The notes under the pieces were generated by a model. That model did not search any database. It saw only the letters and a program-made list of their open reading frames with translations, and was not told the origin of the DNA. A stretch of 64,000 nt of DNA, from the NCBI GenBank assembly GCA_963697765.1, contig CAVOPC010000003.1, positions 230,775-294,774 on the forward strand, given 5' to 3'. Shown one piece after another: positions 1 through 64,000 of this stretch. The position numbers and the translations under genes are program-made. Source of the DNA: an uncultured Actinomycetota bacterium. GTDB lineage: Bacteria; Actinomycetota; Actinomycetes; Propionibacteriales; Propionibacteriaceae. The number at the start of each line of letters is the position of its first letter. Within the stretch, counting starts at the first letter, position 1.

Positions 1-96
1 CACACCCGGACCAGCGATCAACTTCTTGACCTGCTTCTGGCTCTTTCCGCAGAACGAGCACTTCAGCAGTTCAGAGGTCTCTCCGATTCGTGCCAC
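1..96 (-). CDS. clpX: ClpX ATPase, N-terminal 32 codons only (gene runs off the left edge)
   Basis: The reverse complement of 1-96 reads [32 protein letters not shown], the ClpX zinc-ribbon N-terminus. The GTG at 96-94 is preceded by GGAAAGGAGG (97-110). It lies directly downstream of clpP2. It is absent from the ORF track because it is truncated. Confidence 0.85.
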
Positions 97-168
97 ACCG
101 CCTCCTTTCCGTGCAGGCAACCCTAGCCCGCTAGCGCTGTTCCGCAAGGGACGCGCCAGCGCACCGGG

Positions 169-819
169 TCAGACCTCGACGTCCTTCAGTGAGGTCAGGA
201 TGTCGTCGACGATGCCGTACTCAACCGCATCTTCGGCGGTCAGGTACTTGTCGCGCTCGATGTCGCGGGAGACCTTCTCGACCGGCTGACCGGTGGAGTC
301 GGCGAGCATGCTCTCCATCAGCGAGCGGATCCGCAGGATCTCGCGGGCCTGGATCTCGAGGTCGGACGACTGCCCGTAACCGCCCTCGGTGGCCGGCTGG
401 TGAATCAGGATGCGACTGTTCGGCAGCGCCAGTCGCTTGCCCTTGGTGCCGGCCGCCAGGATCACGGCGGCGGCCGACGCGGCCTGGCCCAGGCACACCG
501 TCTGCACGTCGGGCTTGATGTAGCGCATGGTGTCGTAGATCGCGGTCAGCGCCGTGAACGAGCCGCCGGGGCTGTTCAGGTAGATGCTGATCGGACGATC
601 GGGATCCATCGACTGAAGGCACAGCAACTGGGCCATCACCGCGTTGGCGATGTCGTCGCTGATCGGGGTGCCGAGAAAGATGATCCGGTCTTCGAACAGC
701 TTGGTGTAGGGGTCGACGCGCCGGATGCCGTAGCTCGTGCGCTCCTCCCACTGCGGAATGTAGTAGTCCATCGAGGGCCCGGACGGGGCCAGCCCACCGG
801 GCAGCATAGGTGTGGTCAT
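169..819 (-). CDS. clpP2: ATP-dependent Clp protease proteolytic subunit ClpP2
   Basis: Track ORF 169..921 has ClpP motifs (IIFLGTPISDDIANAVMAQLL, LNSPGGSFTALTAIYDTM, ILIHQP). Its first 34 aa look like Arg-rich shadow, so I moved the start to ATG 819 (MTTPMLPGG). It is the second gene of the tandem clpP pair. Confidence 0.9.
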   Translation of the reverse strand: MTTPMLPGGLAPSGPSMDYYIPQWEERTSYGIRRVDPYTKLFEDRIIFLGTPISDDIANAVMAQLLCLQSMDPDRPISIYLNSPGGSFTALTAIYDTMRYIKPDVQTVCLGQAASAAAVILAAGTKGKRLALPNSRILIHQPATEGGYGQSSDLEIQAREILRIRSLMESMLADSTGQPVEKVSRDIERDKYLTAEDAVEYGIVDDILTSLKDVEV

Positions 820-827
820 GACGGGCC

Positions 828-1466
828 TCACTGGTTCGGCGATTCGGTGGCGATCTGGGCTGCACGCTCGTAGACGTGGTCGATGAACCCGTAGTCGAGT
901 GCCTCGGCGGCGGTGAACCACCGGTCACGATCGGAGTCGGCTTCGATCTGTTCCACGGTCTGGCCGGTGTGTTCGGCGATCAGTCCACCCATGGTCTTCT
1001 TGATGTGCAGCGACTGCTCGGCCTGGATGCGGATGTCGGACGCGGTGCCGCCGAGGCCACCGGAGGGCTGGTGCATCATGATGCGGCTGTGCGGCAGCGC
1101 GAACCGCTTGCCCTTGGTGCCGGCGCTGAGCAGGAACTGGCCCATGGACGCGGCCAGCCCCATCGCCACCGTGGCGACGTCGTTGCTGATCCACTGCATG
1201 GTGTCGAAGATGGCCATGCCGGAGTCGACCGAGCCGCCCGGGGAGTTGATGTAGAGGTAGATGTCCTTGTTCGCATCCTCGGCGTTGAGCAGCAGCATCT
1301 GCGCGCAGATGGCGTTGGCGTTCTCATCGCGGACCTCGGAGCCGAGGAAGATGATCCGGTTGCCGAGCAGTGCCTGGTACACGGAATCGTTGATGCCGGC
1401 CACGCTGGGGCCTGCAGCCCGCATGGGTTCGGCGGCCGTCAAAGGCAGGTAGTGGATCTCGTTCAC
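828..1466 (-). CDS. clpP1: ATP-dependent Clp protease proteolytic subunit ClpP1
   Basis: 212-aa ORF with ClpP motifs ([50 protein letters not shown]). It sits between tig and clpP2, the canonical actinobacterial order. Confidence 0.92.
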
Positions 1467-1515
1467 GTGCCGAACCTATCCAACGCCGGCGACAAAACTA
1501 AGGGCATCCCCACGC

Positions 1516-1533
1516 TGTTCGCTGACGGCGCAG
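1516..1533. promoter_or_regulatory. Putative ClgR-type operator upstream of clpP1
   Basis: TGTTCGCTGACGGCGCAG contains GTTCGC-N5-GCG, the ClgR box as I recall it from Streptomyces and Corynebacterium clpP promoters. It lies about 50-67 nt upstream of the clpP1 start. Confidence 0.45.
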
Positions 1534-1592
1534 CCTCGCCCCAGCAACCGCAGCAGCGGAGGCCGAGGGGTGCCGTTGAGGCCGCTGACGCC

Positions 1593-1625
1593 GGACGGGG
1601 CCCCGCGCGATGCGGGACCCCGTCC
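1593..1625 (-). terminator. GC-rich hairpin after the tig stop (probable intrinsic terminator without a U tract)
   Basis: GGACGGGGCCCCGC / gcgat / GCGGGACCCCGTCC forms a 14-bp stem with one mismatch and a 5-nt loop. It starts 13 nt downstream of the tig stop on the minus strand. Confidence 0.6.
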
Positions 1626-1637
1626 GAACCGTGTCGA

Positions 1638-3050
1638 TCAGACCTTGTCGGTGACCTCGTCGGACTCGACGGCGTCGGCACCCTCGGTGTCTGTGACGTC
1701 GTCGGGCGCGTCCGCATCCTCGGACTCGTCGGCCGCCACTGAGACGTCGACGGTCGCGCCGTTCTCGTCGGTGACCGTGGCTTCGGCGAGCAACAGGCCG
1801 AGCGCCTTGTTGCGGCGCACCTCCTGCATCCAGGCGTTCATGTGGTTGTGATCCATCATGTGCTGGAGTTCCTGCTCGGGCGTGCTGCCGTTGGCCTGCG
1901 CCTTGCGCACGATCAGCTCGGTGAGGTCGTTCTGCTCGACACCCACCTCGCGGGCGTCGGCGATGGCGTCGAGCAGGATCTGCGCCCGCAGGCTCTGCTC
2001 GGCGCGCGAGTCCACCAGGCCCCAGAACTCCTCGGGGGTTTCGGCCTCCTCCTCGGCGGTCTCGAGGTAGCGCTCGAGGTTCAGCCCGGCGCGCTTCAGC
2101 TGGTCGTCGATCTGGCTGTGCCGCGAATCGATCTCGGCGGCCAGCAGCTTGGCCGGCAGCTCGAACTCGACCTTGTCGACCAGGTTCTCGAGCACCTTGT
2201 CGCGGGCGTCGTTGAGCTGCTCGTAGCGCAGCATCTGCTCCACTCCGGTGGCCAGGTCGGCGCGCATCTCCTCGACGGTGTCGAACTCGGACACCAACTG
2301 GGCGAACTCGTCGTCCAGGTCGGGCAGCTGCTGCTCGGACACCTTGGTGACCGTCACGTGGATGTCGGCCGGCTCACCGGTCAGCGGGCCGCCGACCAGG
2401 GTGGAGGTGAAGTCGGCTGACTCCCCCGCCGCAAGGCCCGTCACGGCCTCGTCGAGGCCGTCCAGCATGCCGCCGGAACCGATCGTGTAGCTGACCCCCT
2501 CGGCGGTGGCGTCCGGCAGCTCGTCGCCGTCACGGGTGCCGACCAGGTCGAGAGTGACCACGTCGCCCTCGGCCGCGGCGCGATCCACGTCGGTTGCGGT
2601 GGCGAAGCGCTCGCGCATCGTCTCGATTCGGTTGTCGATCTCGGCCTCGAGGTCGGCGAGCACGGCGACGGTGGCCGTCAGGGTGCCGAACTCGGGCAGG
2701 TCGAGTTCAGGGCGCACGTCGACCTCGGCGACGAACTCGACCACATCACCGTCCTCGAGCTTGGTGATCTCGACGTCGGGATCGCCCAGCGGGATCAGCT
2801 TGTTGGCCTCGACGGCCTCGCCGTAGGCGGTCGGCAGGGCGGCGTTGATCGCTTCCTGCAGCACCATGCCGCGGCCGAACCGCTGGTCGATCACCGCGGA
2901 GGGCACTTTGCCCTTGCGGAAGCCGGGAATGGTGACGCTCTGCGCGATCTCGCGGTAGGCCTTGGTCAGATGCGGCTGGAGATCGGCGAACGGGATCTCA
3001 ACGGTCAACTTCACCCGGGACGGGTTCAGTTGCTCGACGGTGCTGGGCAA
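1638..3050 (-). CDS. tig: Trigger factor (ribosome-associated peptidyl-prolyl isomerase)
   Basis: 470-aa ORF starting (M)PSTVEQLNPSRVKLTVEIPFADL with an acidic C-terminal tail, typical of actinobacterial Tig. It has a TTG start at 3050 with AGGAG 8 nt upstream, and sits next to clpP1P2X. Confidence 0.93.
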   Translation of the reverse strand: MPSTVEQLNPSRVKLTVEIPFADLQPHLTKAYREIAQSVTIPGFRKGKVPSAVIDQRFGRGMVLQEAINAALPTAYGEAVEANKLIPLGDPDVEITKLEDGDVVEFVAEVDVRPELDLPEFGTLTATVAVLADLEAEIDNRIETMRERFATATDVDRAAAEGDVVTLDLVGTRDGDELPDATAEGVSYTIGSGGMLDGLDEAVTGLAAGESADFTSTLVGGPLTGEPADIHVTVTKVSEQQLPDLDDEFAQLVSEFDTVEEMRADLATGVEQMLRYEQLNDARDKVLENLVDKVEFELPAKLLAAEIDSRHSQIDDQLKRAGLNLERYLETAEEEAETPEEFWGLVDSRAEQSLRAQILLDAIADAREVGVEQNDLTELIVRKAQANGSTPEQELQHMMDHNHMNAWMQEVRRNKALGLLLAEATVTDENGATVDVSVAADESEDADAPDDVTDTEGADAVESDEVTDKV

Positions 3051-3060
3051 CGTGATGCTC

Positions 3061-3096
3061 CTGTAGTCGTTGGTATATCTGTAGTCGTTGGTATAT
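3061..3096. repeat. Perfect tandem duplication, 2 x 18 bp (CTGTAGTCGTTGGTATAT)
   Basis: Read directly: ctgtagtcgttggtatat ctgtagtcgttggtatat. It is AT-richer than its surroundings and lies between the tRNA-Gly 3' end and the tig RBS. Confidence 0.95.
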
Positions 3097-3114
3097 CGGT
3101 GCGGCCGAAACCGG

Positions 3115-3185
3115 AGCGGATGACGGGAATCGAACCCGCGTAGCCAGTTTGGAAGACTGGGGCTCTACCATTGAGCTACATCCGC
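3115..3185 (-). tRNA. tRNA-Gly (anticodon TCC)
   Basis: The minus-strand 71-mer GCGGATGTAGCTCAATGGTAGAGCCCCAGTCTTCCAAACTGGCTACGCGGGTTCGATTCCCGTCATCCGCT folds as a cloverleaf. The acceptor is GCGGATG/CATCCGC, the anticodon loop is CTTCCAA and the T-loop is TTCGATT. CCA is not encoded. Confidence 0.93.
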
Positions 3186-3315
3186 AGGATGACCAGCGTA
3201 GCGGTCGTGATCTGGTGGGCATAAACGCCGTGGTCAGCCGGGCGTGAGCAGCCGTCGGACGGCGTTGACCCGACCGGGTGAGGACATTCAGCACGGCAGC
3301 GCATAGCGTCGGAAC

Positions 3316-3540
3316 GTGACCGCACAACTCACCGTGACCCTCGATCGGCGCCTGATCTCCTCGCTGAAGCGCCGGGCCTACGACACCGATTCGTCCCTGT
3401 CGGAACTGCTGACCAGGATCTGCTCGGGGTACCTCGGCGAGTGGGGCCACGAGGCCCCCGAGACAGACGACGTGACCGCGGACGTCCCCGTCCCGAGCGC
3501 CGATGCAGGGTCCGCGCCCGGACTCGACGTGGTGCTGTAG
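3316..3540 (+). CDS. Ribbon-helix-helix (CopG/Arc-like) small DNA-binding protein
   Basis: 74 aa with a GTG start. LTVTLDRRLISSLKRRAYDTDSSLSELLTRICSGYL fits the RHH beta-strand/helix/helix pattern, followed by an acidic tail. Confidence 0.5.
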   Translation: MTAQLTVTLDRRLISSLKRRAYDTDSSLSELLTRICSGYLGEWGHEAPETDDVTADVPVPSADAGSAPGLDVVL

Positions 3541-3543
3541 CCG

Positions 3544-3705
3544 ATGGTGCACGTGGCCGACTTGACCGGAACCGTGCACCTGCTGGAGGCACTCGGTGGC
3601 GAGGTCGTCCAGGGCAGCCGGGACGGCGATTGGGTGCAGGTGGCGATCGGCGGCGCCGGCGTCGGGTTGCTCGCCCACCCCCCTGACGCCGAACTGATCG
3701 GCTGA
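3544..3705 (+). pseudogene. Glyoxalase/VOC-like single-module fragment (53 codons)
   Basis: The ATG at 3544 is 4 nt after the RHH stop. MVHVADLTGTVHLLEALGGEVVQGSRDGDWVQVAIGGAGVGLLAHPPDAELIG resembles one beta-alpha-beta-beta-beta VOC module, and the second module is absent. It is below the ORF-track size cutoff. Confidence 0.3.
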
Positions 3706-3762
3706 CCCACCGCCGCGCGCAAAACCCACCACGGAGTCGTCTCGGCATGACACCGTGAACGC

Positions 3763-5142
3763 GTGCACGAAGAACCGATCGACCCGGCGGGCCCCCACCC
3801 GGCCGGCGGTGACGAGGCAGCCACGCTGGCGGCGAAATCGGACGCCGTCTGCCGGCTCGGCGCGCTCATGCTCAGCGCGGGCACCGGGTCGTACCGGGTC
3901 AAGGCGGCGATGGGCCGGGTGGCAGCCGCACTCGGCATCGACCAACTCGAGGCCCAGGTCAGCCTGACCGAGATCGTCGTCACCACCCGCGCCGCCGGCA
4001 CCTTTCGCACCCAGGTGGTCGAGGTGCCGCCGCCGGTGGTCAACGCGGACCGGATCCGCGCGCTGACCAGGCTGTCCTTGAGGGCGCAGCCGGGATGGCT
4101 GGTCGCCGACCTGCACCGCAGGCTGGACCGGATCGAAACGTTGCCGGCCCGGTTTCCGCCGGCCGTGGTCGTGCTGGGCGCGGCGGCCGCCTGCGGAGCC
4201 TTCGCGATCCTGAACAACGGGCGCTGGCAGGAATGCCTCGTGGTCGGCGTCGCTGCAGCCTTGGGCAAGTGTGCGCAGTTGGTCCTGCACAGACGCTTCC
4301 GGTTGAACCAGTTGGCCGTCATCGCGCTGGCGTCCACGATCGCGTGCCTGGTGTACCTGGGGATCGTGACGACGCTGCACCAAGTGCTGCCGGCCGCGGC
4401 GGAGCCGATCCGCGAGGTCCTGTTCACCTCGGCGATCCTGTTTCTGGTGCCCGGATTCCCGGTGCTCACCGCGGCTCTCGACCTGGCCAGGTTCGACTTC
4501 ACCGCAGGCATCTCCCGGTTGCTCTACGCCACCCTGATCACCCTCGCGGCCGCCCTCGGGGCGTGGTTGGCCGCCCTCGCCTTCGGCCTGGCTCCGATGG
4601 AGACCCACCCGCCGGACTGGCCCGCGGCGGCACTGCTCGGCCTGCGCGTGCTGGCCAGTCTCGTCGGAGTGCTCGGCTTCGCGGTGACCTTCAACACCCC
4701 GCTGCGGGTGGGGTTGGCGGCGGCGGCGATCGGCACCATCGCCAACGTGCCCCGGCTGTTCGCGGTGGACGCGGGGTGGAACGCCCTGCTCTGCGCCACC
4801 CTGGCCACGTTGCTGGTCGGGCTGCTGGCCGGATGGTTCAGCCAGCGGATCGCCGCACCCCGGATCATCCTGTCAGTGCCCGCGGTGCTGATCATGATTC
4901 CCGGTGTGAGCACGTACCGGGCGCTGGTGTTCGTCATCAACGGAGATCCGGTGGGGGCGCTGAGCAACGCGTTCACCAGCATCGGCCTGCTGCTGGGCCT
5001 GGCCGTCGGGCTGGCCGTCGCCCGCATGCTCACCGATCCGGCCTGGACCTCGCCCGCTCCCCGTTGGACCCGAATGCCGCACACGCGCGCCCAGGATGTG
5101 GTGCGGGCCGAGGGCGGACCTGGCTCACGCAGGGCCGAGTAG
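3763..5142 (+). CDS. Threonine/serine exporter family protein (fused ThrE: DUF1212 + DUF3815-like)
   Basis: 459 aa. The N-terminal half (LGALMLSAGTGSYRVKAAMGRVAAALGI) resembles YjjP/ThrE, and the C-terminal half has multiple TM helices resembling YjjB. Confidence 0.75.
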   Translation: MHEEPIDPAGPHPAGGDEAATLAAKSDAVCRLGALMLSAGTGSYRVKAAMGRVAAALGIDQLEAQVSLTEIVVTTRAAGTFRTQVVEVPPPVVNADRIRALTRLSLRAQPGWLVADLHRRLDRIETLPARFPPAVVVLGAAAACGAFAILNNGRWQECLVVGVAAALGKCAQLVLHRRFRLNQLAVIALASTIACLVYLGIVTTLHQVLPAAAEPIREVLFTSAILFLVPGFPVLTAALDLARFDFTAGISRLLYATLITLAAALGAWLAALAFGLAPMETHPPDWPAAALLGLRVLASLVGVLGFAVTFNTPLRVGLAAAAIGTIANVPRLFAVDAGWNALLCATLATLLVGLLAGWFSQRIAAPRIILSVPAVLIMIPGVSTYRALVFVINGDPVGALSNAFTSIGLLLGLAVGLAVARMLTDPAWTSPAPRWTRMPHTRAQDVVRAEGGPGSRRAE

Positions 5143-5296
5143 AAGGTCCTCAAGGCCAGCAGTGCCACCACGCGCGCTCACGGTGTGCGCGGCCCGAGGC
5201 CAACACAACCAGTCCACCAGGGACACCGCCCCGGCGGCGGCCCACCAACCACCCTTACAAGTAAATGAATCGATACAAAACAGCCCCTGCACATCT

Positions 5297-5311
5297 TGTA
5301 GATCGCTCTAC
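5297..5311. promoter_or_regulatory. LacI-type operator, copy 1 (TGTAGATCGCTCTAC)
   Basis: GTAGA/TCTAC arms surround a 4-bp centre. The 14-mer core is the exact reverse complement of the core of copy 2, about 43 bp away. Confidence 0.6.
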
Positions 5312-5339
5312 GATGCCGTAGGTTTCTCGTAACGACACT

Positions 5340-5355
5340 TGTAGAGCGATCTACA
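5340..5355. promoter_or_regulatory. LacI-type operator, copy 2 (TGTAGAGCGATCTACA)
   Basis: Same motif in the inverted orientation, ending 15 nt before the GTG start of the LacI gene. Both copies are preceded by CTTGTAGA. Confidence 0.6.
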
Positions 5356-5370
5356 CAATGAGAGGGATCA

Positions 5371-6417
5371 GTGACGATCCAGGCGAAGAGCTCGGTGACC
5401 ATCGAGGACGTGGCCCGGCACGCGGGCGTATCGCGGGCCGCGGTGTCCAAGGTGATTCGGGACGCCTACGGCGTGAGCGATTCGATGCGCACCCGGGTGC
5501 AGGCCTCGATCGCCGACCTGGGTTACCGGCCGCGGGCGGCGGCTCGAGCGATGCGTGGCTCGTCCTACACCCTGGGGGTGGAGATCCCCAGCATCAACAA
5601 CCACTTCTTTCCCAAGATCATCACCGGGGCGACCACCGCGCTGGCCGAGACCAGGTACCAGCTGATCATCGCTCCCGCCGGGCCGGACCACGACGAAGGG
5701 CCGCAGGCCATTCAGGTGCTCGCCGACCGCCAGGTTGACGGGATCGTCGCGATCTCGTCCCGGGTGCCGCCGGCCTGGCTTGAGGACCTGGCCCGCAACG
5801 TCCCGCTGGTGATGATCGGACGGCACCACGCCTCCGTGCACTACGACACCCTGGTCGGCGACGACCTGGTAGGAGCAGCGCTCGCCGTGCGGCACCTGTA
5901 CGGGCTCGGGCACCGCCGGATCGTTCACCTGACCCTGGACGAGTCGCGTCACGACACCCTGCCGGACACCCCCCACGGAATCCGGCTGAGCGGCTACCGC
6001 AGCGCGATGGCCGAGCTGGGGTTGCAACCCGAGGTGGTGCGGGTCGGTCCCGCCCAAGAGGCCGCGCGCGACGGTGCACTGCAGTTGCTGACGAGCGCGG
6101 ACGGACCGGTCGGCATCTTCGCCGCCCACGACGAACTCGCCCTCGGGGTGCTGCACGCGGTGGCCGAACTGGAACTCAGTCCCGGGCAGGCGTCCGTGGT
6201 GGGCTACGACGACACCGACGTGGCGGCCCACCCGATGATGTCGCTGACCAGCGTCAACCAGTCCGGCACCCAGATGGGTGTGATCGCCGTCCGGCTGTTG
6301 CTGGAGCGGATCGCCGGACGAACCCAGTCCGCCCACGAGGTGCTCGCACCCAGGGTGATGGCCCGGCGCTCCAGCGCCGCACCCGAACCCCGCGGACCCC
6401 GAACCACGGCTCGCTGA
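5371..6417 (+). CDS. LacI family transcriptional regulator
   Basis: The N-terminal HTH VTIEDVARHAGVSRAAVSKVIRDAYGVS is followed by a periplasmic-binding-protein-like sugar-binding core. 348 aa. Confidence 0.9.
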   Translation: MTIQAKSSVTIEDVARHAGVSRAAVSKVIRDAYGVSDSMRTRVQASIADLGYRPRAAARAMRGSSYTLGVEIPSINNHFFPKIITGATTALAETRYQLIIAPAGPDHDEGPQAIQVLADRQVDGIVAISSRVPPAWLEDLARNVPLVMIGRHHASVHYDTLVGDDLVGAALAVRHLYGLGHRRIVHLTLDESRHDTLPDTPHGIRLSGYRSAMAELGLQPEVVRVGPAQEAARDGALQLLTSADGPVGIFAAHDELALGVLHAVAELELSPGQASVVGYDDTDVAAHPMMSLTSVNQSGTQMGVIAVRLLLERIAGRTQSAHEVLAPRVMARRSSAAPEPRGPRTTAR

Positions 6418-6489
6418 GCCGTCACGCAGGACCACAACCCATTCCGGTCGACCACAACGGTGGCGGCCCCAACCAGGAGGTACAACGAA

Positions 6490-7821
6490 GTGTCAATCCC
6501 AAAGCACGGCCGCAGGGCCGTAATCACCGGCCTTGCCGTCGGTTCCCTGCTGTTGTCAGCCTGTTCGGCAGGCTCGCTGGGCACCAGCAGCACAGCCGCC
6601 GGCGGCGCTGCCGGGGCAACCACCATCACGGTACTCGCCGACAGCTCCGACCAGACGGTCAAGCCGCTACAGGCACTGATCGACGCGTTCAACGCCAAGA
6701 ACACCGGCGTCACGGTGAAGCTCGAGACCCGTGCCCAAGGCACCGACGGAGACAACATCGTCAAGACCCGGCTTGCCACAGGCGACATGACGGAGGTGTT
6801 CCAGTACAACTCCGGTTCGCTGATGGCGGCGCTCGACCCGGCCAAGAACATGGTGCCTTTGACGGGCGAGTCCTACATGGGCCAACTGGAGGAGTCGTTC
6901 AAGACCTCGGTCACCTCGGACAACCAGGTTTACGGCGTGCCGCTCGGTCAGGCGACCGGTGGCGGCATTCTCTACAACAAGAAGGTGTTCACCCAGCTCG
7001 GCCTGTCTGTGCCCAAGACCTGGGACGAGTTCATGGCCAACAACGCCAAGATCAAGGCCGCCGGCATCGACCCGGTGATCCAGACCTACGGCGACACCTG
7101 GACCTCCCAGCTGTTCCTGCTGGCCGACTTCGCCAACGTGACCGCAGCACAGCCCGATTGGGCAGCCAAGTACACCGCCAACCAGGCCAAGTACGTCGAC
7201 GAGCCCGCGATCAAGGGCTTCCAGCGCCTCGAGGCCGTGAACAAGGCCGGGTACCTGAACAAGGACTACGCCTCGGCCAAGAACTCCCAGGGCCTCCAGA
7301 AGCTGGTGAAAGGCAGCGGTGCGCAGTATCCGATGCTCACCTTCGTGATCGGCACCTACTCCGCCCTATCCGACACCGCCGCGCAGGACATCGGCTTCTT
7401 CGCCCAACCCGGCGACGACGCCGCCACCAACGCCCTGACCGGCTGGTCGCCCGGCGCCCTCTACATTCCGACCTCGGCCACCGGTGACAAGCAGGCCGCG
7501 GCCAAGAAGTTCCTCGCGTTTGTGGCCACCCCCGAGGCCTGCGACGTGCAGAGCAAGGCGGTCGCCCCGTCCGGCCCGTACATGGTCAAGGGCTGCACGC
7601 TGCCTTCCGGGCTGCCGGCCGCGGTGACCGACGTGCAGAAGTACTACACCGACGGCAAGGTGAAGCCGGCTCTGGAGTTCCTGTCACCGATCAAGGGTCC
7701 GAACCTGGAGAAGATCACCGTCGAGGTCGGCTCCGGCATCACCTCGGCCGCCGATGGCGCCAAGCGCTACGACGAGGACGTCAAGAAGCAGGCGCAGCAG
7801 TTGGGCCTGCCGGGCTGGTGA
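6490..7821 (+). CDS. ABC transporter extracellular sugar-binding lipoprotein
   Basis: The GTG at 6490 is preceded by AGGAGG (6475-6480). A signal peptide with the lipobox LLSAC is followed by a family-1 solute-binding fold. The track ORF begins at 6460. Confidence 0.85.
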   Translation: MSIPKHGRRAVITGLAVGSLLLSACSAGSLGTSSTAAGGAAGATTITVLADSSDQTVKPLQALIDAFNAKNTGVTVKLETRAQGTDGDNIVKTRLATGDMTEVFQYNSGSLMAALDPAKNMVPLTGESYMGQLEESFKTSVTSDNQVYGVPLGQATGGGILYNKKVFTQLGLSVPKTWDEFMANNAKIKAAGIDPVIQTYGDTWTSQLFLLADFANVTAAQPDWAAKYTANQAKYVDEPAIKGFQRLEAVNKAGYLNKDYASAKNSQGLQKLVKGSGAQYPMLTFVIGTYSALSDTAAQDIGFFAQPGDDAATNALTGWSPGALYIPTSATGDKQAAAKKFLAFVATPEACDVQSKAVAPSGPYMVKGCTLPSGLPAAVTDVQKYYTDGKVKPALEFLSPIKGPNLEKITVEVGSGITSAADGAKRYDEDVKKQAQQLGLPGW

Positions 7822-7831
7822 TGCTGCCGTT

Positions 7832-7946
7832 GGTCGAGCTTGTCGAGACCCCTGAAAAGTCCTGACTGCTCGGCCAACGCCACCTTCCAGCCTGTCGCAC
7901 TCATTGGACGGGCTCGACAAAGCCACTCACGAGCCTGTCCGAGACC
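7832..7946. repeat. Cluster of intergenic palindromic repeat units (GGTCGAGCTTGTCGAGACC family)
   Basis: A perfect unit lies at 7832-7850. Degenerate units are an inverted GGGCTCGACAAAGCCAC at 7910-7926 and a forward CGAGCCTGTCCGAGACC at 7930-7946. All lie in the 183-nt SBP-permease gap. Confidence 0.7.
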
Positions 7947-8004
7947 CACTGGAGGTCCCGGACAACTCGACCAGCAACTCACTTTCCCGATCAAGGAAAC
8001 TGCC

Positions 8005-8934
8005 ATGACCTCCATAACCTCACGCGACGGCGAGGCGATCACGCTGGAGCGGACGCCGCGCGCGTCCGCCACCCACGTCGACAAGACCTACCCGTTGTGG
8101 TTCTACCTGCCCGGGGGGCTCATCTTCATCGTGCTGTTCATCGTGCCAACGGTGGTCAGTTTCTACTTCGCGTTCACCCGGTGGACCTTGTTCCGATCGA
8201 CATTCATCGGCTTCGACAACTTCGTCCTGTTCTTCAACGAGCCGGGCCTGATCGGCTCGTTGCGCAACACCCTGGTCTACGGCTTCCTCACCTCCGGGTT
8301 GAAGGTCGTGTTCGGCATGCTGTTCGCGGTGGTGCTGAGTGCCCCAATCATCGCCCGCGGCTACTTGCGCTCGGTGAGCTTCTTCCCGGTGTTGTTGTCC
8401 ACTGTGGGTGTCGGCCTCACCTTCCAGGTGTTGCTGGACCCGTACAACGGCATCGTCAATAAGGCGATCACGGCCGTGACCGGCGCAGACGGGCCCGGCT
8501 GGCTGACCGACCCGAACCTCGCCCTGTACAGCGTCATCATGATCGATGTCTGGGCGGGAATCGGGCTGGCCACCCTGATCTACATCGCGGGCATCGCCGC
8601 CATTCCCAACGAGTTCTTCGAAGCCGCCCGAGTCGACGGAGCGAGTTCGTGGCAGATGTTCCGCAGCATCATCCTGCCGATGTCCTTCCCGGCCACCTCG
8701 ACGGTGATCCTGCTGTCCCTGATCAGCGGCCTGCGCAGGTTCGACCTGATCTGGGCCACCACCGGCGGCGGTCCCGGCTTCGCCTCCGACGTGATCGCAT
8801 CGGTGGTTTACAAGCAGTACCAGGCCGGCTTCTACGGGCTGTCCACCGCCGGCAACGTGCTGCTGTTCATTGTGGTGACAGCCATCATCTACCCGCTGTC
8901 GCGTTGGCTGAACTCAAAGGAGGCCGCACTGTGA
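8005..8934 (+). CDS. Carbohydrate ABC transporter permease (MalF/UgpA-like)
   Basis: The start is moved to ATG 8005 (MTSITSRDGE...). It has six TM segments and the EAA-type loop FFEAARVDGASSWQMFRSIILP. Confidence 0.85.
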   Translation: MTSITSRDGEAITLERTPRASATHVDKTYPLWFYLPGGLIFIVLFIVPTVVSFYFAFTRWTLFRSTFIGFDNFVLFFNEPGLIGSLRNTLVYGFLTSGLKVVFGMLFAVVLSAPIIARGYLRSVSFFPVLLSTVGVGLTFQVLLDPYNGIVNKAITAVTGADGPGWLTDPNLALYSVIMIDVWAGIGLATLIYIAGIAAIPNEFFEAARVDGASSWQMFRSIILPMSFPATSTVILLSLISGLRRFDLIWATTGGGPGFASDVIASVVYKQYQAGFYGLSTAGNVLLFIVVTAIIYPLSRWLNSKEAAL

Positions 8935-9762
8935 ACGCCATGCGCACACCCACCCGGTGGCTGGCCGGCGTCCTTGGCATCGTCTTCACCGCGATCATCT
9001 TCCTGGTGCCCTTCGCCTTCGTCTTTACGATGGCCGGCAAGAGCGCGAACGAGGCCTCGCTGCTCCAGTTCAGCTGGCCCAGCCCACTTCCAGCTCTGGG
9101 AGAACATCGTCGCCGTGTTCCAGGCCCGCGACTACGTGCTGGTGATCGCCTTCATCAACTCCTTCATCCTCACCGTGGCATCCGTGGCGTTACTGGTCAT
9201 CCTCGGGTCGATGATCGCGTTCGTCCTGGATCGGCGGAAAAGCCGGCTGAACCCGTTGATCAACCTCTGTGTCCTGGCCGGCCTGATCATTCCTCCCGCC
9301 GTGGTGCCGACCATCTGGCTGATGCAGGCCCTCGGCCTCTTCAGAACCATGCCCGGACTGATCATGATTGAGGTCGCCTTCGGGTTGTCCTTCACCGTGC
9401 TGATCATGCGGGCCTTCGTCGCCTCCATCCCACGCGACATCGACGAGGCCGCCATCGTGGACGGAGCCGGTCCGCTGCGGCTGTTCTTCCGGGTGATCTT
9501 TCCGCTGCTGCGGTCAGTGATCGTCACCATCGTCCTGGTCCAGTCGGTCTTCATCTTCAACGACTTCCAGAACCCGCTCTACTTCATGCCCAGCAACCCC
9601 ACCGTGCAACTCACCCTGTACAACTTCCAGAGCCAGGCCCAGACCAGCTACAACCTGCTGTTTACAAACATTCTGGTAATCACCATCCCGATGCTGATCA
9701 TGTACATCTTCTTCCAGCGCCAAATCGTCGCCGGCCTCACCTCCGGCGCCGTCAAGGGGTGA
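8931..9762 (+). pseudogene. Carbohydrate ABC transporter permease (MalG/UgpE-like), interrupted by a frame break near 9076-9086
   Basis: The N-terminus and TM1 (VNAMRTPTRWLAGVLGIVFTAIIFLVPFAFVFTMAGKSANEASLLQFSWP) are in frame 0, starting at GTG 8931 (GTGA overlap, RBS AAGGAGG). The rest (HFQLWENIVAVFQ...DEAAIVDGAG...) is in frame 1 (track ORF 8974..9762). Deleting one C in ggCCCagCCCac restores a single ORF. Confidence 0.7.
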
Positions 9763-9771
9763 GGCCTCGTT

Positions 9772-9810
9772 GGTCGAGCTCCTCGAGAACAGCTTTCGAC
9801 AAGCTCCACC
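9772..9810. repeat. Intergenic palindromic repeat element (forward unit + inverted unit)
   Basis: GGTCGAGCTCCTCGAGAAC (9772-9790), then agc, then TTTCGACAAGCTCCACC (9794-9810). It lies between the permease stop and the GH78 start. Confidence 0.65.
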
Positions 9811-9866
9811 AATCGCCGACTCGCCCAACCAACAGTCTCAACCAGCCCCACCTGTGAAAGGTACTG

Positions 9867-12667
9867 ATGTCCACCTCGGTCGAATCCGTCCGTCTCGAGT
9901 ACCAGTCGGGACGGGCGGTCCCGGTCGCCTCCCCGCGGGTCTCCTGGATCACCCGCTCCGACCTGCCCAACTGGCGGCAATCAGCCGCAGAGCTCGCCTG
10001 GGACACCGGCTCGGGGCCGGTCAGCGCGGTGCTCGACGGAGACGCGTCCGTGCTGGTCAACTGGCCCTTCGATCCGCTCGAGCCCCGAGCCGGCGGGACC
10101 CTGCGGGTGCGCGTCGAGGGTCCGGACGGGTGGAGCGACTGGAGTGCCGAGCAGGAGGTGTTCGCGTCTTTTCTGGGTCCGACGGAGTGGTCGGCCGACT
10201 TCATCGGTTTGGCTGCACCGGCACGGCACGCCCAGCCGGTGTTGTTGCGGCACGAGTTTCCGGTGGCGGAGGGTCTGGTCCGAGCCACCCTCTATGCGAC
10301 GGCGCAGGGGGTCTACCAGGCCGAGGTGAACGGCCTGGCCGTCGACGACCAGATCCTCAAGCCGGGTTGGACGCCGTATCAGTACAGGCTGATTCACGAG
10401 ACCACTGACGTCACGGGACTGCTGAGTCCTGGGGCCAATGCGCTGGGCGTGACGCTGGCCGGCGGCTGGTTCACCGAGAGTTTCGGTTTCCAGGGCCTGG
10501 CGAAGCCGTTCTACGGCAGCCAGCCGAGCTTCGCCGGCCAGATCCTGCTCGAATACAGCGACGGGCGGTCCGAGTGGGTGCGTACCGGCCCTGGCTGGTT
10601 GACCTGGTGCGACGGTCCCTGGATTACGGCCGGCATCTACGCCGGCGAAACCTACGACGCCGGCCGGCTCCCGGCCGGCTGGTCAAAGCCGGGCTTCAAC
10701 TCGGCGGGCTGGACAGCTGCCGCGTTGCTGCCCGCCGGGCCGACACCGGGCCCGCGGACGTCACCCGTGGTGCGGGTGACCGAAACGGTGCCTGTCGCTG
10801 AGGTGCTCACCACTCCTGCCGGGAAGACGGTGGTGGATTTCGGTCAGAATCTGGTGGGCCGGTTGCGGATCCGGGTCACCGGCCAAGCGGGGACCACGAT
10901 CACGCTGCGGCATGCAGAGGTGTTGGAGGACGGCGAGTTGGGCGTCCGTCCGTTGCGGGTGGCCGATGCCACCGACCGGTACACTCTGGCTGGCGACGGC
11001 GAGCGAGGAGTGGGCGCCGAGCTTCACGTTCCACGGCTTCCGCTACGCCGAGGTGGCCGGTTGGCCCGGCGACTTCGACCCCGGCGGCGATCGTGGCCGA
11101 GGTGATCGGGTCCGACATGGTGCGCACCGGCTGGTTCGACTGCTCCGATCCTTTGGTGTCGCGGCTGCACGAGAACGTGGTGTGGGGCATGCGCGGTAAC
11201 TTTCTCTACCTGCCCACCGATTGCCCGCAGCGCGACGAGCGGCTGGGCTGGACCGGCGACATCCAGGTCTTTTCCCCGACCGCCAGCTACTTGTTCGACT
11301 GCGACGGCTTCCTGGCCTCGTGGCTGGTCGATCTGGCCCTGGAGCAGCAGCACGCCGGCGGCGTGCCGTTCATCGTGCCGGACGTGCTCGATTCGGCGAA
11401 GATTCCGGCCGCCGCCTGGGGCGACGCCGCCGTCATCGTGCCCTGGGTGCTGCACGAACGGTTCGCCGACCGCGACATACTCGCCATCCAGTACTCGTCA
11501 ATGAAGGCCTGGGTCGAGCAGTTGCTGGCCCTGGCCGGCGAACGGCACCTGTGGGAAGGCGGCTTCCAGTTCGGTGACTGGGTGGACCCGGACGCGCCGC
11601 CCGACCTGCCCGGCAAAGCCAAGGCCGACGCCGACCTGGTCGCCACCGCCTACCTCTACCGGTCCACCGACCTACTCGCCCGCACCGCAGCTTTGCTCCA
11701 ACACACCGACGACGCCGACCACTACACGGCTGCGGCTGAACAGATCCGGAAGGCCTGGCTGAACGAATACGTCACTCCCGCCGGACGGATCCTGTCCGAC
11801 GCCCAAACCGCCCACGCACTCGCCATCGAGTTCGGCATCGCCACCAACGACCTGGCCCAACGGATGGGTGACCGGCTCGCCTATCTCGCCCGCCGTGATG
11901 GCTACCGGATCAGCACCGGCTTCGTCGGCACCCCGCTCGTCACCGACGCCCTCACCCACACCGGCCACCACCGCGAGGCCGGCCGGATGCTCCAACAGAC
12001 CGAATGCCCGTCCTGGCTCTACCCGGTCACCATGGGAGCGACCACCATCTGGGAACGCTGGGACTCCCTGCTCCCCGACGGCACCATCAACTCAGGCGAA
12101 ATGACCAGCTTCAACCACTACGCCCTCGGCGCCGTCGCCGACTGGCTCCACCGCAGCGTCGGCGGGCTGGCCCCCAACGAACCGGGCTACCGGAAGCTGT
12201 CCATCGCCCCGCAACCGTTGCCCGGCCTCGAGTGGGCCACCACCAGCCACGACACCCCGTACGGACGAGCAGCGGTGGCCTGGCGCCGCAACGCCGGGTC
12301 CATCGAGATCACCGCGACCGTGCCGGCCAACACCACAGCCGACGTCCACCTTCCGGATGGCCGGACGTTCGAGGTCGGCTCCGGTGACCACGAGTGGGCG
12401 GTCACCGCACCCGATCCCGAACCCCATCAGGAGCTCACCACGTCCAGTTCGCTGGCGATGATCATGGACGATCCCGACGCCTACCGCACCGTACTGGACG
12501 CGTTCGCCCGGATCGATCCCGAGGTGAGCACGGACTTCCGCCGGCGGATGGCCTGGGTGCCCAACCAACCACTGTTCGGCACCTTCAGCCTGATCTCGCC
12601 CGCCGTGGTCGACGAGGTCGAGCGCAGCCTGGCCGAACTGAACCGAAGCCGAGGCTTGCCCGAATGA
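9867..12667 (+). pseudogene. Alpha-L-rhamnosidase (GH78), split by two frame breaks about 75 nt apart
   Basis: Track ORFs 9867..11105 and 11093..12667 carry GH78 N- and C-terminal parts (C-terminal part: YLPTDCPQRDERLGWTGD, ATTIWERWDS). The conserved bridge EEWAPSFTFHGFRYAEVAGWPGDFDP is only in a third frame (ORF 10912..11199). The frames run 0 -> 1 near 11001-11005 and 1 -> 2 near 11075-11082. Confidence 0.8.
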
Positions 12668-15123
12668 GTGCCTGGACCGACCCGTCACTCGACCTGGACG
12701 GCCGAGTGGACGCCCTGGTCGCCGACCTCGACGCCGACGAGTCGGCAGCCGTCCTGCTCGGCGACTTCACACCCCTGACCACCCGCGGCCTGACCGCCCT
12801 CGACTACGTGGACGCCGGCAGCGGGCTTCGCAACGTGGCCGGTGCGACCGCCTTTCCGGCCGGCATCGCGCTGGCCGCCACGTTCGATGCAGAACTGGCG
12901 AAGGAATACGGCCGGGCGGTCGCCACCGAGGCGAGGAACGCCGGCTTCAGCGTCTTGCTCGGGCCGACCCTCGACCTCGCCCGCGACCCCCGCGGGGGCC
13001 GGATCCCGGAGGGTTTCGGCGAAGACCCACATCTGGTCGGCCTGATCGGCGCTGCGCACGTCACCGGCGCTCAGAGCGTGTCGCTGATCTGCCAACTCAA
13101 GCACTTCATCGCCTACAACGGCGAGGATCGCCGCACCGGCGAAGGCCTTGCCGAGCGCAGCGAGTCGATGGACGTGCGCGCCTCGGCGGCAGTGCTCGCC
13201 GACGCCTATCTGCGTCCGTTCCAGAGTGCGATCGAAGCCGGCGCCTGGTCGATGATGGGCTCCTACAACAGGGTCAACGGACGCTACGCGTGCGAGTCGG
13301 CGGAGGTGTTGTCGGTCCCGCGCGAGCGCTGGGGTTGGCGCGGTTTCTACTGCCCCGACTTCCTGTTCGCCGTGCGCGACGACGCCGCCGCCCTGGCCGC
13401 CGGGCTCGACCTGCCTGCCCTGGGCGGTGCCGCCGGACGCACCCGGGCGATGGTTGACTCCACCCCCGTCGCCAACCGGACCGCGCTGGTCGGCAACATC
13501 GTCCGGGCCGTGATCGGTTCGGGCCTGGCGGACGATCCGCCACCGCTCCGGCAGTCCCCTGACGAAACGCCCCGCACCACGGCGGTCGTCGCCGAACACG
13601 CCGCCCTCGCCGAACGGACGGCGATCGCGTCAGCCGTTCTGCTGGCCAACCGCGATGCCGCCCTGCCGTTCGGACCACAGGTCGCTTCGATCGCACTGAT
13701 CGGGCCCAGCGGCGACGACGCGCTCTACGTGGTCGGTGGATCGGCGGCCGTGGCGCACGACCCCGACCGGGTCGTCACCCCGGCCGCCGGCCTGCTGGCA
13801 AGGGCCGCCGGCCGTACCGTCCAGGTGGTTCAGGGCAGCCGTGGCGACGCGCCCCTGCCGACGGTGCCGTTCGACGCGTTGAGCCTGCCGGACGGGTCGT
13901 GGCCGGGGGTCGAGGTGGAGTTCACCGACGCCCGAGGTACCCGGTGGAACGAACAGTTGTCCCGCGTCGAGTTCGCCGCCGACCCGGCCGATCCGCTGGG
14001 ACGTTGGCCGGCACGCTGGCGGACGCGGCTGACCAGCCGGGTCAGTGGTGCTCATCGACTCAGCCTCGAGCTCGGCGGACGTGCGACCGTACGAGTCGAC
14101 GGACGGGTGGTGATGGTCGGCAGCCGCGAAGCCGAGCAGTTCATCCACGGGCCGCATTACCCCTTGCAGGCCGTGGTCGAGCTGCGGGCAGGCGAGCCGG
14201 TCGATCTCGACATCGACTACCAGCCCGGGCCGGCCATCACCATTCCACCGATGGCCCTGGGACCCACGCTGCGGCTGGGCTGGCAGCCGCCCGATGACCT
14301 GATCGACGAGGCGGTGGCGGCCGCGGCACACGCCGATGCGGCCGTGGTGCTGGTCACCATGGCCAGTGGCGAGGGCATGGACCGTGACTCGCTGGCGCTG
14401 CCCGGCGACCAGGACGAACTCGTCCGCCGGGTCGCGTCTGTGAACCCGCGCACCGTCGTGGTGCTGAACACTCCTGGTGCGGTGTTGATGCCGTGGCTCG
14501 ATCAGGTGGCGGCCGCGCTGCAGGTCTGGTACCCCGGTGAGCGTTACGGGGCCGCCCTGGCCGCGATGCTGTTCGGCGACGCCGAGCCGGGCGGACGGCT
14601 GCCGCTCACGTTTCCGCGCTCCCGGGAGCAACTGCCCGGCGGTGACCACGGCCCTGCGACAGTGCCCGAGCAGCTCGACTACGACGCGGACGGGGGAATC
14701 GGCTACCGCTCCCCCGGCCTGCTGGCCGACGGCTGCGCGTTTCCGTTCGGGCACGGATTCGGTTACGCGCCGACCAGCCACCACCTGGTCGGCGTCGACG
14801 CCACGGACGGACGCCTGCTGGTGCGGCTCACCGTCAGCAATGAGGGTGATCGCGACTCCACGCACGTGACCCAGGCCTACGTGACGGTCGGAGAGGACGC
14901 ACGGGAGTTGGCCGCGGTGCTGCGCACGCCGGTCCCCGCGGGTGCCCGAGTGTCGGCAGTTCTCGAACTGAGCGCCGTCGCGTGGGCGCGGTGGAGTGCC
15001 GAAGCGGGCGCCCGACGTCCGGTCGACGGCGAGCATCGGCTGTGGCTCGGCACCAGTTCGGGCGCCCTCGGAGAATGCATTGTCGTTCGAGTGGAAAAGG
15101 GTTCGATCTCGACACTGCCCTAA
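12664..15123 (+). CDS. Glycoside hydrolase family 3 beta-glucosidase
   Basis: The ATG at 12664 overlaps the GH78 stop (ATGA). GH3 motifs are present: GPTLDLARDPRGGRIPEGFGEDP, SMMGSYNRVNG, and the C-terminal domains. The first 90 aa of the track ORF are shadow. Confidence 0.88.
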   Translation: MSAWTDPSLDLDGRVDALVADLDADESAAVLLGDFTPLTTRGLTALDYVDAGSGLRNVAGATAFPAGIALAATFDAELAKEYGRAVATEARNAGFSVLLGPTLDLARDPRGGRIPEGFGEDPHLVGLIGAAHVTGAQSVSLICQLKHFIAYNGEDRRTGEGLAERSESMDVRASAAVLADAYLRPFQSAIEAGAWSMMGSYNRVNGRYACESAEVLSVPRERWGWRGFYCPDFLFAVRDDAAALAAGLDLPALGGAAGRTRAMVDSTPVANRTALVGNIVRAVIGSGLADDPPPLRQSPDETPRTTAVVAEHAALAERTAIASAVLLANRDAALPFGPQVASIALIGPSGDDALYVVGGSAAVAHDPDRVVTPAAGLLARAAGRTVQVVQGSRGDAPLPTVPFDALSLPDGSWPGVEVEFTDARGTRWNEQLSRVEFAADPADPLGRWPARWRTRLTSRVSGAHRLSLELGGRATVRVDGRVVMVGSREAEQFIHGPHYPLQAVVELRAGEPVDLDIDYQPGPAITIPPMALGPTLRLGWQPPDDLIDEAVAAAAHADAAVVLVTMASGEGMDRDSLALPGDQDELVRRVASVNPRTVVVLNTPGAVLMPWLDQVAAALQVWYPGERYGAALAAMLFGDAEPGGRLPLTFPRSREQLPGGDHGPATVPEQLDYDADGGIGYRSPGLLADGCAFPFGHGFGYAPTSHHLVGVDATDGRLLVRLTVSNEGDRDSTHVTQAYVTVGEDARELAAVLRTPVPAGARVSAVLELSAVAWARWSAEAGARRPVDGEHRLWLGTSSGALGECIVVRVEKGSISTLP

Positions 15124-15162
15124 ATCGGGCACCTGCGCCAACGGCTGTGGAATCACGCCTTC

Positions 15163-15208
15163 GACCGAGTTCCGAAATGAACTCGGTCAACGACCTGCCC
15201 AGGTCGTT
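15163..15208 (+). terminator. Back-to-back twin hairpins downstream of the GH3 gene
   Basis: GACCGAGTT/ccgaaatg/AACTCGGTC has a 9-bp stem. It is followed immediately by AACGACCT/gccc/AGGTCGTT with an 8-bp stem. The pair starts 40 nt after the stop. There is no U tract. Confidence 0.5.
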
Positions 15209-15383
15209 CGACACCACCGTCACCGACCTGGCCCTGGTCTGGTCGTGGTGATCGAGTAGCCCTCGACGAAGGTGCGCAGGTTCGGGCTCGTTGCGTGGGT
15301 TCGAACCTGCGCAACGAGTCCCAAGCTGCGCAACGTCGGACGCCGGACTGGTGACCGCCGCGACCGGGCCGTAAGGTCGAAGC

Positions 15384-16328
15384 ATGCTCACCCTCGCCAC
15401 CATCGGCACCAGCCAGATCACGAAGAACCTCGCGGATGCGGTCAGCCGCGTGCCGGACGTCCGAATCGGCTGCGTCTACTCCCGGGACGAGGGCCGGGCC
15501 GCCGAGTTCGCGGCCCAGTTGGGCGTGGGTTCCAGCGCCTCTGATCTGGACGCGGTGCTGGGCGATCCCGGCATCGACGCGATCTACGTGGCCAGCCCCA
15601 ACAGCGTGCACGCCGCGCAGGCCGCCCAGGCACTGCGCGCAGGCAAGCACGTGCTGGTGGAGAAGCCGGCGGTCACCGACCTGGCCGACTGGGACGCCCT
15701 GGTGTCGTTGGCCGCGCAGAACGGTGTGGTCGTGCTGGAGGCGATCCGCACCCGCTTCGATCCCGGGCTGGTCGCCGTGGCCGAGCTGCTGCCGACGGTG
15801 GGCGTCCTGCGCAAGGTCAGCCTGCGCTACGAGAAGCGCTCCAGCCGCTACGACCAGGTGCTGGCCGGCGAGGTGCCCAACATCTTCGACCCCCGGTTCG
15901 GTGGCGGGGCGCTGAACGACCTGGGCATCTACGTCATCCACGCCCTGCTCAGCCTGCTGGGGCCGCCCGATCATGTGGTGGCGATGAACGTACCGATCCG
16001 CACAGGTGTGGACGGCCTGGGCACGATCCTGGCCAGCTACCCGGGCTTCGTCGCCGACCTGCACTACTCGAAGATCACCTCGCCGGAGCAGCCGAGCGTG
16101 ATCCAGGGCGAGGACGGGGTGATCACCATCGACGCCATCGACGCCCCGCGCTCGATCACCTGCGACGACGGCGCCGAGCAGCGGACGACCACCGTGGACG
16201 CCCCGCCGAACCCGATGGAGGGCGAGGTGCGCCGGTTCGCCGACCTGGTCGCCGGAAGGGATGACCCGGGCGCCGACAATGCAGCCACCCGGCAGGCGTT
16301 GCAGATCATCGCGGCCGCCGCCGGTTGA
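15384..16328 (+). CDS. Gfo/Idh/MocA family oxidoreductase
   Basis: 314 aa. An N-terminal Rossmann segment (LATIGTSQITKNLADAV...IDAIYVASPNSVHAAQAAQALRAGKHVLVEKP) is typical of the family. Confidence 0.85.
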   Translation: MLTLATIGTSQITKNLADAVSRVPDVRIGCVYSRDEGRAAEFAAQLGVGSSASDLDAVLGDPGIDAIYVASPNSVHAAQAAQALRAGKHVLVEKPAVTDLADWDALVSLAAQNGVVVLEAIRTRFDPGLVAVAELLPTVGVLRKVSLRYEKRSSRYDQVLAGEVPNIFDPRFGGGALNDLGIYVIHALLSLLGPPDHVVAMNVPIRTGVDGLGTILASYPGFVADLHYSKITSPEQPSVIQGEDGVITIDAIDAPRSITCDDGAEQRTTTVDAPPNPMEGEVRRFADLVAGRDDPGADNAATRQALQIIAAAAG

Positions 16329-16342
16329 TCGAGCGAGTCGTT

Positions 16343-16386
16343 GATCGAGCTTGTCTCGACCAACTGAGGATTTCGACAAGCCCGAC
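16343..16386. repeat. Intergenic palindromic repeat element (forward + inverted unit)
   Basis: GATCGAGCTTGTCTCGACC (16343-16361), then aactgagga, then TTTCGACAAGCCCGAC (16371-16386). It lies in the convergent gap between the oxidoreductase and MarR stops. A partial extra unit GATCGAGCGAGTCG lies just upstream. Confidence 0.65.
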
Positions 16387-16392
16387 GAACGA

Positions 16393-16899
16393 TCAGTTGG
16401 ACGCCTGGCGGGCCCGCACCCGATCCAGTGCGCCGATCATGGCGCGGGCGCCGCGGCAGAGCAGCTCCAGCTCGTCGGTGCTGAGTTCGCTCGCGACCAC
16501 GCCGAACGCACGCTCGAACATCGAGTCCATCTGGCGCATCACGTCCAGCCCCGCTTCCGTGGGATGCAGGCGGCGGAACCGCCGGTCGTCCGGATCATCG
16601 ATCCGGGTGACCAGTCCCTTCTCAGCCAGCCGATCCACCAGGCCACTGGCCGTCGGGGCGCTCACCCCGAGAAGGGCACCGAGTTCCTGGTGCGAGATGC
16701 CCGTCTGCTTCACCACATGGCCGAGCACCCGGAGCTGCTGAATGGTCAGGTCGGGCGGCATCGGCAAACCAACCAGTCCGACGGCCCGATCGTGCACCTG
16801 CGCGTTCAACTGCAGCAGTTCGGCGGCCAACGCGGAACGCTCGGCGTCGAGGTCCCGGTTCTGCGCAGACGGCATGGGGATCGCTTTCTGGAACGGCAA
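16393..16899 (-). CDS. MarR family transcriptional regulator
   Basis: The winged-helix core is LTIQQLRVLGHVVKQTGISHQELGALLGVSAPTASGLVDRLAEKGLVTRIDDPDDRR. The start could instead be ATG 16875. It is divergent from the RND pump gene. Confidence 0.88.
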   Translation of the reverse strand: MPFQKAIPMPSAQNRDLDAERSALAAELLQLNAQVHDRAVGLVGLPMPPDLTIQQLRVLGHVVKQTGISHQELGALLGVSAPTASGLVDRLAEKGLVTRIDDPDDRRFRRLHPTEAGLDVMRQMDSMFERAFGVVASELSTDELELLCRGARAMIGALDRVRARQASN

Positions 16900-16901
16900 A
16901 T

Positions 16902-16920
16902 AGTTAGAGCTATGCTAACT
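16902..16920. promoter_or_regulatory. Inverted repeat AGTTAG-N7-CTAACT in the marR / RND divergent intergenic region
   Basis: Read directly: tAGTTAGagctatgCTAACTg. It is AT-rich relative to its surroundings and is positioned like a MarR operator. Confidence 0.5.
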
Positions 16921-16976
16921 GATGCGGCTGTGAGTCAGCCATCAGTGACCCTCCTGGGTTCGTCGAAGGGAAACCG

Positions 16977-19900
16977 TTGATCCGCCTGACCAAGCTCAGC
17001 CTGGCCAACCGCACGGTGGCGCTGCTGCTCAGCCTGCTGGCCATCGGCCTGGGCGTCTATGCCACCACCGCGCTCAAGCAGGAGTTGATCCCGTCGATCG
17101 ACGTGCCCCGCGGCAACGTGGTCGCCGTGTACCAGGGCGCCAGCCCGGACGTGGTCGAGGCCCAGGTTTCCAAGCCGATCGAGTCCGCGGTCAAGGCGGT
17201 GGACGGGGTGACCTCCGTCACCTCGACCAGTTCCAGCGGCATTTCGCAGGTGTCGGTGCAGTGGGACTACGGCATCGCCGCCGACGACATGGCCACCAAA
17301 CTGCGCAGCGCGATCGACTCGATCTCGGGCGGGCTGCCGGCCAACGTCGACCCGACCGTGATCACCGGCGGCACCGACGACATTCCAGTGGCGGTGCTGG
17401 CACTGTCCTCCGACGAAGACCTCAACACGCTCTCCGAGCAGGTCACCGACACCGTCACCCCGGAGTTGAAGTCGATTCCCGGCGTCCGCGACGTGACGGT
17501 CTCGGGCAAGGAAGTGCACGAGATCGTCATCACGTACAAGCAGTCCAAGCTGACCGAGTACGGCGTCGATCCGACCACCATCCCCCAATTTTTCGCCGCG
17601 AACTCGAGCGCGATCCCGTCCGGCACCATGCGCACCGACACCTCCAATGTGGACGTGCAGACCGGCACCACGTTCAGCACCACCGACGAGATCGCCAACC
17701 TGCGCCTGCAGGGCACGGACGGGCCGGTGAGGCTCGGCGACCTGGCCACTGTCAAGGAACAGCCGGTGGCCACCACCAGCATCTCCCGCGTCGACGGACG
17801 TGAGTCGCTGACCATCGCCATCACCAAGACCCCGGACGCGAACACCGTCACCGTGGCCCACGGCATCGCCGACAAGCTGCCTGAGCTGGAGAAGACGCTC
17901 GGTAACAACGCCAAGTTCGTCACGGTGTTCGACCAGGCCCCCTATATCGAGCAGTCCGTGCACGACCTGACCGTCGAGGGCGGCATCGGGTTGGCCATGG
18001 CGGTGCTGGTGATCCTGCTCTTTCTGCGCTCGATCCGGCCGACGCTGATCACGGCGATCTCGATTCCGCTGTCGTTGCTGATCGCCCTGATCGGCCTGTG
18101 GCTCGGCGGCTACACCCTCAACATCCTCACTCTGGCCGCGCTGACCGTTGCGATCGGACGCGTCGTCGACGACTCGATCGTGGTGATCGAGAACATCAAG
18201 CGACACCAGAGCTATGGCGAGTTCGGCACCAAATCGATCACCGGCGCCGTCCGCGAGGTCGCCGGGGCGGTGACCTCCTCGACGCTGACCACGGTCGCGG
18301 TGTTCCTGCCGATCGGTCTGGTCGGCGGCCAGGCGGGCGAGATCTTCCGTCCCTTCGCGGTCGCGGCCGTGGTGGCCCTGCTCGCGTCGCTGGTGGTGTC
18401 GCTGACCGTGGTGCCGGTGTTCGCGTCCTGGTTCATGCGACCGACAGCCAAGCAGGTGTCCAAGCTCGCTGCCGAGCACGAGTCCGAAGCCAAGGACAGC
18501 TGGCTGCAGAAGGGCTACCTGCCGGTGCTCAACTGGACCTTGGCGCACCGTTGGCTGACCCTGCTGATGGCGTTGCTGGTGTTCGCCGGGACGGTGGCGC
18601 TGGTCCCGCGGCTGAAGACGGACTTCATCGGCAGCATGGGAACCGAGAGCCTCGCCATCAAACAGGAGTTGCCACCCGGCACGGGGTTGAACGAGACCGA
18701 CAAGGCCGCCGCCCAGATCGAGGCGCTGTTGGCCGCCGACCCGTCCGTGCTGACCTACTCGACCAGTGTCGGCAGCGGAACCTCGGCGGCGCTGCTGTCC
18801 GCCCGATCGGACACCAACGAGGCCAGGTTCACCGTTCCGCTGAAGCCCGGCAGCGACGCAACCGAAACCGCCGACCGGCTGCGCCAGCAGATCGCCGAAC
18901 TCGGCTCCGACGTCGGCGAGGTCGAGGTGTCGATCGGCGCCGGCAATTCCAGCAGCGGCGTGGTGGTGTACGTGGAGAGCTCGGACCCCGACCAACTCGA
19001 GGCCGCCAACGCCTCTGTGCTGACCATGATGCAGGGCATTCCCGGCCTGACCAACGTGACCAGCGACCTGGCCGAGGCCCGCGACATGCTCGCCGTGAAC
19101 GTCAACGAGGGCAAGGCCGCCGACCAGGGCATGACCCAGGCGTCCATCGGTCAGGCGGTGGCCCGCGCCGTCCAGGGGCAGCTGATGGGCACCCTCGCTC
19201 AGGGCGACACCACCCTCAACGTGTACCTGCGGTCGCAGGCGCCGGTGCAGAACATCGACGAGCTGCGCCAGATCAAGCTGCCCGTCACCCAACTGCAGAA
19301 CGCCAACGCCAAGTCGGACGCCGCCGACAAGGTGACGGCCCGCTCCGACACGTTCTCAGCCCAATCGAAGCAGCAGCAGAGCGACGCCTACAACGACCAG
19401 GTCGCGGCATTGGAAAAGAGCCGGTCGCAGGCAGTGAAGGCGCAGGCGGCGCTGACCAAGCAGCTCGATCAGGCAAAAGAGCGGCTGTCCAGCCTGCAGA
19501 AGCAGCTGGCCGCCGCCATCAAGGCGTGCTCCGCTCCGGTGATCCCGCCGGCCGCCCCCGCCCCGGGCTGCTACCCCACGCCGATCTCGGTGTTCCAGAT
19601 CAGCCAGCAGTTGTCGGCCACGGGCGCTCAGGTGGCCCAGTTGAGCGCCGCCCTGGTCCAGACCAAGACGGGCGTGGCGAGCGTCGACAAGCAGCTGGAC
19701 GCCCTGTCGGAGCAGCGCACCAAGTCCCTGGACGCGCAGGACACCCAGGAGGAGCTGGCCCAGGCCGGAAAGGACGCGGCCAAGGCGACCGCCGACCCGT
19801 TGCGGCTCAAAGACGTCGCCTCGGTGAAGATGGTGCAGGCGCCGTCGACGATCACCCGGGTGAACGGCGTGCAGGCGGCGACCATCTCGGGCAGTTCGGA

Positions 19901-20576
19901 GTCGTCCGACCTCGGGGCGACAACCGCCGCGATCACCACGGGTGTGGCGAGTCTGGACCTGCCGGGCGGCGTGACGGTGCGGATCGGCGGGGTGTCGCAG
20001 CAGCAGCAGGAATCGTTCGCCCAACTCGGGTTGGCGATGATGGTCGCGGTCGCCGTGGTGTACCTGATCATGGTGGCCACCTTCGGGTCGCTGCTGCAGC
20101 CGCTCATCCTGCTGGTGTCGATTCCGTTCGCCGCCACCGGCGCCCTGGGGTTGTCACTGATCACCGACACGCCGTTGAGCATTGCGAGCATGATCGGCCT
20201 GTTGATGCTGATCGGCATCGTGGTGACCAACGCGATCGTGCTGATCGACCTGATCAACCAGAAGCGAAAATCGGGGTCGGGCGTGGACGCGTCCATTCAG
20301 GCGGGTGCCCGGCTGCGGGTGCGTCCGATCATGATGACGGCGTTGGCCACCATCTTCGCCCTGGTGCCGATGGCGCTGGGCCTGACCGGCGGCGGGGTGT
20401 TCATCTCCAAACCGCTGGCGATCGTCGTGATCGGCGGGCTGGTGTCGTCGACATTGCTGACCCTGATCCTGGTTCCGGTGCTCTACGACCTGCTGGAGAC
20501 CTCGCGCGAGAACGGCCGCACCAAGCGGTCGGCGCGGCGCGAGGCCAAGGCTGCGCAGCCGGCCCCTTCCGCCTGA
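16977..20576 (+). CDS. RND superfamily efflux permease (AcrB/HAE-like, 12 TM) with a ~170-aa coiled-coil insert in the second large external loop
   Basis: 1199 aa with a TTG start. The N-terminal TM1 and porter-domain pattern, and the conserved TM4/TM10 regions (AIGRVVDDSIVVIENI; GIVVTNAIVLIDLINQ), are RND-like. Residues ~772-940 are Q/A/K-rich helices with no counterpart in canonical ~1040-aa AcrB. Confidence 0.88.
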   Translation: MIRLTKLSLANRTVALLLSLLAIGLGVYATTALKQELIPSIDVPRGNVVAVYQGASPDVVEAQVSKPIESAVKAVDGVTSVTSTSSSGISQVSVQWDYGIAADDMATKLRSAIDSISGGLPANVDPTVITGGTDDIPVAVLALSSDEDLNTLSEQVTDTVTPELKSIPGVRDVTVSGKEVHEIVITYKQSKLTEYGVDPTTIPQFFAANSSAIPSGTMRTDTSNVDVQTGTTFSTTDEIANLRLQGTDGPVRLGDLATVKEQPVATTSISRVDGRESLTIAITKTPDANTVTVAHGIADKLPELEKTLGNNAKFVTVFDQAPYIEQSVHDLTVEGGIGLAMAVLVILLFLRSIRPTLITAISIPLSLLIALIGLWLGGYTLNILTLAALTVAIGRVVDDSIVVIENIKRHQSYGEFGTKSITGAVREVAGAVTSSTLTTVAVFLPIGLVGGQAGEIFRPFAVAAVVALLASLVVSLTVVPVFASWFMRPTAKQVSKLAAEHESEAKDSWLQKGYLPVLNWTLAHRWLTLLMALLVFAGTVALVPRLKTDFIGSMGTESLAIKQELPPGTGLNETDKAAAQIEALLAADPSVLTYSTSVGSGTSAALLSARSDTNEARFTVPLKPGSDATETADRLRQQIAELGSDVGEVEVSIGAGNSSSGVVVYVESSDPDQLEAANASVLTMMQGIPGLTNVTSDLAEARDMLAVNVNEGKAADQGMTQASIGQAVARAVQGQLMGTLAQGDTTLNVYLRSQAPVQNIDELRQIKLPVTQLQNANAKSDAADKVTARSDTFSAQSKQQQSDAYNDQVAALEKSRSQAVKAQAALTKQLDQAKERLSSLQKQLAAAIKACSAPVIPPAAPAPGCYPTPISVFQISQQLSATGAQVAQLSAALVQTKTGVASVDKQLDALSEQRTKSLDAQDTQEELAQAGKDAAKATADPLRLKDVASVKMVQAPSTITRVNGVQAATISGSSESSDLGATTAAITTGVASLDLPGGVTVRIGGVSQQQQESFAQLGLAMMVAVAVVYLIMVATFGSLLQPLILLVSIPFAATGALGLSLITDTPLSIASMIGLLMLIGIVVTNAIVLIDLINQKRKSGSGVDASIQAGARLRVRPIMMTALATIFALVPMALGLTGGGVFISKPLAIVVIGGLVSSTLLTLILVPVLYDLLETSRENGRTKRSARREAKAAQPAPSA

Positions 20577-20579
20577 ATT

Positions 20580-20658
20580 TTCTGAAACCTGCCGGCGATC
20601 GGTCCCGACACGCCGGCAGGTCGGCGTGTCGCCACCGATCGCCCTGCACTTTTCAGAA
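20580..20658 (+). terminator. 79-nt three-helix extended hairpin immediately after the RND stop
   Basis: Three helices pair: TTCTGAAA:TTTCAGAA (8 bp), GGCGATCGGT:ACCGATCGCC (10 bp) and GACACGCC:GGCGTGTC (8 bp), with symmetric internal loops. It starts 4 nt after the TGA at 20574-20576. Confidence 0.55.
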
Positions 20659-20719
20659 CTGCCGGACAAGCCAGTGACGGTTCTGCCGCCGCCCGCCCCT
20701 GAGGGCTACTCTGCTCGGC

Positions 20720-21232
20720 ATGGTTCCAGCCCAGCCCGGCGATACCGCGGCACCCGAGGAGCGTCATGAGACGCCTGCCGAGCGGCTGGACCGAAACTGG
20801 TCGGAGTTGCTGCAGGAGCTTCGGGTCACCCAGACCGGCATCCAGATCCTGACCGGATTTCTGCTGATCCTGCCGTTCCAGGCCAGGTTCGCGACCGTCA
20901 GCCCCTTTCTCGTCGGCGTGTTTCTGGCCGCGGTGCTCTTCGCGGCGCTGGCGACCGCCCTGGTGCTGGCGCCGGTGGCCGCCCACCGGTTGCTCTTCCG
21001 GCGGCACGAGAAGGACGTGCTGGTGAACCTCGGGGGCGCGATGGCCAAGGCCGGCCTGATCTGCCTGGCACTCACCGTCGGGTTGGTCGCCACCCTCGTG
21101 GTCGGCGTGGTGGCGAGTGAAACCGCTGGCATCGTCACCGGTATCTGCGCGCTGCTGGTGTTCGCCCTGCTGTGGGTGGTGGTTCCCCTCAGCCTGTCGC
21201 GCCGCGAGCGGGCCAGGCACCCGTACGTGTGA
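20720..21232 (+). CDS. DUF6328-like integral membrane protein
   Basis: 170 aa. ERLDRNWSELLQELRVTQTGIQILTGFLLILPFQARF plus three further TM helices matches my recollection of the DUF6328 family signature. Confidence 0.5.
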   Translation: MVPAQPGDTAAPEERHETPAERLDRNWSELLQELRVTQTGIQILTGFLLILPFQARFATVSPFLVGVFLAAVLFAALATALVLAPVAAHRLLFRRHEKDVLVNLGGAMAKAGLICLALTVGLVATLVVGVVASETAGIVTGICALLVFALLWVVVPLSLSRRERARHPYV

Positions 21233-21259
21233 GGTCACGACACCGGCGCGCACAGTAGA

Positions 21260-22267
21260 TTGCACGCCATGCCTCGCCTGCGCCGGGTCACGCCCGACTC
21301 TCACGGATGGTCGCGCCGCCCCCACGGCAAGGGTTTTCGCTACATCGACGAGCACGGCAAGAGCCTCGCCGCAGCTGACGTCGAACGGATCAAGGCCCTG
21401 GCGATTCCGCCGGCGTGGCGGGATGTGTGGATCTGCCCGGTGGCCAACGGTCACCTGCAGGCGACCGGCGTGGACGTGGCCGGCCGGCGCCAGTATCTCT
21501 ACCACCCGCACTGGCGAATACTGCGCGACAAGCTCAAGTTCGACCGGGTGGCGACCTCCGCCCTGCAGCTGCCCCAGGCCCGACGCAAGGTGGCCGCCGA
21601 CCTGGCCCAGGACGGTATGCCGCTGGAGCGGGCCGCGGCGACCGCCGTCCGGCTGCTCGATCTCGGTTACTTCAGGATCGGCAACGACTACTACGCCGAT
21701 GCCAACGGTTCCTTCGGCCTGACCACGCTGGAGCGCCGCCACGTCCGCCGGCACGGTGGCGGCATGGCCTTTCAGTTCGTCGGCAAGTCGGGCATCGAGC
21801 ACCACGTCGTCATCGACGACGAACCCGTGCTCGAGGCCCTGCAGCAGATGCGCAAGCGTCGCGGAGGCGACCGGCTGCTCGCCTACCGGCAGGGCTCGCA
21901 ATGGATCGACCTCGCTTCCGGAACGGTGAACGCCTACCTCGCGGAACTGTTCGGCGGCGACTTCACGGCCAAGGACTTCCGCACCTGGCACGCCACCGTG
22001 TTGTTCGCGGCGGCCCTGGCCACTGCACCAAAGGCGACCACCAAGACCGCGAAGGCGAGGACGGTGCGCGCCGCGGTGGGAGAGGTCGCCAGCTATCTGG
22101 GAAATACCCCCACCGTCGCCCGGGGGTCCTATATCGACCCACGGCTGATCGACCTGTACGAGTCGGGCTCGACGATCGCCGAGGCTGCCGGACGCGCCTA
22201 CCGCACGAAGACGGCGCGGCAGCAGGCACTGGAGCGGGCCGTCCTGGAGTTGCTGGAGGTCGGATAG
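21260..22267 (+). CDS. DNA topoisomerase IB (bacterial poxvirus-like type IB)
   Basis: 335 aa. LRRVTPDSHGWSRRPHGKGFRYIDEHGKSL...IPPAWRDVWICPVANGHLQATGVDVAGRRQYLYHPHWR, with C-terminal catalytic-region motifs (FTAKDFRTWHAT; GNTPTVARGSYIDP containing the Tyr). Confidence 0.85.
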   Translation: MHAMPRLRRVTPDSHGWSRRPHGKGFRYIDEHGKSLAAADVERIKALAIPPAWRDVWICPVANGHLQATGVDVAGRRQYLYHPHWRILRDKLKFDRVATSALQLPQARRKVAADLAQDGMPLERAAATAVRLLDLGYFRIGNDYYADANGSFGLTTLERRHVRRHGGGMAFQFVGKSGIEHHVVIDDEPVLEALQQMRKRRGGDRLLAYRQGSQWIDLASGTVNAYLAELFGGDFTAKDFRTWHATVLFAAALATAPKATTKTAKARTVRAAVGEVASYLGNTPTVARGSYIDPRLIDLYESGSTIAEAAGRAYRTKTARQQALERAVLELLEVG

Positions 22268-22438
22268 GACGGCCATCCGCGGCGAGAGGAACCGCGGCCT
22301 TTCGGCACGCACTCGACGTCGCAATGCAACCCCGCATACGTGCATCAAACCTCGGAGAACTCGCTCCTTGATGCCGTACAACGCGATCGGGGCGGTGGGA
22401 CCGTCCCTCGACGCGCGTGGGTGACGAGAGGCAGGACC

Positions 22439-22810
22439 ATGACCACCGCCGCAGCGAACCAGCAGAAGACCGATGCCAAGGAGAACCCGACCAGCCCGAA
22501 GGTGATCGCATCCGCCGCGGGTGCGGGTGCGGGCGCCACCGTCAGTTCGCTGCTGCTCTGGTTGCTGGGCATCACCGTCTGGCACCAGCCGGCCACCGCC
22601 GGAGCCGTGGACCAGGCGATGGCAGCAGTGCCGTCGCCGGTCTCGGCGATCGTCGTGCTCGCCGTGACCGTGGCCAGTTCGGCCGTGTTCGGCTGGCGGG
22701 TGACCGACCCGCTGCGGATCAGCAAGAGCGAGTTGCCGACGGTGATGCGGATGCGCCAACAGCGCAGCCTGCACCCCGAGACCGGCCAGCCGTCCGATCA
22801 GACCCGATGA
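22439..22810 (+). CDS. Hypothetical small membrane protein (two predicted TM helices)
   Basis: The start is moved to ATG 22439 (MTTAAANQQKTD...). The hydrophobic segments are VSSLLLWLLGITVW and VSAIVVLAVTVASSAVFGW. I recognise no family. Confidence 0.4.
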   Translation: MTTAAANQQKTDAKENPTSPKVIASAAGAGAGATVSSLLLWLLGITVWHQPATAGAVDQAMAAVPSPVSAIVVLAVTVASSAVFGWRVTDPLRISKSELPTVMRMRQQRSLHPETGQPSDQTR

Positions 22811-22862
22811 GCCGCGTGCGCGTCCGTGACCGGCCCCGGCGGTCCGGACTAGCGTAGGCCGC

Positions 22863-23639
22863 ATGCCAGCCGACGACGATCCTTCACAGCAGCCGTATCC
22901 CGCCGCCGTCACCGTCGACGACTTCAGCCGCACCCTGGCCGCAGTTCAGGCGCGGATCGCGACTGCCGCCGAACGAGCCGGACGACACCTCGAGGACGTT
23001 CGGCTGCTGCCGGTCAGCAAGACCGTCGATGAGGACCGACTGCGCAACGCGATCGCGGCCGGCTGCCGCGAACTGGGTGAGAACAAGGTGCAGGAGGCCA
23101 AGCGCAAGCACGACAACCTCAGCGACCTGAACGTGTCCTGGTCGGTGATCGGCCACCTGCAGACGAACAAGGCGCGCGACGTGGCCGCCTTCGCCGCCGA
23201 GTTCCAGGCTCTGGACTCGCTGCGGCTGGCCGAGGCACTCGACCGGCGGCTGCAGTCGGCCGAACGCAGCCTGGACGTGTTCGTGCAGGTGAACACCTCT
23301 GCCGAGGAGTCCAAGTACGGCCTCGCACCGGAGGAGGTGCCCAACTTCCTCCGCCAACTGCCACGATTCCCGACCCTGCGGGTGCAGGGCCTGATGACCC
23401 TGGCGCTGTTCAGCAGTGACCTGGATCGCGTCCGGGCATGCTTCGTCCGGCTCCGCACGCTGCGCGACCGGGCTCGCGACGAAGACCCCGACCTGATCGG
23501 TGCGGGCGGCCTGTCCATGGGCATGTCGGGCGACTTCGAGGTGGCCGTCGAAGAGGGCGCCACCTGCGTGCGCGTGGGTCAGGCGATCTTCGGCAGCCGC
23601 ACTCTGGGCGAGCAGCATTACTGGCCCAGCGGAGGGTGA
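22863..23639 (+). CDS. YggS family pyridoxal-phosphate-dependent protein
   Basis: 258 aa. VRLLPVSKTV..., ELGENKVQEA, IGHLQTNKA and GLSMGMSGDFEVAVEEGATCVRVGQAIFG are hallmark YggS/PROSC motifs. Confidence 0.88.
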   Translation: MPADDDPSQQPYPAAVTVDDFSRTLAAVQARIATAAERAGRHLEDVRLLPVSKTVDEDRLRNAIAAGCRELGENKVQEAKRKHDNLSDLNVSWSVIGHLQTNKARDVAAFAAEFQALDSLRLAEALDRRLQSAERSLDVFVQVNTSAEESKYGLAPEEVPNFLRQLPRFPTLRVQGLMTLALFSSDLDRVRACFVRLRTLRDRARDEDPDLIGAGGLSMGMSGDFEVAVEEGATCVRVGQAIFGSRTLGEQHYWPSGG

Positions 23640-23663
23640 GGCAAGTCCCCTTTCGAAACCAAG

Positions 23664-23678
23664 TGTTAGTGACTAACA
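23664..23678. promoter_or_regulatory. Perfect 15-bp palindrome TGTTAGT-G-ACTAACA (probable TetR operator)
   Basis: Read directly. It ends 7 nt upstream of the TetR start codon (23686), in an AT-richer patch. Confidence 0.65.
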
Positions 23679-23685
23679 TTGTGTC

Positions 23686-24258
23686 ATGGGTTCACTGACC
23701 ACACCGCGGGCGTTGCGCACCCGTGAGCGGATTCTGGACGCCGCCCTCGACCTGTTCGAACGTCAGGGGTACGAGGAGACCACCACCTCAGAGATCGCTG
23801 TCTCCACGGGGATCACCCCGATGACCTTCTTCCGGCACTTCCCGACGAAGGAGTCAGTACTGGTCGGCGATCCCTTCGACCCGATGATCGCGGCGGCCGT
23901 CGCCGCTACGCCAGTCGGCCTGCCGCCCTTCGAGAGGGTCCGGCGCGGCCTGCTGGCCGCCGTCGCCGGCCTTCCGTCGTCCGAGGACGCCAGCGCTCGA
24001 CGCCGACTTGCCGTCGTCGCCACCGTGCCCAGCCTGCGCGGGGCGATCGCGGCGTCCACACAGGCCACCCAGGACGCGATCGTCAACCATTTGCGCGCCC
24101 AGGGCGTCGACAGGTTCGCCGCGACCGTCGCGAGCGCCGCGTGCCTGGGCGCGGTGACGGCCGCCCTCCTGGCCTGGGACGCGCTGCCCAAGGGCATGTC
24201 CCTCGCCGACGTCGTCCGGCTCGCCCTGACCGAACTCGCTCCCGGCAGTGTGCAATGA
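23686..24258 (+). CDS. TetR/AcrR family transcriptional regulator
   Basis: The N-terminal HTH is RERILDAALDLFERQGYEETTTSEIAVSTGITPMTFFRHFPTKESV. 190 aa. Its stop overlaps the next start (ATGA). Confidence 0.9.
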   Translation: MGSLTTPRALRTRERILDAALDLFERQGYEETTTSEIAVSTGITPMTFFRHFPTKESVLVGDPFDPMIAAAVAATPVGLPPFERVRRGLLAAVAGLPSSEDASARRRLAVVATVPSLRGAIAASTQATQDAIVNHLRAQGVDRFAATVASAACLGAVTAALLAWDALPKGMSLADVVRLALTELAPGSVQ

Positions 24259-24983
24259 ACGCCCTGGAACTGACCGATGTGCGGCACGCCTTTCACGGAC
24301 GCCTGGCGGTGGACGGATTGTCGCTGGTCGTGGCGCCCGGCGAGGTACTCGCGATGATCGGGCTGAACGGGGCGGGCAAGACAACGGCCCTGCGGGTGCT
24401 GGCCGGGCGGCTGCGGCCCCAGGCCGGTCGGGCGTGCGTGCTGGGTGAGCGGTCGTCGCGGTTGTCCGCCCCGGTGGCTGCCCGGTTCGGGCAGTTGATC
24501 GACACGGCACTGCTGTACCCCGAACTCACCGTGCGGGAGAACCTGGTCCTCGCCGGCCGTTTGCATGGCCTTGACCGGACTGCCGCCAGCCGGGTCACTG
24601 ACGAGGTGATCGAACGGTTCGCACTGGGCCCGTGGGCGGCCGCACGAACCCGAGCCCTGTCCAGTGGAAACCGGCAACGTCTCGGCGTTGCGACGGCGGT
24701 CGCCCACGCACCGGCGGCGGTGATCCTCGACGAACCCACCAACGCCCTCGACCCGGCGGGTGTCGTCGTCGTCCGCGAGGCGGTGCGCCACCTGGCTGCT
24801 CAGGGCGCCGGGGTGCTGGTGTCCAGCCACCACCTGGACGAGGTGTCGAGGATCGCCGACCGGATCGTGGCCGTGCACGCCGGCCGCATGGTCGGTGCGC
24901 TCGAGCCTGGCGGCGTCGACCTGGAGCGCCGGTTCTTCGACCTCGTGCTGGCTGCGGACGAGCAATCGGCGGCGCACTCATGA
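24255..24983 (+). CDS. ABC transporter ATP-binding protein (ABC-2/drug-exporter type)
   Basis: ATG 24255. Walker A is GLNGAGKTT, the signature is LSSGNRQRL and Walker B is VILDEPTNALD. The first 38 aa of the track ORF are shadow. Confidence 0.88.
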   Translation: MNALELTDVRHAFHGRLAVDGLSLVVAPGEVLAMIGLNGAGKTTALRVLAGRLRPQAGRACVLGERSSRLSAPVAARFGQLIDTALLYPELTVRENLVLAGRLHGLDRTAASRVTDEVIERFALGPWAAARTRALSSGNRQRLGVATAVAHAPAAVILDEPTNALDPAGVVVVREAVRHLAAQGAGVLVSSHHLDEVSRIADRIVAVHAGRMVGALEPGGVDLERRFFDLVLAADEQSAAHS

Positions 24984-25777
24984 CCCCGCGCGGCACCGCG
25001 TCGTGGTCGCCGGCGACGGCCGCGATGGGCACCGAGTTGCTCAAACTCCGCCGCGGTACGACGATTCGGCTCTGCACCGTGCTGCTGGTCGTTCTCGTGC
25101 CGTTGAGCTGCATCGGCGCAGTGGCGTTGGCGAGGGCTCCGAATCTGCCTGGCGTGACAGCCGCCAAGTTTGCGCCCTACGCCGTCGGCGACCTTGCCAC
25201 GACTCACCTGCAGGTGCTCGGCCAACTCCTTTCGATCGCCGTGCTACTGGCCGGTGGTTTCGGCTGCGCGTGGAGTTTCGGGCGTGAGTTCACCGACGGC
25301 ACCATCGGCGCGCTGGCCGGACTTCCCGTGGGGCGCGGCACGTTGGCGCTGGCAAAGGGGCTGGTACTCGCCGGCTGGCTGGCCTGCTGCGTCTCCGCTT
25401 CCGCTGTGGTCACCATCGCCCTGTCCCTGGCGGCCGGCGGACATCCGTCACCAGAGAGTTGGCGGGCGGCCGTCCTGGCCTGGGCGGTGGGACTGCTGGC
25501 GGTGGGCCTGTGCCTGCCCTTCGGTTGGGTGGCCTCCGTCACCCGTAGCCAGCTGGGCACGATCGGCGTGTTGATCGCGGTGGTGATGCTCACCCAGATC
25601 GTCGTCACCCTGGGCATGGGCGGCTGGTTTCCGTACGCGGTGCCCTCCCTGGCTTCCGGGATGGGTGGAACGGAGGCGGCGCAACTCGGCCCCGCCTCGT
25701 TCGTGCTGACGATCAGCATGGCACCGCTGGGCCTCGGCGCCGTCGGGCTGCTATGGAGCCGGCTCGACCAGACCTGA
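24980..25777 (+). CDS. ABC-2 type transporter permease
   Basis: ATG 24980 overlaps the ATPase stop (ATGA). Six hydrophobic helices follow MTPRGTASWSPATAAMGTELLKLRRG. The long N-terminal part of the track ORF is Arg/Pro-rich shadow. Confidence 0.65.
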   Translation: MTPRGTASWSPATAAMGTELLKLRRGTTIRLCTVLLVVLVPLSCIGAVALARAPNLPGVTAAKFAPYAVGDLATTHLQVLGQLLSIAVLLAGGFGCAWSFGREFTDGTIGALAGLPVGRGTLALAKGLVLAGWLACCVSASAVVTIALSLAAGGHPSPESWRAAVLAWAVGLLAVGLCLPFGWVASVTRSQLGTIGVLIAVVMLTQIVVTLGMGGWFPYAVPSLASGMGGTEAAQLGPASFVLTISMAPLGLGAVGLLWSRLDQT

Positions 25778-25842
25778 CCTGGCAGGTCGGGGGTGCTGCC
25801 GGCACATCAGCTGCGGAGTGACGAACCTGCCAGGATGGACCC

Positions 25843-26541
25843 ATGTGGGCGGCACTGGGCTGGGGAGCGGTGGCGGCCTCCTCGCTGGTCATCGGGGCGC
25901 TGTTGGGCATGCTTCGCAGGTGGCGCGGCGGGGTGGTCGGCTTCGTGCTGGCCTTCGGCGCGGGGGCGCTGATCAGCAGCGTCGCCTACGAACTGGTCGA
26001 GGACGGCATCCAGACCGGAGGCTTCATTCCGCTCAGTGTCGGATTGGCCCTGGGCGCCGCGGTGTACTACGTCGCCGACCGGGCGCTCGAAAAGCGGAGT
26101 TCGGGCGCGTCCACCGGCCTGCCGCTCGCCCTCGGAGCCCTGTTGGACGGCATTCCCGAACAGCTGGTGCTCGGCCTGGGGCTCGCCGCCGGGGGCGGGG
26201 TCAGCGTTGCGCTGCTCGCCTCGGTGTTCGTCTCCAACCTGCCCGAAGGCCTCGGTTCGGCCGCCGACATGAAAGGTGCCGGACGCTCCCCGCGCTCGAT
26301 CCTCGGTCTCTGGTCAGCCGTCGCCGGCCTCTGCACGCTGGCCACCGTGGCGGGATACGCGTTGGCCGAGGTGCTGCCCGAGGAGGTGTCCACCGGCGTC
26401 AACGGCTTCGCGGCCGGCGCACTGCTGGTGATGCTGACGGACTCGATGATTCCCGAGGCCGAGAGCAAGGCGCCCGGCAAGGCGGGCCTGGCGACCGTGC
26501 TCGGGTTCGCGTGCGCGATGGCGCTTTCGTTGGGCCAGTAG
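25843..26541 (+). CDS. ZIP family metal (zinc) transporter
   Basis: 232 aa, polytopic. GAGALISSVAYELVEDG, LLDGIPEQLVLG and FVSNLPEGLGSA are ZIP-like motifs. Confidence 0.7.
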   Translation: MWAALGWGAVAASSLVIGALLGMLRRWRGGVVGFVLAFGAGALISSVAYELVEDGIQTGGFIPLSVGLALGAAVYYVADRALEKRSSGASTGLPLALGALLDGIPEQLVLGLGLAAGGGVSVALLASVFVSNLPEGLGSAADMKGAGRSPRSILGLWSAVAGLCTLATVAGYALAEVLPEEVSTGVNGFAAGALLVMLTDSMIPEAESKAPGKAGLATVLGFACAMALSLGQ

Positions 26542-26685
26542 CCGCCGCCGTCGCCGGCGTGGGCCCGTCCGCGTCTGGGTCGGCCGGGCGATCGTCGCCA
26601 GTCGTGGCCCGGACGAGCCCACTATCAACGGGGACGCATTGAATCTGCGGCTGGGCGCCGGTGCTACTCGATACAGTGGGCCGCG

Positions 26686-28029
26686 GTGTTCCGGGAAAGT
26701 ATGGGCGGCGAGAGTGAGCCCCCCACAAACCCCGACCGACGAACCTCGAGGATTACCTTGTCGACTGGACCAGCGACCCGATCGCGACTTCACCGCGCCC
26801 GGCGCTGGCTCGCCAAGGAGACCACCGGTGGCATCCTGCTGCTCGTCGCGGCCGCCGCCTCGCTGATCTGGGCCAACTCTCCGTGGCGCGCGTCGTTCAC
26901 CGCCCTCTCGAACACCGTGGTCGGGCCGGCCGCGCTGCACCTCGACCTGTCCCTGGCGCAGTGGGCCTCGGACGGGCTGCTCGCGATCTTCTTCTTCGTG
27001 GTCGGCGTCGAGCTCAAGCACGAGGTGGTGGCCGGCAGCCTGCGGCACCCGAAGGAGGCCGCCGTTCCGGTGGTCGCGGCCGTCGGGGGCATGGTGCTGC
27101 CCGCAGCGATCTATGCGGGCATCGTCACCGTGCTGGGCGATTCGGCAGCCCTTCAGGGCTGGGCGATACCGACCGCCACCGACATCGCCTTCGCGCTGGC
27201 GGTGCTCGCGATCTTCGGACGCGGCCTGCCCAAGGCGCTCAGGATCTTTCTGCTCACTCTCGCCGCCGTCGACGACCTGCTGGCCATCGTGGTGATCGCA
27301 GTCTTCTATACCGACCACGTGAACCCGGTGCCGCTGGTGGTCTCCCTGGCGTCCGTCGCGGTGTTCGGCCTCGTGGTGCGGATGCGTCGTCCGAGCCCCT
27401 GGCTGCTGCTCCCGCTCGCGGCCGCCGCCTGGGGATTCCTGCACGCATCGGGCATTCACGCGACCATCGCCGGGGTGCTGCTCGGGTTCACCATTCCCGC
27501 CATCGCCATGCACGGCGAGTCACAATCCCGCACGCACGTCTTCGATGACGCCATTCGTCCGATCTCCGCCGGTATCGCGCTACCGATCTTCGCGTTCTTC
27601 GCCGCTGGGGTCACCGTCGTGGACGGGGCCGGTCCGGCCGCGCTGGTCACCTCCCCGGTCTTCATCGCCGTCGTGGCGGGCCTGGTGATCGGCAAAGTGC
27701 TGGGCGTCCTCGGCGCGACGACGGTCGTCACCAAGCTCACTCCGCTGCGGTTGCCGAACGCGATCGGCCTGCGGGATCTGCTGCCGATCGGGTTCCTCAC
27801 CGGAATCGGATTCACCGTGTCACTGCTGATCACCGAGTTGTCGTTCGACGAGGGCGATCACCTGGCCGCGGCGAAGCTGGGCATTCTGGTGGCCAGCCTG
27901 CTGGCCGCGGTGCTCGGTGCGGTGCTGCTGCGCTGGGACGCCCACCAGGCGCGGATGGCCGACATGAACCTCGACGGCGTGGCCGACACCGACACGAGCC
28001 CGATCGTCGCGGAGTCCGACGACGACTAG
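26686..28029 (+). CDS. nhaA: Na+/H+ antiporter NhaA
   Basis: AKETTGGILLLVAAAASLIWANSPW, GLLAIFFFVVGVELKHE and WAIPTATDIAFALAVL are NhaA signatures. The exact start is uncertain (26686 or 26701). Confidence 0.88.
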   Translation: MFRESMGGESEPPTNPDRRTSRITLSTGPATRSRLHRARRWLAKETTGGILLLVAAAASLIWANSPWRASFTALSNTVVGPAALHLDLSLAQWASDGLLAIFFFVVGVELKHEVVAGSLRHPKEAAVPVVAAVGGMVLPAAIYAGIVTVLGDSAALQGWAIPTATDIAFALAVLAIFGRGLPKALRIFLLTLAAVDDLLAIVVIAVFYTDHVNPVPLVVSLASVAVFGLVVRMRRPSPWLLLPLAAAAWGFLHASGIHATIAGVLLGFTIPAIAMHGESQSRTHVFDDAIRPISAGIALPIFAFFAAGVTVVDGAGPAALVTSPVFIAVVAGLVIGKVLGVLGATTVVTKLTPLRLPNAIGLRDLLPIGFLTGIGFTVSLLITELSFDEGDHLAAAKLGILVASLLAAVLGAVLLRWDAHQARMADMNLDGVADTDTSPIVAESDDD

Positions 28030-28125
28030 GGCCGGACGGGCCGTCCCTGCCGCGTCGTTGGGAAGGCCGCGTCGTTGCCTGGACCGACAGCGCTCTTCGT
28101 GATCGTGGTCCTGGCTGCGGCGCCC

Positions 28126-28156
28126 TTGACTTCAAGTGCACTCGAAGTTCTACGTT
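28126..28156 (+). promoter_or_regulatory. MerR-type promoter: TTGACT, 19-bp spacer carrying a 20-bp palindrome, then TACGTT
   Basis: The -35 is TTGACT (28126-31). The palindrome ACTTCAAGTGCACTCGAAGT (28129-48) has one mismatched pair. The -10-like TACGTT is at 28151-56. The merR ATG lies 7 nt later, implying a leaderless transcript. Confidence 0.6.
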
Positions 28157-28162
28157 GGGGGC

Positions 28163-28539
28163 ATGAGTACCACCGACGCCGTGTTGTCCATCTCACAGAT
28201 GGCCGCCGAGACCGGTCTCACCACCTCGACGCTGCGTTACTACGAGCAGGAGCGGCTGCTTCTCGAGGCACCCGGACGGGCGCCGTCCAGCCATCGGCGA
28301 TACCCGGCTTCGCAGGTCACCTGGCTCACGTTCATCACCCGGCTGCGCTCCACCGGTATGCCGGTGCGCGACATCCGACGCTATGCGGCGCTGGCGCGCG
28401 AGGGCGAACATACTGCTCCGCAGCGCCTGGAACTGCTCGTCGAACATCGGCGCCGGGTGCTCGACCAACTGGCCGAAGTACAGGCCAGCCTGGCCGCCAT
28501 CGACTACAAGATCGCAAGTTACGAAAGGTTTGAAACCAG

Positions 28540-28543
<4 letters not shown>
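28163..28543 (+). CDS. MerR family transcriptional regulator
   Basis: ATG 28163. The HTH is [26 protein letters not shown], followed by a dimerisation helix. Its stop overlaps the next start (ATGA). Confidence 0.9.
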
Positions 28544-29511
<968 letters not shown>

Positions 29512-29536
29512 CTCCTCCGGACGAGACCCACTCGCC

Positions 29537-29631
29537 GTTCGAACTTGTCAAGACCAATCCGCCGGTCGAGCCTCGCCGGTCGAGCTTGTCGAGACCAGCC
29601 AGCCGTGGCCCGAGGTTTCGACAAGCTCGCC
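29537..29631. repeat. Best-developed copy of the intergenic palindromic repeat family
   Basis: The units are GTTCGAACTTGTCAAGACC (29537-55), a partial GGTCGAGCC (29564-72), a perfect GGTCGAGCTTGTCGAGACC (29578-96) and an inverted GGTTTCGACAAGCTCGCC (29614-31). The 12-bp core CGAGCTTGTCGA can pair with TCGACAAGCTCG. It lies in a convergent gap. Confidence 0.75.
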
Positions 29632-29647
29632 TCACGGACCTCCCCGG

Positions 29648-30256
29648 TTACGCCTCGGGCTCATCCGACAGCGAGGCAAGGATGGCGTCCACGCACTGCT
29701 GGTAGCTCAGTTGGGCGCTGTTGAGGCAGAGGTCGTACTGCCGCAGTTCGCCGAAATGCGTGTTGGTGAAGAACATCTGATATCGACTTCGGGTCTTGTC
29801 CATCGTGGTGATGTACTTCTCCGCGTCCTTGACCGGCACCCCGTCCACCTCGACCGCACGGGCGATCTTGGCCTGACGATCGGTGCTGTAGATGAACACG
29901 CTGCGCAGCGGAAGTGAGGCGTCACGCAGAATGACGTCGGCGCAGCGTCCGACAAACACGCCGGGCTTCTCCCGGGCGGCGTCCTTGATCACGTCGGCGA
30001 TCGCACCGAACATGCGGAACGGCAGAGCGGAGCCCTGGGTGTCCGCGATACCCAACATGGACAGGTTCAGGTACTGGCCGGCGGCCAGCCGTTCGTCGAA
30101 CGCTTCGAACTGGCCGGGGTCCAGCCCGCGGCGTGCGGCGGCGTCCTGCAGCAGCTGGGTGTCATAGAAGTCGAGTTGCGCCCGCTCGGCCAGCATCCGG
30201 GCGACCTCACGCCCGCCACTGCCGAACTCGCGGTTGATCACGACGGACCGCCTCAT
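29648..30256 (-). CDS. Cytidylate kinase-like family protein (AAA/P-loop-like)
   Basis: The start is moved to ATG 30256 (MRRSVVINREFGSGGREVARMLAERAQLDFYD), preceded by GGAGGGAG. The upstream part of the track ORF is shadow. Confidence 0.75.
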   Translation of the reverse strand: MRRSVVINREFGSGGREVARMLAERAQLDFYDTQLLQDAAARRGLDPGQFEAFDERLAAGQYLNLSMLGIADTQGSALPFRMFGAIADVIKDAAREKPGVFVGRCADVILRDASLPLRSVFIYSTDRQAKIARAVEVDGVPVKDAEKYITTMDKTRSRYQMFFTNTHFGELRQYDLCLNSAQLSYQQCVDAILASLSDEPEA

Positions 30257-30467
30257 TGTCGACTCCCTCCAGGTGGCTGATGACCTCACCTGCAGATTAC
30301 GCCCGGCGAGCCTCCGCCGGGGGGCCGCAGACAGGTCGGCGAGGACGAGAGCCCAGCAGGGCACCGCAGTTCGTAAGAAGTGGGTAAGCGGCCCGTTATA
30401 CATTGCCCCGGCCGCGGCACGTTGACTGTTGAGTGCCCCACACACTCCACTGACAGGAGGGCACGAA

Positions 30468-31625
30468 GTGATCCACCCACGTCTCGCCGCGGTGCTGGCA
30501 GCAGCCATCGCCGCCGCGGCCCTGACCACCCAGCCGTTGACCGCGTCCGCCGCGGTGCCGGCCCGTCCGGCTCCGGTCCACGGCACCACGACTGGCGCCG
30601 TGTTCGTGCAGACCGACGATCCACGGCACAACGCCGTGATCGCATTCGATCGCGGCGCGGACGGCCGGCTGACCCGATCGGCCAACTACTCCACCGGCGG
30701 CAAGGGCGCCGCCCTGGACGGTGCCGTCGTCGACCCGCTCGCCTCGCAGGGGTCGCTGACCCTCGACCGAGCACACGACCTGCTCTACGCGGTGAACGGC
30801 GGCAGCGACACCCTGACCGTGTTCGCGGTGCGGGGCAGCCTGTTGCAGCGCCTGCAGGTGCTGCCCACCCACGGCGACGTTCCGGTCTCCGTCAGCGTCT
30901 CAGGCTCCCTGGTGTACGTGCTCAACGCCCGCTCCGGCGGATCCATCAGCGGCTACCGGGTGATCGGCGACCACCTCATTCCGCTCGCCGGGTCCACCCG
31001 GTCGCTGGGCCTGGTGCCGAACGCGAACCCGGAGTTTCTGCAGACCCCGTCCCAGGTCGCGGTGACCCCGGACGGCAGCGCGGTGGTGGTCGCCACCAAG
31101 ACCCACGGCAAGCTGCTGGTGTTCCCGCTGAACGGCGGGCGTCCGTCGACGAGCCCGGTGGTCACCAAGTCGGGAACGGTGCCGTTCGCATTGTCCTTCG
31201 ATCGGGCCGGACGGTTGCTCGTGGTTGATGCGACCGGCTTCGCGACCGCGTACCGGGTGCGGCCCGACGGCGGCGTCCGCGAGGTGTCGTCCATCGGTCC
31301 GACCGGGCAGCAGGCGGCGTGTTGGACGGTGGTCGTTCGCGGCACCCTGTACGCGGCGAACGCCGGATCGAACACGATCAGCTCGTTCGGCATCCGCGGC
31401 GGCACACTCACCATCAAGCAGGCCGTTGCGGCCCACACCGATGGCGGCCCGGTCGATCTGGCCGCGTCGAGGCACGGCCGCTACCTGTATCAACTCAGCG
31501 GCGCCACCGGGGTGATCGACGAGTTCAGAGTGGACCGTGACGGCACCCTGACGTCGATCGGCACCGTCGACACCGGCCTGGGCGCTGCCTCCGGGCATGC
31601 GTTGGAGGGAATCGCCGCCAGCTGA
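30468..31625 (+). CDS. Secreted beta-propeller, lactonase-like family protein
   Basis: The GTG at 30468 follows GGAGGG. A signal peptide (AAVLAAAIAAAALTTQPLTASA) is followed by repeated blade-like segments (LYAVNGGSDTLTVFAV; VYVLNARSGGSISGYRV; LYAANAGSNTISSFGI; LYQLSGATGVIDEFRV). Confidence 0.6.
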   Translation: MIHPRLAAVLAAAIAAAALTTQPLTASAAVPARPAPVHGTTTGAVFVQTDDPRHNAVIAFDRGADGRLTRSANYSTGGKGAALDGAVVDPLASQGSLTLDRAHDLLYAVNGGSDTLTVFAVRGSLLQRLQVLPTHGDVPVSVSVSGSLVYVLNARSGGSISGYRVIGDHLIPLAGSTRSLGLVPNANPEFLQTPSQVAVTPDGSAVVVATKTHGKLLVFPLNGGRPSTSPVVTKSGTVPFALSFDRAGRLLVVDATGFATAYRVRPDGGVREVSSIGPTGQQAACWTVVVRGTLYAANAGSNTISSFGIRGGTLTIKQAVAAHTDGGPVDLAASRHGRYLYQLSGATGVIDEFRVDRDGTLTSIGTVDTGLGAASGHALEGIAAS

Positions 31626-31720
31626 TCCGCGGTAGAAACTGCCGCCGTCCACGACTCCGGGACGGCGGCAGCGCCGCGTTCGAAGCGGGGCCGGCGGTAC
31701 CGCTGGATAGGATTCCCGGC

Positions 31721-32557
31721 ATGCGGCTCGCGGCGATCGGACTCCACCCGGTCAAGAGCACCGCGATCCGGTCTGTCGCCCAGGCCGAGGTGGTCGGGCA
31801 CGGTCTCGTCGGCGACCGGGAATGGATGATCGTCGACCGTGACGGGGAGCTGCTCAGTGCCCGTGAGCTGCATCGAACCTTCACTGTCGTCGGGCGAACC
31901 CGGCAGACCGATCCTGATCTGTTCGGACGTGGCTCGGTCGGCGGGACGGTCCTGATTCTGGACGCGCCGGGCATGGGGAGCCGGGCGGTCCAGCTGAGTG
32001 GAACGACCGACTCCGACGCGGGGACGACGAAGTTCGGCCGTCCGGTCGCGGCCCGCACGGTCGCGCCCGAAGTCGACGCCTGGCTGGCCGAGGCGCTCGG
32101 GGTGCCCGGCGTGAGGCTGGTCTGGTCACCTCCGCGCACCCGTGAGCCCATCGCCTTTCAGGACGGCACACCCCTGACGCTGCTCACCGACGCCTCCCTG
32201 GCCCGACTTGATGAGTGGCTCGCCGAGACCGCCCAGACCCGGCATGAACCGCAGCCCGCTCCCCTGTCGTACCGACGGTTCCGGCCGAACCTCTACATCG
32301 AGGGCGCACCCACGGCCTTCGCGGAGGACGGGTGGTCGCGGGTGCGGATCGGAACCGTGGAGTTGGCCGGGCTGGGACCGGTGTCGCGGTGCGTGATGAC
32401 CACCCTGGACGAGCACACCCTGGCCCGCGGAAAGGAGCCGATCCGCACGCTGGCCCGGCATCGCCGCTGGGACGGGCAGACCTGGATGAGCCTCGGATTG
32501 CGCACCATCACGCCAGGAACCCTGCGGCTGGGCGATCGGGTCGAGGTGCTCGACTGA
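31721..32557 (+). CDS. MOSC domain-containing protein
   Basis: 278 aa. The MOSC N-terminal beta-barrel (LHPVKSTAIRSV...GDREWMIVD) is followed by the MOSC core with RFRPNLYIEG and the conserved Cys in SRCVMTT. Confidence 0.82.
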   Translation: MRLAAIGLHPVKSTAIRSVAQAEVVGHGLVGDREWMIVDRDGELLSARELHRTFTVVGRTRQTDPDLFGRGSVGGTVLILDAPGMGSRAVQLSGTTDSDAGTTKFGRPVAARTVAPEVDAWLAEALGVPGVRLVWSPPRTREPIAFQDGTPLTLLTDASLARLDEWLAETAQTRHEPQPAPLSYRRFRPNLYIEGAPTAFAEDGWSRVRIGTVELAGLGPVSRCVMTTLDEHTLARGKEPIRTLARHRRWDGQTWMSLGLRTITPGTLRLGDRVEVLD

Positions 32558-32658
32558 CTGGTCGATGGCCCTCTAGGCACGTCATCCCCCAGCCGTTCGC
32601 GCCCGCCTAACTACCGAGCGCCCGCCAACCTGGCGCCAGGTTGGCGGGCGCTCGGTAG

Positions 32659-33846
32659 TTAGGCGGGCGTTCCGGGGGTAGGGATGTCGCGCCAGAAGCA
32701 GCGGGCTGTGACGAGACGGGCCGGGTCGTAGTCGTGCCACTTGGACGGGGGAACCTCGTCGCGGCCCACCTCACGGAACCCGTTCCGCACGAAGAACCGG
32801 GCCGCGGTGTCCGAGATGGTGACGGCGAACACCGCCCGCAGGCCACGCTCACCCGCCCGGTGGACGAGCCCGTCGAGCAGCAGCGCGCCCGCGCCGGCGC
32901 CCGAGAAGGCGCTCACGGTGATCAGCCCGGACACCTCACCCACGCCGTCGGCGGTGTAGGCGTCGGTCTCGAGCCCGACGATCCCGGCCAGGTGGCCGGT
33001 GCGCAGCACCCGCGCACCCAAACCGCCGACCGCCATGCGTGCGATGTCGCTGCGGCCCCGCGGCCTGAGCACCCCGTCGGCGACGCCTCTGCTGACCAGC
33101 CCTTCGACGGCGGGAAGGTCGTCAACCCGCAACTCGTCGAGCGTCAGGTAGCCACCCAGGGTGATCAGGGTGCCGGCCCCGTCGAAGGTGAACAGTTCCA
33201 GTTCGAGATCTTCGGCGCGGCAGATGTTGACGCTGTACGCGCCCCCGCGCAACGCCGCTTCCGCAGCGGGCAACAGGTTCCCGAGGCCACGCCGAACCAA
33301 CGCGGCCAGCAGGTCGTCGTGGCACAGTTCCAGTTCGGCGAAGCTCCGCGGCGGATCACCCCAGCCGCCGCCCGGATCGGTGAGAACCACCTTGGTCGCC
33401 CTCACTCCCGCGGCGAGGATCCCGGCGGTCTCGGCGACGTCGCCGGGCTCGGCGACGGCGACCACCAGGGAGTGGTCGGCGACCGCCAGCCAGAGCCGCG
33501 TCAGGCCCTCGTCCGTCCAGGCCGCTGCCGAAGCGGCCGGCTCGGTCAGGTCGGACAGTGCGGTCAGGTCCGGCAGGGTGGCGCGAAGCCGGGAGGCGTC
33601 CACCGGGGAGCCCACGACGAGCACGAACCGGGTGTGACCCTGCGCGAATCCGGTGATCGTGCGTGAAACCGCCGCGATGCCTTCGTCGGTGAGGATCGGC
33701 AGCGCGATCACCATAGTGACGTCGCGGAACTCCTCGACGAAGAACGCGCGTTCGCCCTGCGGAATCGGCTCCGGCTCACCCCGTACAGGCATGGACGCCC
33801 TGCGTCGGCGGGGCCGCGGGCTGGTGCGTACGTCGCCGGCATCCAT
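32659..33846 (-). CDS. GNAT N-acetyltransferase with an N-terminal amino-acid-kinase-like domain (ArgA-like architecture)
   Basis: The C-terminus has GNAT motifs (GAGAGALLLDGLVHRAGERGLRAVFAVT...ARFFVRNGFREV). The N-terminal ~230 aa form a non-GNAT alpha/beta domain. The start is uncertain. Confidence 0.6.
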   Translation of the reverse strand: MDAGDVRTSPRPRRRRASMPVRGEPEPIPQGERAFFVEEFRDVTMVIALPILTDEGIAAVSRTITGFAQGHTRFVLVVGSPVDASRLRATLPDLTALSDLTEPAASAAAWTDEGLTRLWLAVADHSLVVAVAEPGDVAETAGILAAGVRATKVVLTDPGGGWGDPPRSFAELELCHDDLLAALVRRGLGNLLPAAEAALRGGAYSVNICRAEDLELELFTFDGAGTLITLGGYLTLDELRVDDLPAVEGLVSRGVADGVLRPRGRSDIARMAVGGLGARVLRTGHLAGIVGLETDAYTADGVGEVSGLITVSAFSGAGAGALLLDGLVHRAGERGLRAVFAVTISDTAARFFVRNGFREVGRDEVPPSKWHDYDPARLVTARCFWRDIPTPGTPA

Positions 33847-33967
33847 GGGGCAAGTGTGGCGCAGTCAGCGTCCGGGGCCGCAGTGTGGACAGTCCTTGAG
33901 TGCGTGAGTCGACTCGTCCGATTCGCGTCGGCCGCACCACTCGCCCGACCGGACGAACCTGAACCCG

Positions 33968-34342
33968 CTACTTCTTGGACGCCGCCACGACAGCCAGCAG
34001 ACCACCCATCATGCCCACGTTCTTCAGGAACTGGACGGTGTTCGCCTGGCGCTGCTTCGGGTCGGTGTCGTTCCAGAACGAGTGCGCGGCCAGCGTGGTC
34101 GGAATCATCGACGCCACCACGCCCGCGGCGCCGATCTTCGGCAACACGCCGGTGATCACCGACAGGCCTCCAAGCACCATCGCGGCGCCGTTGGCGCGCA
34201 CGGCGAGATCGCCGAACTCCTCAGGAATCCCGAAATCGACCGCCGTCTTGACCCGCATGCCGGGATCTTCCACGGCCTTGTAGCCGAGCCAGACGAACGG
34301 CGCGCCGATGGCGACACGGCTCAGCAGCGACACGAGCTTCAT
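33968..34342 (-). CDS. DoxX family membrane protein
   Basis: 124 aa with four hydrophobic helices. The motif AAHSFW...QFLKNVGMMGGLL is typical of DoxX. Confidence 0.8.
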   Translation of the reverse strand: MKLVSLLSRVAIGAPFVWLGYKAVEDPGMRVKTAVDFGIPEEFGDLAVRANGAAMVLGGLSVITGVLPKIGAAGVVASMIPTTLAAHSFWNDTDPKQRQANTVQFLKNVGMMGGLLAVVAASKK

Positions 34343-34442
34343 GGTTTCTGGATCCTCTCGGACGGGTGGAGGCCGCCACCTGGCGGAACGCCGCGAGCCT
34401 ACCCCGTCCGAACGGCAGCCTCAGCAATGACCGGCTCGACGC

Positions 34443-37148
34443 CTATTCAGCCGGGTCGGGCTCACCGCCCGGATCGGCGCCGGGCTGGTCCGGACGGGAC
34501 CCGGCCTCCAGTGCGGGAACCTGGATGAAGGGCAGGATCCCGAGCATCAGCAGGCAGGCTGCCCCGTACAGCAGATACAGGTCGCGGAACCCCTCGTTGA
34601 GAGTGGTCTGGTACGTCGCCTGCAGTTGCGGGCCACGGGCGTCGATCTCGGCCAGGTAGTCGGCCCGCGCCTGCTGGAACGCGGCGGGCACGGCCGCGTT
34701 CAGCACCTTGAGTTGACGTGTGGTCTCCGCAATCTCGCTGCGCGCGTCGGTGATCTCGGCGCGTGCAGCAACCAGCGAGCTTCGGGCGTGGGTCAGCTCC
34801 GAGCGCTTCCGCGTCAGGGTGGTTCGGGCGGCCAGCAGCTTGTCCCGTGCGCCGATCAGCTTGGCGCGCGCCGTGGCCAGTTCGGCCCGCTGGGTCCGCA
34901 GGTCGGCGCGCTTGGCGATCAGCGTGGTGCGCTGTGAGCTCAGCGCGGTTCGGGCGGCCGCCAGGTCGGCTCGCTGGTCGGCCAGTGTCGAGCGCTTACC
35001 GCTCAACGCGGCCCGCTTGGCAAGCAGTGGCGTCCGCTCCGCGACTCGTTCGGCCCGCTGCTGCTCGAGTGCGGCGATCGACTTCTGCAGGGCCTCGATC
35101 TGCGGCTGCAGGGCGGGGTCGCCCGCTGCCTGCAGGTGCGAAAGGGCCGCCCGCTGCTCGGCCAGGCCTCGATCGATGCCGTCGATCGCGGCGTCGAGTC
35201 CGGCGATCGGCTGACTGACCCCTGCGATCGCCGCATCAAGTCCGGTCAGGCCCTTGTCCATACCGGTGATGCCGCGCGTCATCGAGGCCCGGGCGGCGGT
35301 CATCTTTGTGATGCCGGTGGTCATTCCGTCGATGCCGCTGGTCATGCCGCGGATGCCGGACGACATCCGGGTGATCGTCGTACCCATCGACGCAAGAGCG
35401 CGGTCCATCTTTGCGATGCCCTTGGACATGCCGGCGATTCCCTTGGACATCTTCAGGATCGATTTGGTCATCGTCGCCTGGGTCTTGGCCAGCTTGGCGT
35501 CCACGGTGCCCAACTGTGTGACACCGGTTTCGACTCCACCCTGGATGTCGGCGATCACCGACGGCGTCTGGTTGTCGTACATGCGGTCGGCGACGGTCTT
35601 TGTGGCGGCCACGATGGTGGTCACGTCCGCGTTCTTCAGCAGCGTGACCAGGTCGTCCGGCAGGGTGCCGTCACCGTCGGCGGAGACGCTGATGGTGGAC
35701 TGCGCGGTCAGGTCGGGGAACTCCACACCCTTCAGCGCATCGGCGAACCGGTCGTCCGCCTTCCAGTCGGCGAACCGTTTCTGCAGGGTGGCGGCGTAGG
35801 GCAGTTCCGGTGCCGTGATGGTGGTCGGCAGGTCCGCCGTCAGCCGGTCCTGCAGGGCCAGCCCGGCGTGGGCCAGAAAGCCGACCATGATGACCGGGGC
35901 GAGCGTGGTGCCGATCGAACGGACGAGCGACAGAGTGCCGAGCGCCGAGGCCGACTCCTTGGCGGGAGTCAGCCGCAGCATCAGGTAGTTCAGCGGAGAG
36001 CCGATGATGAACCCAAGGCCGAGCCCGATCAACACCAGCGTGACGATCACGCTGGCCAGGCTGAGCGTGGGCAGCAGCCACGCAATGGCGCTGACGGCAG
36101 CCAGGGCGGAGATGGCGGCGCCGGTGCCGAGCACCCGCTTCGGGCCGAACGCGTCGGTCAGCCGTCCGGACAGCGGTGCACCGATGCCCGAGGCCAGGCC
36201 GAGGATGATGACCAGGTAGCCACCGCTGCCGCTGGGCAACTTCAGGGCGTTCTCGGCCAGTTGCGGAACGAAGACCACCCCCATCAGCACGAAACCCGAG
36301 AGCAGTGACAGCAGCAGGGTCAGGGCCACCGAACGGTCGGTGAAGTAGCCGAGGTTCAGGACGGGGTCGGCCGCCCGGCGTTCGGCCAGGATGAAGAGTG
36401 GTATCAGCACGGCCACGGCCACCAGCCACGGATACACCCCCACCGACCGCACGCTGGTGACCACGTCGAAGAAGTCCAGGTTGGTCAGCCCGTACAACAG
36501 GCACATGATGATGCCGACCAGTAACGCGGTTCCGATCAGGTCCATCGGGGCCACGTTGGCCCGGCGGTGGTCGGGCAGGACCACCAGGCCCAGCGCCACG
36601 ATGCCGATTGCGATCGGCACGTTGATGTAGAAGATCCACTGCCAGTTGTGTGTTCCCGCGACGCTCAGGATCAGGCTGCCCGCCGAGGCGCCCAACAGGT
36701 TCGCGATGCCGAACACGGCCCCGACCAGGCCCAGCGCCATGCCGCGCCGCTGGGGTGGCACCTGGGTGCCGATCTCCGCGGTCGCGATCGGCAGGATGCC
36801 GCCGCCGCCGATCGCCTGGATCACCCGCGCCACGACCAGCATGCCGAAACTGCCGGCGTCCTGCGAGAGCCCGCAGAGCAGCGATCCGAGGCCGAACAGG
36901 GCGATCGCGGTCAGGTACACGGGCTTGCGGCCGAGCCGGTCGGCAAGCTTGCCCATCACCGGGATGGCTGCGGCGTAGGCGAGGGTGTAGACGGTGATCA
37001 GCCAGACACTGAGTTGCTCGCCGACGCCGAGGTCGGTGGCGATGACGGTGCGGGCCGGTGTGACGATGCCGGTGTCGATGGCACCCATGAAGATGCCCAG
37101 CAGGTACAGCGTGATGGCGAGCGGCCAGTTGCCGCGCAGTGACTTCAT
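34443..37148 (-). CDS. DHA2-type (14-TM) MFS efflux transporter with a ~420-aa heptad-repeat insert between TM13 and TM14
   Basis: 901 aa. Residues 1-430 contain 13 hydrophobic helices with MFS motifs (GKLADRLGRKPVY; VARVIQAIGGGG). The final helix, LYLLYGAACLLMLGILPFI, is at 857-876. Residues ~432-855 are non-membrane and helical. The start overlaps the marR stop (ATGA). Confidence 0.88.
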   Translation of the reverse strand: MKSLRGNWPLAITLYLLGIFMGAIDTGIVTPARTVIATDLGVGEQLSVWLITVYTLAYAAAIPVMGKLADRLGRKPVYLTAIALFGLGSLLCGLSQDAGSFGMLVVARVIQAIGGGGILPIATAEIGTQVPPQRRGMALGLVGAVFGIANLLGASAGSLILSVAGTHNWQWIFYINVPIAIGIVALGLVVLPDHRRANVAPMDLIGTALLVGIIMCLLYGLTNLDFFDVVTSVRSVGVYPWLVAVAVLIPLFILAERRAADPVLNLGYFTDRSVALTLLLSLLSGFVLMGVVFVPQLAENALKLPSGSGGYLVIILGLASGIGAPLSGRLTDAFGPKRVLGTGAAISALAAVSAIAWLLPTLSLASVIVTLVLIGLGLGFIIGSPLNYLMLRLTPAKESASALGTLSLVRSIGTTLAPVIMVGFLAHAGLALQDRLTADLPTTITAPELPYAATLQKRFADWKADDRFADALKGVEFPDLTAQSTISVSADGDGTLPDDLVTLLKNADVTTIVAATKTVADRMYDNQTPSVIADIQGGVETGVTQLGTVDAKLAKTQATMTKSILKMSKGIAGMSKGIAKMDRALASMGTTITRMSSGIRGMTSGIDGMTTGITKMTAARASMTRGITGMDKGLTGLDAAIAGVSQPIAGLDAAIDGIDRGLAEQRAALSHLQAAGDPALQPQIEALQKSIAALEQQRAERVAERTPLLAKRAALSGKRSTLADQRADLAAARTALSSQRTTLIAKRADLRTQRAELATARAKLIGARDKLLAARTTLTRKRSELTHARSSLVAARAEITDARSEIAETTRQLKVLNAAVPAAFQQARADYLAEIDARGPQLQATYQTTLNEGFRDLYLLYGAACLLMLGILPFIQVPALEAGSRPDQPGADPGGEPDPAE
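34725..35471 (-). repeat. Two in-frame arrays of 21-nt (heptad) tandem repeats inside the MFS gene
   Basis: Array 1 (35157-35471, aa 560-664) has 15 heptads: MTKSILK MSKGIAG MSKGIAK MDRALAS MGTTITR MSSGIRG MTSGIDG MTTGITK MTAARAS MTRGITG MDKGLTG LDAAIAG VSQPIAG LDAAIDG IDRGLAE. Array 2 (34725-35018, aa 711-808) has 14 heptads: KRAALSG KRSTLAD QRADLAA ARTALSS QRTTLIA KRADLRT QRAELAT ARAKLIG ARDKLLA ARTTLTR KRSELTH ARSSLVA ARAEITD ARSEIAE. Confidence 0.9.
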
Positions 37149-37633
37149 GCCCGGCTCCCCCGCTCGGGATCGCGCAGCTGGTCGTCAAACCGTCCCAGCG
37201 CCTGGTTGACGACGCCTAGGACCCGGACGCACGCCGCCAGGTCGGCGTCGGGAAAGTCCCTTAGCGCCTCGGAGTGCAGAGTGCCCAGCGGGGTGAAGAA
37301 GTTTCTGGCCACCTCGTGGCCGTGTTCGCCGAAGCGCAGGACGACGGTACGTCGATCCGTCTGACCCCGCTCGCGGTACACGTGACCGGCGGTGGACAGC
37401 CGGTCCACGGCATAGGTGACGGCGGCTGGGGTGAGGTCGAGTTCGCCGGCCAACTGCCGCAGGGTCAGCGGCGCCCCGGCCCGGTCGGCGGCGTAGATGG
37501 CGGTGAGGGCGCGGAAGTCGGTGGGGTGCAGGCCATGGCGCGAGGCGAAGCTATGGCCCAGCCGTTCGGAGGACCAGCCCACATCACGCACCAGCTCAGC
37601 CAGCCGTCGTTCAAGGTCTCTGCGTTCCATCAC
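37145..37633 (-). CDS. MarR family transcriptional regulator (first gene of the marR-MFS operon)
   Basis: 162 aa. The winged helix is TDFRALTAIYAADRAGAPLTLRQLAGELDLTPAAVTYAVDRLSTAGHVYRERGQTDRR. Its stop overlaps the MFS start. Confidence 0.9.
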   Translation of the reverse strand: MMERRDLERRLAELVRDVGWSSERLGHSFASRHGLHPTDFRALTAIYAADRAGAPLTLRQLAGELDLTPAAVTYAVDRLSTAGHVYRERGQTDRRTVVLRFGEHGHEVARNFFTPLGTLHSEALRDFPDADLAACVRVLGVVNQALGRFDDQLRDPERGSRA

Positions 37634-37650
37634 ATCGCAAGTGTAGCCAG

Positions 37651-37663
37651 ATGATTAAATCAT
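37651..37663. promoter_or_regulatory. Perfect 13-bp AT-rich palindrome ATGATT-A-AATCAT upstream of marR
   Basis: Read directly. It lies 18 nt upstream of the marR start and is embedded in the only AT-rich patch of this intergenic region (gatgattaaatcatttgacaatc). Confidence 0.55.
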
Positions 37664-37975
37664 TTGACAATCAAGCCCTTCATGATTGCGCGTTGACTTC
37701 CACGCTTGGCCCCAGGTCGTCGGCCAGTGCGCGGGCGGCGTCGCCTGCCTGCCGCGTCGTCAACTGGCCGACGCCGCGCGCGACAGCGTGGCCGCACCGG
37801 CACTCCTCCATTGCCGCCGGTATCCCGGCCGCGGGGACATGCGCCCAGCCGTCATTCCGTGCGACCGATGCCTGATTGCGCAGTCCACGCCCTTGACGGT
37901 GGTGTTGCGGTGGTCGATCCTGGCGATACTGAGGCCTGCCAGCGACCGCGGACCGCCGATGAAGGAGGAGTCGCC

Positions 37976-38116
37976 ATGACTGAACCCGAGGGCTACCCAG
38001 AACCGGACGAAGATCGCGTCCACAGCGAGGAGCCTGCCGAGGGCGCCGAGCAGCCGGGCGAGGCTCATTCGCACCTGCCGCACGCCGAGGCCGCCGCCGA
38101 GGGCGACGACAACTGA
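37976..38116 (+). CDS. Hypothetical small acidic protein (46 aa)
   Basis: The ATG at 37976 is preceded by a strong RBS GAAGGAGGAG. The sequence is MTEPEGYPEPDEDRVHSEEPAEGAEQPGEAHSHLPHAEAAAEGDDN. It is low-complexity, so coding status is uncertain. Confidence 0.3.
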   Translation: MTEPEGYPEPDEDRVHSEEPAEGAEQPGEAHSHLPHAEAAAEGDDN

Positions 38117-38189
38117 AGCCCGCGACCACCGCTCCTTCGCCGCGCGGTGGTCAGGATGAGTGTCGGCGGGCCCACGTACAGTCTTCGCC

Positions 38190-40007
38190 ATGCCGATCGC
38201 TCCGTCCCCCCATTCCGGTATGGGTGCTGTCCCGCATCACGGCGGCGTGACGTTCCGGGTGTGGGCGCCGAACGCCGGCACCGTCCAGGTCACGGGTGAC
38301 TTTTCCGGCTGGACCTCGGCCGGCCGGGTGTCGATGGCCCCGGACCACTCCCGATCCGGCACCTGGTCGGCCTTCGTGCCCCACGCCGGCGTCGGTTCCG
38401 AGTACAAGTTCCTGATCCGCCGGGGCGGACCGTACCGATGGCGCATCGACCCGTTCGCCCGCGAACTCACACACAGCCGCGGCAACGCCGTGGTGTTCGA
38501 CCCGAAGACCCTCGACTGGGGAGAGCAGCCGTTCACCATGCCGGGGTGGGACGAACTGGTGCTGTACGAAATGCATATCGGCACCTTCGCCGCCGACGAT
38601 CACCGGCCCGGCACTTTCGGCACCGCGATCGGACGACTCGACCACCTGCAGCGGCTCGGCGTGAATGCGGTAGAGGTGATGCCACCGTTCGGGTTCGCCG
38701 GGCCGCGAAGCTGGGGGTACAACCCGTCCCACCTGTTCGCCATCGACACCAGTTACGGCGGGCCCCGGGCGTTCGCGCGGTTCGTCCGGGCCGCCCATGA
38801 ACGCGGCATCGCGGTCATCCTCGACGTGGTGCACAACCACGCCGGCCCGACCGCCCTCGATCTTTGGCGCTTCGACGGCACCTCCCGCCGCGGCTACGGT
38901 GGGCAGTACTTCTACAACGACCGGCGGGCGAACACTCCCTGGGGTGCCACCCGGCCCAACTACGACCGCAAACAGGTCCGCAACTTTCTCCGCGATTCGG
39001 CGGTGATGTGGCTGGAGGACTTCCAGGTCGACGGCCTGCGCTTCGACGGCACCAACTACATCCGGTCCCGCTGGGGCAACGTTCACCACCGGCCGGACCG
39101 GATCGCCGGCGGCCATCGCTACCTGGCCGCGACCACGGCAGACATCGCAGCCCGGCAACCCTGGAAGCTGCTGATCGCCGAAGACATGCAACGTGACCCC
39201 GTGGTCACCACGCCGACCGAACACGGCGGGCTCGGTTTCCACTCGCAGTGGGACGCCGACTTCGTCCATCCGGTCCGGCGCGCCCTGGAAACACCGTGGG
39301 ACGCCGACCGCGACACGGCGGCCGTCGCCCGGGCCGTCACCGGCCACTATGTGCGGGCCGCCCATGAACGGGTCATCTTCACCGAGTCGCACGACGAGGT
39401 CGCCAACGGCCGGTCACGACTGCCCGAGACGATCAACCCGGGTGCCGCCGACTCCTGGCCGTCCCGCAAGCGGGCCACTCTTGCTCTGGCCCTTGTGCTC
39501 ACCTCGGCCGGCATGCCGCTGATCTTTCAGGGTCAGGAGTTCTGCGAAGACCGCTGGTTCGACGACCGCGTCCCGCTGTCGTGGAACAAGGCGCAGCGGA
39601 ACGCGGACTTCCTGCAGCTGGCACGCCAGCTGATCCGGCTCCGCCGGAACCTGGACGGTGAGACGGCCGGTCTTCGCGGACCGCACACCGCCTTGATCCG
39701 GGTGGACGACCAACACAAGGTGCTGGCGTATCACCGGTGGTGGCATGGCGGAGCGCGTGACGACGTCGTGGTCGCGGTCAACCTGTCCACCCAGGTCGTC
39801 CACGGCTACCGGGTGGGCCTCCCTCGAGAAGGCAACTGGCGATTGCGGTGCAACACGGACGCCCCTATGTTCGGCCACGACTTCGGCGTGGCACACGCCA
39901 CCGACCTGCACGCCGCACCAAGCCCGTGGGACGGGCAACAGTTCTCGGCCGAACTCACGATCGGGCCATACGCCGCGCTGATCTACTCCCAAGACGTGAC
40001 TTCTTGA
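38190..40007 (+). CDS. GH13 alpha-amylase-family enzyme with N-terminal CBM48 (alpha-glucan branching-enzyme-like)
   Basis: GVTFRVWAPNAGTVQVTGDFSGW (CBM48/E-set), YEMHIGTF, ILDVVHNHAG, VDGLRFDGTNY and FTESHDEV are GH13 conserved regions. The start is ATG 38190 or GTG 38160. Confidence 0.8.
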   Translation: MPIAPSPHSGMGAVPHHGGVTFRVWAPNAGTVQVTGDFSGWTSAGRVSMAPDHSRSGTWSAFVPHAGVGSEYKFLIRRGGPYRWRIDPFARELTHSRGNAVVFDPKTLDWGEQPFTMPGWDELVLYEMHIGTFAADDHRPGTFGTAIGRLDHLQRLGVNAVEVMPPFGFAGPRSWGYNPSHLFAIDTSYGGPRAFARFVRAAHERGIAVILDVVHNHAGPTALDLWRFDGTSRRGYGGQYFYNDRRANTPWGATRPNYDRKQVRNFLRDSAVMWLEDFQVDGLRFDGTNYIRSRWGNVHHRPDRIAGGHRYLAATTADIAARQPWKLLIAEDMQRDPVVTTPTEHGGLGFHSQWDADFVHPVRRALETPWDADRDTAAVARAVTGHYVRAAHERVIFTESHDEVANGRSRLPETINPGAADSWPSRKRATLALALVLTSAGMPLIFQGQEFCEDRWFDDRVPLSWNKAQRNADFLQLARQLIRLRRNLDGETAGLRGPHTALIRVDDQHKVLAYHRWWHGGARDDVVVAVNLSTQVVHGYRVGLPREGNWRLRCNTDAPMFGHDFGVAHATDLHAAPSPWDGQQFSAELTIGPYAALIYSQDVTS

Positions 40008-40060
40008 CGGTCGACGACCGTCGCCGGGTGCAGTCCTCGAGGCTGCTAAGGGGTCGGCGA

Positions 40061-40525
40061 TCAGCGGGGGACGATACCTGGAATCTCGTCGCGAAGTCGG
40101 TCGGTGACGGTACGCATGCGCTCGAGGACGACGCCCATGGACGCAAGCACGGCGTCGTCCACACCGTCGAACACCATGCCGGCGGTCGCGACAAGCGGTG
40201 CGTAGTAGGCGTAGGTGGTGCGGGATCCCTCGGCGGTGAACCGCACCAGAACCTTGCGCCGGTCGCCCTCGTCCGCGCTGCGCTCCACCCACCCGCGGGC
40301 AGCGAGCCGGTCGATGAGAGCCGTGGTGGCCGCCGGCCGCAGCCCCGTCGACGCGGCGAGTTCTCCGGCCGTCGCCGGCCCTTCGGCGAGGCGGTCCAGG
40401 CAACGCACCTCTGCGGAGCCTAGGCCCAGGGCGCGGCCGACGGCGTCGTCGTAGGCGTGCACCGCGCGCTGGTAGCGCTGCAGCTCGACGCCCAGGTTTG
40501 CGATGAGTTGAGTACGTTGCGACAT
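40061..40525 (-). CDS. MarR family transcriptional regulator
   Basis: EVRCLDRLAEGPATAGELAASTGLRPAATTALIDRLAARGWVERSADEGDRRKV. I prefer the start at ATG 40525 (MSQRTQL) because it leaves the palindrome in the intergenic region. Confidence 0.85.
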   Translation of the reverse strand: MSQRTQLIANLGVELQRYQRAVHAYDDAVGRALGLGSAEVRCLDRLAEGPATAGELAASTGLRPAATTALIDRLAARGWVERSADEGDRRKVLVRFTAEGSRTTYAYYAPLVATAGMVFDGVDDAVLASMGVVLERMRTVTDRLRDEIPGIVPR

Positions 40526-40534
40526 GTGGTATCT

Positions 40535-40547
40535 TTCGATCATCGAA
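40535..40547. promoter_or_regulatory. Perfect 13-bp palindrome TTCGAT-C-ATCGAA between divergent marR and the monooxygenase gene
   Basis: Read directly in the short (~47 nt) divergent intergenic region. It is a likely MarR operator. Confidence 0.55.
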
Positions 40548-40572
40548 CTATTTGGAAATCGTAGGAGTTGCC

Positions 40573-41748
40573 ATGAGGATAGTCGTCGTCGGCGCCGGTG
40601 TAGCCGGATCCGCGGTTGCGCTGGCCGCTGCCCGCGTCGGGCACGAGGTGATCCTTCTCGAACGCCGCCCCTCGCTCGACGCGAAGGCGGGCTCGTGGAT
40701 CACCCTGGCGCCCAACGGCCTTGACGCGCTCGACGTGCTCGGCGTCAGTGACGATTGGAGCGAGGGCGGCGCGCCGACCCGGGCGAACCGGATGTTCGAC
40801 GCTCGCGACAGGCTGCTCGGCGAGGTCACGATCGGCACGCCGCTCGTGGACGGCCGGGTGGGCCTCACCATCCGGCGTTCCGCCCTGTCGACGTGCCTCG
40901 CTCGACAGGCCGCGGCTGTCGGGGCGGAACTGCGGCTGGGGGCAGTCGTCGAAGCGGTCGAGCTGGACGGCCCGCGGCCCGCGGCGATCGTCGCGGGAGA
41001 ACGAATCGAGGCCGACCTACTGATCGGTGCCGACGGTGTCTGGTCACGCGTCCGACGGGCGATCGATCCGGCTGCCCCGGTCCCGAGGTATACCGGGCTG
41101 CTCAACTTCGGCGGCATCGTGGACGCCCCTGAACTCGCCCGATCGCTCGAGCCCGCGGCGTGGCACTTCGTCTTCGGCACCCGGGCGTTCGTCGGGGCAC
41201 ATCCGCTGCCGACGGGTGAAATCGTCTGGTTCGTGAATCTGCCGGGAGACCTCGTCCCGACGAAGGAGCGCTCCACGACATCGGACGACGTCTGGCGCGA
41301 GCGACTGCTCGAGGCCGTGCGGGAAGACCAGGGCGTCGCCGCTGAGTTGATCCGTCGCGGACGGTTCGAACTTGTGGCCGACAGCACGCACGACCTGCCC
41401 ACCGTTCCCATCTGGTCGCGCGGTGGTGCGGTGCTCATCGGAGACGCGGTGCACGCGCCCTCGCCAAGCTCGGGTCAGGGGGCGTCGCTGGCGCTAGAGG
41501 ACGCCGTCGAACTCGTCCGGGCCCTCGGGTCAGCGTCGAATCCGGACGAACGGGACTCAGCGCTGGCAGCGTTCGAGGCGACGCGACGTCCCCGGGTCGA
41601 GCGCGTCGTGCGCAATGGCGCCCGGTCCGGCAGTTCGAAGCTGCCGACCGGAGTCGGGCGGGTGCTCATGGACGGAATGCTCACGCTGCTGTTCCGTTCC
41701 GGATTCGCCGCGCGCGAGGTGCTGGCGACCACCGCACACCGGCTCTAG
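40573..41748 (+). CDS. FAD-dependent monooxygenase (salicylate/aromatic hydroxylase-like)
   Basis: ATG 40573. The dinucleotide-binding motif is MRIVVVGAGVAGSAVALAAARVGHEV, followed by the later motifs ADLLIGADGVWSRVR and LIGDAVHAPSPSSGQGASLALEDA. Confidence 0.88.
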   Translation: MRIVVVGAGVAGSAVALAAARVGHEVILLERRPSLDAKAGSWITLAPNGLDALDVLGVSDDWSEGGAPTRANRMFDARDRLLGEVTIGTPLVDGRVGLTIRRSALSTCLARQAAAVGAELRLGAVVEAVELDGPRPAAIVAGERIEADLLIGADGVWSRVRRAIDPAAPVPRYTGLLNFGGIVDAPELARSLEPAAWHFVFGTRAFVGAHPLPTGEIVWFVNLPGDLVPTKERSTTSDDVWRERLLEAVREDQGVAAELIRRGRFELVADSTHDLPTVPIWSRGGAVLIGDAVHAPSPSSGQGASLALEDAVELVRALGSASNPDERDSALAAFEATRRPRVERVVRNGARSGSSKLPTGVGRVLMDGMLTLLFRSGFAAREVLATTAHRL

Positions 41749-41787
41749 CGACCGGCGACCGGGGCGCTGGCCGGGAGCAGCATTGGA

Positions 41788-42024
41788 GTGCAAACCCGTC
41801 AGGCCCTCACCAACTGCACAGAGATCCTGCGCGCCGGAGGGGCGAGCCTCGACGATGTGGTCGAGGTCGGCGTTCTGCTGTCGGATCCGGGCGACTTCGA
41901 CGGCATGAACGAGGAGTACGCCCACTGGTTCCCAGTTGACCCACCTGCCCGCTACGCGGCGAAGCTCGGAGCACAGATCCCGGGCCTGCTCGTTTCGATA
42001 CGCATGACAGCAGTCAACGGCTGA
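41788..42024 (+). pseudogene. RidA/YjgF family, C-terminal two-thirds only (N-terminally truncated)
   Basis: QTRQALTNCTEILRAGGASLDDVVEVGVLLSDPGDFDGMNEEYAHWFPVDPPARYAAKLGAQIPGLLVSIRMTA aligns with roughly residues 48-125 of 128-aa RidA. RidA-like sequence (RPATGALAGSSIG) continues in frame up to the monooxygenase TAG stop. Confidence 0.6.
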
Positions 42025-42125
42025 GCCCCACGGCACTAGCGCATGCGGCCTCGCCCGCGGTCATTGACTCCGGCCCGCGTCGGTGATTCGCTTCAAGAAA
42101 CCACTACCCCGATGGGAGCCTCGCG

Positions 42126-42545
42126 ATGGGTGCCACACGTGGATTGAAGCGCATGCCCGAGCGACTCGCGACGGGTGCATACCTCCTTCATACCGGGCTG
42201 GAGAAGTGGAGCGGTGGTCCCGAACAGGCCGCCGGGATTCACGGAATGGCCGCCGGGGCCTACCCGTTCCTGGCCGGGATCGAGCCCGCGAGGTTCTTGA
42301 AGCTGCTCGCGTCCGCTGAGATCGTCACGGGTGCCCTGCTGCTGATCCCCGTCGTGCCTCGTGCTGTCGCGGGGGCCATGCTCTCCGTGTTCTCAGGTGG
42401 TTTGGTCACCATGTATCTGCGCACACCGGCCTTGCACAAGGAGGGAAGCGTGTGGCCGACGCCGAGCGGAGTAGGGGTGAGCAAGGATGTCTGGCTGCTC
42501 GCCATCGGTGTTGGCCTGGTGCTCGACGAACTCATGGAGGACTGA
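42126..42545 (+). CDS. Hypothetical membrane protein (DoxX-like topology)
   Basis: 139 aa with three to four hydrophobic segments (LASAEIVTGALLLIPVVP; GAMLSVFSGGLVTMYL; VWLLAIGVGLVL). I make no confident family call. Confidence 0.4.
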   Translation: MGATRGLKRMPERLATGAYLLHTGLEKWSGGPEQAAGIHGMAAGAYPFLAGIEPARFLKLLASAEIVTGALLLIPVVPRAVAGAMLSVFSGGLVTMYLRTPALHKEGSVWPTPSGVGVSKDVWLLAIGVGLVLDELMED

Positions 42546-42640
42546 GCCCTGCGGTCCCGCCGCGGCCCGGGGCCAGTCCGGGATCGATCGATCGGGGCGT
42601 CGCTCAGCAAGCATCGCTGCGAGGTTGACGTCAGCTCACG

Positions 42641-43615
42641 TTAGACCGTCTGGTGATTCGTATCCGGAACGACGACAACCTTGCCCCGGGCCCGGCCCTG
42701 TCCGACATGGGCCAGCGCGGCGGGAACCTCGTCGAGGGAAAAGTTGCGGTCGATGTGGATCGTGATATCGCCGCTGACGCAGAGTTGCGCCATGGGCTCG
42801 AAGTGGGCTGGACCCGCGTGCACAACAAGCACCCCCATCGATTTACCGTTCAGGGCACCAACGAGTCTGCCGATGGTTGCCACGCGAAGCAACGCATGCA
42901 CCGAGCCACCCACGCTGCGATATCTGCCGCCGGCTTTCAGCGCACGCCGCAAGGCGAACACTGATCTGTGCGCGACCAGATCGAGGATGAAGTCGTACGG
43001 CTGCGCCGTCCGGGTGAAGTCGTCGAGACGGTAATCCACTACCTCGTCAGCGCCCACCATTCGCATGAAGTCCTGCTTGGTGGCGTTGTCGACACCCGTC
43101 ACGTGAGCACCCAGTCGCTTCGCCAGTTGAATGGCGAACGCTCCTGACCCTCCCCCAGCGCCATTGATCAGGACCCGACTGCCGCCCACCACGCTCTGCA
43201 TGCCTTGCAACGCAATCTGCCCCGCCTGCGGGATGGTGGACGCCTCGGCGAACGTGAGTTGGACCGGCTTGAGGGCCAGCGTGGACTCCGGGGCCAGCGC
43301 GTACTCGGCAAACCCGCCCATCATCGCGAGGTTGTCGCCGTACACCTCATCGCCGGGACGAAACCGCGTGACCCCCTCACCCACCTCGTCGACCACTCCG
43401 GCGATGTCCGAACCGAGAGTGCGATGAGCGGGGCGGCGCAATCCGCCGATGCGGGCGTACGCCGGCGATCCGCGCAGCCCCTCCCAGTCACTGAGGTTGA
43501 CCGAGGTGGCAGCGACCTTGACCCGCACCTGGCCGGTGGCCGGTGCCGGAATCGGCACGTCCTCGACTCGCAGCACATCGGGCGCCCCGTACCGCTCGTA
43601 GACGACCGCCTTCAC
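42641..43615 (-). CDS. NADPH:quinone reductase-like medium-chain dehydrogenase/reductase
   Basis: VKAVVYERYGAPDVLRVEDVPIPAP..., with the Rossmann motif VLINGAGGGSGAFAIQLAKRLGAHVTG. A GTG start at 43615 is favoured over ATG 43639. Confidence 0.82.
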   Translation of the reverse strand: MKAVVYERYGAPDVLRVEDVPIPAPATGQVRVKVAATSVNLSDWEGLRGSPAYARIGGLRRPAHRTLGSDIAGVVDEVGEGVTRFRPGDEVYGDNLAMMGGFAEYALAPESTLALKPVQLTFAEASTIPQAGQIALQGMQSVVGGSRVLINGAGGGSGAFAIQLAKRLGAHVTGVDNATKQDFMRMVGADEVVDYRLDDFTRTAQPYDFILDLVAHRSVFALRRALKAGGRYRSVGGSVHALLRVATIGRLVGALNGKSMGVLVVHAGPAHFEPMAQLCVSGDITIHIDRNFSLDEVPAALAHVGQGRARGKVVVVPDTNHQTV

Positions 43616-43668
43616 ACCCAACCCCGCCGCGCGGCACATCGGCCCATGGACGGCAACCTAGCAAAGGC

Positions 43669-43724
43669 CTGGCAGGCGTCCGGACCCCTGGGCCTCGACA
43701 CACCACCAGGGTTCCGCCTGCCGG
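43669..43724 (-). other. Extended imperfect hairpin in the 314-nt gap between the ANTAR gene and the downstream reductase gene
   Basis: On the plus strand, CTGGCAGGCG..GACCCCTGG / 14-nt loop / CCAGGGTTC CGCCTGCCGG gives two helices of about 9 bp each, each with one mismatch. It lies about 50-110 nt upstream of the reductase start, on the same strand as both genes. Confidence 0.4.
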
Positions 43725-43953
43725 GTGCCGCCCAACAATCAACAAGCGATCGACCGGTCTCACCAAAAGATACGCGTCATACCCGCAGGGGTTAACACCC
43801 CCGGGACCCTGTGCCCGGCTTGGCCGGGGCGTGTCGCCCCCACCGCAGGTACCAAGAGCCGGTTTGATTGACCGGATCCGGGACCGGACGTTGGTCGTCT
43901 GCTCGGGCTGGAATCTGCTTGATGTCCGATCTCGACTGGTTCGAGGCCGTCAA

Positions 43954-44991
43954 CTACCCGGGCAGCTCACCGCTTTCGGTGAGCTTGTGGGCCACCTCGC
44001 GCAACTTGATGTTGAGCTGTTGCGACGTTCGGCGAAGGATGTCGAAAGCGTCCTCTGGGGTCACCAGCAGCCGCTCCATCAGGATGCCTTTCGCTTGGCC
44101 GATCACCTCGCGGGCCAGCAGGGCCTCCTGCAGGTTGCGGCCAGCGGCCTCGAGCCTGCTGCGTTCGTCGACCGCCCGGGCTGCGACCGACGCGTGAGCC
44201 GCCAGGACCAGCCCGATCTCGAGGGCGCTTTCGTCGAAGGCTTCCGGACGGGTGCCGTAGGAGTTCAGGGACCCGGCGGCCGATTCGGCTCCGTTTTCGC
44301 TGGCGGTCAGTCGATAGGACAGCACAGACTGCACACCGGATTCGGTTGGACGTGCCGCCAACAGCGGCCACCGTCGGTCGGGGAAGGCCTCGGCATACAC
44401 CACGCACTGCCCCAAGGCGTCCAGACACGGGCCCTCCTCGACGTCGTACTGCGCCTGGTCTACCGCGGTGGCGGCGGTGTGCGTGGACGCCGCGGTGCGA
44501 TACCCGCTCTGGTCGGGAACGGTGACGCTGGCCATCCCGCAACCGGCGATCGTCGACACCGCCGCCTCGGCGATCCTGCCAAGCACGTCGTCGTAGCTGT
44601 CCGCGGCGTAGAGCTGGGCGGCGATTTGGGCAAACGCCAACGCCAACATGGTCGGAGACGCGTCGGCCAGCCTGCGGTTTCCCTCTTCGACGCGGTTCTC
44701 GGTCGCCAGCTCACGCCGACGCCGAGCTTCAAGCCGGTTCACTACCGCCTGCTTCCTGCGGGCTGCAGCATCGATCCGCTTCACCGCCACGGCACTGTCC
44801 GTGGGATCTTCCGCTGAGCCGACCAGCAATTGCCGCTCCCGGTCGTCCAGCTCGGCCTCCCGGGCGTCGGCCGTCGACTCCCGCTCGTCAGCCAGCCGGT
44901 CCCGCTCATCGGCAGCGATTTCTCGTTCGTCCGCCACGAAGTCACGCTTGTCCGCGGCCCAGGTCCGCTCATCACCAACCTCGCCAAGCAT
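43954..44991 (-). CDS. GAF + ANTAR domain RNA-binding regulator with an N-terminal acidic heptad-repeat segment
   Basis: The C-terminus has ANTAR motifs (LLAREVIGQAKGILMERLLVTPEDAFDILRRTSQQLNIKLREVA) and the centre is a GAF-like domain. The N-terminus has seven ER-x3-AD heptads (aa 8-56). Confidence 0.85.
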   Translation of the reverse strand: MLGEVGDERTWAADKRDFVADEREIAADERDRLADERESTADAREAELDDRERQLLVGSAEDPTDSAVAVKRIDAAARRKQAVVNRLEARRRRELATENRVEEGNRRLADASPTMLALAFAQIAAQLYAADSYDDVLGRIAEAAVSTIAGCGMASVTVPDQSGYRTAASTHTAATAVDQAQYDVEEGPCLDALGQCVVYAEAFPDRRWPLLAARPTESGVQSVLSYRLTASENGAESAAGSLNSYGTRPEAFDESALEIGLVLAAHASVAARAVDERSRLEAAGRNLQEALLAREVIGQAKGILMERLLVTPEDAFDILRRTSQQLNIKLREVAHKLTESGELPG

Positions 44992-45134
44992 GATTGCCCC
45001 TTCCTCTGAGAGCGACAGGCGCCACCATCACGCTACGCGGGTGATGCCCCTATGGGGTCAAATCCGTTCGGAGTCAGAAACCCGGGCGGGTCGGACCGCG
45101 GCCATGAACCGCCGAGGGAGACCGGCTCATGGGT

Positions 45135-45169
45135 GGGCTCGCCGGCTGCCATGTTGAACCGGCGAGCCC
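45135..45169. other. Perfect 11-bp GC-rich stem-loop in the 468-nt TetR / ANTAR intergenic region
   Basis: GGGCTCGCCGG / ctgccatgttgaa / CCGGCGAGCCC. There is no flanking U/T tract on either strand. Confidence 0.5.
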
Positions 45170-45459
45170 TTGACGGCCAGCCGCCCTAGGAACAGCCAGC
45201 CATCCACCAGGCACGTTACCCACAACGAGATGACGCAATCGGAACCAGGAATGCTCTAGAAAGACTTATACCGGGGTCGCCTTGAATGGCCGGCGCCCGT
45301 GCGGCCGGACGAAGCTCGGCCAAGCGCCAGCTCGAAGTCCCACCCGTCGCTGTTTGCTGCAGGTTCGCCCACGGACCTTCCGGGAGACGTCATCGGCGTC
45401 GGTACAGGTTCCGCTGGGGAACCATTTCGTCATTCACGGATTGCAGGGGCTCGCTTGGC

Positions 45460-46173
45460 TCAGCCGTTGGGGTGCCTGGTATGGAGGCCCGTGATGAGGG
45501 TTGCGAGTGCTTCTTGGGTGTCGATCTCCATGCCGTTTGGTAGTCCCTGGATGCTCGGTTCTCGGTTCATGGCTTCGCTGAGGGCTGGGGAGGGGTGTGC
45601 AAGGGCCCAGTTTCCGGTGACGATGGCGTGCAGGCTGCCAAGGAAGATGCCTTGGCGATGGCTGTCCCATGGGCCGAGTTGCGTGTTGAGGCTGGCGAGG
45701 AGTTGGCGCATCGAGGATTGGACGGCGAGCTTGAAGCCGATCACTTCCTCTGGGGTGACGTTGTGTTCGAGCACCGTGGGGGCTGCGGTGAGCAGTTCGC
45801 AGAGGAGGGGTCGTGCGGCGGCGGTGGTGGCGAGGACGCCTGCGGCGCGTTCGATGGGGTCAGGGTTCGATCCGAACGGCATCTCGGCTGTGACCTCATC
45901 GACCCAGGCGTCGTATTCCTGGGCGAGCAGGACCAGGAGGATGGCTTCTCGCGAACCGAAATAACGCAGCACGTTGGATTTGGCGAGCCCGACCTGGCGC
46001 GCGATCTCGTTGAGGCTGATGTCAGCGACCCGGCGGCCGGTGAGCATCACTCGGGTAGTAGCGAGGATGTCCTGGCGGCGTAGATCGCGTTGCTGGTGGG
46101 TGCGTGCTCGCTGGAACGGCTCGCTCACGGTGTCCTCCGCTTGATGTAGAGACCGGTGGTCTGTTATCGTCAT
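45460..46173 (-). CDS. TetR/AcrR family transcriptional regulator
   Basis: The HTH is RRQDILATTRVMLTGRRVADISLNEIARQVGLAKSNVLRYFGSREAI. 237 aa. It is divergent from the SDR gene. Confidence 0.88.
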   Translation of the reverse strand: MTITDHRSLHQAEDTVSEPFQRARTHQQRDLRRQDILATTRVMLTGRRVADISLNEIARQVGLAKSNVLRYFGSREAILLVLLAQEYDAWVDEVTAEMPFGSNPDPIERAAGVLATTAAARPLLCELLTAAPTVLEHNVTPEEVIGFKLAVQSSMRQLLASLNTQLGPWDSHRQGIFLGSLHAIVTGNWALAHPSPALSEAMNREPSIQGLPNGMEIDTQEALATLITGLHTRHPNG

Positions 46174-46196
46174 GGTAGCAAACAGACCGTCGGTCT
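46150..46196. promoter_or_regulatory. Pair of palindromic sites AGACC-N3-GGTCT, themselves arranged as an inverted pair
   Basis: AGACCGGTGGTCTGTT (46150-65) and AACAGACCGTCGGTCT (46181-96). Each core is palindromic, and the flanks GTT/AAC mirror each other. The sites span the tetR start and the divergent SDR promoter region. Confidence 0.6.
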
Positions 46197-46212
46197 TTTA
46201 CTTGGAGGATGG

Positions 46213-47028
46213 ATGAGAGAGATTGTTGTTGTCATTGGGGCCGGGTCGATGGGCCAGGCGATCGCGCGGCGCGTCGGTGCCGGTCGCACCGTTCTGCTGG
46301 CCGACCTTCGACAGGAGGCGGCTGAGGCTGCGGCTTCGGTCCTGGCAGATGCCGGCTACACCACGGCCACAGCCCTGGTCGACGTTGCCGACGGCGACTC
46401 GGTGGCGGCCCTGGCCGTACGGGCCGCCGGCCTGGGGGCGGTGACCCACGTCATTCACACCGCCGGGCTGTCCCCGTCACAAGCATCAGCCGAGGCGATC
46501 ATCGCCGTCGACCTGGTCGGGACCGGGTTCGTGTTGGAGGAGTTCGGCAAGATCGTCGCGCCCGGTGGGGCGGGCATGGTGATCGCCAGCCAGGCCGGCC
46601 ACATGATCCCGGCACTGCCTGCCGACCAGCACCAGGCACTGTCACGGGTCCCGGCACGCGAACTGGCCGCGCTGCCGTTCCTGCAGGGCCTGCCCAACTC
46701 CGGTGCGGCGTACACGATCGCCAAGCGGGCCAACGTGCTCCGCGTCCAGGCCGCCGCGATCGAGTGGGGCGACCGGGGGGCACGGGTGAACGCTCTCAGC
46801 CCCGGCATCATCATGACCCCACTCGCCCGCGACGAACTGGCAGGCCCCAACGCCGAGGGCTACCAGGAAATGATCGCCGCATCGGTCGCCAAGCGGGTCG
46901 GCACGCCCGACGAGGTCGCAGAAGCCGCCGCGTTCCTGATGGGAGCCACATTCGTCACCGGCACCGACCTGCTGATCGACGGCGGCGTGATCGCCTCCAT
47001 GGCCGCGGGCCGCTACCCAACGAGATGA
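46213..47028 (+). CDS. SDR family oxidoreductase
   Basis: ATG 46213 (MREIVVVIGAGSMGQAIARRV), followed by YTIAKRA (YxxxK) and the C-terminal FVTGTDLLIDGG. Confidence 0.85.
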   Translation: MREIVVVIGAGSMGQAIARRVGAGRTVLLADLRQEAAEAAASVLADAGYTTATALVDVADGDSVAALAVRAAGLGAVTHVIHTAGLSPSQASAEAIIAVDLVGTGFVLEEFGKIVAPGGAGMVIASQAGHMIPALPADQHQALSRVPARELAALPFLQGLPNSGAAYTIAKRANVLRVQAAAIEWGDRGARVNALSPGIIMTPLARDELAGPNAEGYQEMIAASVAKRVGTPDEVAEAAAFLMGATFVTGTDLLIDGGVIASMAAGRYPTR

Positions 47029-47219
47029 ACAGAAGGCCAAACGCCATGCACACCGTCACTGTGAACAACGGCGTCAAGATGCCCATCCTCGGCTTCACGT
47101 CGTCCGTGGGTGAACGGGAGCCGAGGGCAGGTCCCGGCAGTGACCGGGTTGGACGAGGCCGCCCCGGTCCTGGGGGTCTCACCGGAGGGGTGCAGGCCCG
47201 GCCGGGTCAGGTCCGGTGC

Positions 47220-48188
47220 TCAGAATGACCGGGGGATGTGCGGGGTGTAGTGCTCCTCAAGCTGGGTGATCTCCTCGTCGGTGAGCTTCACATCGAGCGC
47301 AGCGACGGCGTCGTCGAGGTGGTGGGTCTTGGTGGCGCCGACGATGGGCGCGGTGATCGCGGGGTTCTTCAGCACCCAGCTCAGCGCGACCTGCGCCATC
47401 GGGATGCCTCTGGCTTCGGCGATCTTCTGCACGGCGCCCACGATCGGGGCGTCTGCGTCCTGGTCGTAGCGGCGGCCGACGGGGTCGACGTCCATCCGGG
47501 CGGTGTGTTCCCCCCAGGGACGGCACACCCGGCCCTTGGCGAGCGGAGAGAACGGGATCGAGCCGACGCCCTGATCGGCGAGCAGGCCGAACATCTCCCG
47601 CTCCTCCTCCCGCATGACCAGGTTGTACTCGTCCTGCATCGACACGAACCGGGTCCAGCCGTTCAGGGTGGCGGTGTACTGCATCTTGGAGAACTGCCAG
47701 GCCCACATTGCCGACGCCCCGAGGTAGCGGGCCTTGCCGGCCTTGACCACGTCGTGGAGCGCCTCCATGGTCTCCTCCACCGGGGTGTTCGGGTCGAACC
47801 GGTGGATCTGGTAGAGGTCGACGTAGTCGGTGCCGAGCCGGGTCAGGCTGGCGTCGATGTTCTCCATGATCGCCTTGCGCGACAGCCCTTGCCCACCCGG
47901 CCCGTCGTGCATCTTGAAGTGCACCTTGGTGGCCAGCACGATGTCCTCGCGGCGGGCGAAGGTCTTGATCGCCCGGCCGGTGATCTTCTCAGACGAGCCG
48001 AGGCTATATACGTTGGCGGTGTCCCAGAAGGTGATGCCCAGCTCGACGGCCTGCCGGAAGAACGGCTGGGAGTCCTCCTCGCCGAGCGCCCACTGACTGA
48101 AGCCGCTGGTGTTGTCGCCGAAGCTCATACAGCCCAGCGCGATGCGGCTGACCTTCAGGCCGGAGCGGCCCAGGCGCGTGTACTCCAT
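47220..48188 (-). CDS. Aldo/keto reductase
   Basis: ATG 48188 (MEYTRLGRSGLKVSRIALGCMSFG) follows AAGGAG. Further motifs are FWDTANVYS, LYQIHRFD and GASAMWAW. Confidence 0.9.
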   Translation of the reverse strand: MEYTRLGRSGLKVSRIALGCMSFGDNTSGFSQWALGEEDSQPFFRQAVELGITFWDTANVYSLGSSEKITGRAIKTFARREDIVLATKVHFKMHDGPGGQGLSRKAIMENIDASLTRLGTDYVDLYQIHRFDPNTPVEETMEALHDVVKAGKARYLGASAMWAWQFSKMQYTATLNGWTRFVSMQDEYNLVMREEEREMFGLLADQGVGSIPFSPLAKGRVCRPWGEHTARMDVDPVGRRYDQDADAPIVGAVQKIAEARGIPMAQVALSWVLKNPAITAPIVGATKTHHLDDAVAALDVKLTDEEITQLEEHYTPHIPRSF

Positions 48189-48189
48189 C

Positions 48190-48600
48190 TCAAATCTCCT
48201 TCGTTGCCGCGTCATAGTCGGCATCGTCGACGTGTTCCTGCCAAGTGACCGCCTCCTGGCCCTCGGCCAGTTCGACGACACCGCTCATGGCCAGGTGGGC
48301 CATGAAGTTCTCAGGAGCGGCGCCGTGCCAGTGCCGTTGGTTGGGTGGCGTCCACACCGTCACCCCCGGGCGCAGCACGATCACCTCCTCCGCGGTCACC
48401 ACCACACCGACACCCTCCAGGCAATGCAGCATCTGCCCGGCGGCGTGGGAGTGCCAGGCCGTGTGGGCGCCCGGGGTGAAGTGGACCGCCCCGACACTGA
48501 AGCCGGCATCAGGGTTGGCAACGACCATGTCGACGTAGACGTCACCGGTGAAGCGATCGGCCGGTCCCTTGCTGGTCGGCGGCTTGGGTTGTTCCTGCAT
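48190..48600 (-). CDS. Cupin domain-containing protein
   Basis: 136 aa. FTPGAHTAWHSHAAGQMLHCLEGVGVV and WHGAAPENFMAHLA carry the two His-containing cupin motifs. Confidence 0.8.
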   Translation of the reverse strand: MQEQPKPPTSKGPADRFTGDVYVDMVVANPDAGFSVGAVHFTPGAHTAWHSHAAGQMLHCLEGVGVVVTAEEVIVLRPGVTVWTPPNQRHWHGAAPENFMAHLAMSGVVELAEGQEAVTWQEHVDDADYDAATKEI

Positions 48601-48602
48601 GT

Positions 48603-49463
48603 TCAGTCCTTCGTGTGGATGGGTTCGGGGGTGTTGGCCCAGCTGCCCAGCAGGGCGAGGGCTTCGGAGGACGCCGTGTCGGGCTCGGCCACGTAGGCGT
48701 TCAGCCGCAGCCCTGGGTCGGCGGTGAGCTCCATCGACTCGTAGGCCAGGGTGAGGTCACCGACCACGGGGTGGTGGAACAACTTGGTGCCGGTGCGGTG
48801 CTGGCGCACGTCGTGGTTGGCCCACAGGGTGCGGAACAGGTCCGAGCGGGTGGACAGCTCCCCGACCAGCTGTGTCAGGCCCGCGTCGTAGGGGTTCTCG
48901 CCGGCGAGGGTGCGCAACATCGCCGCCGCCTCACCGGCCACCTTGCGCCACTCGATGAAGAACTCCTGCGCGGTGGGATCCAGGAACACGAACCGGGCGA
49001 CGTTCGGACGTCCGGGCATGTCGAAGACCGGCGCATACAGCGCACGGCCCAAGGGGTTCGCTGCAAGCAGATCCATCCGTGCGTTGCGCACGTAGCCGGC
49101 GGTGCCGGTCATGGAGTCGAGGAGCCATTGCACCGGCGGACGGACCGACGCGCGCGTCTGGCGTCCGCTGGTGCCCCGGGTAGAACTGTTGCGGGCCAGG
49201 TCGTGCAGGTGGGCGCGTTCGGCGTCGTCGAGCTGCAAGGCGTTGGCAACGGCCTCGAGTACCGAGTCCGACACGCCGGAGAGGTTGCCCCGCTCGAGGC
49301 GTACGTAGTATTCGACGCTCACGCCCGCCAGCAGCGCCACCTCTTCGCGCCGGAGTCCCTTGACCCGTCGGTTTGCTCCCCAGGCCGGCAGGCCGGCCTT
49401 GTCCGGGGTGATGCGGGACCGTCTCGATGCGAGGAAGTCCCGGACCTCCTGGGTCAGGTCCAT
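48603..49463 (-). CDS. XRE-family HTH regulator with an MmyB-like C-terminal ligand-binding domain
   Basis: ATG 49463 (MDLTQEVRDFLASRRSRITPDKAGLP...GLRREEVALLAGVSVEYYVRLERGN), followed by a ~200-aa C-terminal domain. The upstream 100 aa of the track ORF are shadow. Confidence 0.8.
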   Translation of the reverse strand: MDLTQEVRDFLASRRSRITPDKAGLPAWGANRRVKGLRREEVALLAGVSVEYYVRLERGNLSGVSDSVLEAVANALQLDDAERAHLHDLARNSSTRGTSGRQTRASVRPPVQWLLDSMTGTAGYVRNARMDLLAANPLGRALYAPVFDMPGRPNVARFVFLDPTAQEFFIEWRKVAGEAAAMLRTLAGENPYDAGLTQLVGELSTRSDLFRTLWANHDVRQHRTGTKLFHHPVVGDLTLAYESMELTADPGLRLNAYVAEPDTASSEALALLGSWANTPEPIHTKD

Positions 49464-49465
49464 GG

Positions 49466-50479
49466 TCAGGGCCGCACCAGCGACTTGATCGCGCGCCGCT
49501 CGTCCATCGCGGAATAGGCCTCGGCGATCTCGGACAAGGGCAGGTCGAGGTCGAAGACCAGGCCGGGGTTGATCGTGCGGGCCAGGACGAGCTCGAGCAG
49601 GTGCGGCAGGTAGGTGCGGCAGTGTGCAGGGCCGCCCTTGATCCCGACGTTGCGCCAGAACAGCTGGTCGACCGGCAGTTCGCCATGGGGCACACCGACC
49701 AGGCCGATGTTGCCGCCGTCCCGCACAGAGCCGACGGCCTGCAGCCGGGCCTCCTCGGTGCCGACGCACTCCAGGACGCAGTCGGCGCCGATCCCGTCGG
49801 TGAGCTCCTTGACCTTCGCGATCCCGACCTCATCGCGTTCGGCGATGATGTGAGTCGCTCCGAACTGGGTGGCGACCTTCTGCCGGGACTCGTGCCGACT
49901 CATCGCGATCACCGTCTCCGCGCCGAGCTGGACGGCGGCCAGCACAGCGCACAGACCGACCGCGCCGTCACCGACCACAGCGACACTCTTGCCGGGCCCG
50001 ACTCCGGCGCTGACCGCCGCGTGCCAGCCGGTGCACATCACGTCAGACAACGCGAGGATGCTGGGGATCAGGTCGTCGGCCGGCAGCTCCGGGGTCGCCA
50101 GGAGCGTGCCGTCAGCCCAGGGGATCCGGATCCGGTCGGCCTGGCAGCCGTCGTAGGACGCCTTGTGCAGGCAGTTGGCGTGAGCGCCCTTGAGACACAC
50201 CGGGCAGGTGTTGTCGGCCGGGTTGAACCCGCCGACGACGAAGTCACCCACCTTCACCGAGGTGACCGCATCCCCGACGACCTCGACGACACCGCAGAAC
50301 TCGTGGCCGATCGGTACCGGCTTGTTCACCGAAGAGATCCCCCGGTAGCGCCAGAGGTCCGACCCGCACACACAGGCCGCGACCGTGCGGACGACGGCGT
50401 CGGTCGGCTCGATGATGGTGGGCTCGTCGCGCTCTTCGTAGCGGACGTCCCCTGGTGCATGAATCACGGCTCCGAACAT
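49466..50479 (-). CDS. Zinc-dependent alcohol dehydrogenase (MDR family)
   Basis: 337 aa. Zn-ligand motifs are CVCGSDLWRY and GHEFCGVVEVVGD, and the Rossmann motif is VAVVGDGAVGL. Confidence 0.88.
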   Translation of the reverse strand: MFGAVIHAPGDVRYEERDEPTIIEPTDAVVRTVAACVCGSDLWRYRGISSVNKPVPIGHEFCGVVEVVGDAVTSVKVGDFVVGGFNPADNTCPVCLKGAHANCLHKASYDGCQADRIRIPWADGTLLATPELPADDLIPSILALSDVMCTGWHAAVSAGVGPGKSVAVVGDGAVGLCAVLAAVQLGAETVIAMSRHESRQKVATQFGATHIIAERDEVGIAKVKELTDGIGADCVLECVGTEEARLQAVGSVRDGGNIGLVGVPHGELPVDQLFWRNVGIKGGPAHCRTYLPHLLELVLARTINPGLVFDLDLPLSEIAEAYSAMDERRAIKSLVRP

Positions 50480-50893
50480 GCCCCCAAGCTCACCACACCG
50501 GGGCCGCCGCCGGGAGGTACTGGCATTACCCCCTCACCGGTGGCTCCCTCGCCTTGAAGAAGCCCCGACGAGGCCGACGCAACCATCGCCGCATCCCCTT
50601 ATCGGAAAGGGCGAAGACTCACCGTACCGCCCGTGAGATATGGCAGCGCTGCAGGAAGACCACCCAACCAAGGCAGTCGAGCCCTGTCCGCACAGCAACA
50701 TCCGATTTATGCCGCGGCGTGGACGGTACACCGGGTGACGCTGCGCACCCTTATGTCAGTTGATCGGTTGTACCCGCGCTGCAGTTGGTCGCCTGCCTAG
50801 GCGAGGCCGCCAGGTTTGTCGGCCGAGCCGCCTGGGGCACCAAGGAACTGTTACAGGGCTGGGCATCCTGGCCGAACCGAGTTATGGTCACGC

Positions 50894-51857
50894 ATGGATC
50901 ATCGAAGAACCCCCTCCCTGTTGTTCCGGACGGCTCTGGCCACCGTGCTCGCGGCGCTGCTGGCCCTGATGGTCGTTACTCCCGCCGAAGCAAAAACGCC
51001 GCCCCAGCCGCTGGGACTGCCGAACGGTTTGCGGCCTGAGGGAATCGCTTCAGGGCCGGGTGGCACCTTCTATGTAGGGTCGATGGCAGACGGCCGGGTT
51101 CTTAGCGGCAACCTGAAGGACGGGCAGACCAGGCTGCTGCTGGCCGGCGCCACCGGCCGGCAGATCAGGGGCCTTTTCTTTGACGTGCGGTCCAAATTGC
51201 TCTGGGCCGCCGGCAACGTCGGAACGGTCGCACACGTCTGGGCGGTGCACTCCCGTACCGGTGCGGTGGTCAGCGACACGGTCGTGCCCGGCGCATTGTT
51301 CCTTAACGACCTGGTGGCGACGCCGTCAGCGGTCTGGGTGACCGACTCGCGCCGGGACCGACTGACCCGCATCGCGCTGCGTCGCAATGGTCTGCCCGCC
51401 GGCAGCCAGCCGACGTTCCTTGCCCTGTCCGGGGCGTGGCCCGGATTCGACGGCACCAACATTGCGGCGAACGGCATCCGCTCCTTGTCCGACGGGAGCC
51501 TGGTCCTGAACCACAGCACGTTCGGCGGTCTGTGGCGGATCGACCCCGTCTCGGGCGCGGCCGCTGAAATTGCCAGTCGTCGGTGGCCCCCGCATCGTAG
51601 GAGGCGACGGCTTGGACCGCCGCGGCAACGTGTTGATCAACGTTCGGGGCGGCGGCCCGAACCAGGTTTCGGTCCTGAGGTTGAAGCGTCACTTCGGCGG
51701 GTGGGTGGCTGTCTGGAAGCAGACCCTCACCGATCCCACGCTGGATGTGCCGTCGACGGCGACAATCCGCGGGGACCATGTGTATGCGGTGAATGCGCGG
51801 TTCGGTGTCGCGTCGCCCGAGACCGCTAGTTACTGGGTGACTCGGCTGAAGTTGTGA
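50894..51857 (+). pseudogene. Secreted six-bladed beta-propeller protein (SMP-30/gluconolactonase/LRE-like), interrupted by a frame break near 51566-51572
   Basis: ATG 50894 and a signal peptide (LLFRTALATVLAALLALMVVTPAEA). Frame 2 is sensible up to ...WRIDPVSGAAAE. The C-terminus (PVVGGPRIVGGDGL...HVYAVNARFG...YWVTRLKL) is in frame 0 (track ORF 51570..51857). Deleting one A in gAAAtt joins the two. Confidence 0.6.
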
Positions 51858-51882
51858 GTTGACCGGTTGTCCTCCGTTCGGA

Positions 51883-52420
51883 CTACCAGGACAGGGTGCT
51901 CGGTTCGCCTTGAACGGGCCGAGCGCTTGGGCGCAGTCCACCCGCCGGAGGAGCCGCCCGGCTCGCGCTGCACCTGACCCGGATCGTCATCCCCTGTACT
52001 ACCAGCGGGTGCCTTAAGGCGCGAGCACATACTCGTAACGATCGACATGCCGCCGCAGGCACTCGTTGCGCGACGGGCACCATTTCCGGCTGGCGATCAC
52101 CCCGTTGAACGGTCTCAGCCGGATAGATCAGGTGCAGCTCGCGAGCGGCCACAGTGCTCCACAGCAGCCCGCCGATGTACGTGGGCGAGGTGTACCGGCT
52201 GCGGCCGGTGGCCGCCAGGTCGGCGCCGATGATGTCCGCAGGCAGTCCGTGGCGGGATCCGTGAGCGCGTCCATGCTGCGCCAGGTGTCCGCCGCCCAGC
52301 GCAGCAGTTCGCAATTCACGAGTCGTCTAGTCAGAATCCAGTCCAGCTTTCGCATCCAACGCTTCTCGGCTCGTTTCTCGGCGTGCGCCGGGCAGGGCCG
52401 GGGAGGGGGACACCCCGGTG
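51883..52420 (-). mobile_element. Degenerate IS5-family (DUF4096 / IS427-like) transposase remnant
   Basis: Minus-strand fragments lie in two frames. LVNCELLRWAADTWRSMDAL resembles the motif RRWxxDGTWxxLxxAL. ATGRSR...ELHL...TVQRGDRQPEMVPV resembles ALGRSRGGLTTKIHL...TPGQxGDxPQxxPL. There is no intact ORF and I found no inverted repeats. Confidence 0.4.
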
Positions 52421-52530
52421 AACTGCCTGTGGTTGTCGTCCAGACCCAACAGGCTCGGCGAGGCGGGAACCGCCCAAGTTGAGGCGGATGCCCCACGCCC
52501 CGGAAGCCCTGCCTGGTGCAGCGTGGATGC

Positions 52531-53274
52531 ATGACAACTACGACACCCCGCAAGGCCGTCGAGGAACTGCAGAAGCAGCCTCTGCTGGTCCATGGCGATG
52601 ACGAACGATTCACCGGCTACGGCGTGATGGGACTGCCCTTCACCTCCGGCCACCACCTCGGACTCCGCGACATGGTGGCCACCTCGATCGGACCGGCGTA
52701 CCGATCCATCTGGCTCCGGGACCCAGACGAGCGTTGGGCGATCCACGCAACCGGGCCGGCGGACGTGACCTGTCCGCGGTACTTCGGAGCCGTTGCCGCC
52801 TGGGCCTACGCCCCTGCCGTCGACGTGGCCTGGGAGGGTGACCACTGCCTGGTGGTGACCGCTGGGGACTGGTTGAACTGGCGGATCGAGCTCGCAGAGA
52901 CGCCTGCGACCTGGGTGATGACCGGGATGGGTGGGGCGCTGCCCGAGGCGGCCTGGAACAGTAACGCGGTGCTCGCGGGCATGGGACCGCTGGCGCGCAC
53001 GATGTTGCGCACCGGACGGATCCGGCTGTGCGGGTCGACTCCCAACGGACAACACTTCCGGGTGGCTCCGCTGAAGGTCTGGCGGGTGGTCGGCTCCACG
53101 GCGACGTTGCGAGGCGTAGATCTCGGCGCCCCGGCTCCGCTGCCCGAACAGGTCTCCCTCGGTGACTTCTGGTTGCCCCAGCGAGGCCTCTTCTTCGTCG
53201 GGCACGCACGGTTCTCCACTGGGGCTGGAGACGATGTCCACCCCATTCCCTCGAGCGCGACAATGGAGGCATGA
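52531..53274 (+). CDS. Conserved hypothetical protein, translationally coupled to the HD-GYP/LuxR regulator
   Basis: 247 aa from ATG 52531 (MTTTTPRKAVEELQKQPLLVHGDDERFTGYGVMGLPF...). It is not hydrophobic and I recognise no motif. Its stop overlaps the next start (ATGA at 53271). Confidence 0.55.
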   Translation: MTTTTPRKAVEELQKQPLLVHGDDERFTGYGVMGLPFTSGHHLGLRDMVATSIGPAYRSIWLRDPDERWAIHATGPADVTCPRYFGAVAAWAYAPAVDVAWEGDHCLVVTAGDWLNWRIELAETPATWVMTGMGGALPEAAWNSNAVLAGMGPLARTMLRTGRIRLCGSTPNGQHFRVAPLKVWRVVGSTATLRGVDLGAPAPLPEQVSLGDFWLPQRGLFFVGHARFSTGAGDDVHPIPSSATMEA

Positions 53275-54824
53275 CGTCGCTTCCGCCTCGACGAGCCGAG
53301 GTATTGGCCGGCCTGTCCGTCGCGATTGACCTCGGCCTCGGACAGCCGGCGGAGCACATGCTCCGCGCGTCGATCGTCGCGGCCCGGCTGGCGCGGCGCC
53401 TGGGTCTCGACGCCCAGCAGCAGGCCACCGTCTACTACACGACCCAACTCATGTGGATCGGCTGCAACGCGGACTCCCAGGAGTACGCCCGTTGGTTCGG
53501 GGACGACATCGCCGTCCGTCGCGACGCCTACCTCGTGGACTGGTCCGGACTGCCCTACCTCCGCTTCTTGCTCGGCAATGTCGCCCGCGGCGCGCCGGTC
53601 GCGCAGCGGGTGCGGGTGCTGTCCACGTTGATGCGTGATGCCCGAGGGCAACTCGGCACCCTGATCCACTCCCACTGCTCGTCCGCCGCTGTGCTGGCCA
53701 GGCACCTGGAGCTGAGCGCCGACGTCGAGCGCACTCTGGCGTACACGTTCGAGCGCTACGACGGCACCGGGCTGCCCGCCGGCGCGAGCGGCGATGGCAT
53801 CCCGATCGAGATGCGGGTGGCGCAGCTAGCCGATGTGGCCGAGGTGCACGAGCGGACGTACGGCATCGGCGGTGCGGTCGCGATGGCCAGGAGTAGGCGC
53901 GGCGGACACCTCGACCCCGCCGTCGTCGACGCCTTCACCGCCGAGGCGCAAGCCCTCTTCCCGGCACCCGGGGAGGACCCGTGGAACCTGGCGGTCGCAC
54001 TCGCGCCCGACGTCGACGTACGCCTGGACGACCCCCGGCTCGACGGCTTGCTCGCCGCGATCGGCGACTTCGTCGACCTCAAATGTCCATTCACGCTCGG
54101 ACACTCGAGGAACGTCGCGGCGCTCGCCGAGGCCGCCGCCGGCCCGCTCGGATTCCAGTCCGGGGACGTCGGCGCCGTGCGCCGGGCAGGGCTCGTGCAT
54201 GACATCGGCAGGATCGGGGTGTCGAACCAGGTGTGGCAGAAGCCGTCCGACTTAACGAGGGCCGAGTGGGAGCGGGTGCGGATGCACGCCTACCTCACCG
54301 ATCGGGTGCTGACCCGCATCCCAGGCCTTGGGCAGGTCGCCGCTATTGCCCGCGCCCACCACGAGCATCTCGACGGGTCCGGCTATCCGCTCGGTCTCTC
54401 GGGACGGGCCCTCGGCCGGCCGGAGCGCCTTCTCGCGGCGGCCGTCGCCTACCAGTCGGCACTGGAGCCGCGGCCCTACCGCGAAGCCTTCGGTCCCGAG
54501 GCAGCGGCAGCCCGCCTGAAGGATCGGGTCGGCCGCGGCCATCTCGACGCAGAGAGTGTCGAGGCCGTGCTAGCCGTCGCCGGACACGCGAGGCGGCGGA
54601 TCCACCGTCCGGACGCACTCACCACGCGGGAGGCCGAGATCCTCGGCCTGGTGGCCCGTGGCCTCTCCAACCGCGAAATCGCCGAGCGCCTCGTGCTCAG
54701 CCAAAAGACCGTCCGCAACCATGTCGAGCGCACATACACCAAGATCGGCGCGACCAATCGGGTTGGCGCCAGCCTCTACGCCCTTGAGCAGGGTCTGGTC
54801 GGGCCGGGCGACGACACAGGGTGA
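53271..54824 (+). CDS. Tandem HD-GYP-type domains (first degenerate, second intact) fused to a LuxR-type HTH
   Basis: Domain 2 is LGHSRNVAALAE...LVHDIGRIGV...ARAHHEHLDGSGYPLGL. Domain 1 lacks HD and keeps only TFERYDGTGLP. The C-terminus TTREAEILGLVARGLSNREIAERLVLSQKTVRNHVERTYTKIG is a LuxR/GerE HTH. Confidence 0.82.
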   Translation: MTSLPPRRAEVLAGLSVAIDLGLGQPAEHMLRASIVAARLARRLGLDAQQQATVYYTTQLMWIGCNADSQEYARWFGDDIAVRRDAYLVDWSGLPYLRFLLGNVARGAPVAQRVRVLSTLMRDARGQLGTLIHSHCSSAAVLARHLELSADVERTLAYTFERYDGTGLPAGASGDGIPIEMRVAQLADVAEVHERTYGIGGAVAMARSRRGGHLDPAVVDAFTAEAQALFPAPGEDPWNLAVALAPDVDVRLDDPRLDGLLAAIGDFVDLKCPFTLGHSRNVAALAEAAAGPLGFQSGDVGAVRRAGLVHDIGRIGVSNQVWQKPSDLTRAEWERVRMHAYLTDRVLTRIPGLGQVAAIARAHHEHLDGSGYPLGLSGRALGRPERLLAAAVAYQSALEPRPYREAFGPEAAAARLKDRVGRGHLDAESVEAVLAVAGHARRRIHRPDALTTREAEILGLVARGLSNREIAERLVLSQKTVRNHVERTYTKIGATNRVGASLYALEQGLVGPGDDTG

Positions 54825-55041
54825 CGTCTGGCGCACCGAAACTACACGTGCCGACGAAGACCGACATCTGATCCCCCGCCGAGTCAGGAGCTGTACAGCG
54901 AGTGGTTACGTGCGCCCCAGCGCCAACGCACCGCTGGCCGGGGCGTCCGCAGACTCGCACCGAAGGCAGCAGGATGCGAGGGGTCAGACCGGCCCGCACC
55001 GGAAACGGCGCTATCGAGCCGTGATCGATCGGATGTCGGCT

Positions 55042-55734
55042 TCATGCCCCGACGAGAGTCGCCCGGTATCTGTCGTACTTCCGTTTGCCGACCCATCGCC
55101 ACAGCAGCCGCACTGGGGGAGGCAACTCCTTACGAAGGAACTCCTCGCCGCCGTCGGGTTGAGCGGCCAAGATCAATCCGAGGCTGGGCCAGGTGTAACC
55201 CTTGGGGGTCGCTTTGCGTCCGTGTTGGGAGAACCATGTGATCTCGGCTTTGGTGATCGTGTATTCCATCACCGGCACGATGGTGGTCTCTTCGTCCGGC
55301 AGGTGCACGGCCAGGGCCGCGTTCACGCCGTCCAAGGCGTTCAGCACTGCAGCCGCATTCGTCGCGTTTGGGGTCGAACGCCATGCGGGTAGCACGGAGT
55401 CCATCTGCTCGAGCTGTACCAGCATGTCGCGATGCTGCTTCTGCATGCGCGTCACGTGCAATGCACAACCGGGGGCCCGCTCGCTCAAGGCCGGCCAAAG
55501 GCGCTGGTCCTCGCCCTCGTGGTGCGCGTGCAGGGCGGTGGAGAGCATCGCGAGGTGGCCTGCAACGGCCTCGACGTGCCGGCGATCACCCTCCCGGACA
55601 CCGCGGACCAGCGCCGGCCCTTCAGCGAAGCTGGAGCGGAACAAGCGGTGAATCATGGCCATTCCGCTCGCGTCACAGGTCTTCGCAGCGTCCTTGGGCA
55701 GGTCCCAATTCGAGTGCAGGGCGTCATCCACCAT
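55042..55734 (-). CDS. Hemerythrin (HHE cation-binding) domain protein
   Basis: 230 aa. MIHRLFRSSF..., LHAHHEGEDQRLWPAL and HRDML are spaced His/Glu metal-ligand motifs typical of the hemerythrin-like family. Confidence 0.75.
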   Translation of the reverse strand: MVDDALHSNWDLPKDAAKTCDASGMAMIHRLFRSSFAEGPALVRGVREGDRRHVEAVAGHLAMLSTALHAHHEGEDQRLWPALSERAPGCALHVTRMQKQHRDMLVQLEQMDSVLPAWRSTPNATNAAAVLNALDGVNAALAVHLPDEETTIVPVMEYTITKAEITWFSQHGRKATPKGYTWPSLGLILAAQPDGGEEFLRKELPPPVRLLWRWVGKRKYDRYRATLVGA

Positions 55735-56009
55735 GACAGGATCCTCTCGGTTACCAGGAGGGTATTGCCTGGCCGATGACCGCGGAAGAGGCCGGCCGAT
55801 CCCCGCCTACCCTCACCGGGAATCACTGCCACGCCCACACTGAGCAACGCACCCCAAGCACCAGCCCCGGCTAAACGCGCGGACTGCCGATGACCGGGTG
55901 GTCCCCATTGTTCAAAGGCCGCTTCTCGCTGGGATGAGCCCGGAGTTTGGAACGGCTCGCCGGAAAGGTTTGCCCTTGCGCTAAGTGTCGACGAATAATA
56001 CTGTGAGGT

Positions 56010-56339
56010 ATGGCTAAGTATTCAGCTCTCGACGAGGTCTTCGCAGCACTCGCCGATCCGACCAGGCGTGCGGTCATCCGACGGCTCGGCGCGGGGCCTG
56101 CAAGCGTGGGGGAACTGGCCAGGCCGTTCCCCATCACGCTGCCGTCCTTCATGAAGCACGTCCGGACGCTGGAGTCCAGCGGGTTGATCCGCACGCGCAA
56201 GTCCGGACGGGTCCGCGCGTGCACGCTCGACCGCGACCGGCTCTCGCTCGTCGAGGACTGGCTCGCTGGTGAGCGCAGGCTCTGGGAGCGGCGCACCGAC
56301 CGCCTCGAGCAGTTCGTGACCGATCAGGAGACCCGATGA
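56010..56339 (+). CDS. ArsR/SmtB family transcriptional regulator
   Basis: FAALADPTRRAVIRRLGAGPASVGELARPFPITLPSFMKHVRTLESSGLIRTRKSGRVR. 109 aa. It overlaps the next gene by ATGA. Confidence 0.9.
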   Translation: MAKYSALDEVFAALADPTRRAVIRRLGAGPASVGELARPFPITLPSFMKHVRTLESSGLIRTRKSGRVRACTLDRDRLSLVEDWLAGERRLWERRTDRLEQFVTDQETR

Positions 56340-56824
56340 CCACCGCGACAGACCCACGCCTCGACCTCACACTGGAGCGCGTCATTCGTGCGCCGCGCTC
56401 CTCAATATGGCGCGCGTGGACGGAGCCGACGCGTCTCGGGCGGTGGTGGGTGCCTGCGCCCACGATCGCCCGGGTCGACCGCCTCGAGGTCGAGCCCGGC
56501 GGTGCGTTCGTCACCAGCATGAGCGATGACGGCGACGCGTACACGCCGCACATGGACGCGATCTTCCTTGTGGTCGAGCCGCAGCACCGGCTCGTCTTCA
56601 CCAACGCGATCAATAGCGCATGGCGGCCCGCCGCGCCGGCGCCGGTGCCGATGACCGCAGAGATCGCGCTCGACGATCATCCCGACGGGACCGACTATCG
56701 CGTGATCGTGAGACACGGCAGCCCCGCCGACCGCGACCGACATGAGGAGATCGGGTTCTTCGACGGGTGGGCGTCGGTCACCGCGGCGCTGGCAGCCCTC
56801 GTCGAGAAGGAGGCACTGAAATGA
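56336..56824 (+). CDS. SRPBCC (Aha1/START-like) domain protein
   Basis: 162 aa. LERVIRAPRSSIWRAWTEPTRLGRWW is the typical N-terminal signature. It is the usual partner of ArsR in this two-gene module. Confidence 0.82.
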   Translation: MTTATDPRLDLTLERVIRAPRSSIWRAWTEPTRLGRWWVPAPTIARVDRLEVEPGGAFVTSMSDDGDAYTPHMDAIFLVVEPQHRLVFTNAINSAWRPAAPAPVPMTAEIALDDHPDGTDYRVIVRHGSPADRDRHEEIGFFDGWASVTAALAALVEKEALK

Positions 56825-57444
56825 AGATCGTCATCACGCAGTTCATCTCGCTGGACGGCGTCTCCCAGGGGCCGGGGTCGGCCTCTGAGGATCCGAGCGG
56901 CGGGTTCCTCCGGGGCGGGTGGTTCGTCCCATACCTGGACAACGCGTTCGTTCGGCAGGCGTCGGAGTGGCTCGACCGCGCCGACGGCCTGCTGCTAGGT
57001 CGAAGGACCTACGAGGCGTTCGCTCGTGACTGGCCGCAGATCTCCGAGCCCGATCCCTTCACAGCGCGTATGAACGGGCTGCCGAAGTACGTCGTCAGCA
57101 ACTCCCTTGATCAGGGCGGCTGGAATCCCACCACGGTCCTCCGTGGCGACGTCGCCGATACGGTCGGCGCCCTCAAGGCCCAGGATGGCCGCGAACTGCA
57201 GGTGCACGGAAGTGCCCGTCTGGCAGCAACGCTGCTCGATGCGGGTCTCATCGACGGACTCCGCCTCGCCGTCGCGCCCGTGATCGTCGCGCAGGGCCGA
57301 CGGCTGCTATCGGGGGATGGGGACGCAGGACTCCGGCTGATTGAGCAGCGGACGATGCCCTCGGGAGTCGTCGTGCTGGAGTACCAGGTCACCGGTGCCG
57401 CACCGCTTGCAGACTATGAAGGTCTGGGGCCGATCGTCGACTGA
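56821..57444 (+). CDS. Dihydrofolate reductase family protein (RibD C-terminal domain-like)
   Basis: ATG 56821 (ATGA overlap). Motifs are MKIVITQFISLDGVSQGPG, LLLGRRTYEAF, KYVVSNSL and ELQVHGSARL. Confidence 0.82.
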   Translation: MKIVITQFISLDGVSQGPGSASEDPSGGFLRGGWFVPYLDNAFVRQASEWLDRADGLLLGRRTYEAFARDWPQISEPDPFTARMNGLPKYVVSNSLDQGGWNPTTVLRGDVADTVGALKAQDGRELQVHGSARLAATLLDAGLIDGLRLAVAPVIVAQGRRLLSGDGDAGLRLIEQRTMPSGVVVLEYQVTGAAPLADYEGLGPIVD

Positions 57445-57660
57445 CCGCGGCCGAGGACGCGCTTCGATCTGGGATCGGAGCGTGACCACTGTAGAAGCCG
57501 AAGCTCGGCGATTTGAAGGGTCCGGGGCCATCCAAGGTGAGATGAGTCGCTAACTGAGGGCGTGTTGATGGGGCGGCTCAAGTGAAACCCAACATGTTTG
57601 GGCCACGGCACCAGGCCAGCGGTGCACCGCCTGTGGAGGGCCCCATGGCAGTGAGGATTC

Positions 57661-57936
57661 CTAAGTACCGCTCACCGGTCGGGTCTTCACCACCGTCGTC
57701 GCGGCTTTCGCCGCGCGATCTGGGCTTCCTGGACGACATCCCAGATGTCGGCTCGTCCAGTGGTCGGCTGAGAGCCATTGCGGACCCGTGCCGTCAGCGC
57801 CAATGAAGTCCAAGTGCGGGGAGTCGCAGCCCTCGATCTCCACCGCGGCGGATGCCACGTCGGGGTAGAGCCCGATGTCGTGGCCATCGATCACGAACAC
57901 CGGACTGGGCGAAAGCATGAACCGATCTTGCGGCAT
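57661..57936 (-). CDS. Hypothetical protein (possibly frame-disrupted)
   Basis: MPQDRFMLSPSPVFVIDGHDIGLYPDVASAAVEIEGCDSPHLDFIGADGT looks coding. The C-terminal third is low-complexity, and a better-looking continuation (ADIWDVVQEAQIARRK) lies in another frame. Confidence 0.3.
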   Translation of the reverse strand: MPQDRFMLSPSPVFVIDGHDIGLYPDVASAAVEIEGCDSPHLDFIGADGTGPQWLSADHWTSRHLGCRPGSPDRAAKAATTVVKTRPVSGT

Positions 57937-58026
57937 CCTGCAAGCCGCGAAGACCTCAAGAGATTCCGCTTCTGCCGCATGGGGAGAGGTGCGAGTTGGT
58001 CGTTTTGGTGAACTCACGAGGTGCGG

Positions 58027-58530
58027 CTATTCGCCGGTTGCGCCGTCGATCGCCTCTCGGATCAAGTCGGCGTGGCCGTTATGGCGGGCCCATTCCTCGA
58101 TCAGGTGTAGGTAGAGGGTGCGGATCGACCAGGACTCGCCGCCACGCTCGAAGGTGTCGTCCAGATCGAACCGGGCAGCGACCATATCTACCATGGGCCA
58201 CTCGTCCACCAGTTGCTGGTAGTCCTCGGCGGCACGATCGGGGTCGAGCCGGGTCCATTCCTTGTCATCGAGGTAGAGGTTGGGGACGTCCTCTCCTGCG
58301 ACCCGATGGCGCCACCAGTGACGTTCCACTTCCGCCATGTGGCGCACGATTCCGAGCAGCGTCATGTTGGAGGTGGGAATCGCATGACTGACCAGTTGGT
58401 TGCCGGTCAGCCCGGCCACCTTCCACAGCAGCGTCTGGCGGTGCCAAGTGATGAACGCCTCGAGGGCCTGCCGCTCCGGTAGGTCGAGCGGGAAGTCCTG
58501 CCGGGTCATCTGGGGGGCTGTCCACGTCAT
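58027..58530 (-). CDS. DinB family protein (DUF664 / mycothiol-transferase-like four-helix bundle)
   Basis: 167 aa. LLGIVRHMAEVERHWW and LIEEWARHNGHADLIRE carry the spaced His metal triad typical of the DinB/DUF664 fold. Confidence 0.8.
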   Translation of the reverse strand: MTWTAPQMTRQDFPLDLPERQALEAFITWHRQTLLWKVAGLTGNQLVSHAIPTSNMTLLGIVRHMAEVERHWWRHRVAGEDVPNLYLDDKEWTRLDPDRAAEDYQQLVDEWPMVDMVAARFDLDDTFERGGESWSIRTLYLHLIEEWARHNGHADLIREAIDGATGE

Positions 58531-58790
58531 GGATCAATCGTCGCGCAAGGGCGCAAGGTCCCCAACAAACTCGGCACCGGGGCCCGTGAAGCATGCCGCC
58601 TGCTCCGTCTCGGGATCGGGGACCGGGCTCACTCATTTCCTTGCCCGTCTCGGTTTCCGTCTGCGGATCCAAACGACCCTCCGCGGATCGTGATCTCCGA
58701 GGCATGACATGTGGGTCTTCCGTTGCGGAGATACGCGCCGGAGCAAAGCTGGGACGTTGCGCGCATCCGAAGGTGGGTAGGGTCGACGAC

Positions 58791-59300
58791 ATGGTTCCTG
58801 GCCTGCTTGGCTCGCTGGACTTCGACCGCTGGGACGAACCCAGATCGGATTTGGACCTGCGGGCAAGTCTTGTGGGTTGGCTCGCATACCAGAGGCATGA
58901 GTTCCAGCGGAAGTGGCGCGATCTCACGCCCGAGCAGCTGGCAGCGTGGTCGATACCGCCGGTCCAACTCTCGGTGCTTGGGCTCATTCGGCACATGCAG
59001 CAGATGGAGCACGCCTACCTGAGTTGGGGTCTCGGCGGTGGAGATCAGTTGGAGACGTACGGGGATGACGACTACGCCGGCGGATCGGCCGAGACCGTCC
59101 AAGACGACGTGGGGCTGTACCTGGAGGAGGTCTCCCGGGCAGATGAGGCCGTCAAGTCCATTCCCGCCCTGGGCGCCGTCGGGCGGGGGCACGGCCAGCC
59201 GCTCGGGCACACGTTGATCAAAATGGTCGACGAGTACGCACTCCACAGTGGTCAGGCCCACATGCTGCGATTCGCTGCCTTGGGAAGGCTGCAGAGGTAG
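58791..59300 (+). CDS. DinB family protein (DUF664-like), paralogous in type to 58027..58530
   Basis: ATG 58791 (MVPGLLGSLDFDRWDEP...). Motifs are LGLIRHMQQMEHAYLSW and MVDEYALHSGQAHMLR. The upstream 66 aa of the track ORF are shadow. Confidence 0.75.
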   Translation: MVPGLLGSLDFDRWDEPRSDLDLRASLVGWLAYQRHEFQRKWRDLTPEQLAAWSIPPVQLSVLGLIRHMQQMEHAYLSWGLGGGDQLETYGDDDYAGGSAETVQDDVGLYLEEVSRADEAVKSIPALGAVGRGHGQPLGHTLIKMVDEYALHSGQAHMLRFAALGRLQR

Positions 59301-59363
59301 TTCCTCCGACAGTGCTCTGCCAAACGCGCTGATCTGCCGCGGAGCGCTTGGTGCGGTTGAAGA

Positions 59364-59564
59364 TCAGGGCCGGAGGCTGACCCCTTGTTCTCGCAGGATC
59401 TTGATAGCGCGAGGGCCGACCCCATGGAGGTCAAGCAGCACACGTTCGCTACTCCCTTCGAGGTCACCGAGAGTGCGGAGACCCGCGGCCTCGAAGGCTC
59501 GAATGGCGGGCCGACCCAAAGCCGTCGGCAGAGGTGTGGATGACTTCGGCATGTCGGACATCAT
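59364..59564 (-). CDS. Small helix-hairpin-helix DNA-binding protein
   Basis: 66 aa. ALGRPAIRAFEAAGLRTLGDLEGSSERVLLDLHGVGPRAIKILREQG is an HhH / RpoA-CTD-like motif. Confidence 0.5.
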   Translation of the reverse strand: MMSDMPKSSTPLPTALGRPAIRAFEAAGLRTLGDLEGSSERVLLDLHGVGPRAIKILREQGVSLRP

Positions 59565-59868
59565 CTACAACCAAATGAGGGATCTGCAAGGGCACGAATC
59601 ATCCGCTGCTGCCGCGTCGGGCGCGGTCGATCTTGTCTAGTTGCGCGTGGCGCAGTTGGCAGGTCGGGCGTACTGAGCTGGCACGGTGGCCCTGCCAGTC
59701 CCGCGGCCGCGCGAACCCTATTTTTGGTGCCTGGATGGTCTCGACGAAGTCGGCGACTGCGGTGGCGCAGTATTGAAGGTGGTGACGTGGTCGTCGGGAC
59801 GGTTAGTCGCTCGATTCGAACGTGGGGTGTGAAGTCGGCGCTGTCGTAATCCGTCTCCCCCTTGGCCA

Positions 59869-60759
59869 TCAGCGGCCAAGGGTGGCCTCTGTGTCGAGCC
59901 GTCCGAGCTTTTCTGGGTTGGCGATCGAATGGACCCGCGTCACCCGTCCGTCTTCGACGGTGAGGCTCACGACGCAGACCAGCCGTCCGTCCAGCTCCAT
60001 TCGAATGCCGCGCTGCCCGTTGACCCACGTCGCCGAAACGCAGGGCACGCCGTCGACCTTCGCCAGCCCGCCCACCAGGTAGCGAGCCAGCCGTTCCGCT
60101 CCGACGATGGGTCGACGCGCTGCGCCGCGGACCTTCCCGCCTCCGTCAGTCACCGAGACCACGTTGGGCGCCAGGACGTCCATGAGGCCTTGGAGGTCGC
60201 CGGTGTTGAGGGCGACGACGAGCCGATCCACCACCTCGGCGTGCTCGGACCGGACGACGCGCACCCTCGGGCGCCGCGCGGAGACGTGGTCCTTCGCGCG
60301 ATGCGCGATCTGCCGGACCGCTACCGGCGACTTGTCGACGACCTCCGCGATCTCGTCGTAGGGCATGTCGAATACCTCGCGGAGCACGAAGACCGCACGT
60401 TCGGCCGGCCCGAGCGTTTCCAGCACGGTCAGCATCGCGATCGACACGTTCTCGGCCAGCTCAACGTCGTCTGCGATGTCGGGACTGGTCAGCAACGGCT
60501 CGGGAAGCCACTCACCGACATAGGTTTCGCGGCGGCGTGCCAGGGTGCGCAGGTGGTTGAGCGCCTGGCGCGTCACAATCCGCACGAGGTAAGCCCGCGG
60601 GTCGTTTACCTGCGATTGATCGACCGAAGCCCAACGCAGCCAAGACTCCTGGAGCACGTCCTCGGCGTCAGCCGCCGACCCCAGGAGCTCGTAGGCGACG
60701 GTGAACAGCAAACTGCGATGGACAACGAACGGATCGACCGCCCCGCTGGCGCTGGTCAT
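59869..60759 (-). CDS. ECF sigma factor with a C-terminal SnoaL-like extension (ECF41 / SigJ type)
   Basis: Sigma region 2 is FTVAYELLGSAADAEDVLQESWLRW and region 4 is ERAVFVLREVFDMPYDEIAEVVDKSPVAVRQIAHRAK. A ~110-aa C-terminal NTF2-like tail follows (LMDVLAPNVVSVTDGGG...). Confidence 0.87.
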   Translation of the reverse strand: MTSASGAVDPFVVHRSLLFTVAYELLGSAADAEDVLQESWLRWASVDQSQVNDPRAYLVRIVTRQALNHLRTLARRRETYVGEWLPEPLLTSPDIADDVELAENVSIAMLTVLETLGPAERAVFVLREVFDMPYDEIAEVVDKSPVAVRQIAHRAKDHVSARRPRVRVVRSEHAEVVDRLVVALNTGDLQGLMDVLAPNVVSVTDGGGKVRGAARRPIVGAERLARYLVGGLAKVDGVPCVSATWVNGQRGIRMELDGRLVCVVSLTVEDGRVTRVHSIANPEKLGRLDTEATLGR

Positions 60760-60769
60760 GGCGAGGAGC

Positions 60770-61360
60770 CTACGCGTCGCCCTGGACGGCCGCCCGCACG
60801 GCGAGTGGAGGCAGACCGCAGGCCTCCGCGAACTGCTCCGAACCGATCCCGAGGGCGATGTTCGTGCGAGCGGACATGTTCATGAACCCGACCCGTGCCG
60901 CGAGTTCGACCAGCGCCGCCGGCCCGAGTTCGGCGAGCAACCCATTCGACAGCTCATCGGTCACTGCGGGTGGTGTCTGGCTCGCGGCCTCCGCGTACGC
61001 CATGACGCTGCGCTCCAGCTCAGTGAAGACGGAGGACTGGCGCCAGCGGGGCACCTCCCGTACCTTCTCCTCGTCTAGTCCGCGATTGTGCGCCATGAAG
61101 TAGTTCAGGTCGAGGCAGAAGCTGCACCCGATCGTGGCCGCAGACGCTATCGCCGCAAGAGACGCGAGATCGGGATCCAGCTCACGCCAACTTTCCACCT
61201 TGCGTCCGATGCCCAAAGTGTCCTTGAGGACCGCCTGGTTGTTCCACAGGACACCGATGGAGTCCGGTACGCGGCCCAGCATCTTTCGGGCTGCGAACTT
61301 CACCACCGCCCCATACGCACCGGTGATCTCCGTCGGGGGGACGCGGGTCTCGCTGGTCAT
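60770..61360 (-). CDS. Carboxymuconolactone decarboxylase (AhpD-like) family protein
   Basis: ATG 61360 (MTSETRVPPTEITGAYG...). The motif is IGCSFCLDLNYFMAH (a CxxC-containing AhpD-like core). It lies immediately upstream of, and co-oriented with, the ECF41 sigma gene. Confidence 0.8.
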   Translation of the reverse strand: MTSETRVPPTEITGAYGAVVKFAARKMLGRVPDSIGVLWNNQAVLKDTLGIGRKVESWRELDPDLASLAAIASAATIGCSFCLDLNYFMAHNRGLDEEKVREVPRWRQSSVFTELERSVMAYAEAASQTPPAVTDELSNGLLAELGPAALVELAARVGFMNMSARTNIALGIGSEQFAEACGLPPLAVRAAVQGDA

Positions 61361-61564
61361 GTCTTCTCCAATGTTGTCGCCGGATCGAGCCTTCGACATG
61401 AAGACACCGAGCGGTGCTCACGTGTGACATCTGAGCACGGATCCCGCGGCCCGCCGACGAGGTCGCAGGGTCGGTGGTCTGGCTCGGTCCGAGGTTGACG
61501 GCCAACGAAAACTGGGGTTACGCCCTTCAACAAACCAACGGTCGGTTCATCTAAGGAGGGTGAC

Positions 61565-61877
61565 GTGAGTCGCGAGTTCGCCGAGGTCCTGATCGCTGTT
61601 GTCACGGCAGTCGAGGCCGGCCCGCTGTTGTCCATCTCCGAGGTCGGCATCCACACCTCCGACGGCAGGGAATCGGTGGCGAACTGATCGGGACCCGACT
61701 GCAGTTGCTGGCGAGCGAACCTCCACCGTGCACTATCTCACCGACCCAGCCAACCTCGCGACGATCAGCCTCCACGCCAGATTCGGCTTCACGATGACCC
61801 TCAGCGTCGCACTTCAGTCTGAGGATGTGCGGCTCGACCACTATCAACTCGACATGAACCGCCCCCGAACGCCCTGA
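61565..61877 (+). pseudogene. GNAT acetyltransferase remnant (N-terminally truncated, two frame breaks)
   Basis: Three frames are needed. Frame 2 gives ...LLSISEVGIHTSDG, frame 1 gives RQGIGGELIGTRLQLLASE (GNAT motif A) and frame 0 gives VHYLTDPANLATISLHARFGF (motif B). Confidence 0.55.
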
Positions 61878-62100
61878 TCTGCCGCAACAGGGAGGGAAGG
61901 AGTTGTGACGGTCGCAACGCGAGCGCTCAAGCGAGGTGGGAGCTGCAAACCGGACGATGGTCGAGACGGTGAGGGGTCTCCGCACTAGCGGACTGCCGCG
62001 CTGGACATGGTCGAGGGGGCCGCGACAAGCCCTGACCTGACCTGACCCCAAGCGCCGGTTGCCAGGTGCCCGTCGCCAAGTTGAGACTGGACCCGTGGCC

Positions 62101-62478
62101 ATGGAGGAGACGCCCCGCCAGCGGGCGAACGCCGAGCGCATCAAGCGGATGCCGTTCGCGGCCTTGTACCCCAGCTATCTGGCGAAGGTCGAGCGCAAGG
62201 GACGCACCCGCGACGAGCTCGACACGGCGATCCGTTGGCTCACCGGGTTCGACGAGGCGGACTTCGAGGGCCACCTCGCCACCGGAACGACGGTTCGCGA
62301 CTTCTTCGATGCGGCCGACCTGCACCCGAACGCGGTCACGATCACTGGAGTCGTCTGCGGGGTGCGCATCGCCGACATCACCGACCCGCTCATGCGCCGC
62401 GTCCGCATCCTCGACAAGATCGTCGACGAACTGGCAATGGGACGGCCCATCGAAAGAGTTCTCCGGACCGAGACCTGA
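62101..62478 (+). CDS. DUF2200 domain-containing protein
   Basis: ATG 62101. IKRMPFAALYPSYLAKVERKGRTRDELDTAIRWLTGF matches my recollection of the DUF2200 signature. The antisense track ORF 61927..62541 is shadow. Confidence 0.7.
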   Translation: MEETPRQRANAERIKRMPFAALYPSYLAKVERKGRTRDELDTAIRWLTGFDEADFEGHLATGTTVRDFFDAADLHPNAVTITGVVCGVRIADITDPLMRRVRILDKIVDELAMGRPIERVLRTET

Positions 62479-62715
62479 ACCGCACAACTCAAGGCCGTGC
62501 TCAAAAACAGCGAACCCTGACCCGGCAAGAAGAGCGACCATCCGACCGCCTCGCAGGCCGGCGAACTCTCACTGTCATGCCGCGAGTTTGTTACGACGGG
62601 AGGGTCGGCATTCTGTCCAGAAGGCCGCTTTCCCACCGCCGCTGGTCGCGGCTCGCCCCGTCCGGTGACCTGCGAAGTCCGACGATTGGCCAGCCCGACG
62701 GGCGAGGCGGTCCTG

Positions 62716-63492
62716 CTAGAGGACGGCTTGTGGGATCTCGGGCAGGGTCTGTCCGCCGTCCACGATGAGCGTCTGGCCCGTGATGTAGCCGGCCTCGGTC
62801 GTCGCGAGGAAGGCAGCAGCGGCGCCGATGTCCTCCGGATCGGCGATTCGGTGCAGTGGGATCACCGCGCGCATGGACGCGATCGCGCCATCGCCCAGCG
62901 CGGCGAGGGCGTCGGTGAGGACGCTGCCCGGCATCACTGCGTTCACGGTGATGCCCTTGGGTGCCAGTTCCAGCGCGGCGCTGCGCATGAAGCCGAGCTG
63001 TGCAGCCTTCGTCGCGCCGTAGTGGGACCAGCCGGGGTAGCCGGTCACCGGCCCGGTGATCGAGGACGTGATGACCACCCGCCCGCGCGCCGAAGCCTCA
63101 AGCGCGGGGATGGCGGCCTGCACCGCCCAGATGGTGCCCTTGACGTTGAGCGCGAACAGGTCGTCGACCTGCTGCTCGCTCAGGTCGGCCAGCTTTGCGT
63201 CGGGGAAGGCTCCGGCATTGGCGCACAGGACGTCCAGACCGCCGAGCTCTGCGATCCCCCGGCCGATCGCGGCCTGTCCGTCCGCCCGATCGGTGACGTC
63301 ACCGACCACCGTCACCACTGCCGAGGCGCCGAGACCGGCGAGCCGACCTGCGGCTGTCGCCAGCGTCTCGCCATTGCGCGCCAGAATGGCCACTGCAGCA
63401 CCCGCCCTCGCGAACACGCTCGCAATGCCGAGGCCGATGCCGCGGGAGCCGCCGGTGATGAGCACCTTGCGGTCGGACAGGTCGAATAGCAT
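62716..63492 (-). CDS. SDR family oxidoreductase (FabG-like)
   Basis: ATG 63492 (MLFDLSDRKVLITGGSRGIGLG), then NAG, the catalytic YGATKAA, and the C-terminal ITGQTLIVDGG. Confidence 0.88.
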   Translation of the reverse strand: MLFDLSDRKVLITGGSRGIGLGIASVFARAGAAVAILARNGETLATAAGRLAGLGASAVVTVVGDVTDRADGQAAIGRGIAELGGLDVLCANAGAFPDAKLADLSEQQVDDLFALNVKGTIWAVQAAIPALEASARGRVVITSSITGPVTGYPGWSHYGATKAAQLGFMRSAALELAPKGITVNAVMPGSVLTDALAALGDGAIASMRAVIPLHRIADPEDIGAAAAFLATTEAGYITGQTLIVDGGQTLPEIPQAVL

Positions 63493-63898
63493 GGGGGCCT
63501 CCTTCAGCACCACGTTGATGCTGCTCTACACCCCCCGGGACGGGCTGGGTAGGCCGCAGCCTTACCCCACCCTGCAGTTCTAGTGACGGTGACCAGTCGC
63601 TGGGAACGGATCAACGTCGCTGCCAAGGGCGCCGGAACAAGCAGCTCCTGTCGGTTGTCATCGTGATCCGCCATTCTGATGGCGATCCCCGAAGTGATGC
63701 CAGCGCTGCTGGTCGACCCGACAGGTCATCACCGACCCTGACCACGTCGACACCGCTGCCCGGCTCCGGGCCGCCTACCAGCAGCCGGCGCACAGCGCTC
63801 GCGGTGGCAACCGACCCATCGCGGCGGCGGTGGAGAATCGTCCTGTATTGCCGCCGTCCGCGTGTTCGGTGGTGCCGATGATGGCGCGTCTGTTGCGG

Positions 63899-64000
63899 CT
63901 AATCGGTTGCGAGCTGGACGGCGTTCAGGATGCTCCACAGGTTGGCCGGGTCGGCCATCGTCAAGCCTGCGAGATCGCCCGGATCGGCGCCCAGGCACCG
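63899..64000 (-). CDS. Unidentified CDS, C-terminal end only (gene enters from the right edge)
   Basis: The minus-strand frame reads ...LGADPGDLAGLTMADPANLWSILNAVQLATD then TAG (63901-63899). Third-position GC bias looks coding. It is too short to classify. Confidence 0.3.
   Translation of the reverse strand, partial: RCLGADPGDLAGLTMADPANLWSILNAVQLATD

What the first reader, a model, noticed from the sequence alone, without database searches (positions are those of the whole stretch)
19290..19796. RND pump with a ~170-aa two-helix insert and a Cys-bracketed proline-rich tip in its second external loop
**What the sequence shows**
- The protein is 1199 aa, versus about 1040 aa for canonical AcrB-type pumps.
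- The extra sequence interrupts an otherwise contiguous porter/docking-domain motif: ...DELRQIKLPV [insert] ADPLRLKDVASVKMVQAPSTITRVNG...
- The insert has two Q/A/K/L-rich helical stretches, about aa 783-850 and 873-938.
- They are joined by C851-SAPVIPPAAPAPG-C865-YPTPIS.

**Inference**
- Two cysteines flanking a Pro-rich loop look like a disulfide-stapled hairpin tip.
- No membrane-fusion-protein or outer-membrane-factor gene is adjacent.
- The insert could therefore act as a built-in adaptor or stalk, about 10 nm long if helical.
- This would be analogous to the periplasmic coiled-coil extensions reported for some MmpL-type transporters.
Basis: partly seen in the sequence, partly recalled or inferred. 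Interest (0 to 1): 0.65.

Follow-up and report, generated by a model that had tools for sequence, protein, structure and literature searches.

The report
AcrB-type pump with built-in coiled-coil stalk
A drug/lipid efflux pump of a Gram-positive actinobacterium carries a conserved, roughly 11-nm two-helix stalk grafted onto the spot where Gram-negative pumps dock their outer-membrane duct; this resembles the stalk recently found in the tuberculosis pump MmpL5, but sits in a different pump family and in a cell with no outer membrane.

Summary
**Observation: confirmed.** ORF 16977-20576 (+) encodes a 1199-aa AcrB-type RND pump.
- About 165 extra residues (aa 772-940) replace the three-residue tip of the AcrB DC docking β-hairpin (AcrB D795-Q797).
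- AlphaFold2 predicts two long helices, aa 772-851 and 870-935. In the insert-only model pLDDT reaches 96-98.
- They are joined by the loop C851-SAPVIPPAAPAPG-C865.
- The distal half has a clean a/d heptad seam.

**Conservation**
- All 120 closest homologues (64-100 % identity; Propionibacteriales) have a 152-179-aa insert here.
- 11 more distant representative clusters, some from Microbacteriaceae, have one too.
- The cysteines are both present (88) or both absent (32), never single. In 77 of those proteins they are the only cysteines.

**Context**
- The only conserved neighbour is a divergent MarR gene.
- No adaptor, outer-membrane-factor or MmpS gene was found in the window.

**Interpretation**
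- Best reading: a rigid stalk or duct, often disulfide-stapled at its tip, projecting from the funnel into the wall zone.
- It is functionally analogous to the MmpL4/5/10 coiled coil but shows no detectable sequence relation to it and is inserted at a different point.
- Whether the trimer forms a tube could not be tested.

**Verdict:** new variant of a known kind, moderately high interest.

The parts
16393..16899 (-). MarR-family regulator, divergently transcribed from the pump gene
   Evidence: PF12802 MarR_2 E 5.7e-15 and PF01047 MarR E 3.1e-12. A divergent MarR gene is the only neighbour conserved in Propionicimonas paludicola (L001) and Nigerium (L002).
16902..16920 (.). Candidate MarR operator, AGTTAG-N7-CTAACT, in the 77-bp intergenic region
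   Evidence: Read directly from the sequence. L001 has GGTTAG-N7-CTAACC followed by the same GATG at the equivalent place. L002 matches only partly. The repeat tool did not report it because the arms are 6 bp.
16977..20576 (+). RND permease gene, 1199 aa, AcrB/ACR_tran type
   Evidence: PF00873 E 3.4e-212. Foldseek best hit is AcrD 8f4r_B, E 1.8e-63, TM 0.80 normalised by target. GC3 is 0.93. The proton-relay residues equivalent to AcrB D407, D408, R971 and T978 are kept as D398, D399, R1114 and T1121.
19260..19289 (+). Ascending strand of the DC docking hairpin (aa 762-771, ELRQIKLPVT)
   Evidence: Aligns to AcrB ...DDIGDWYVRAA794. L768, P769 and T771 are invariant in 120 homologues.
19290..19526 (+). 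Helix 1 of the coiled-coil hairpin (aa 772-850)
   Evidence: DSSP helix 772-849 and 772-851. There is a 3-4 spaced hydrophobic seam from Y805 to L844. Q808 is invariant.
19527..19583 (+). Tip loop: C851-SAPVIPPAAPAPG-C865-YPTP (aa 851-869), Pro-rich and Cys-bracketed
   Evidence: Sequence. pLDDT is 67-70 in the insert-only model. The Cys pair co-occurs strictly. Relatives carry tip motifs such as C-x2-[DN]P-x-[DN]P-x-C or NPNPxDP.
19584..19781 (+). Helix 2 of the hairpin (aa 870-935), with a possible kink at 910-913
   Evidence: DSSP helices 869-909 plus 914-935, or one helix 870-935. Mean hydrophobicity is 3.7 at heptad a positions and 2.9 at d positions; all other positions are at or below 0.13. 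Q906 is invariant and R914 nearly so.
19797..19844 (+). Descending strand of the DC docking hairpin (aa 941-956, PLRLKDVASVKMVQAP)
   Evidence: Aligns to AcrB M798-V799-P800-FSAFSS.... L944, A948 and V950 are invariant.

Best explanation
**What it is**
- The gene encodes a stand-alone, MarR-controlled, proton-driven AcrB-type RND exporter of a monoderm actinobacterium (Propionibacteriales, near Micropruina).
- A ~165-residue antiparallel coiled-coil hairpin has been grafted onto the tip of the β-hairpin of its C-terminal docking (funnel) subdomain. In E. coli AcrB this is one of the two hairpins that face TolC.

**Geometry**
- Two helices of about 80 and 66 residues run out and back, giving roughly 10-12 nm.
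- They are closed by a Pro-rich turn. In most lineages this turn is stapled by a disulfide between the protein's only two cysteines.
- AcrB-type pumps are trimers, so three such hairpins should rise from the rim of the funnel.
- The tips would then lie about 18 nm above the membrane, across the Gram-positive inner wall zone and at the inner face of the peptidoglycan.

**Proposed function (inferred)**
- The hairpins act as a built-in extension that carries or guides exported hydrophobic or amphiphilic substrates away from the membrane into the wall.
- Alternatively, they keep the exit open against the wall. This would do in one polypeptide what the coiled-coil domain does in MmpL4/5/10.

**Shown versus inferred**
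- Shown: the insertion point, the helical hairpin prediction, the heptads, conservation, Cys co-variation and the lack of partner genes nearby.
- Inferred: the trimer, the disulfide bond itself, the reach into the wall, and the duct or stalk role.
For: **Core fold**
- AcrB-type by Pfam and Foldseek.
- AcrB D407, D408, R971, T978 and N941 equivalents are conserved.

**Insertion point**
- q771 aligns to AcrB A794 and q941 to AcrB M798, so the insert replaces D795-G796-Q797.
- These β-hairpins cross-link to TolC, and deleting them loses TolC from the complex (review PMC4446572).

**Hairpin structure**
- AF2 insert-only model: pLDDT 85.4, with blocks of 96-98 in both helices.
- The full-length model gives the same helices.
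- The best structural analogues are long antiparallel hairpins:
  - Vipp1/PspA, rmsd 2.7 Å over 128 columns
  - Rad50 and Smc coiled coils
  - the colicin E3 R-domain
  - the MFP LipC
- Hydrophobicity periodicity is 3.45-3.6 residues, with an a/d seam.

**Conservation**
- 120 of 120 close homologues have an insert of 152-179 aa.
- 11 of 133 distant representatives have one of 148-186 aa.
- Named members come from Propionibacteriales and Microbacteriaceae.
- Q808 and Q906 are invariant in all 120 homologues and in the 87-sequence alignment A1; A934 is also invariant.

**Cysteine pair**
- 88 homologues have both, 32 have neither, none has one.
- 77 proteins have exactly these two cysteines and no others.
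- There are at least 15 paired gains or losses on an NJ tree.

**No partner genes**
- No MFP, OMF or MmpS gene among 40 window ORFs or in two other genomes; only MarR is conserved.

**Precedent and wall-directed relatives**
- The MmpL5 coiled coil with a C591-C597 tip disulfide is essential and is modelled as a 13-nm tube, with its tip about 18 nm from the membrane domain (PMC12501195).
- The MmpL10 coiled coil forms a trimeric tube (PMC12183618).
- Relatives carry other wall-directed modules at the symmetric DN tip, including LysM.
Against: - No multimer model or coordinates were available, so tube versus three separate stalks is undecided.
- The distal heptads show a single a/d seam. That is enough for a two-helix coiled coil and gives no positive sign of a six-helix barrel.
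- The proximal ~30 residues of each arm contain only 8 % large hydrophobic residues and 33-37 % charged residues.
- The full-length model is only moderate: pLDDT 69, pTM 0.49.
- The Cys pair is missing in 27 % of close homologues and in 10 of 11 distant ones, so the staple is dispensable.
- The residue equivalent to AcrB K940 is Thr, so the proton relay is not canonical.
- Substrate, expression and oligomeric state are unknown.
Confidence: 0.6

Rival explanations
1. Wall anchor or spacer rather than conduit. The three hairpins stay separate and act as rigid legs. They would position the pump under the peptidoglycan, bind wall polymers, or keep the wall from occluding the funnel mouth, while substrates simply diffuse out of the funnel.
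For: - There is only one hydrophobic seam per helix.
- Related pumps carry a LysM peptidoglycan-binding domain (P0193 31 bits, P0251 22 bits; cutoff 20.9) at the symmetric DN hairpin tip. Others carry Pro/Thr/Ser/Gly-rich segments there, which resemble wall-spanning linkers.
- DN-tip and DC-tip inserts are mutually exclusive among 133 representatives. That suggests interchangeable wall-directed appendages.
Against: - No recognisable wall-binding motif occurs in this insert: 0 NCBIfam families and only generic coiled-coil matches in the PDB.
- The closest functional precedent, MmpL5/MmpL10, is modelled as a tube.
Confidence: 0.22
2. Partner-docking platform. The hairpin recruits an unlinked extracytoplasmic protein, such as a lipoprotein, a wall enzyme or a carrier. 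This would parallel SwrC with MeeY, or MmpL5 with MmpS5/Rv0455c.
For: - The tip motifs are conserved: [DN]P-x-[DN]P, with or without the cysteines.
- The membrane-proximal third is polar but is the best conserved part: A782, V786, K798, A804, Y805, Q808, R914, L918, Q921, K932, A934.
- The literature reports accessory partners for SwrC (bioRxiv 10.64898/2026.08.10.744025) and for MmpL5.
Against: - No gene other than MarR is conserved next to the pump in three genomes.
- The tip sequence and length vary widely within the family: 6 to about 25 residues between the cysteines.
Confidence: 0.13
3. Functionally neutral, tolerated insertion, either low-complexity or disordered, or an assembly or annotation artefact.
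For: - The same hairpin tips tolerate very diverse, often low-complexity inserts in relatives.
- The window probably comes from a metagenome-assembled genome, and at least one nearby gene looks frameshifted.
Against: - It is one uninterrupted ORF with GC3 of 0.93.
- Insert length stays at 152-179 aa down to 64 % identity.
- There are invariant residues inside the insert.
- The heptad pattern is clear and pLDDT reaches 96-98.
- The cysteines change only as a pair.
Confidence: 0.05

Closest known systems
Coiled-coil domain of cluster-I MmpL transporters (M. tuberculosis MmpL4/MmpL5, M. smegmatis MmpL10 and MSMEG_1382)
   Same: - Both are RND-superfamily pumps of Actinomycetota.
- Both have an antiparallel coiled-coil hairpin of about 170-200 aa in the second (C-terminal) extracytoplasmic loop.
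- Both have a Cys pair at the tip; in MmpL5 the C591-C597 disulfide was shown by mass spectrometry.
- The estimated reach is similar, about 18 nm from the membrane domain.
   Different: - The pump family differs: here ACR_tran scores 707 bits and MMPL 39 bits, and the fold matches AcrB-type chains.
- In MmpL4 the coiled coil sits where AcrB has its funnel domain, so it takes that domain's place (PMC11850643). Here the funnel subdomain is kept and the coiled coil sprouts from its hairpin tip.
- No sequence similarity is detectable; there are no MmpL hits at E ≤ 10 with either the sequence or the profile.
- No MmpS partner gene is present.
- The host has no mycomembrane.
- There is no methionine-lined pattern.
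E. coli AcrB and other HAE1 RND pumps (AcrD, MdtB, MexB, AdeB, CusA)
   Same: - 12-TM core, porter and docking domains.
- D407, D408, R971, T978 and N941 equivalents are kept.
- The DN inter-protomer loop region aligns.
   Different: - There are 165 extra residues at D795-Q797.
- The K940 equivalent is Thr.
- No MFP or OMF is present.
- NCBIfam subfamily scores fall far below the curated cut-offs (best 601.7 against 1250).
- The aromatic residues of the AcrB distal pocket (F178, F615, F617, F628) are not kept.
Gram-positive AcrB-like pumps SwrC/YerP (B. subtilis, surfactin) and FemT (S. aureus)
   Same: - They are monoderm hosts with AcrB-like predicted structures and docking domains but no outer membrane.
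- They are thought to export lipids or lipopeptides.
   Different: - The paper describes both proteins as closely resembling Gram-negative pumps and does not mention any coiled coil (0 occurrences of 'coiled').
- From my own knowledge, not tested here: SwrC is about 1065 aa and is co-located with cell-envelope genes rather than MarR.
α-helical hairpin of membrane fusion proteins (AcrA, LipC)
   Same: It is a long antiparallel coiled-coil hairpin projecting from a pump towards the outer layers. LipC is among the structural matches, with TM 0.52 normalised by query.
   Different: - The MFP hairpin belongs to a separate lipoprotein, forms a six-hairpin ring, and docks TolC-type ducts.
- Here it is covalently part of the pump, there would be three per trimer, and no duct exists to dock.

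Membership tests
RND superfamily, ACR_tran (PF00873) type | Full-length match to the AcrB/AcrD/AcrF profile, with 12 TM helices and two large loops | tested here: met
   PF00873 E 3.4e-212, 707 bits against a cutoff of 28. AF2 secondary structure shows the TM helices and two α/β loops.
RND superfamily, ACR_tran (PF00873) type | AcrB-like three-dimensional fold including porter and funnel subdomains | tested here: met
   Foldseek best hits are AcrD, MtrD, CusA, AdeB and AcrB, E about 1e-60 to 1e-63, TM 0.75-0.82 normalised by target.
HAE1 multidrug RND permeases as curated by NCBIfam (RND_permease_1/2, TIGR00915) | Score above the curated subfamily cut-off | tested here: not met
   NF033617 601.7 against 1250; NF000282 409 against 1250; TIGR00915 362 against 940.
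HAE1 multidrug RND permeases | Proton-relay residues D407, D408, K940, R971, T978 (AcrB numbering) | tested here: inconclusive
   D398, D399, R1114 and T1121 are kept, but K940 aligns to T1084. Thr occupies this position in 117 of 135 aligned sequences.
Tripartite RND efflux system | Cognate membrane fusion protein and outer membrane factor | tested here: not met
   No HlyD/MFP or OEP family among 40 ORFs of the 64-kb window, nor in ±8 kb of two homologues. The rest of the genome was not available. The host order is monoderm (monoderm status is established knowledge).
Cluster-I MmpL transporters with a coiled-coil domain | MMPL-type core (PF03176 dominant, two porter subdomains, no funnel domain) | tested here: not met
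   MMPL scores only 39 bits on aa 901-1176 against 707 bits for ACR_tran. The fold matches AcrB-type chains with funnel domains.
Cluster-I MmpL transporters with a coiled-coil domain | Coiled coil inserted in the PC subdomain at the place of the AcrB funnel domain | tested here: not met
   Here the insert lies inside the DC funnel subdomain, at AcrB 795-797. The MmpL4 position is from PMC11850643.
Cluster-I MmpL transporters with a coiled-coil domain | Adjacent MmpS partner gene | tested here: not met
   The neighbours are MarR, DUF6328 and TopIB; no MmpS gene.
Antiparallel coiled-coil hairpin with a disulfide-stapled tip (structural class) | Two long helices with heptad a/d seams that run out and back | tested here: met
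   AF2 gives helices 772-851 and 870-935 with pLDDT up to 98. Structural analogues are antiparallel hairpins. Both ends join adjacent strands of one β-hairpin.
Antiparallel coiled-coil hairpin with a disulfide-stapled tip (structural class) | Covalent disulfide between the two tip cysteines | not testable with these tools
   Indirect support only: strict co-occurrence (88 both, 32 neither, 0 single), and these are the only cysteines in 77 proteins. Testing needs mass spectrometry with and without reductant.
Trimeric coiled-coil tube (as modelled for MmpL5 and MmpL10) | Six-helix barrel with a continuous lumen in the trimer | not testable with these tools
   Only monomer predictions without coordinates were available. 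The sequence shows a single a/d seam distally, which neither requires nor excludes a barrel.

The most novel reading that the evidence does not exclude
AcrB-type pumps of monoderm Actinomycetota evolved a single-polypeptide 'pump plus exit duct' independently of the MmpL lineage.
- Three disulfide-tipped coiled-coil hairpins, grafted on the former TolC-docking hairpins, would assemble into a tube. This tube would carry hydrophobic substrates across the inner wall zone to the peptidoglycan.
- More generally, the two docking-hairpin tips (DN and DC) would be a hot spot where Gram-positive RND pumps plug in interchangeable wall-directed modules: coiled coil, LysM, or Pro/Thr-rich linkers.
- If so, the coiled-coil duct is not a mycomembrane adaptation. 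That would bear directly on the open question of what the MmpL5 tube connects to.
Probability: 0.3. Interest if true: 0.8.

Novelty: new variant of a known kind. Interest (0 to 1): 0.62.

Why it matters
**Context in the literature**
- Coiled-coil extensions on membrane transporters were first described in 2025 for MmpL4/5/10. [quoted passage not shown]
- They are discussed there as a device for reaching the mycobacterial outer membrane.

**What this finding adds**
- The same device, down to a cysteine-bracketed tip, appears in another RND family, at another insertion point, and in bacteria that have no outer membrane.
- This argues for convergent evolution. It also points to a function tied to crossing or engaging the wall zone rather than to docking an outer-membrane partner.
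- It offers simpler, non-pathogenic, cultivable systems in which to test how such stalks work, for example Propionicimonas, Microbacterium and Agromyces.
- Among the 133 nearest representative clusters, about half carry some insert at one of the two docking-hairpin tips.
- That gives a testable rule for what the 'TolC-docking' domain is used for in Gram-positive bacteria.

Tried and rejected
**Searches that led nowhere**
- Sequence homology of the insert to MmpL coiled coils or MFP hairpins:
  - phmmer and a 29-sequence profile against the PDB gave only generic coiled-coil proteins: SlaB 8qox, Smc, tektins, designed sc-apCC.
  - So there is no evidence of common descent.
- The search for related loci with the insert alignment failed because it has no conserved 7-10-column stretch. 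With the single sequence it returned only 2 loci.
- The search for homologous proteins with the insert profile returned one fragment only, probably because word collection was swamped by low complexity.
- Literature searches for an AcrB-type or Gram-positive RND with a coiled coil found only Gram-negative reviews and the MmpL papers. This is absence of evidence within an open-access library only.

**Analyses dropped or inconclusive**
- Trimer modelling by concatenating hairpins was considered and dropped. The tool returns no coordinates or PAE, so a barrel could not be told from a bundle.
- The inverted-repeat tool found nothing in the MarR-pump intergenic region. The 6-bp-arm palindrome was read by eye.
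- A charge asymmetry between the arms is seen in the close family: helix 1 distal is basic and helix 2 distal is charge-poor. It does not hold in the distant Microbacteriaceae-type members, so it was not used as evidence for a buried inner helix.
Full report
**1. Observation**
- The window has about 68 % G+C.
- It carries one uninterrupted ORF at 16977-20576 (+) of 1199 aa, with third-position G+C of 0.93.
- The finding's coordinates, 19290-19796, are exactly codons 772-940.
- The DNA confirms two TGC codons, at 19527 and 19569, bracketing SAPVIPPAAPAPG.
- These are the only two cysteines in the protein.

**2. What the protein is**
- Pfam gives ACR_tran at E 3.4e-212. The MMPL and SecD/F matches are weak and confined to the C-terminal membrane domain.
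- NCBIfam finds only sub-threshold similarity to curated RND subfamilies; the best is 601.7 bits against a cutoff of 1250.
- Against the PDB, the best relatives are MdtB, CmeB, AcrD, ZneA, MexB and AcrB, which are 1022-1069 aa long. Each aligns in two blocks that skip aa ~772-940.
- A full-length AlphaFold2 model (pLDDT 69, pTM 0.49) superposes on AcrD, MtrD, CusA, AdeB and AcrB with TM 0.75-0.82 normalised by target.
- The AcrB proton-relay residues D407, D408, R971, T978 and N941 are conserved. K940 is replaced by Thr throughout this clade.

**3. Where the insert sits**
- I fetched E. coli acrB and added it to an alignment of 133 representatives.
- q...ELRQIKLPVT771 aligns with AcrB ...DDIGDWYVRAA794, and q P941-LRLKDVASV aligns with AcrB M798-VPFSAFSS.
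- The insert therefore replaces D795-G796-Q797, the turn of the β-hairpin of the DC docking (funnel) subdomain.
- A review records three points about AcrB's TolC-docking domain (PMC4446572):
  - It carries two such β-hairpin extensions.
  - These hairpins cross-link to TolC.
- In relatives without an insert, the segment q770-q944 has a median length of 9 residues.

**4. Shape of the insert**
- Both AF2 runs give two long helices. The full-length run gives 772-849 and 869-909 plus 914-935.
- The insert-only run used a 29-sequence alignment and gives 772-851 and 870-935. Its mean pLDDT is 85.4, 10-residue blocks reach 96-98 in both helices, and the tip is at 67-70.
- Both ends join neighbouring strands of one β-hairpin, so the helices must run antiparallel.
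- Foldseek matches are, as expected for a simple hairpin, statistically weak (E > 0.2). They are nevertheless long antiparallel hairpins: Vipp1/PspA (rmsd 2.7 Å over 128 columns), Rad50 and Smc coiled coils, the colicin E3 receptor-binding hairpin, and the MFP LipC.
- Family-averaged hydrophobicity has a period of 3.45-3.6 residues.
- In the distal half the a and d positions are strongly hydrophobic (helix 2: 3.7 and 2.9). All other positions are at or below 0.13.
- The membrane-proximal ~30 residues of each arm are polar and Ala-rich, with 8 % large hydrophobic residues. They nevertheless contain the best conserved positions.
- At about 0.15 nm per residue the hairpin is roughly 10-12 nm long.

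**5. Conservation and the cysteines**
- All 120 nearest homologues (64-100 % identity, 1170-1285 aa) carry a 152-179-aa insert here.
- Named members are Micropruina, Propionicimonas and Nigerium.
- Q808 and Q906 are invariant in all 120 homologues and in the 87-sequence alignment A1. A934 is invariant too, and R914 nearly so.
- The tip has two cysteines in 88 proteins and none in 32, never one. In 77 proteins these are the only cysteines in about 1200 residues.
- On an NJ tree built from the rest of the protein, the pair changes state at least 15 times, always as a pair.
- This is the pattern expected for a disulfide. The bond itself is not shown.
- The spacing between the cysteines varies from 6 to about 25 residues.
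- Common tip motifs are C-x2-[DN]P-x-[DN]P-x-C and, without cysteines, NPNPxDP.

**6. Wider family**
- An exhaustive search of 50 %-identity representatives gave 133 full-length relatives. Their inserts are distributed as follows:

| Insert class | Number of representatives |
|---|---|
| DC-tip insert ≥100 aa | 11 |
| DC-tip insert 30-99 aa, Pro/Gly-rich | 2 |
| DN-tip insert of 25-418 aa (q244-250 = AcrB N254-S258) | 59 |
| No insert at either tip | 61 |
| Inserts at both tips | 0 |

- The named DC-insert representatives are Parenemella, Plantibacter, Microterricola, Microbacterium and Agromyces.
- The DN tip is the pseudo-symmetric hairpin tip in the N-terminal docking subdomain.
- DN-tip inserts are very diverse:
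  - Gly/Ser/Pro/Thr-rich low-complexity segments
  - Gln/Leu coiled coils (P0147, Mobilicoccus)
  - apparent hairpins with a DPENPNE tip (P0194)
  - a bona fide LysM domain in P0193 and P0251 (31 and 22 bits; cutoff 20.9)
- The docking-hairpin tips therefore look like a general grafting site for modules that face the cell wall.

**7. Genomic context**
- Upstream and divergent lies a MarR gene, 16393-16899 (−).
- The 77-bp spacer contains AGTTAG-N7-CTAACT.
  - A near-identical palindrome is present in Propionicimonas paludicola.
  - Only a partial match is present in a Nigerium genome.
- MarR is the only neighbour conserved in those two genomes. One of them has the Cys-containing version of the pump and the other the Cys-free version.
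- Forty ORFs across the window contain no MFP, OMF or MmpS family.
- A mycothiol S-transferase fits an actinobacterial origin.
- NCBI taxonomy places Micropruina in Propionibacteriales. That the order is monoderm is established knowledge, not tested here.

**8. Mechanism**
- Shown:
  - an AcrB-type core with an intact acidic pair
  - a conserved coiled-coil hairpin at the top of the funnel subdomain
  - paired cysteines
  - no partner genes nearby
- Inferred:
  - The pump is a trimer, as AcrB-type pumps are; the inter-protomer loop region aligns.
  - Three hairpins then rise from the funnel rim.
  - The AcrB headpiece height is about 7 nm (established knowledge). Adding it puts the tips at about 18 nm.
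  - That equals the figure given for MmpL5. It is also comparable to the Gram-positive inner wall zone of about 16-22 nm (my recollection of Matias & Beveridge, not checked here).
- I favour a built-in extension that guides substrates from the funnel to the wall.
- The data do not decide between a closed tube, as modelled for MmpL5 and MmpL10, and three separate stalks.
  - The single a/d seam and the LysM-bearing cousins keep the anchor or spacer reading alive.
  - The conserved polar base and tip motifs keep a partner-docking reading alive.
  - A neutral or artefactual insert is excluded by conservation.

**9. Comparison with known systems**
  - It is 196 aa in MmpL5.
  - It is antiparallel.
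  - It has a C591-C597 tip disulfide.
  - It is essential for transport.
- It differs from the present insert in four respects:
  - the pump family
  - the insertion point. The MmpL4 coiled coil sits where AcrB has its funnel domain (PMC11850643), whereas here it grows out of a retained funnel subdomain
  - the lack of MmpS
  - the envelope type
- Neither sequence nor profile searches link the two inserts, so convergence is the economical reading.
- The paper on the characterised Gram-positive AcrB-like pumps SwrC and FemT does not mention a coiled coil.

**10. Novelty and verdict**
- I found no description of a coiled-coil-bearing AcrB-type pump in the searchable literature. That library is incomplete.
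- I rate this a new variant of a known kind.
The functional reading is plausible but untested.

Noticed in passing
window 34443-37148 (-), with MarR at 37145-37633 (-): A second MarR-linked efflux pump with a large helical module. It is a 901-aa DHA2/EmrB-type MFS transporter (TIGR00711 201 bits; the profile is covered only to position 405 of 485). A ~430-aa insert precedes the last TM helix. The insert begins with about ten Met/Gly heptads (GIxGMxx) and continues with long Ala/Arg/Leu helices. 21-nt tandem repeats lie at 35075-35114 and 35310-35359. By topology the loop should be extracytoplasmic. If so, two unrelated pump families in this genome carry long helical extensions.
   Followed up: partly
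relatives P0193 and P0251 (representative proteins; insert after the position equivalent to window aa 250): AcrB-type pumps of 1429 and 1609 aa carry a LysM peptidoglycan-binding domain (PF01476; 31 and 22 bits, cutoff 20.9) inside a ~300-aa insert at the tip of the N-terminal (DN) docking hairpin.
   Followed up: partly
133 representative relatives of the window protein: Inserts at the DN hairpin tip (59 proteins, 25-418 aa) and at the DC hairpin tip (13 proteins) are mutually exclusive; 61 proteins have neither. P0194's DN insert looks like a coiled-coil hairpin with a DPENPNE tip, reminiscent of the NPNPxDP and DPxDP tips of the DC family.
   Followed up: partly
window 20226-20228 (aa T1084 of the pump): The position equivalent to the essential AcrB K940 in TM10 is Thr, here and in 117 of 135 aligned relatives. 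D407, D408, R971 and T978 are kept. The proton relay of this Gram-positive clade may work differently.
   Followed up: no
window 16902-16920: Palindrome AGTTAG-N7-CTAACT between the MarR and pump genes. A near-identical GGTTAG-N7-CTAACC lies at the same place in Propionicimonas paludicola, and only a partial match in Nigerium. It is a likely MarR operator.
   Followed up: partly
window 9867-11105 (+) and 11093-12667 (+): An α-L-rhamnosidase is split over two overlapping ORFs in different frames. The N-terminal, Ig and concanavalin-like domains are in the first ORF; the six-hairpin catalytic and C-terminal domains are in the second. This is either a frameshifted pseudogene or an assembly error.
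   Followed up: partly
window 20720-21232 (+) and 21260-22267 (+): Directly downstream of the pump lie a DUF6328 membrane protein (E 5e-53) and a bacterial type IB topoisomerase. Neither is conserved next to the pump in other genomes.
   Followed up: no
window 40061-40543 (-) and 40552-41748 (+): A third MarR gene in the window, divergent from an FAD-dependent monooxygenase.
   Followed up: no

Follow-up and report, generated by a model that had tools for sequence, protein, structure and literature searches.

A DHA2-type MFS exporter from the Propionibacteriaceae with a predicted helical stalk of about 25 nm between its last two membrane helices

A 64,000-nucleotide stretch of DNA from an uncultured member of the Propionibacteriaceae (contig CAVOPC010000003.1; the whole stretch is referred to below as the window) encodes a 901-aa exporter, assigned from its sequence and modelled structure to the DHA2 type of the major facilitator superfamily (MFS), in which the loop between TM13 and TM14 is predicted to form a single antiparallel two-helix hairpin standing outside the cell. 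In characterised DHA2 pumps the TM13-TM14 element is a helical hairpin of 25-40 residues that is required for transport. Here it has been lengthened some 15-fold over its counterparts in QacA and Rv1410, by way of heptads added at the tip. No DHA2 or other MFS pump with a comparable stalk was found in the literature searched, as the original prediction had also supposed, and a stalk-bearing DHA2 pump is apparently undescribed for the MFS. If the stalk does span the wall, an outer loop of an ordinary drug-type pump has been turned into a structure of ~25 nm reaching through the cell wall.

The exporter and its membrane core

The gene and the part of it that encodes the core are located as follows.

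34443..37148, minus strand: DHA2-type MFS exporter gene with the stalk insert (901-aa ORF)
35835..37148, minus strand: MFS core, TM1-TM13, aa 1-438 (Pfam, TIGR00711, Foldseek, AlphaFold2 helices)

Hydropathy and AlphaFold2 secondary structure both give 14 membrane helices, 13 before residue ~438 and one at ~857-875, and together with the reading frame they bear out the original description of a 901-residue protein whose last helix stands far from the rest. The core matches Pfam MFS_1 over aa 16-418 (1.8e-51; 175.5 bits against a cutoff of 33.4). The DHA2/EmrB model TIGR00711 scores 201 bits, below its curated cutoff of 230.2, and pairs aa 15-418 with model positions 7-405 of 485, leaving the last ~80 positions unmatched; this shortfall probably arises because a 420-aa insert separates TM14 from the remainder, rather than from membership of another family. 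In Foldseek comparisons the core has target-normalised TM-scores of 0.70-0.76 against MHAS2168, EmrB, EfpA and QacA, with the MHAS2168/Rv1410 lipid exporter (8pnl) as the top structural match (E = 7e-17, 29% identity). Motif A, GKLADRLGRKP, is found at aa 66-76 in the cytoplasmic TM2-TM3 loop, and its residues G66, K67, A69, D70, R71, G73 and R74 are invariant across 119 full-length homologues, the aligned set taken from the best hits of the homologue search. Sequence and modelled fold alike place the pump among the EmrB-, QacA- and Rv1410-like exporters of the DHA2 type.

Architecture and topology of the insert

The insert between TM13 and TM14 comprises aa 439-855, approximately 420 residues; the region to which attention was first drawn, 34584-35855, corresponds to aa 432-855. 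Its parts, and the tail that follows TM14, are listed below.

35616..35834, minus strand: base (N-module), aa 439-511, a small alpha/beta unit of constant length (AlphaFold2, family alignment)
35124..35615, minus strand: arm 1, the ascending helix, aa 512-675 (heptad analysis, two AlphaFold2 runs)
35154-35468, minus strand: G-I-A-G-M-D-K heptad array of arm 1, aa 561-665 (11 consecutive Met)
35115..35123, minus strand: hairpin tip, G676-D677-P678 (sole helix break in both AlphaFold2 models)
34638..35114, minus strand: arm 2, the descending helix, aa 679-837 (heptad analysis, two AlphaFold2 runs)
34713-35027, minus strand: L-A-A-x-R-A-x heptad array of arm 2, aa 708-812 (heptad analysis)
34524..34634, minus strand: C-module helix running into TM14, aa 839-875, with TM14 at ~857-875 (AlphaFold2 helix 839-874, pLDDT 92-98)
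34443..34523, minus strand: C-terminal tail, aa 876-901, and stop codon, predicted cytoplasmic (pLDDT < 50; basic clusters in homologues)

A very long antiparallel hairpin emerges from AlphaFold2 both for the full protein (mean pLDDT 86.3, arms 75-83; helices 512-675 and 678-837) and for the insert alone, modelled with a separate 14-sequence alignment (mean pLDDT 89.4, arms 94-98). The arm helices, of 164 and 160 residues, correspond to a stalk of ~24-26 nm, exceeding the 115-130 residues and 15-18 nm first envisaged, and the supposed 46-aa connector is itself predicted to be helical and to belong to the arms, with only G676-D677(-P678) breaking the helix in both models. Foldseek searches with the insert returned exclusively long antiparallel coiled coils (Rad50, SMC and chemoreceptor-type) among the 50 matches listed. 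At the level of sequence and modelled architecture the hairpin is firm, because the lengths of the two arms co-vary across the 119 homologues (r = 0.96), because their heptad phases are mirror-symmetric about G676 (Met and Leu positions sum to 1352), and because blocks are lost symmetrically about the tip.

At its foot the stalk is flanked by two conserved elements. The base is modelled with two strands (443-445, 485-487) and two helices (452-472, 498-506); it has no match in Pfam or NCBIfam. The segment aa 433-545, which includes it, is 111-117 aa long in the 119 homologues and has L440, P441, L449, P450, L500, D508 and T510 as invariant residues. The C-module (aa 816-853), which ends in the helix entering TM14, is exactly 38 aa long in 119/119 homologues, with V820, F824, Y831 and G853 invariant, and the motif IExxFQxxLNxGF is kept even by stalkless relatives. 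The tip of the 901-aa pump contains no Cys; in homologues the tips are Pro-rich turns, the segment aligned there is 13-196 aa long, and some carry long inserts rich in Pro, Thr, Ser and Glu.

Sequence and models indicate that the insert faces the outside of the cell, the orientation originally proposed. Motif A is in the cytoplasmic TM2-TM3 loop, which eleven helices separate from the insert, Arg/Lys clusters (consensus RR; PSKRK; RKK) directly follow TM14 in homologues, homologues' tips carry long Pro/Thr-rich linkers, and in the QacA structure the TM13-TM14 loop is extracellular; each of these supports the assignment. The C-terminal tail of the 901-aa pump itself is acidic, not basic.

Heptad arrays in protein and DNA

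Arm 1 contains 15 heptads without interruption (aa 561-665), one position of which is Met 11 times in succession (M560 to M630), just as first described; Ile or Leu stands three residues before the Met, and Gly occupies two more heptad positions. The x-R-x-x-L-x-x array of arm 2 is likewise real, although it has 15 heptads (aa 708-812) rather than 14, with Leu/Ile at position 1 in 15/15 and Arg at position 5 in 14/15. When the commonest residue at each heptad position is counted and summed, either arm gives 53, against 25 +/- 2 (arm 1) and 30 +/- 2 (arm 2) in 5000 composition-preserving shuffles, where the maxima were 35 and 39. In the DNA, identity at a lag of 21 nt is 0.51-0.52, whereas other lags give ~0.3 and the MFS core 0.33. 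The 21-nt phase is therefore as strict as was claimed, but the repeats are not near-perfect, as adjacent units are ~52% identical, and Tandem Repeats Finder reports two short stretches only (35075-35114 and 35310-35359). The repeats are old and diverged, and are kept in phase by selection on the protein.

The same pattern holds across the family. Of the Met residues in arm 1, 98.5% share one heptad phase; Met makes up 58% of position d, Gly 55% of c and 47% of g (Gly/Ala together 80% at g), and Gly accounts for 15% of all arm 1 residues. In arm 2, Leu is found at 76% of a and Arg at 70% of e positions, and the net charge is positive (+15 in the 901-aa pump, family median +8). The register sets Met (d) opposite Leu (a'), Ile (a) opposite a small or polar d', and Arg (e') facing Asp/Thr (e). 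The pairing of a Met-lined with an Arg/Leu-lined helix had seemed odd, but as judged from this register it fits the ordinary rules of antiparallel coiled coils.

Distribution and growth of the stalk

The homologue search recovered thousands of relatives, including a protein 99% identical to the 901-aa pump in a Micropruina sp. MAG. Two phyla are represented among the homologues, Bacillota relatives included, and all 119 that were aligned keep the stalk architecture. Their inserts are 339-523 aa long with the base segment and C-module constant in length, and total coil lengths cluster at 7-residue steps (188, 202, 209, 216). Relatives form a graded series in total length, 536 to 1017 aa, the shorter of which miss blocks symmetric about the tip; stalkless relatives keep two base helices only. 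Several database entries list the insert on its own, as a ~460-aa protein; these trace to truncated gene calls, with an MFS fragment directly upstream (L001), starts at contig ends, or frameshifts.

Regulator and gene neighbourhood

Upstream of the pump gene are two further features.

37145..37633, minus strand: MarR-family transcriptional regulator, 162 aa, first in a two-gene unit (Pfam MarR_2 5e-12, MarR 8e-9)
37155..37160, minus strand: Shine-Dalgarno-like GGGGAG, 6 nt upstream of the pump ATG and within the 3' end of the MarR gene (read from the sequence; putative function)

The TGA of the MarR gene and the ATG of the pump gene overlap as ATGA at 37145-37148, from which the pump is predicted to be translationally coupled to the regulator. 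At 22 or more of the 60 related loci the gene immediately upstream, in the same orientation, encodes a MarR homologue, as it does at locus L077, while at five loci, one of them in a Bacillota MAG (L044), there is a small conserved upstream protein that is TetR-like by reading of its sequence. Across the related loci the regulator, MarR or TetR-like, is the sole conserved neighbour of the stalk-pump family. The recurrent clusters of neighbouring genes resemble regulators and housekeeping genes, those for glycogen among them (representatives were read by eye, and some compared with Pfam). Neither these clusters nor the L077 genes include a lipoprotein or other partner conserved beside the family, no MmpS-like protein was found among the clusters or the Pfam-annotated L077 genes, and no T7SS or ABC context appears among the clusters. 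The window also encodes an RND pump bearing a coiled-coil hairpin of its own.

Possible roles of the stalk

Propionibacteriaceae, and the Bacillota relatives, are expected to be thick-walled, single-membrane bacteria, which makes peptidoglycan thickness a more apt yardstick for the stalk than the 'actinobacterial envelope' of the original prediction. We infer that the stalk spans this wall and takes part in export as a single hairpin. The model that we prefer, although its probability is a little short of even, is that of a MarR-controlled, proton-coupled DHA2 exporter whose hairpin, lengthened at the tip, guides export across the wall. The Ile/Met seam of the ascending helix would pack on the Leu/small-residue seam of the descending helix, with the Arg of the latter facing Asp/Thr of the former, and the stalk would rise straight from TM14 and the small conserved base. 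The base would open and close the outer gate and take up substrate, and the stalk would extend its reach over the inner wall zone and the peptidoglycan, serving as an amphipathic track or hand-off device that lets hydrophobic or amphipathic cargo get away from the membrane surface rather than fall back into it. Such a role presumes hydrophobic cargo, because small hydrophilic drugs pass peptidoglycan unguided. A further point against the model is the tip, which, being unconserved and tolerant of long disordered inserts (aligned segment up to 196 aa), would dock on no specific partner.

The ascending helix has Gly at two positions per heptad, which is costly and not obviously needed by a two-helix hairpin; its conservation in arm 1 hints at a further packing partner and so favours an oligomer. 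Several pumps, for example three, might be joined by their stalks into an antiparallel alpha-helical barrel with a narrow, Met/Ile-lined lumen carrying hydrophobic cargo across the wall, an arrangement that would be convergent with the MmpL5 tube and functionally equal to the EmrA hairpin barrel of Gram-negative EmrAB-TolC. The confinement of Met to one heptad position flanked by small residues suits this idea, as the heptads of designed barrels likewise set small residues next to the core, and when the insert profile is compared with PDB sequences the top matches are the sc-apCC-6 designed single-chain antiparallel six-helix barrels (9r1o, 6.5e-8; 8qae, 2e-6; 8qad). It also gains from the Met-lined barrel of MmpL5, whose deletion abolishes efflux, from weak matches of the MMPL model TIGR00833 to 5/15 family inserts (best 1.3e-4; E = 0.012 for arm 1 of the 901-aa pump), and from the hairpin-bearing RND pump in the same window. 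However, coiled-coil HMM matches are driven largely by composition and periodicity, and the very confident monomer model is already a closed hairpin of two helices, with Met belonging to the core between them. The descending helix, with one large hydrophobic residue per heptad and a conserved Arg, has a poor pattern for a barrel, and big disordered inserts sit at the tips. Moreover, MFS pumps are usually monomers, EmrB being monomeric even inside the EmrA hexamer, and it is hard to see several outward-facing cavities feeding one central tube. We consider such a conduit rather unlikely.

An equally low probability attaches to a stalk that lies off the substrate path, as a variable-length spacer, anchor or probe on a pump that exports ordinary small drugs in the manner of QacA. 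It could be a tether held in the wall by its basic helix, a sensor of wall state relaying to the gate via the base, or a rod exploited by phages (cf. Pip, YueB). Stalk length changes in heptad steps between close relatives, and near-stalkless relatives share the core and the regulator, so that within the clade the basic transport cycle would not need the stalk. At the unconserved tip there are often Pro/Thr-rich linkers of a kind typical of exposed wall-spanning segments, the basic descending helix would suit anionic wall polymers, and EL7 of QacA works allosterically. Against this, the conserved Met/Gly pattern on one helix is too specific for a mere spacer, and no wall-binding domain (LysM, SH3, PG-binding) was detected in the pump with Pfam or NCBIfam. 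The proposal that the insert is cytoplasmic, or the product of gene fusion, misassembly or pseudogene decay, could draw on the acidic tail and the separate ~460 aa entries, but it is contradicted by the origin of those entries in truncated calls, by an intact ORF with a GC3 of 0.89, by 119 full-length homologues of the same architecture, by the occurrence of homologues in two phyla, and by every topology marker except the query's own tail, and is very improbable.

Comparison with known systems

The closest counterparts in position are found within the DHA2 exporters. EL7 of Staphylococcus aureus QacA is a helical hairpin of ~27 residues (aa 441-467) that folds toward the membrane and touches EL1; its deletion abolishes efflux, and it acts allosterically rather than as a substrate path. 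The pump described here resembles QacA and the LfrA/SmvA subset in being a 14-TM DHA2 protein with a helix-turn-helix that extends TM13 and TM14 at this outer site; it departs from their short length of 25-40 residues, having ~420 residues with a conserved base of their own and a ~25-nm heptad stalk, and no sequence similarity between the insert and QacA was detected. In Rv1410/MHAS2168, the closest core structure, the last two helices project ~20 A beyond the membrane through an extension of 31-38 residues at the same site, which guides triacylglyceride to LprG and whose truncation abolishes lipid transport. That extension measures ~2 nm against ~25 nm here, and Rv1410 relies on LprG as an operon partner, whereas the stalk pumps have no conserved partner.

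The original prediction overlooked both of these systems, which share exactly the same site, and also the Met-lined tube of the RND exporter MmpL5; it likened the heptads to those of YhgE/Pip and EsaA. The [M/L]-x-x-G-[I/L]-x-x heptad does fit the motif of YhgE/Pip, EsaA/YueB and FtsX/MacB, which are likewise Gram-positive membrane proteins with long extracellular helices, but the likeness goes no further. TIGR03057 matches neither the whole protein nor the insert at E <= 1, nor arm 1 at E <= 10, and is absent among the 25 families listed for 15 scanned family inserts; in control searches it recognised P0208 (29.3 bits) and P0202 (19.7 bits) above its cutoff of 18.6. These two are FtsX/MacB permeases, found among the remote HMMER matches of the insert, whose coils match the model. 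The YhgE/Pip N- and C-terminal and EsaA domain models in Pfam and NCBIfam gave no match, no EsaA structure is among the 50 Foldseek matches listed for the insert, and the membrane domains of these proteins (ABC-2-type in YhgE/Pip) differ from the MFS domain here.

In emrRAB operons, a DHA2 pump and EmrA are placed under a MarR-type regulator. EmrA of the EmrAB-TolC system thus shares with the present protein a long alpha-helical hairpin tied to a DHA2 pump and this type of regulation. EmrA is, however, a protein in its own right that has lipoyl and beta-barrel domains and forms a hexameric barrel that holds an EmrB monomer and docks to TolC, whereas here the hairpin belongs to the pump chain and there is no outer-membrane partner. 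Neither a lipoyl nor a beta-barrel domain of HlyD/EmrA adaptors was found in the 901-aa pump with Pfam or NCBIfam, and matches to HlyD-family and hairpin models are subthreshold (TIGR01843, 16 bits against a cutoff of 209; a faint PF25994 HH_AprE match in a homologue). In Aquifex EmrA the hairpin measures 127 A (PMC4158417).

MmpL4 and MmpL5 are proton-driven exporters of Actinomycetota that also carry an antiparallel coiled-coil hairpin in an extracytoplasmic loop, with heptad Met at the core or lumen. The insert of MmpL5, 196 aa and ~13 nm long, projects toward the peptidoglycan layer, has a disulfide-capped tip and requires MmpS5; the model proposed for it is a trimeric tube of six helices around a methionine-lined lumen of 7-9 A. 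The MmpL proteins differ in being RND transporters with an MmpS partner and a disulfide at the tip, whereas here an MFS core carries a Cys-free tip and an MmpS-like neighbour was not found. By analogy, this Met-lined coiled-coil tube of mycobacterial MmpL5 would nevertheless be the closest functional parallel to the stalk.

A DHA2 exporter encoded with its regulator

The analysis establishes that the pump is a regulator-linked DHA2 exporter carrying an outward-facing, heptad-built hairpin stalk of variable length. It is encoded together with its regulator:

34443–37148, minus strand: pump ORF, 901 aa (ORF call); the interval singled out in the original prediction encodes aa 432–855
37145–37633, minus strand: MarR-family regulator, the gene upstream of the pump (Pfam)

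The codon bias of the pump ORF (GC3 = 0.89) fits that of a real gene, and its product shares 99% identity with a protein named 'MFS transporter' from a Micropruina sp. MAG. The stop codon of the MarR gene overlaps the pump start as ATGA, with GGGGAG 6 nt upstream, and a promoter and terminator scan of 33800–38200 found none. Pfam MFS_1 matches aa 16–418 (1.8e-51), and the top NCBIfam model is TIGR00711 (DHA2/EmrB), which scores 201 bits, below its cutoff of 230, and stops matching at aa 418, where the insert starts to separate TM14 from the remainder of the protein. In both sequence and fold, the solved proteins nearest to the pump are EmrB (8zal), MHAS2168 (8pnl; a homologue of Rv1410), QacA (7y58) and EfpA.

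A DoxX protein is encoded directly downstream of the pump (33968–34342), and genes for a GNAT-domain protein (32659–33846) and a GlgB-like branching enzyme (38160–40007) lie nearby. A second MarR-family regulator (40061–40543, minus strand), divergent from an FAD-dependent monooxygenase (40552–41748, plus strand), is found 3 kb from the pump operon.

Topology and predicted structure of the insert

By hydropathy and by the AlphaFold2 secondary structure, 13 membrane helices lie before aa ~438 and a single one follows at ~857–875. The insert between them is outside the cell, as had been proposed from the helix count, and several lines of evidence converge on this orientation. Motif A is cytoplasmic in MFS proteins; in the pump it (GKLADRLGRKP) occupies the TM2–TM3 loop, and eleven helices lie between that loop and the insert. 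Homologues have clusters of Arg/Lys immediately after TM14, and the Pro/Thr/Ser/Glu-rich linkers that some of them carry at the tip of the insert are typical of secreted actinobacterial proteins. Finally, the TM13–TM14 loop is extracellular in QacA as solved by cryo-EM.

The full protein was modelled with AlphaFold2 using 119 homologues (mean pLDDT 86.3, pTM 0.68).

Predicted structure of the insert (AlphaFold2)
aa 439–511: small alpha/beta base
aa 512–675: continuous helix (arm 1)
G676-D677: two-residue helix break
aa 678–837: second continuous helix (arm 2)
aa 839–874: helix continuing into TM14

Modelling the insert by itself, with a different alignment of 14 sequences, gave identical boundaries and an arm pLDDT of 94–98. 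The two long helices folding back on each other that were originally predicted are thus recovered in the model (512–675 and 678–837), and the covariation in arm length and the phase symmetry described below agree with them; the stalk, which had been put at 15–18 nm, comes to about 24–26 nm at 1.5 Å per residue. The Foldseek matches listed for the insert model are all long antiparallel coiled coils, those of Rad50, SMC arms, the chemoreceptor 2ch7, Tc toxins and alpha-pore-forming toxins; the whole model matched only MFS cores, and an adaptor, EsaA or MmpL fold was found with neither.

Heptad arrays in the protein and in the DNA

Arm 1 contains 15 uninterrupted heptads (aa 561–665), with Met recurring at one heptad position 11 consecutive times (M560 to M630), Ile/Leu three residues before it and Gly at two further positions. 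Arm 2 also has 15 heptads (aa 708–812), with Leu/Ile at position 1 in every one and Arg at position 5 in all except one. The per-position residue bias score is 53 in each arm, against 25 ± 2 (arm 1) and 30 ± 2 (arm 2) for shuffles that keep composition, the maxima of which were 35 and 39, respectively. The DNA keeps a strict 21-nt phase, with a lag-21 identity of 0.51–0.52 compared with about 0.3 at other lags. Adjacent 21-nt units share only ~52% identity, and just two short stretches were reported by Tandem Repeats Finder, so the arrays are old and maintained by selection at the protein level; an origin as recent DNA repeats was rejected for want of Tandem Repeats Finder support. The antisense of the arm 1 array (35254–35799, plus strand) holds an open frame of 181 aa, with GC3 of 0.90 and 'MP' recurring periodically; it arises as a side effect of the repeat and could mislead gene callers.

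Across the family, the arm 1 heptad (g-a-b-c-d-e-f) reads G/A, I/L, A, G, M/L, D/T, K; in arm 2, Leu takes a (76%) and Arg takes e (70%), with A/Q/K at d. In antiparallel coiled coils a lies opposite d' and e opposite e'. Pairing by these rules would set Met on Leu and Ile on a small or polar residue, with Arg facing Asp/Thr, so that the juxtaposition of Met with Arg/Leu, originally considered unusual, amounts to ordinary complementarity. Still odd is that arm 1 conserves Gly at two positions (Gly content 15%, compared with 3% in arm 2), baring a patch next to the Met seam.

Probable growth of the stalk

Among the 119 homologues the base segment (aa 433–545; 111–117 aa) and the C-module, the 38 aa that end in the helix entering TM14, are constant in length. 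By contrast, the arms vary over 85–162 aa and 80–157 aa, and do so jointly (r = 0.96), with total coil lengths that cluster in heptad steps (188, 202, 209 and 216 residues). The positions of the Met residues of arm 1 and the Leu residues of arm 2 always sum to 1352, which puts both arrays in the phase required for antiparallel pairing about residue 676, the exact site of the helix break in the model. Taken together with the predicted fold, these features mean that the stalk architecture is real and well supported.

Progressively smaller relatives lack blocks placed symmetrically about the tip. They form a series that runs from Bacillota (~831 aa) through a metagenome assembly (749 aa), Arcanobacterium (693–709 aa), Varibaculum and Mobiluncus (632–659 aa) and Corynebacterium (597–619 aa) to Syntrophomonas and a Bacillota MAG (536–548 aa). 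Even the shortest of these keep the two base helices, TADVTTIV... and ...IExxFQxxLNxGF, from which we infer that the stalk probably grew outward from a short hairpin that was already present. The tip segment spans 13 to 196 aa as aligned, and several homologues have long low-complexity linkers rich in Pro/Thr/Ser/Glu at exactly this point, where large disordered insertions are tolerated. A very long tip linker is found, for example, in P0106, a 1016-aa protein of the homologue alignment A1 from a Dermatophilus congolensis MAG (locus L068, 6741–9791), and many other homologues share a conserved Pro-rich tip, LPPGTPEPP.

Distribution and genomic neighbourhood

A search with the full protein retrieved 2963 clusters at E ≤ 1e-10, the best 120 of which are 810–1016 aa long, one partial sequence excepted, and are named at source, where a name is given, only as 'MFS transporter' or 'EmrB/QacA'. 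The insert alone, searched against 1.84 billion representatives of 50% identity clusters, gave 86 matches at E ≤ 1e-10, many of them fragments; a separate homologue search with it gave no more than 7 proteins, its candidate list having probably been filled by low-complexity words. Scanning GTDB genomes with a profile of the base module identified 75 loci, most in Propionibacteriaceae (Micropruina, Propionicimonas, Propioniciclava, Nigerium and Arachnia) and others in Actinomycetaceae, Dermatophilus, two Corynebacterium and, among Bacillota, Clostridiales oral taxon 876, Ca. Clostridium radicumherbarum and Cellulosilyticaceae. The family is common in Propionibacteriaceae, with many members from wastewater and anaerobic-digester metagenomes.

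Apparently stand-alone or 'split' stalk proteins of ~460 aa (P0121–P0125) are truncated or frameshifted gene calls of the same MFS family; these and locus L001 (1–1993) bear the public names 'peptidoglycan hydrolase CwlO-like', 'septal ring factor EnvC' and 'DUF342 coiled-coil protein', misannotations due to coiled-coil similarity. The Pfam codes attached to homologues, PF24161 (CCDC39), PF25994 (HH_AprE, faint) and PF28019 (HmpF, weak), are generic coiled-coil matches and do not represent a dedicated family, and P0142 (2734 aa), which the search of representatives also returned, is unrelated and carries an SGVPNQS repeat.

When 66 loci (65 public plus the window) were compared, the sole conserved neighbour was a regulator gene, directly upstream of the pump and on its strand. 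At least 22 of 60 loci have a MarR homologue in this place, and five, including one from a Bacillota MAG, have a small conserved protein that reads as TetR-like. Conservation beside the pump in the 66 loci extends to no adaptor, lipoprotein, ABC or MmpS-like partner, the remaining neighbours (glycogen genes, thioredoxin/TPR, phosphoglucomutase) reflecting chromosomal synteny.

Possible roles of the stalk

Gram-positive walls are tens of nanometres thick. By analogy with its relatives, the conserved base would have the gate and hand-off role known for the TM13–TM14 element, and the stalk would extend the reach of the pump across the cell wall, most likely moving hydrophobic or amphipathic cargo away from the membrane. 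Our tentative best guess is that it works as a single hairpin.

Alternatively, the stalks might assemble into a Met-lined barrel like that of MmpL5, an RND-superfamily transporter whose 196-aa antiparallel coiled-coil insert, essential for efflux, reaches the peptidoglycan layer and, as modelled, forms a trimeric six-helix tube of ~13 nm with a 'methionine-lined lumen'. The Met ladder of the pump is a striking parallel to this lumen. Designed antiparallel six-helix barrels (sc-apCC-6) are the top PDB sequence matches of the insert profile, and the MMPL model TIGR00833 weakly matches 5 of 15 family inserts; both are suggestive only, since coiled-coil profile matches depend heavily on composition. 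A phmmer search of PDB sequences with the insert yielded no meaningful match. We consider such assembly unlikely. Were it to occur, the barrel would be a one-gene, trans-wall efflux conduit, and single-membrane bacteria would build dedicated export channels through peptidoglycan. A place off the substrate path, as a spacer, anchor, sensor or incidental phage receptor, is plausible, though also less likely than the single hairpin; what speaks for it above all is that in close relatives the stalk is small or absent. Quite doubtful is the fuller proposal that pumps joined by their stalks form a Met-lined alpha-helical barrel carrying hydrophobic cargo across the Gram-positive wall, evolved independently of the MmpL5 tube and the Gram-negative adaptor barrels.

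Residues 347–441 of PDB 8qox_B (a 'conserved membrane protein' of 475 aa) match insert profile positions 107–201, in the arm 1 region (E = 4e-5).

Comparison with known systems

Both the element and the pump family are known, and the stalk is a new and extreme form of that element. At the same site QacA has EL7, a 27-residue helical hairpin 'conserved in a subset of DHA2 transporters', the deletion of which abolishes efflux. In Rv1410/MHAS2168 the last two helices extend ~20 Å into the periplasm and guide triacylglyceride to LprG, and their truncation abolishes lipid transport. The periplasmic helix bundle of EmrB docks into the EmrA hexamer, in which the EmrA hairpins form a barrel. An MFS/DHA2 pump with a coiled-coil stalk is described neither in the literature searched nor in family databases, in keeping with the original remark that no characterised one was known.

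The resemblance to YhgE/Pip and EsaA-type proteins that had also been suggested is confined to a shared heptad style, [M/L]-x-x-G, because the insert fails the HMM membership test while TIGR03057, as a positive control, matches P0208 and P0202. These two remote matches of the insert (1493 and 1294 aa; AT-rich and Firmicute-like by sequence) are FtsX/MacB-type ABC permeases with extracellular coiled coils of several hundred residues, in which I-x-x-G-L heptads match TIGR03057. Long helical stalks of this heptad style recur across several Gram-positive transporter superfamilies.

The window also encodes a 1199-aa AcrB-type RND transporter (16977–20576, plus strand; Pfam ACR_tran 707 bits, plus MMPL) with a ~150-aa insert (about aa 770–930) that reads as an antiparallel coiled-coil hairpin. 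Its Pro-rich tip lies between two Cys (...AAAIKA-C-SAPVIPPAAPAPG-C-YPTP...), the design of the disulfide-capped MmpL5 coiled-coil domain. Pumps of two superfamilies, RND and MFS, each with an extracytoplasmic helical stalk, thus occur within a single 64-kb window.

Related genera supply a natural length series, ranging between the absence of a stalk and one of ~29 nm, which is a ready-made experiment on the role of the stalk and on whether its length follows wall thickness. Should the stalk take part in export, drug, lipid or metabolite efflux through thick walls would have to be seen differently, and the pump would offer a surface-exposed target. In the usual picture Gram-positive efflux pumps end at the membrane surface, which is contradicted by work from 2023–2026 showing that the outer element of QacA/Rv1410 is essential and that the Met-lined tube of mycobacterial MmpL5 reaches into the wall. 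The present family joins both ideas, an essential outer DHA2 element stretched heptad by heptad to the thickness of the cell wall.
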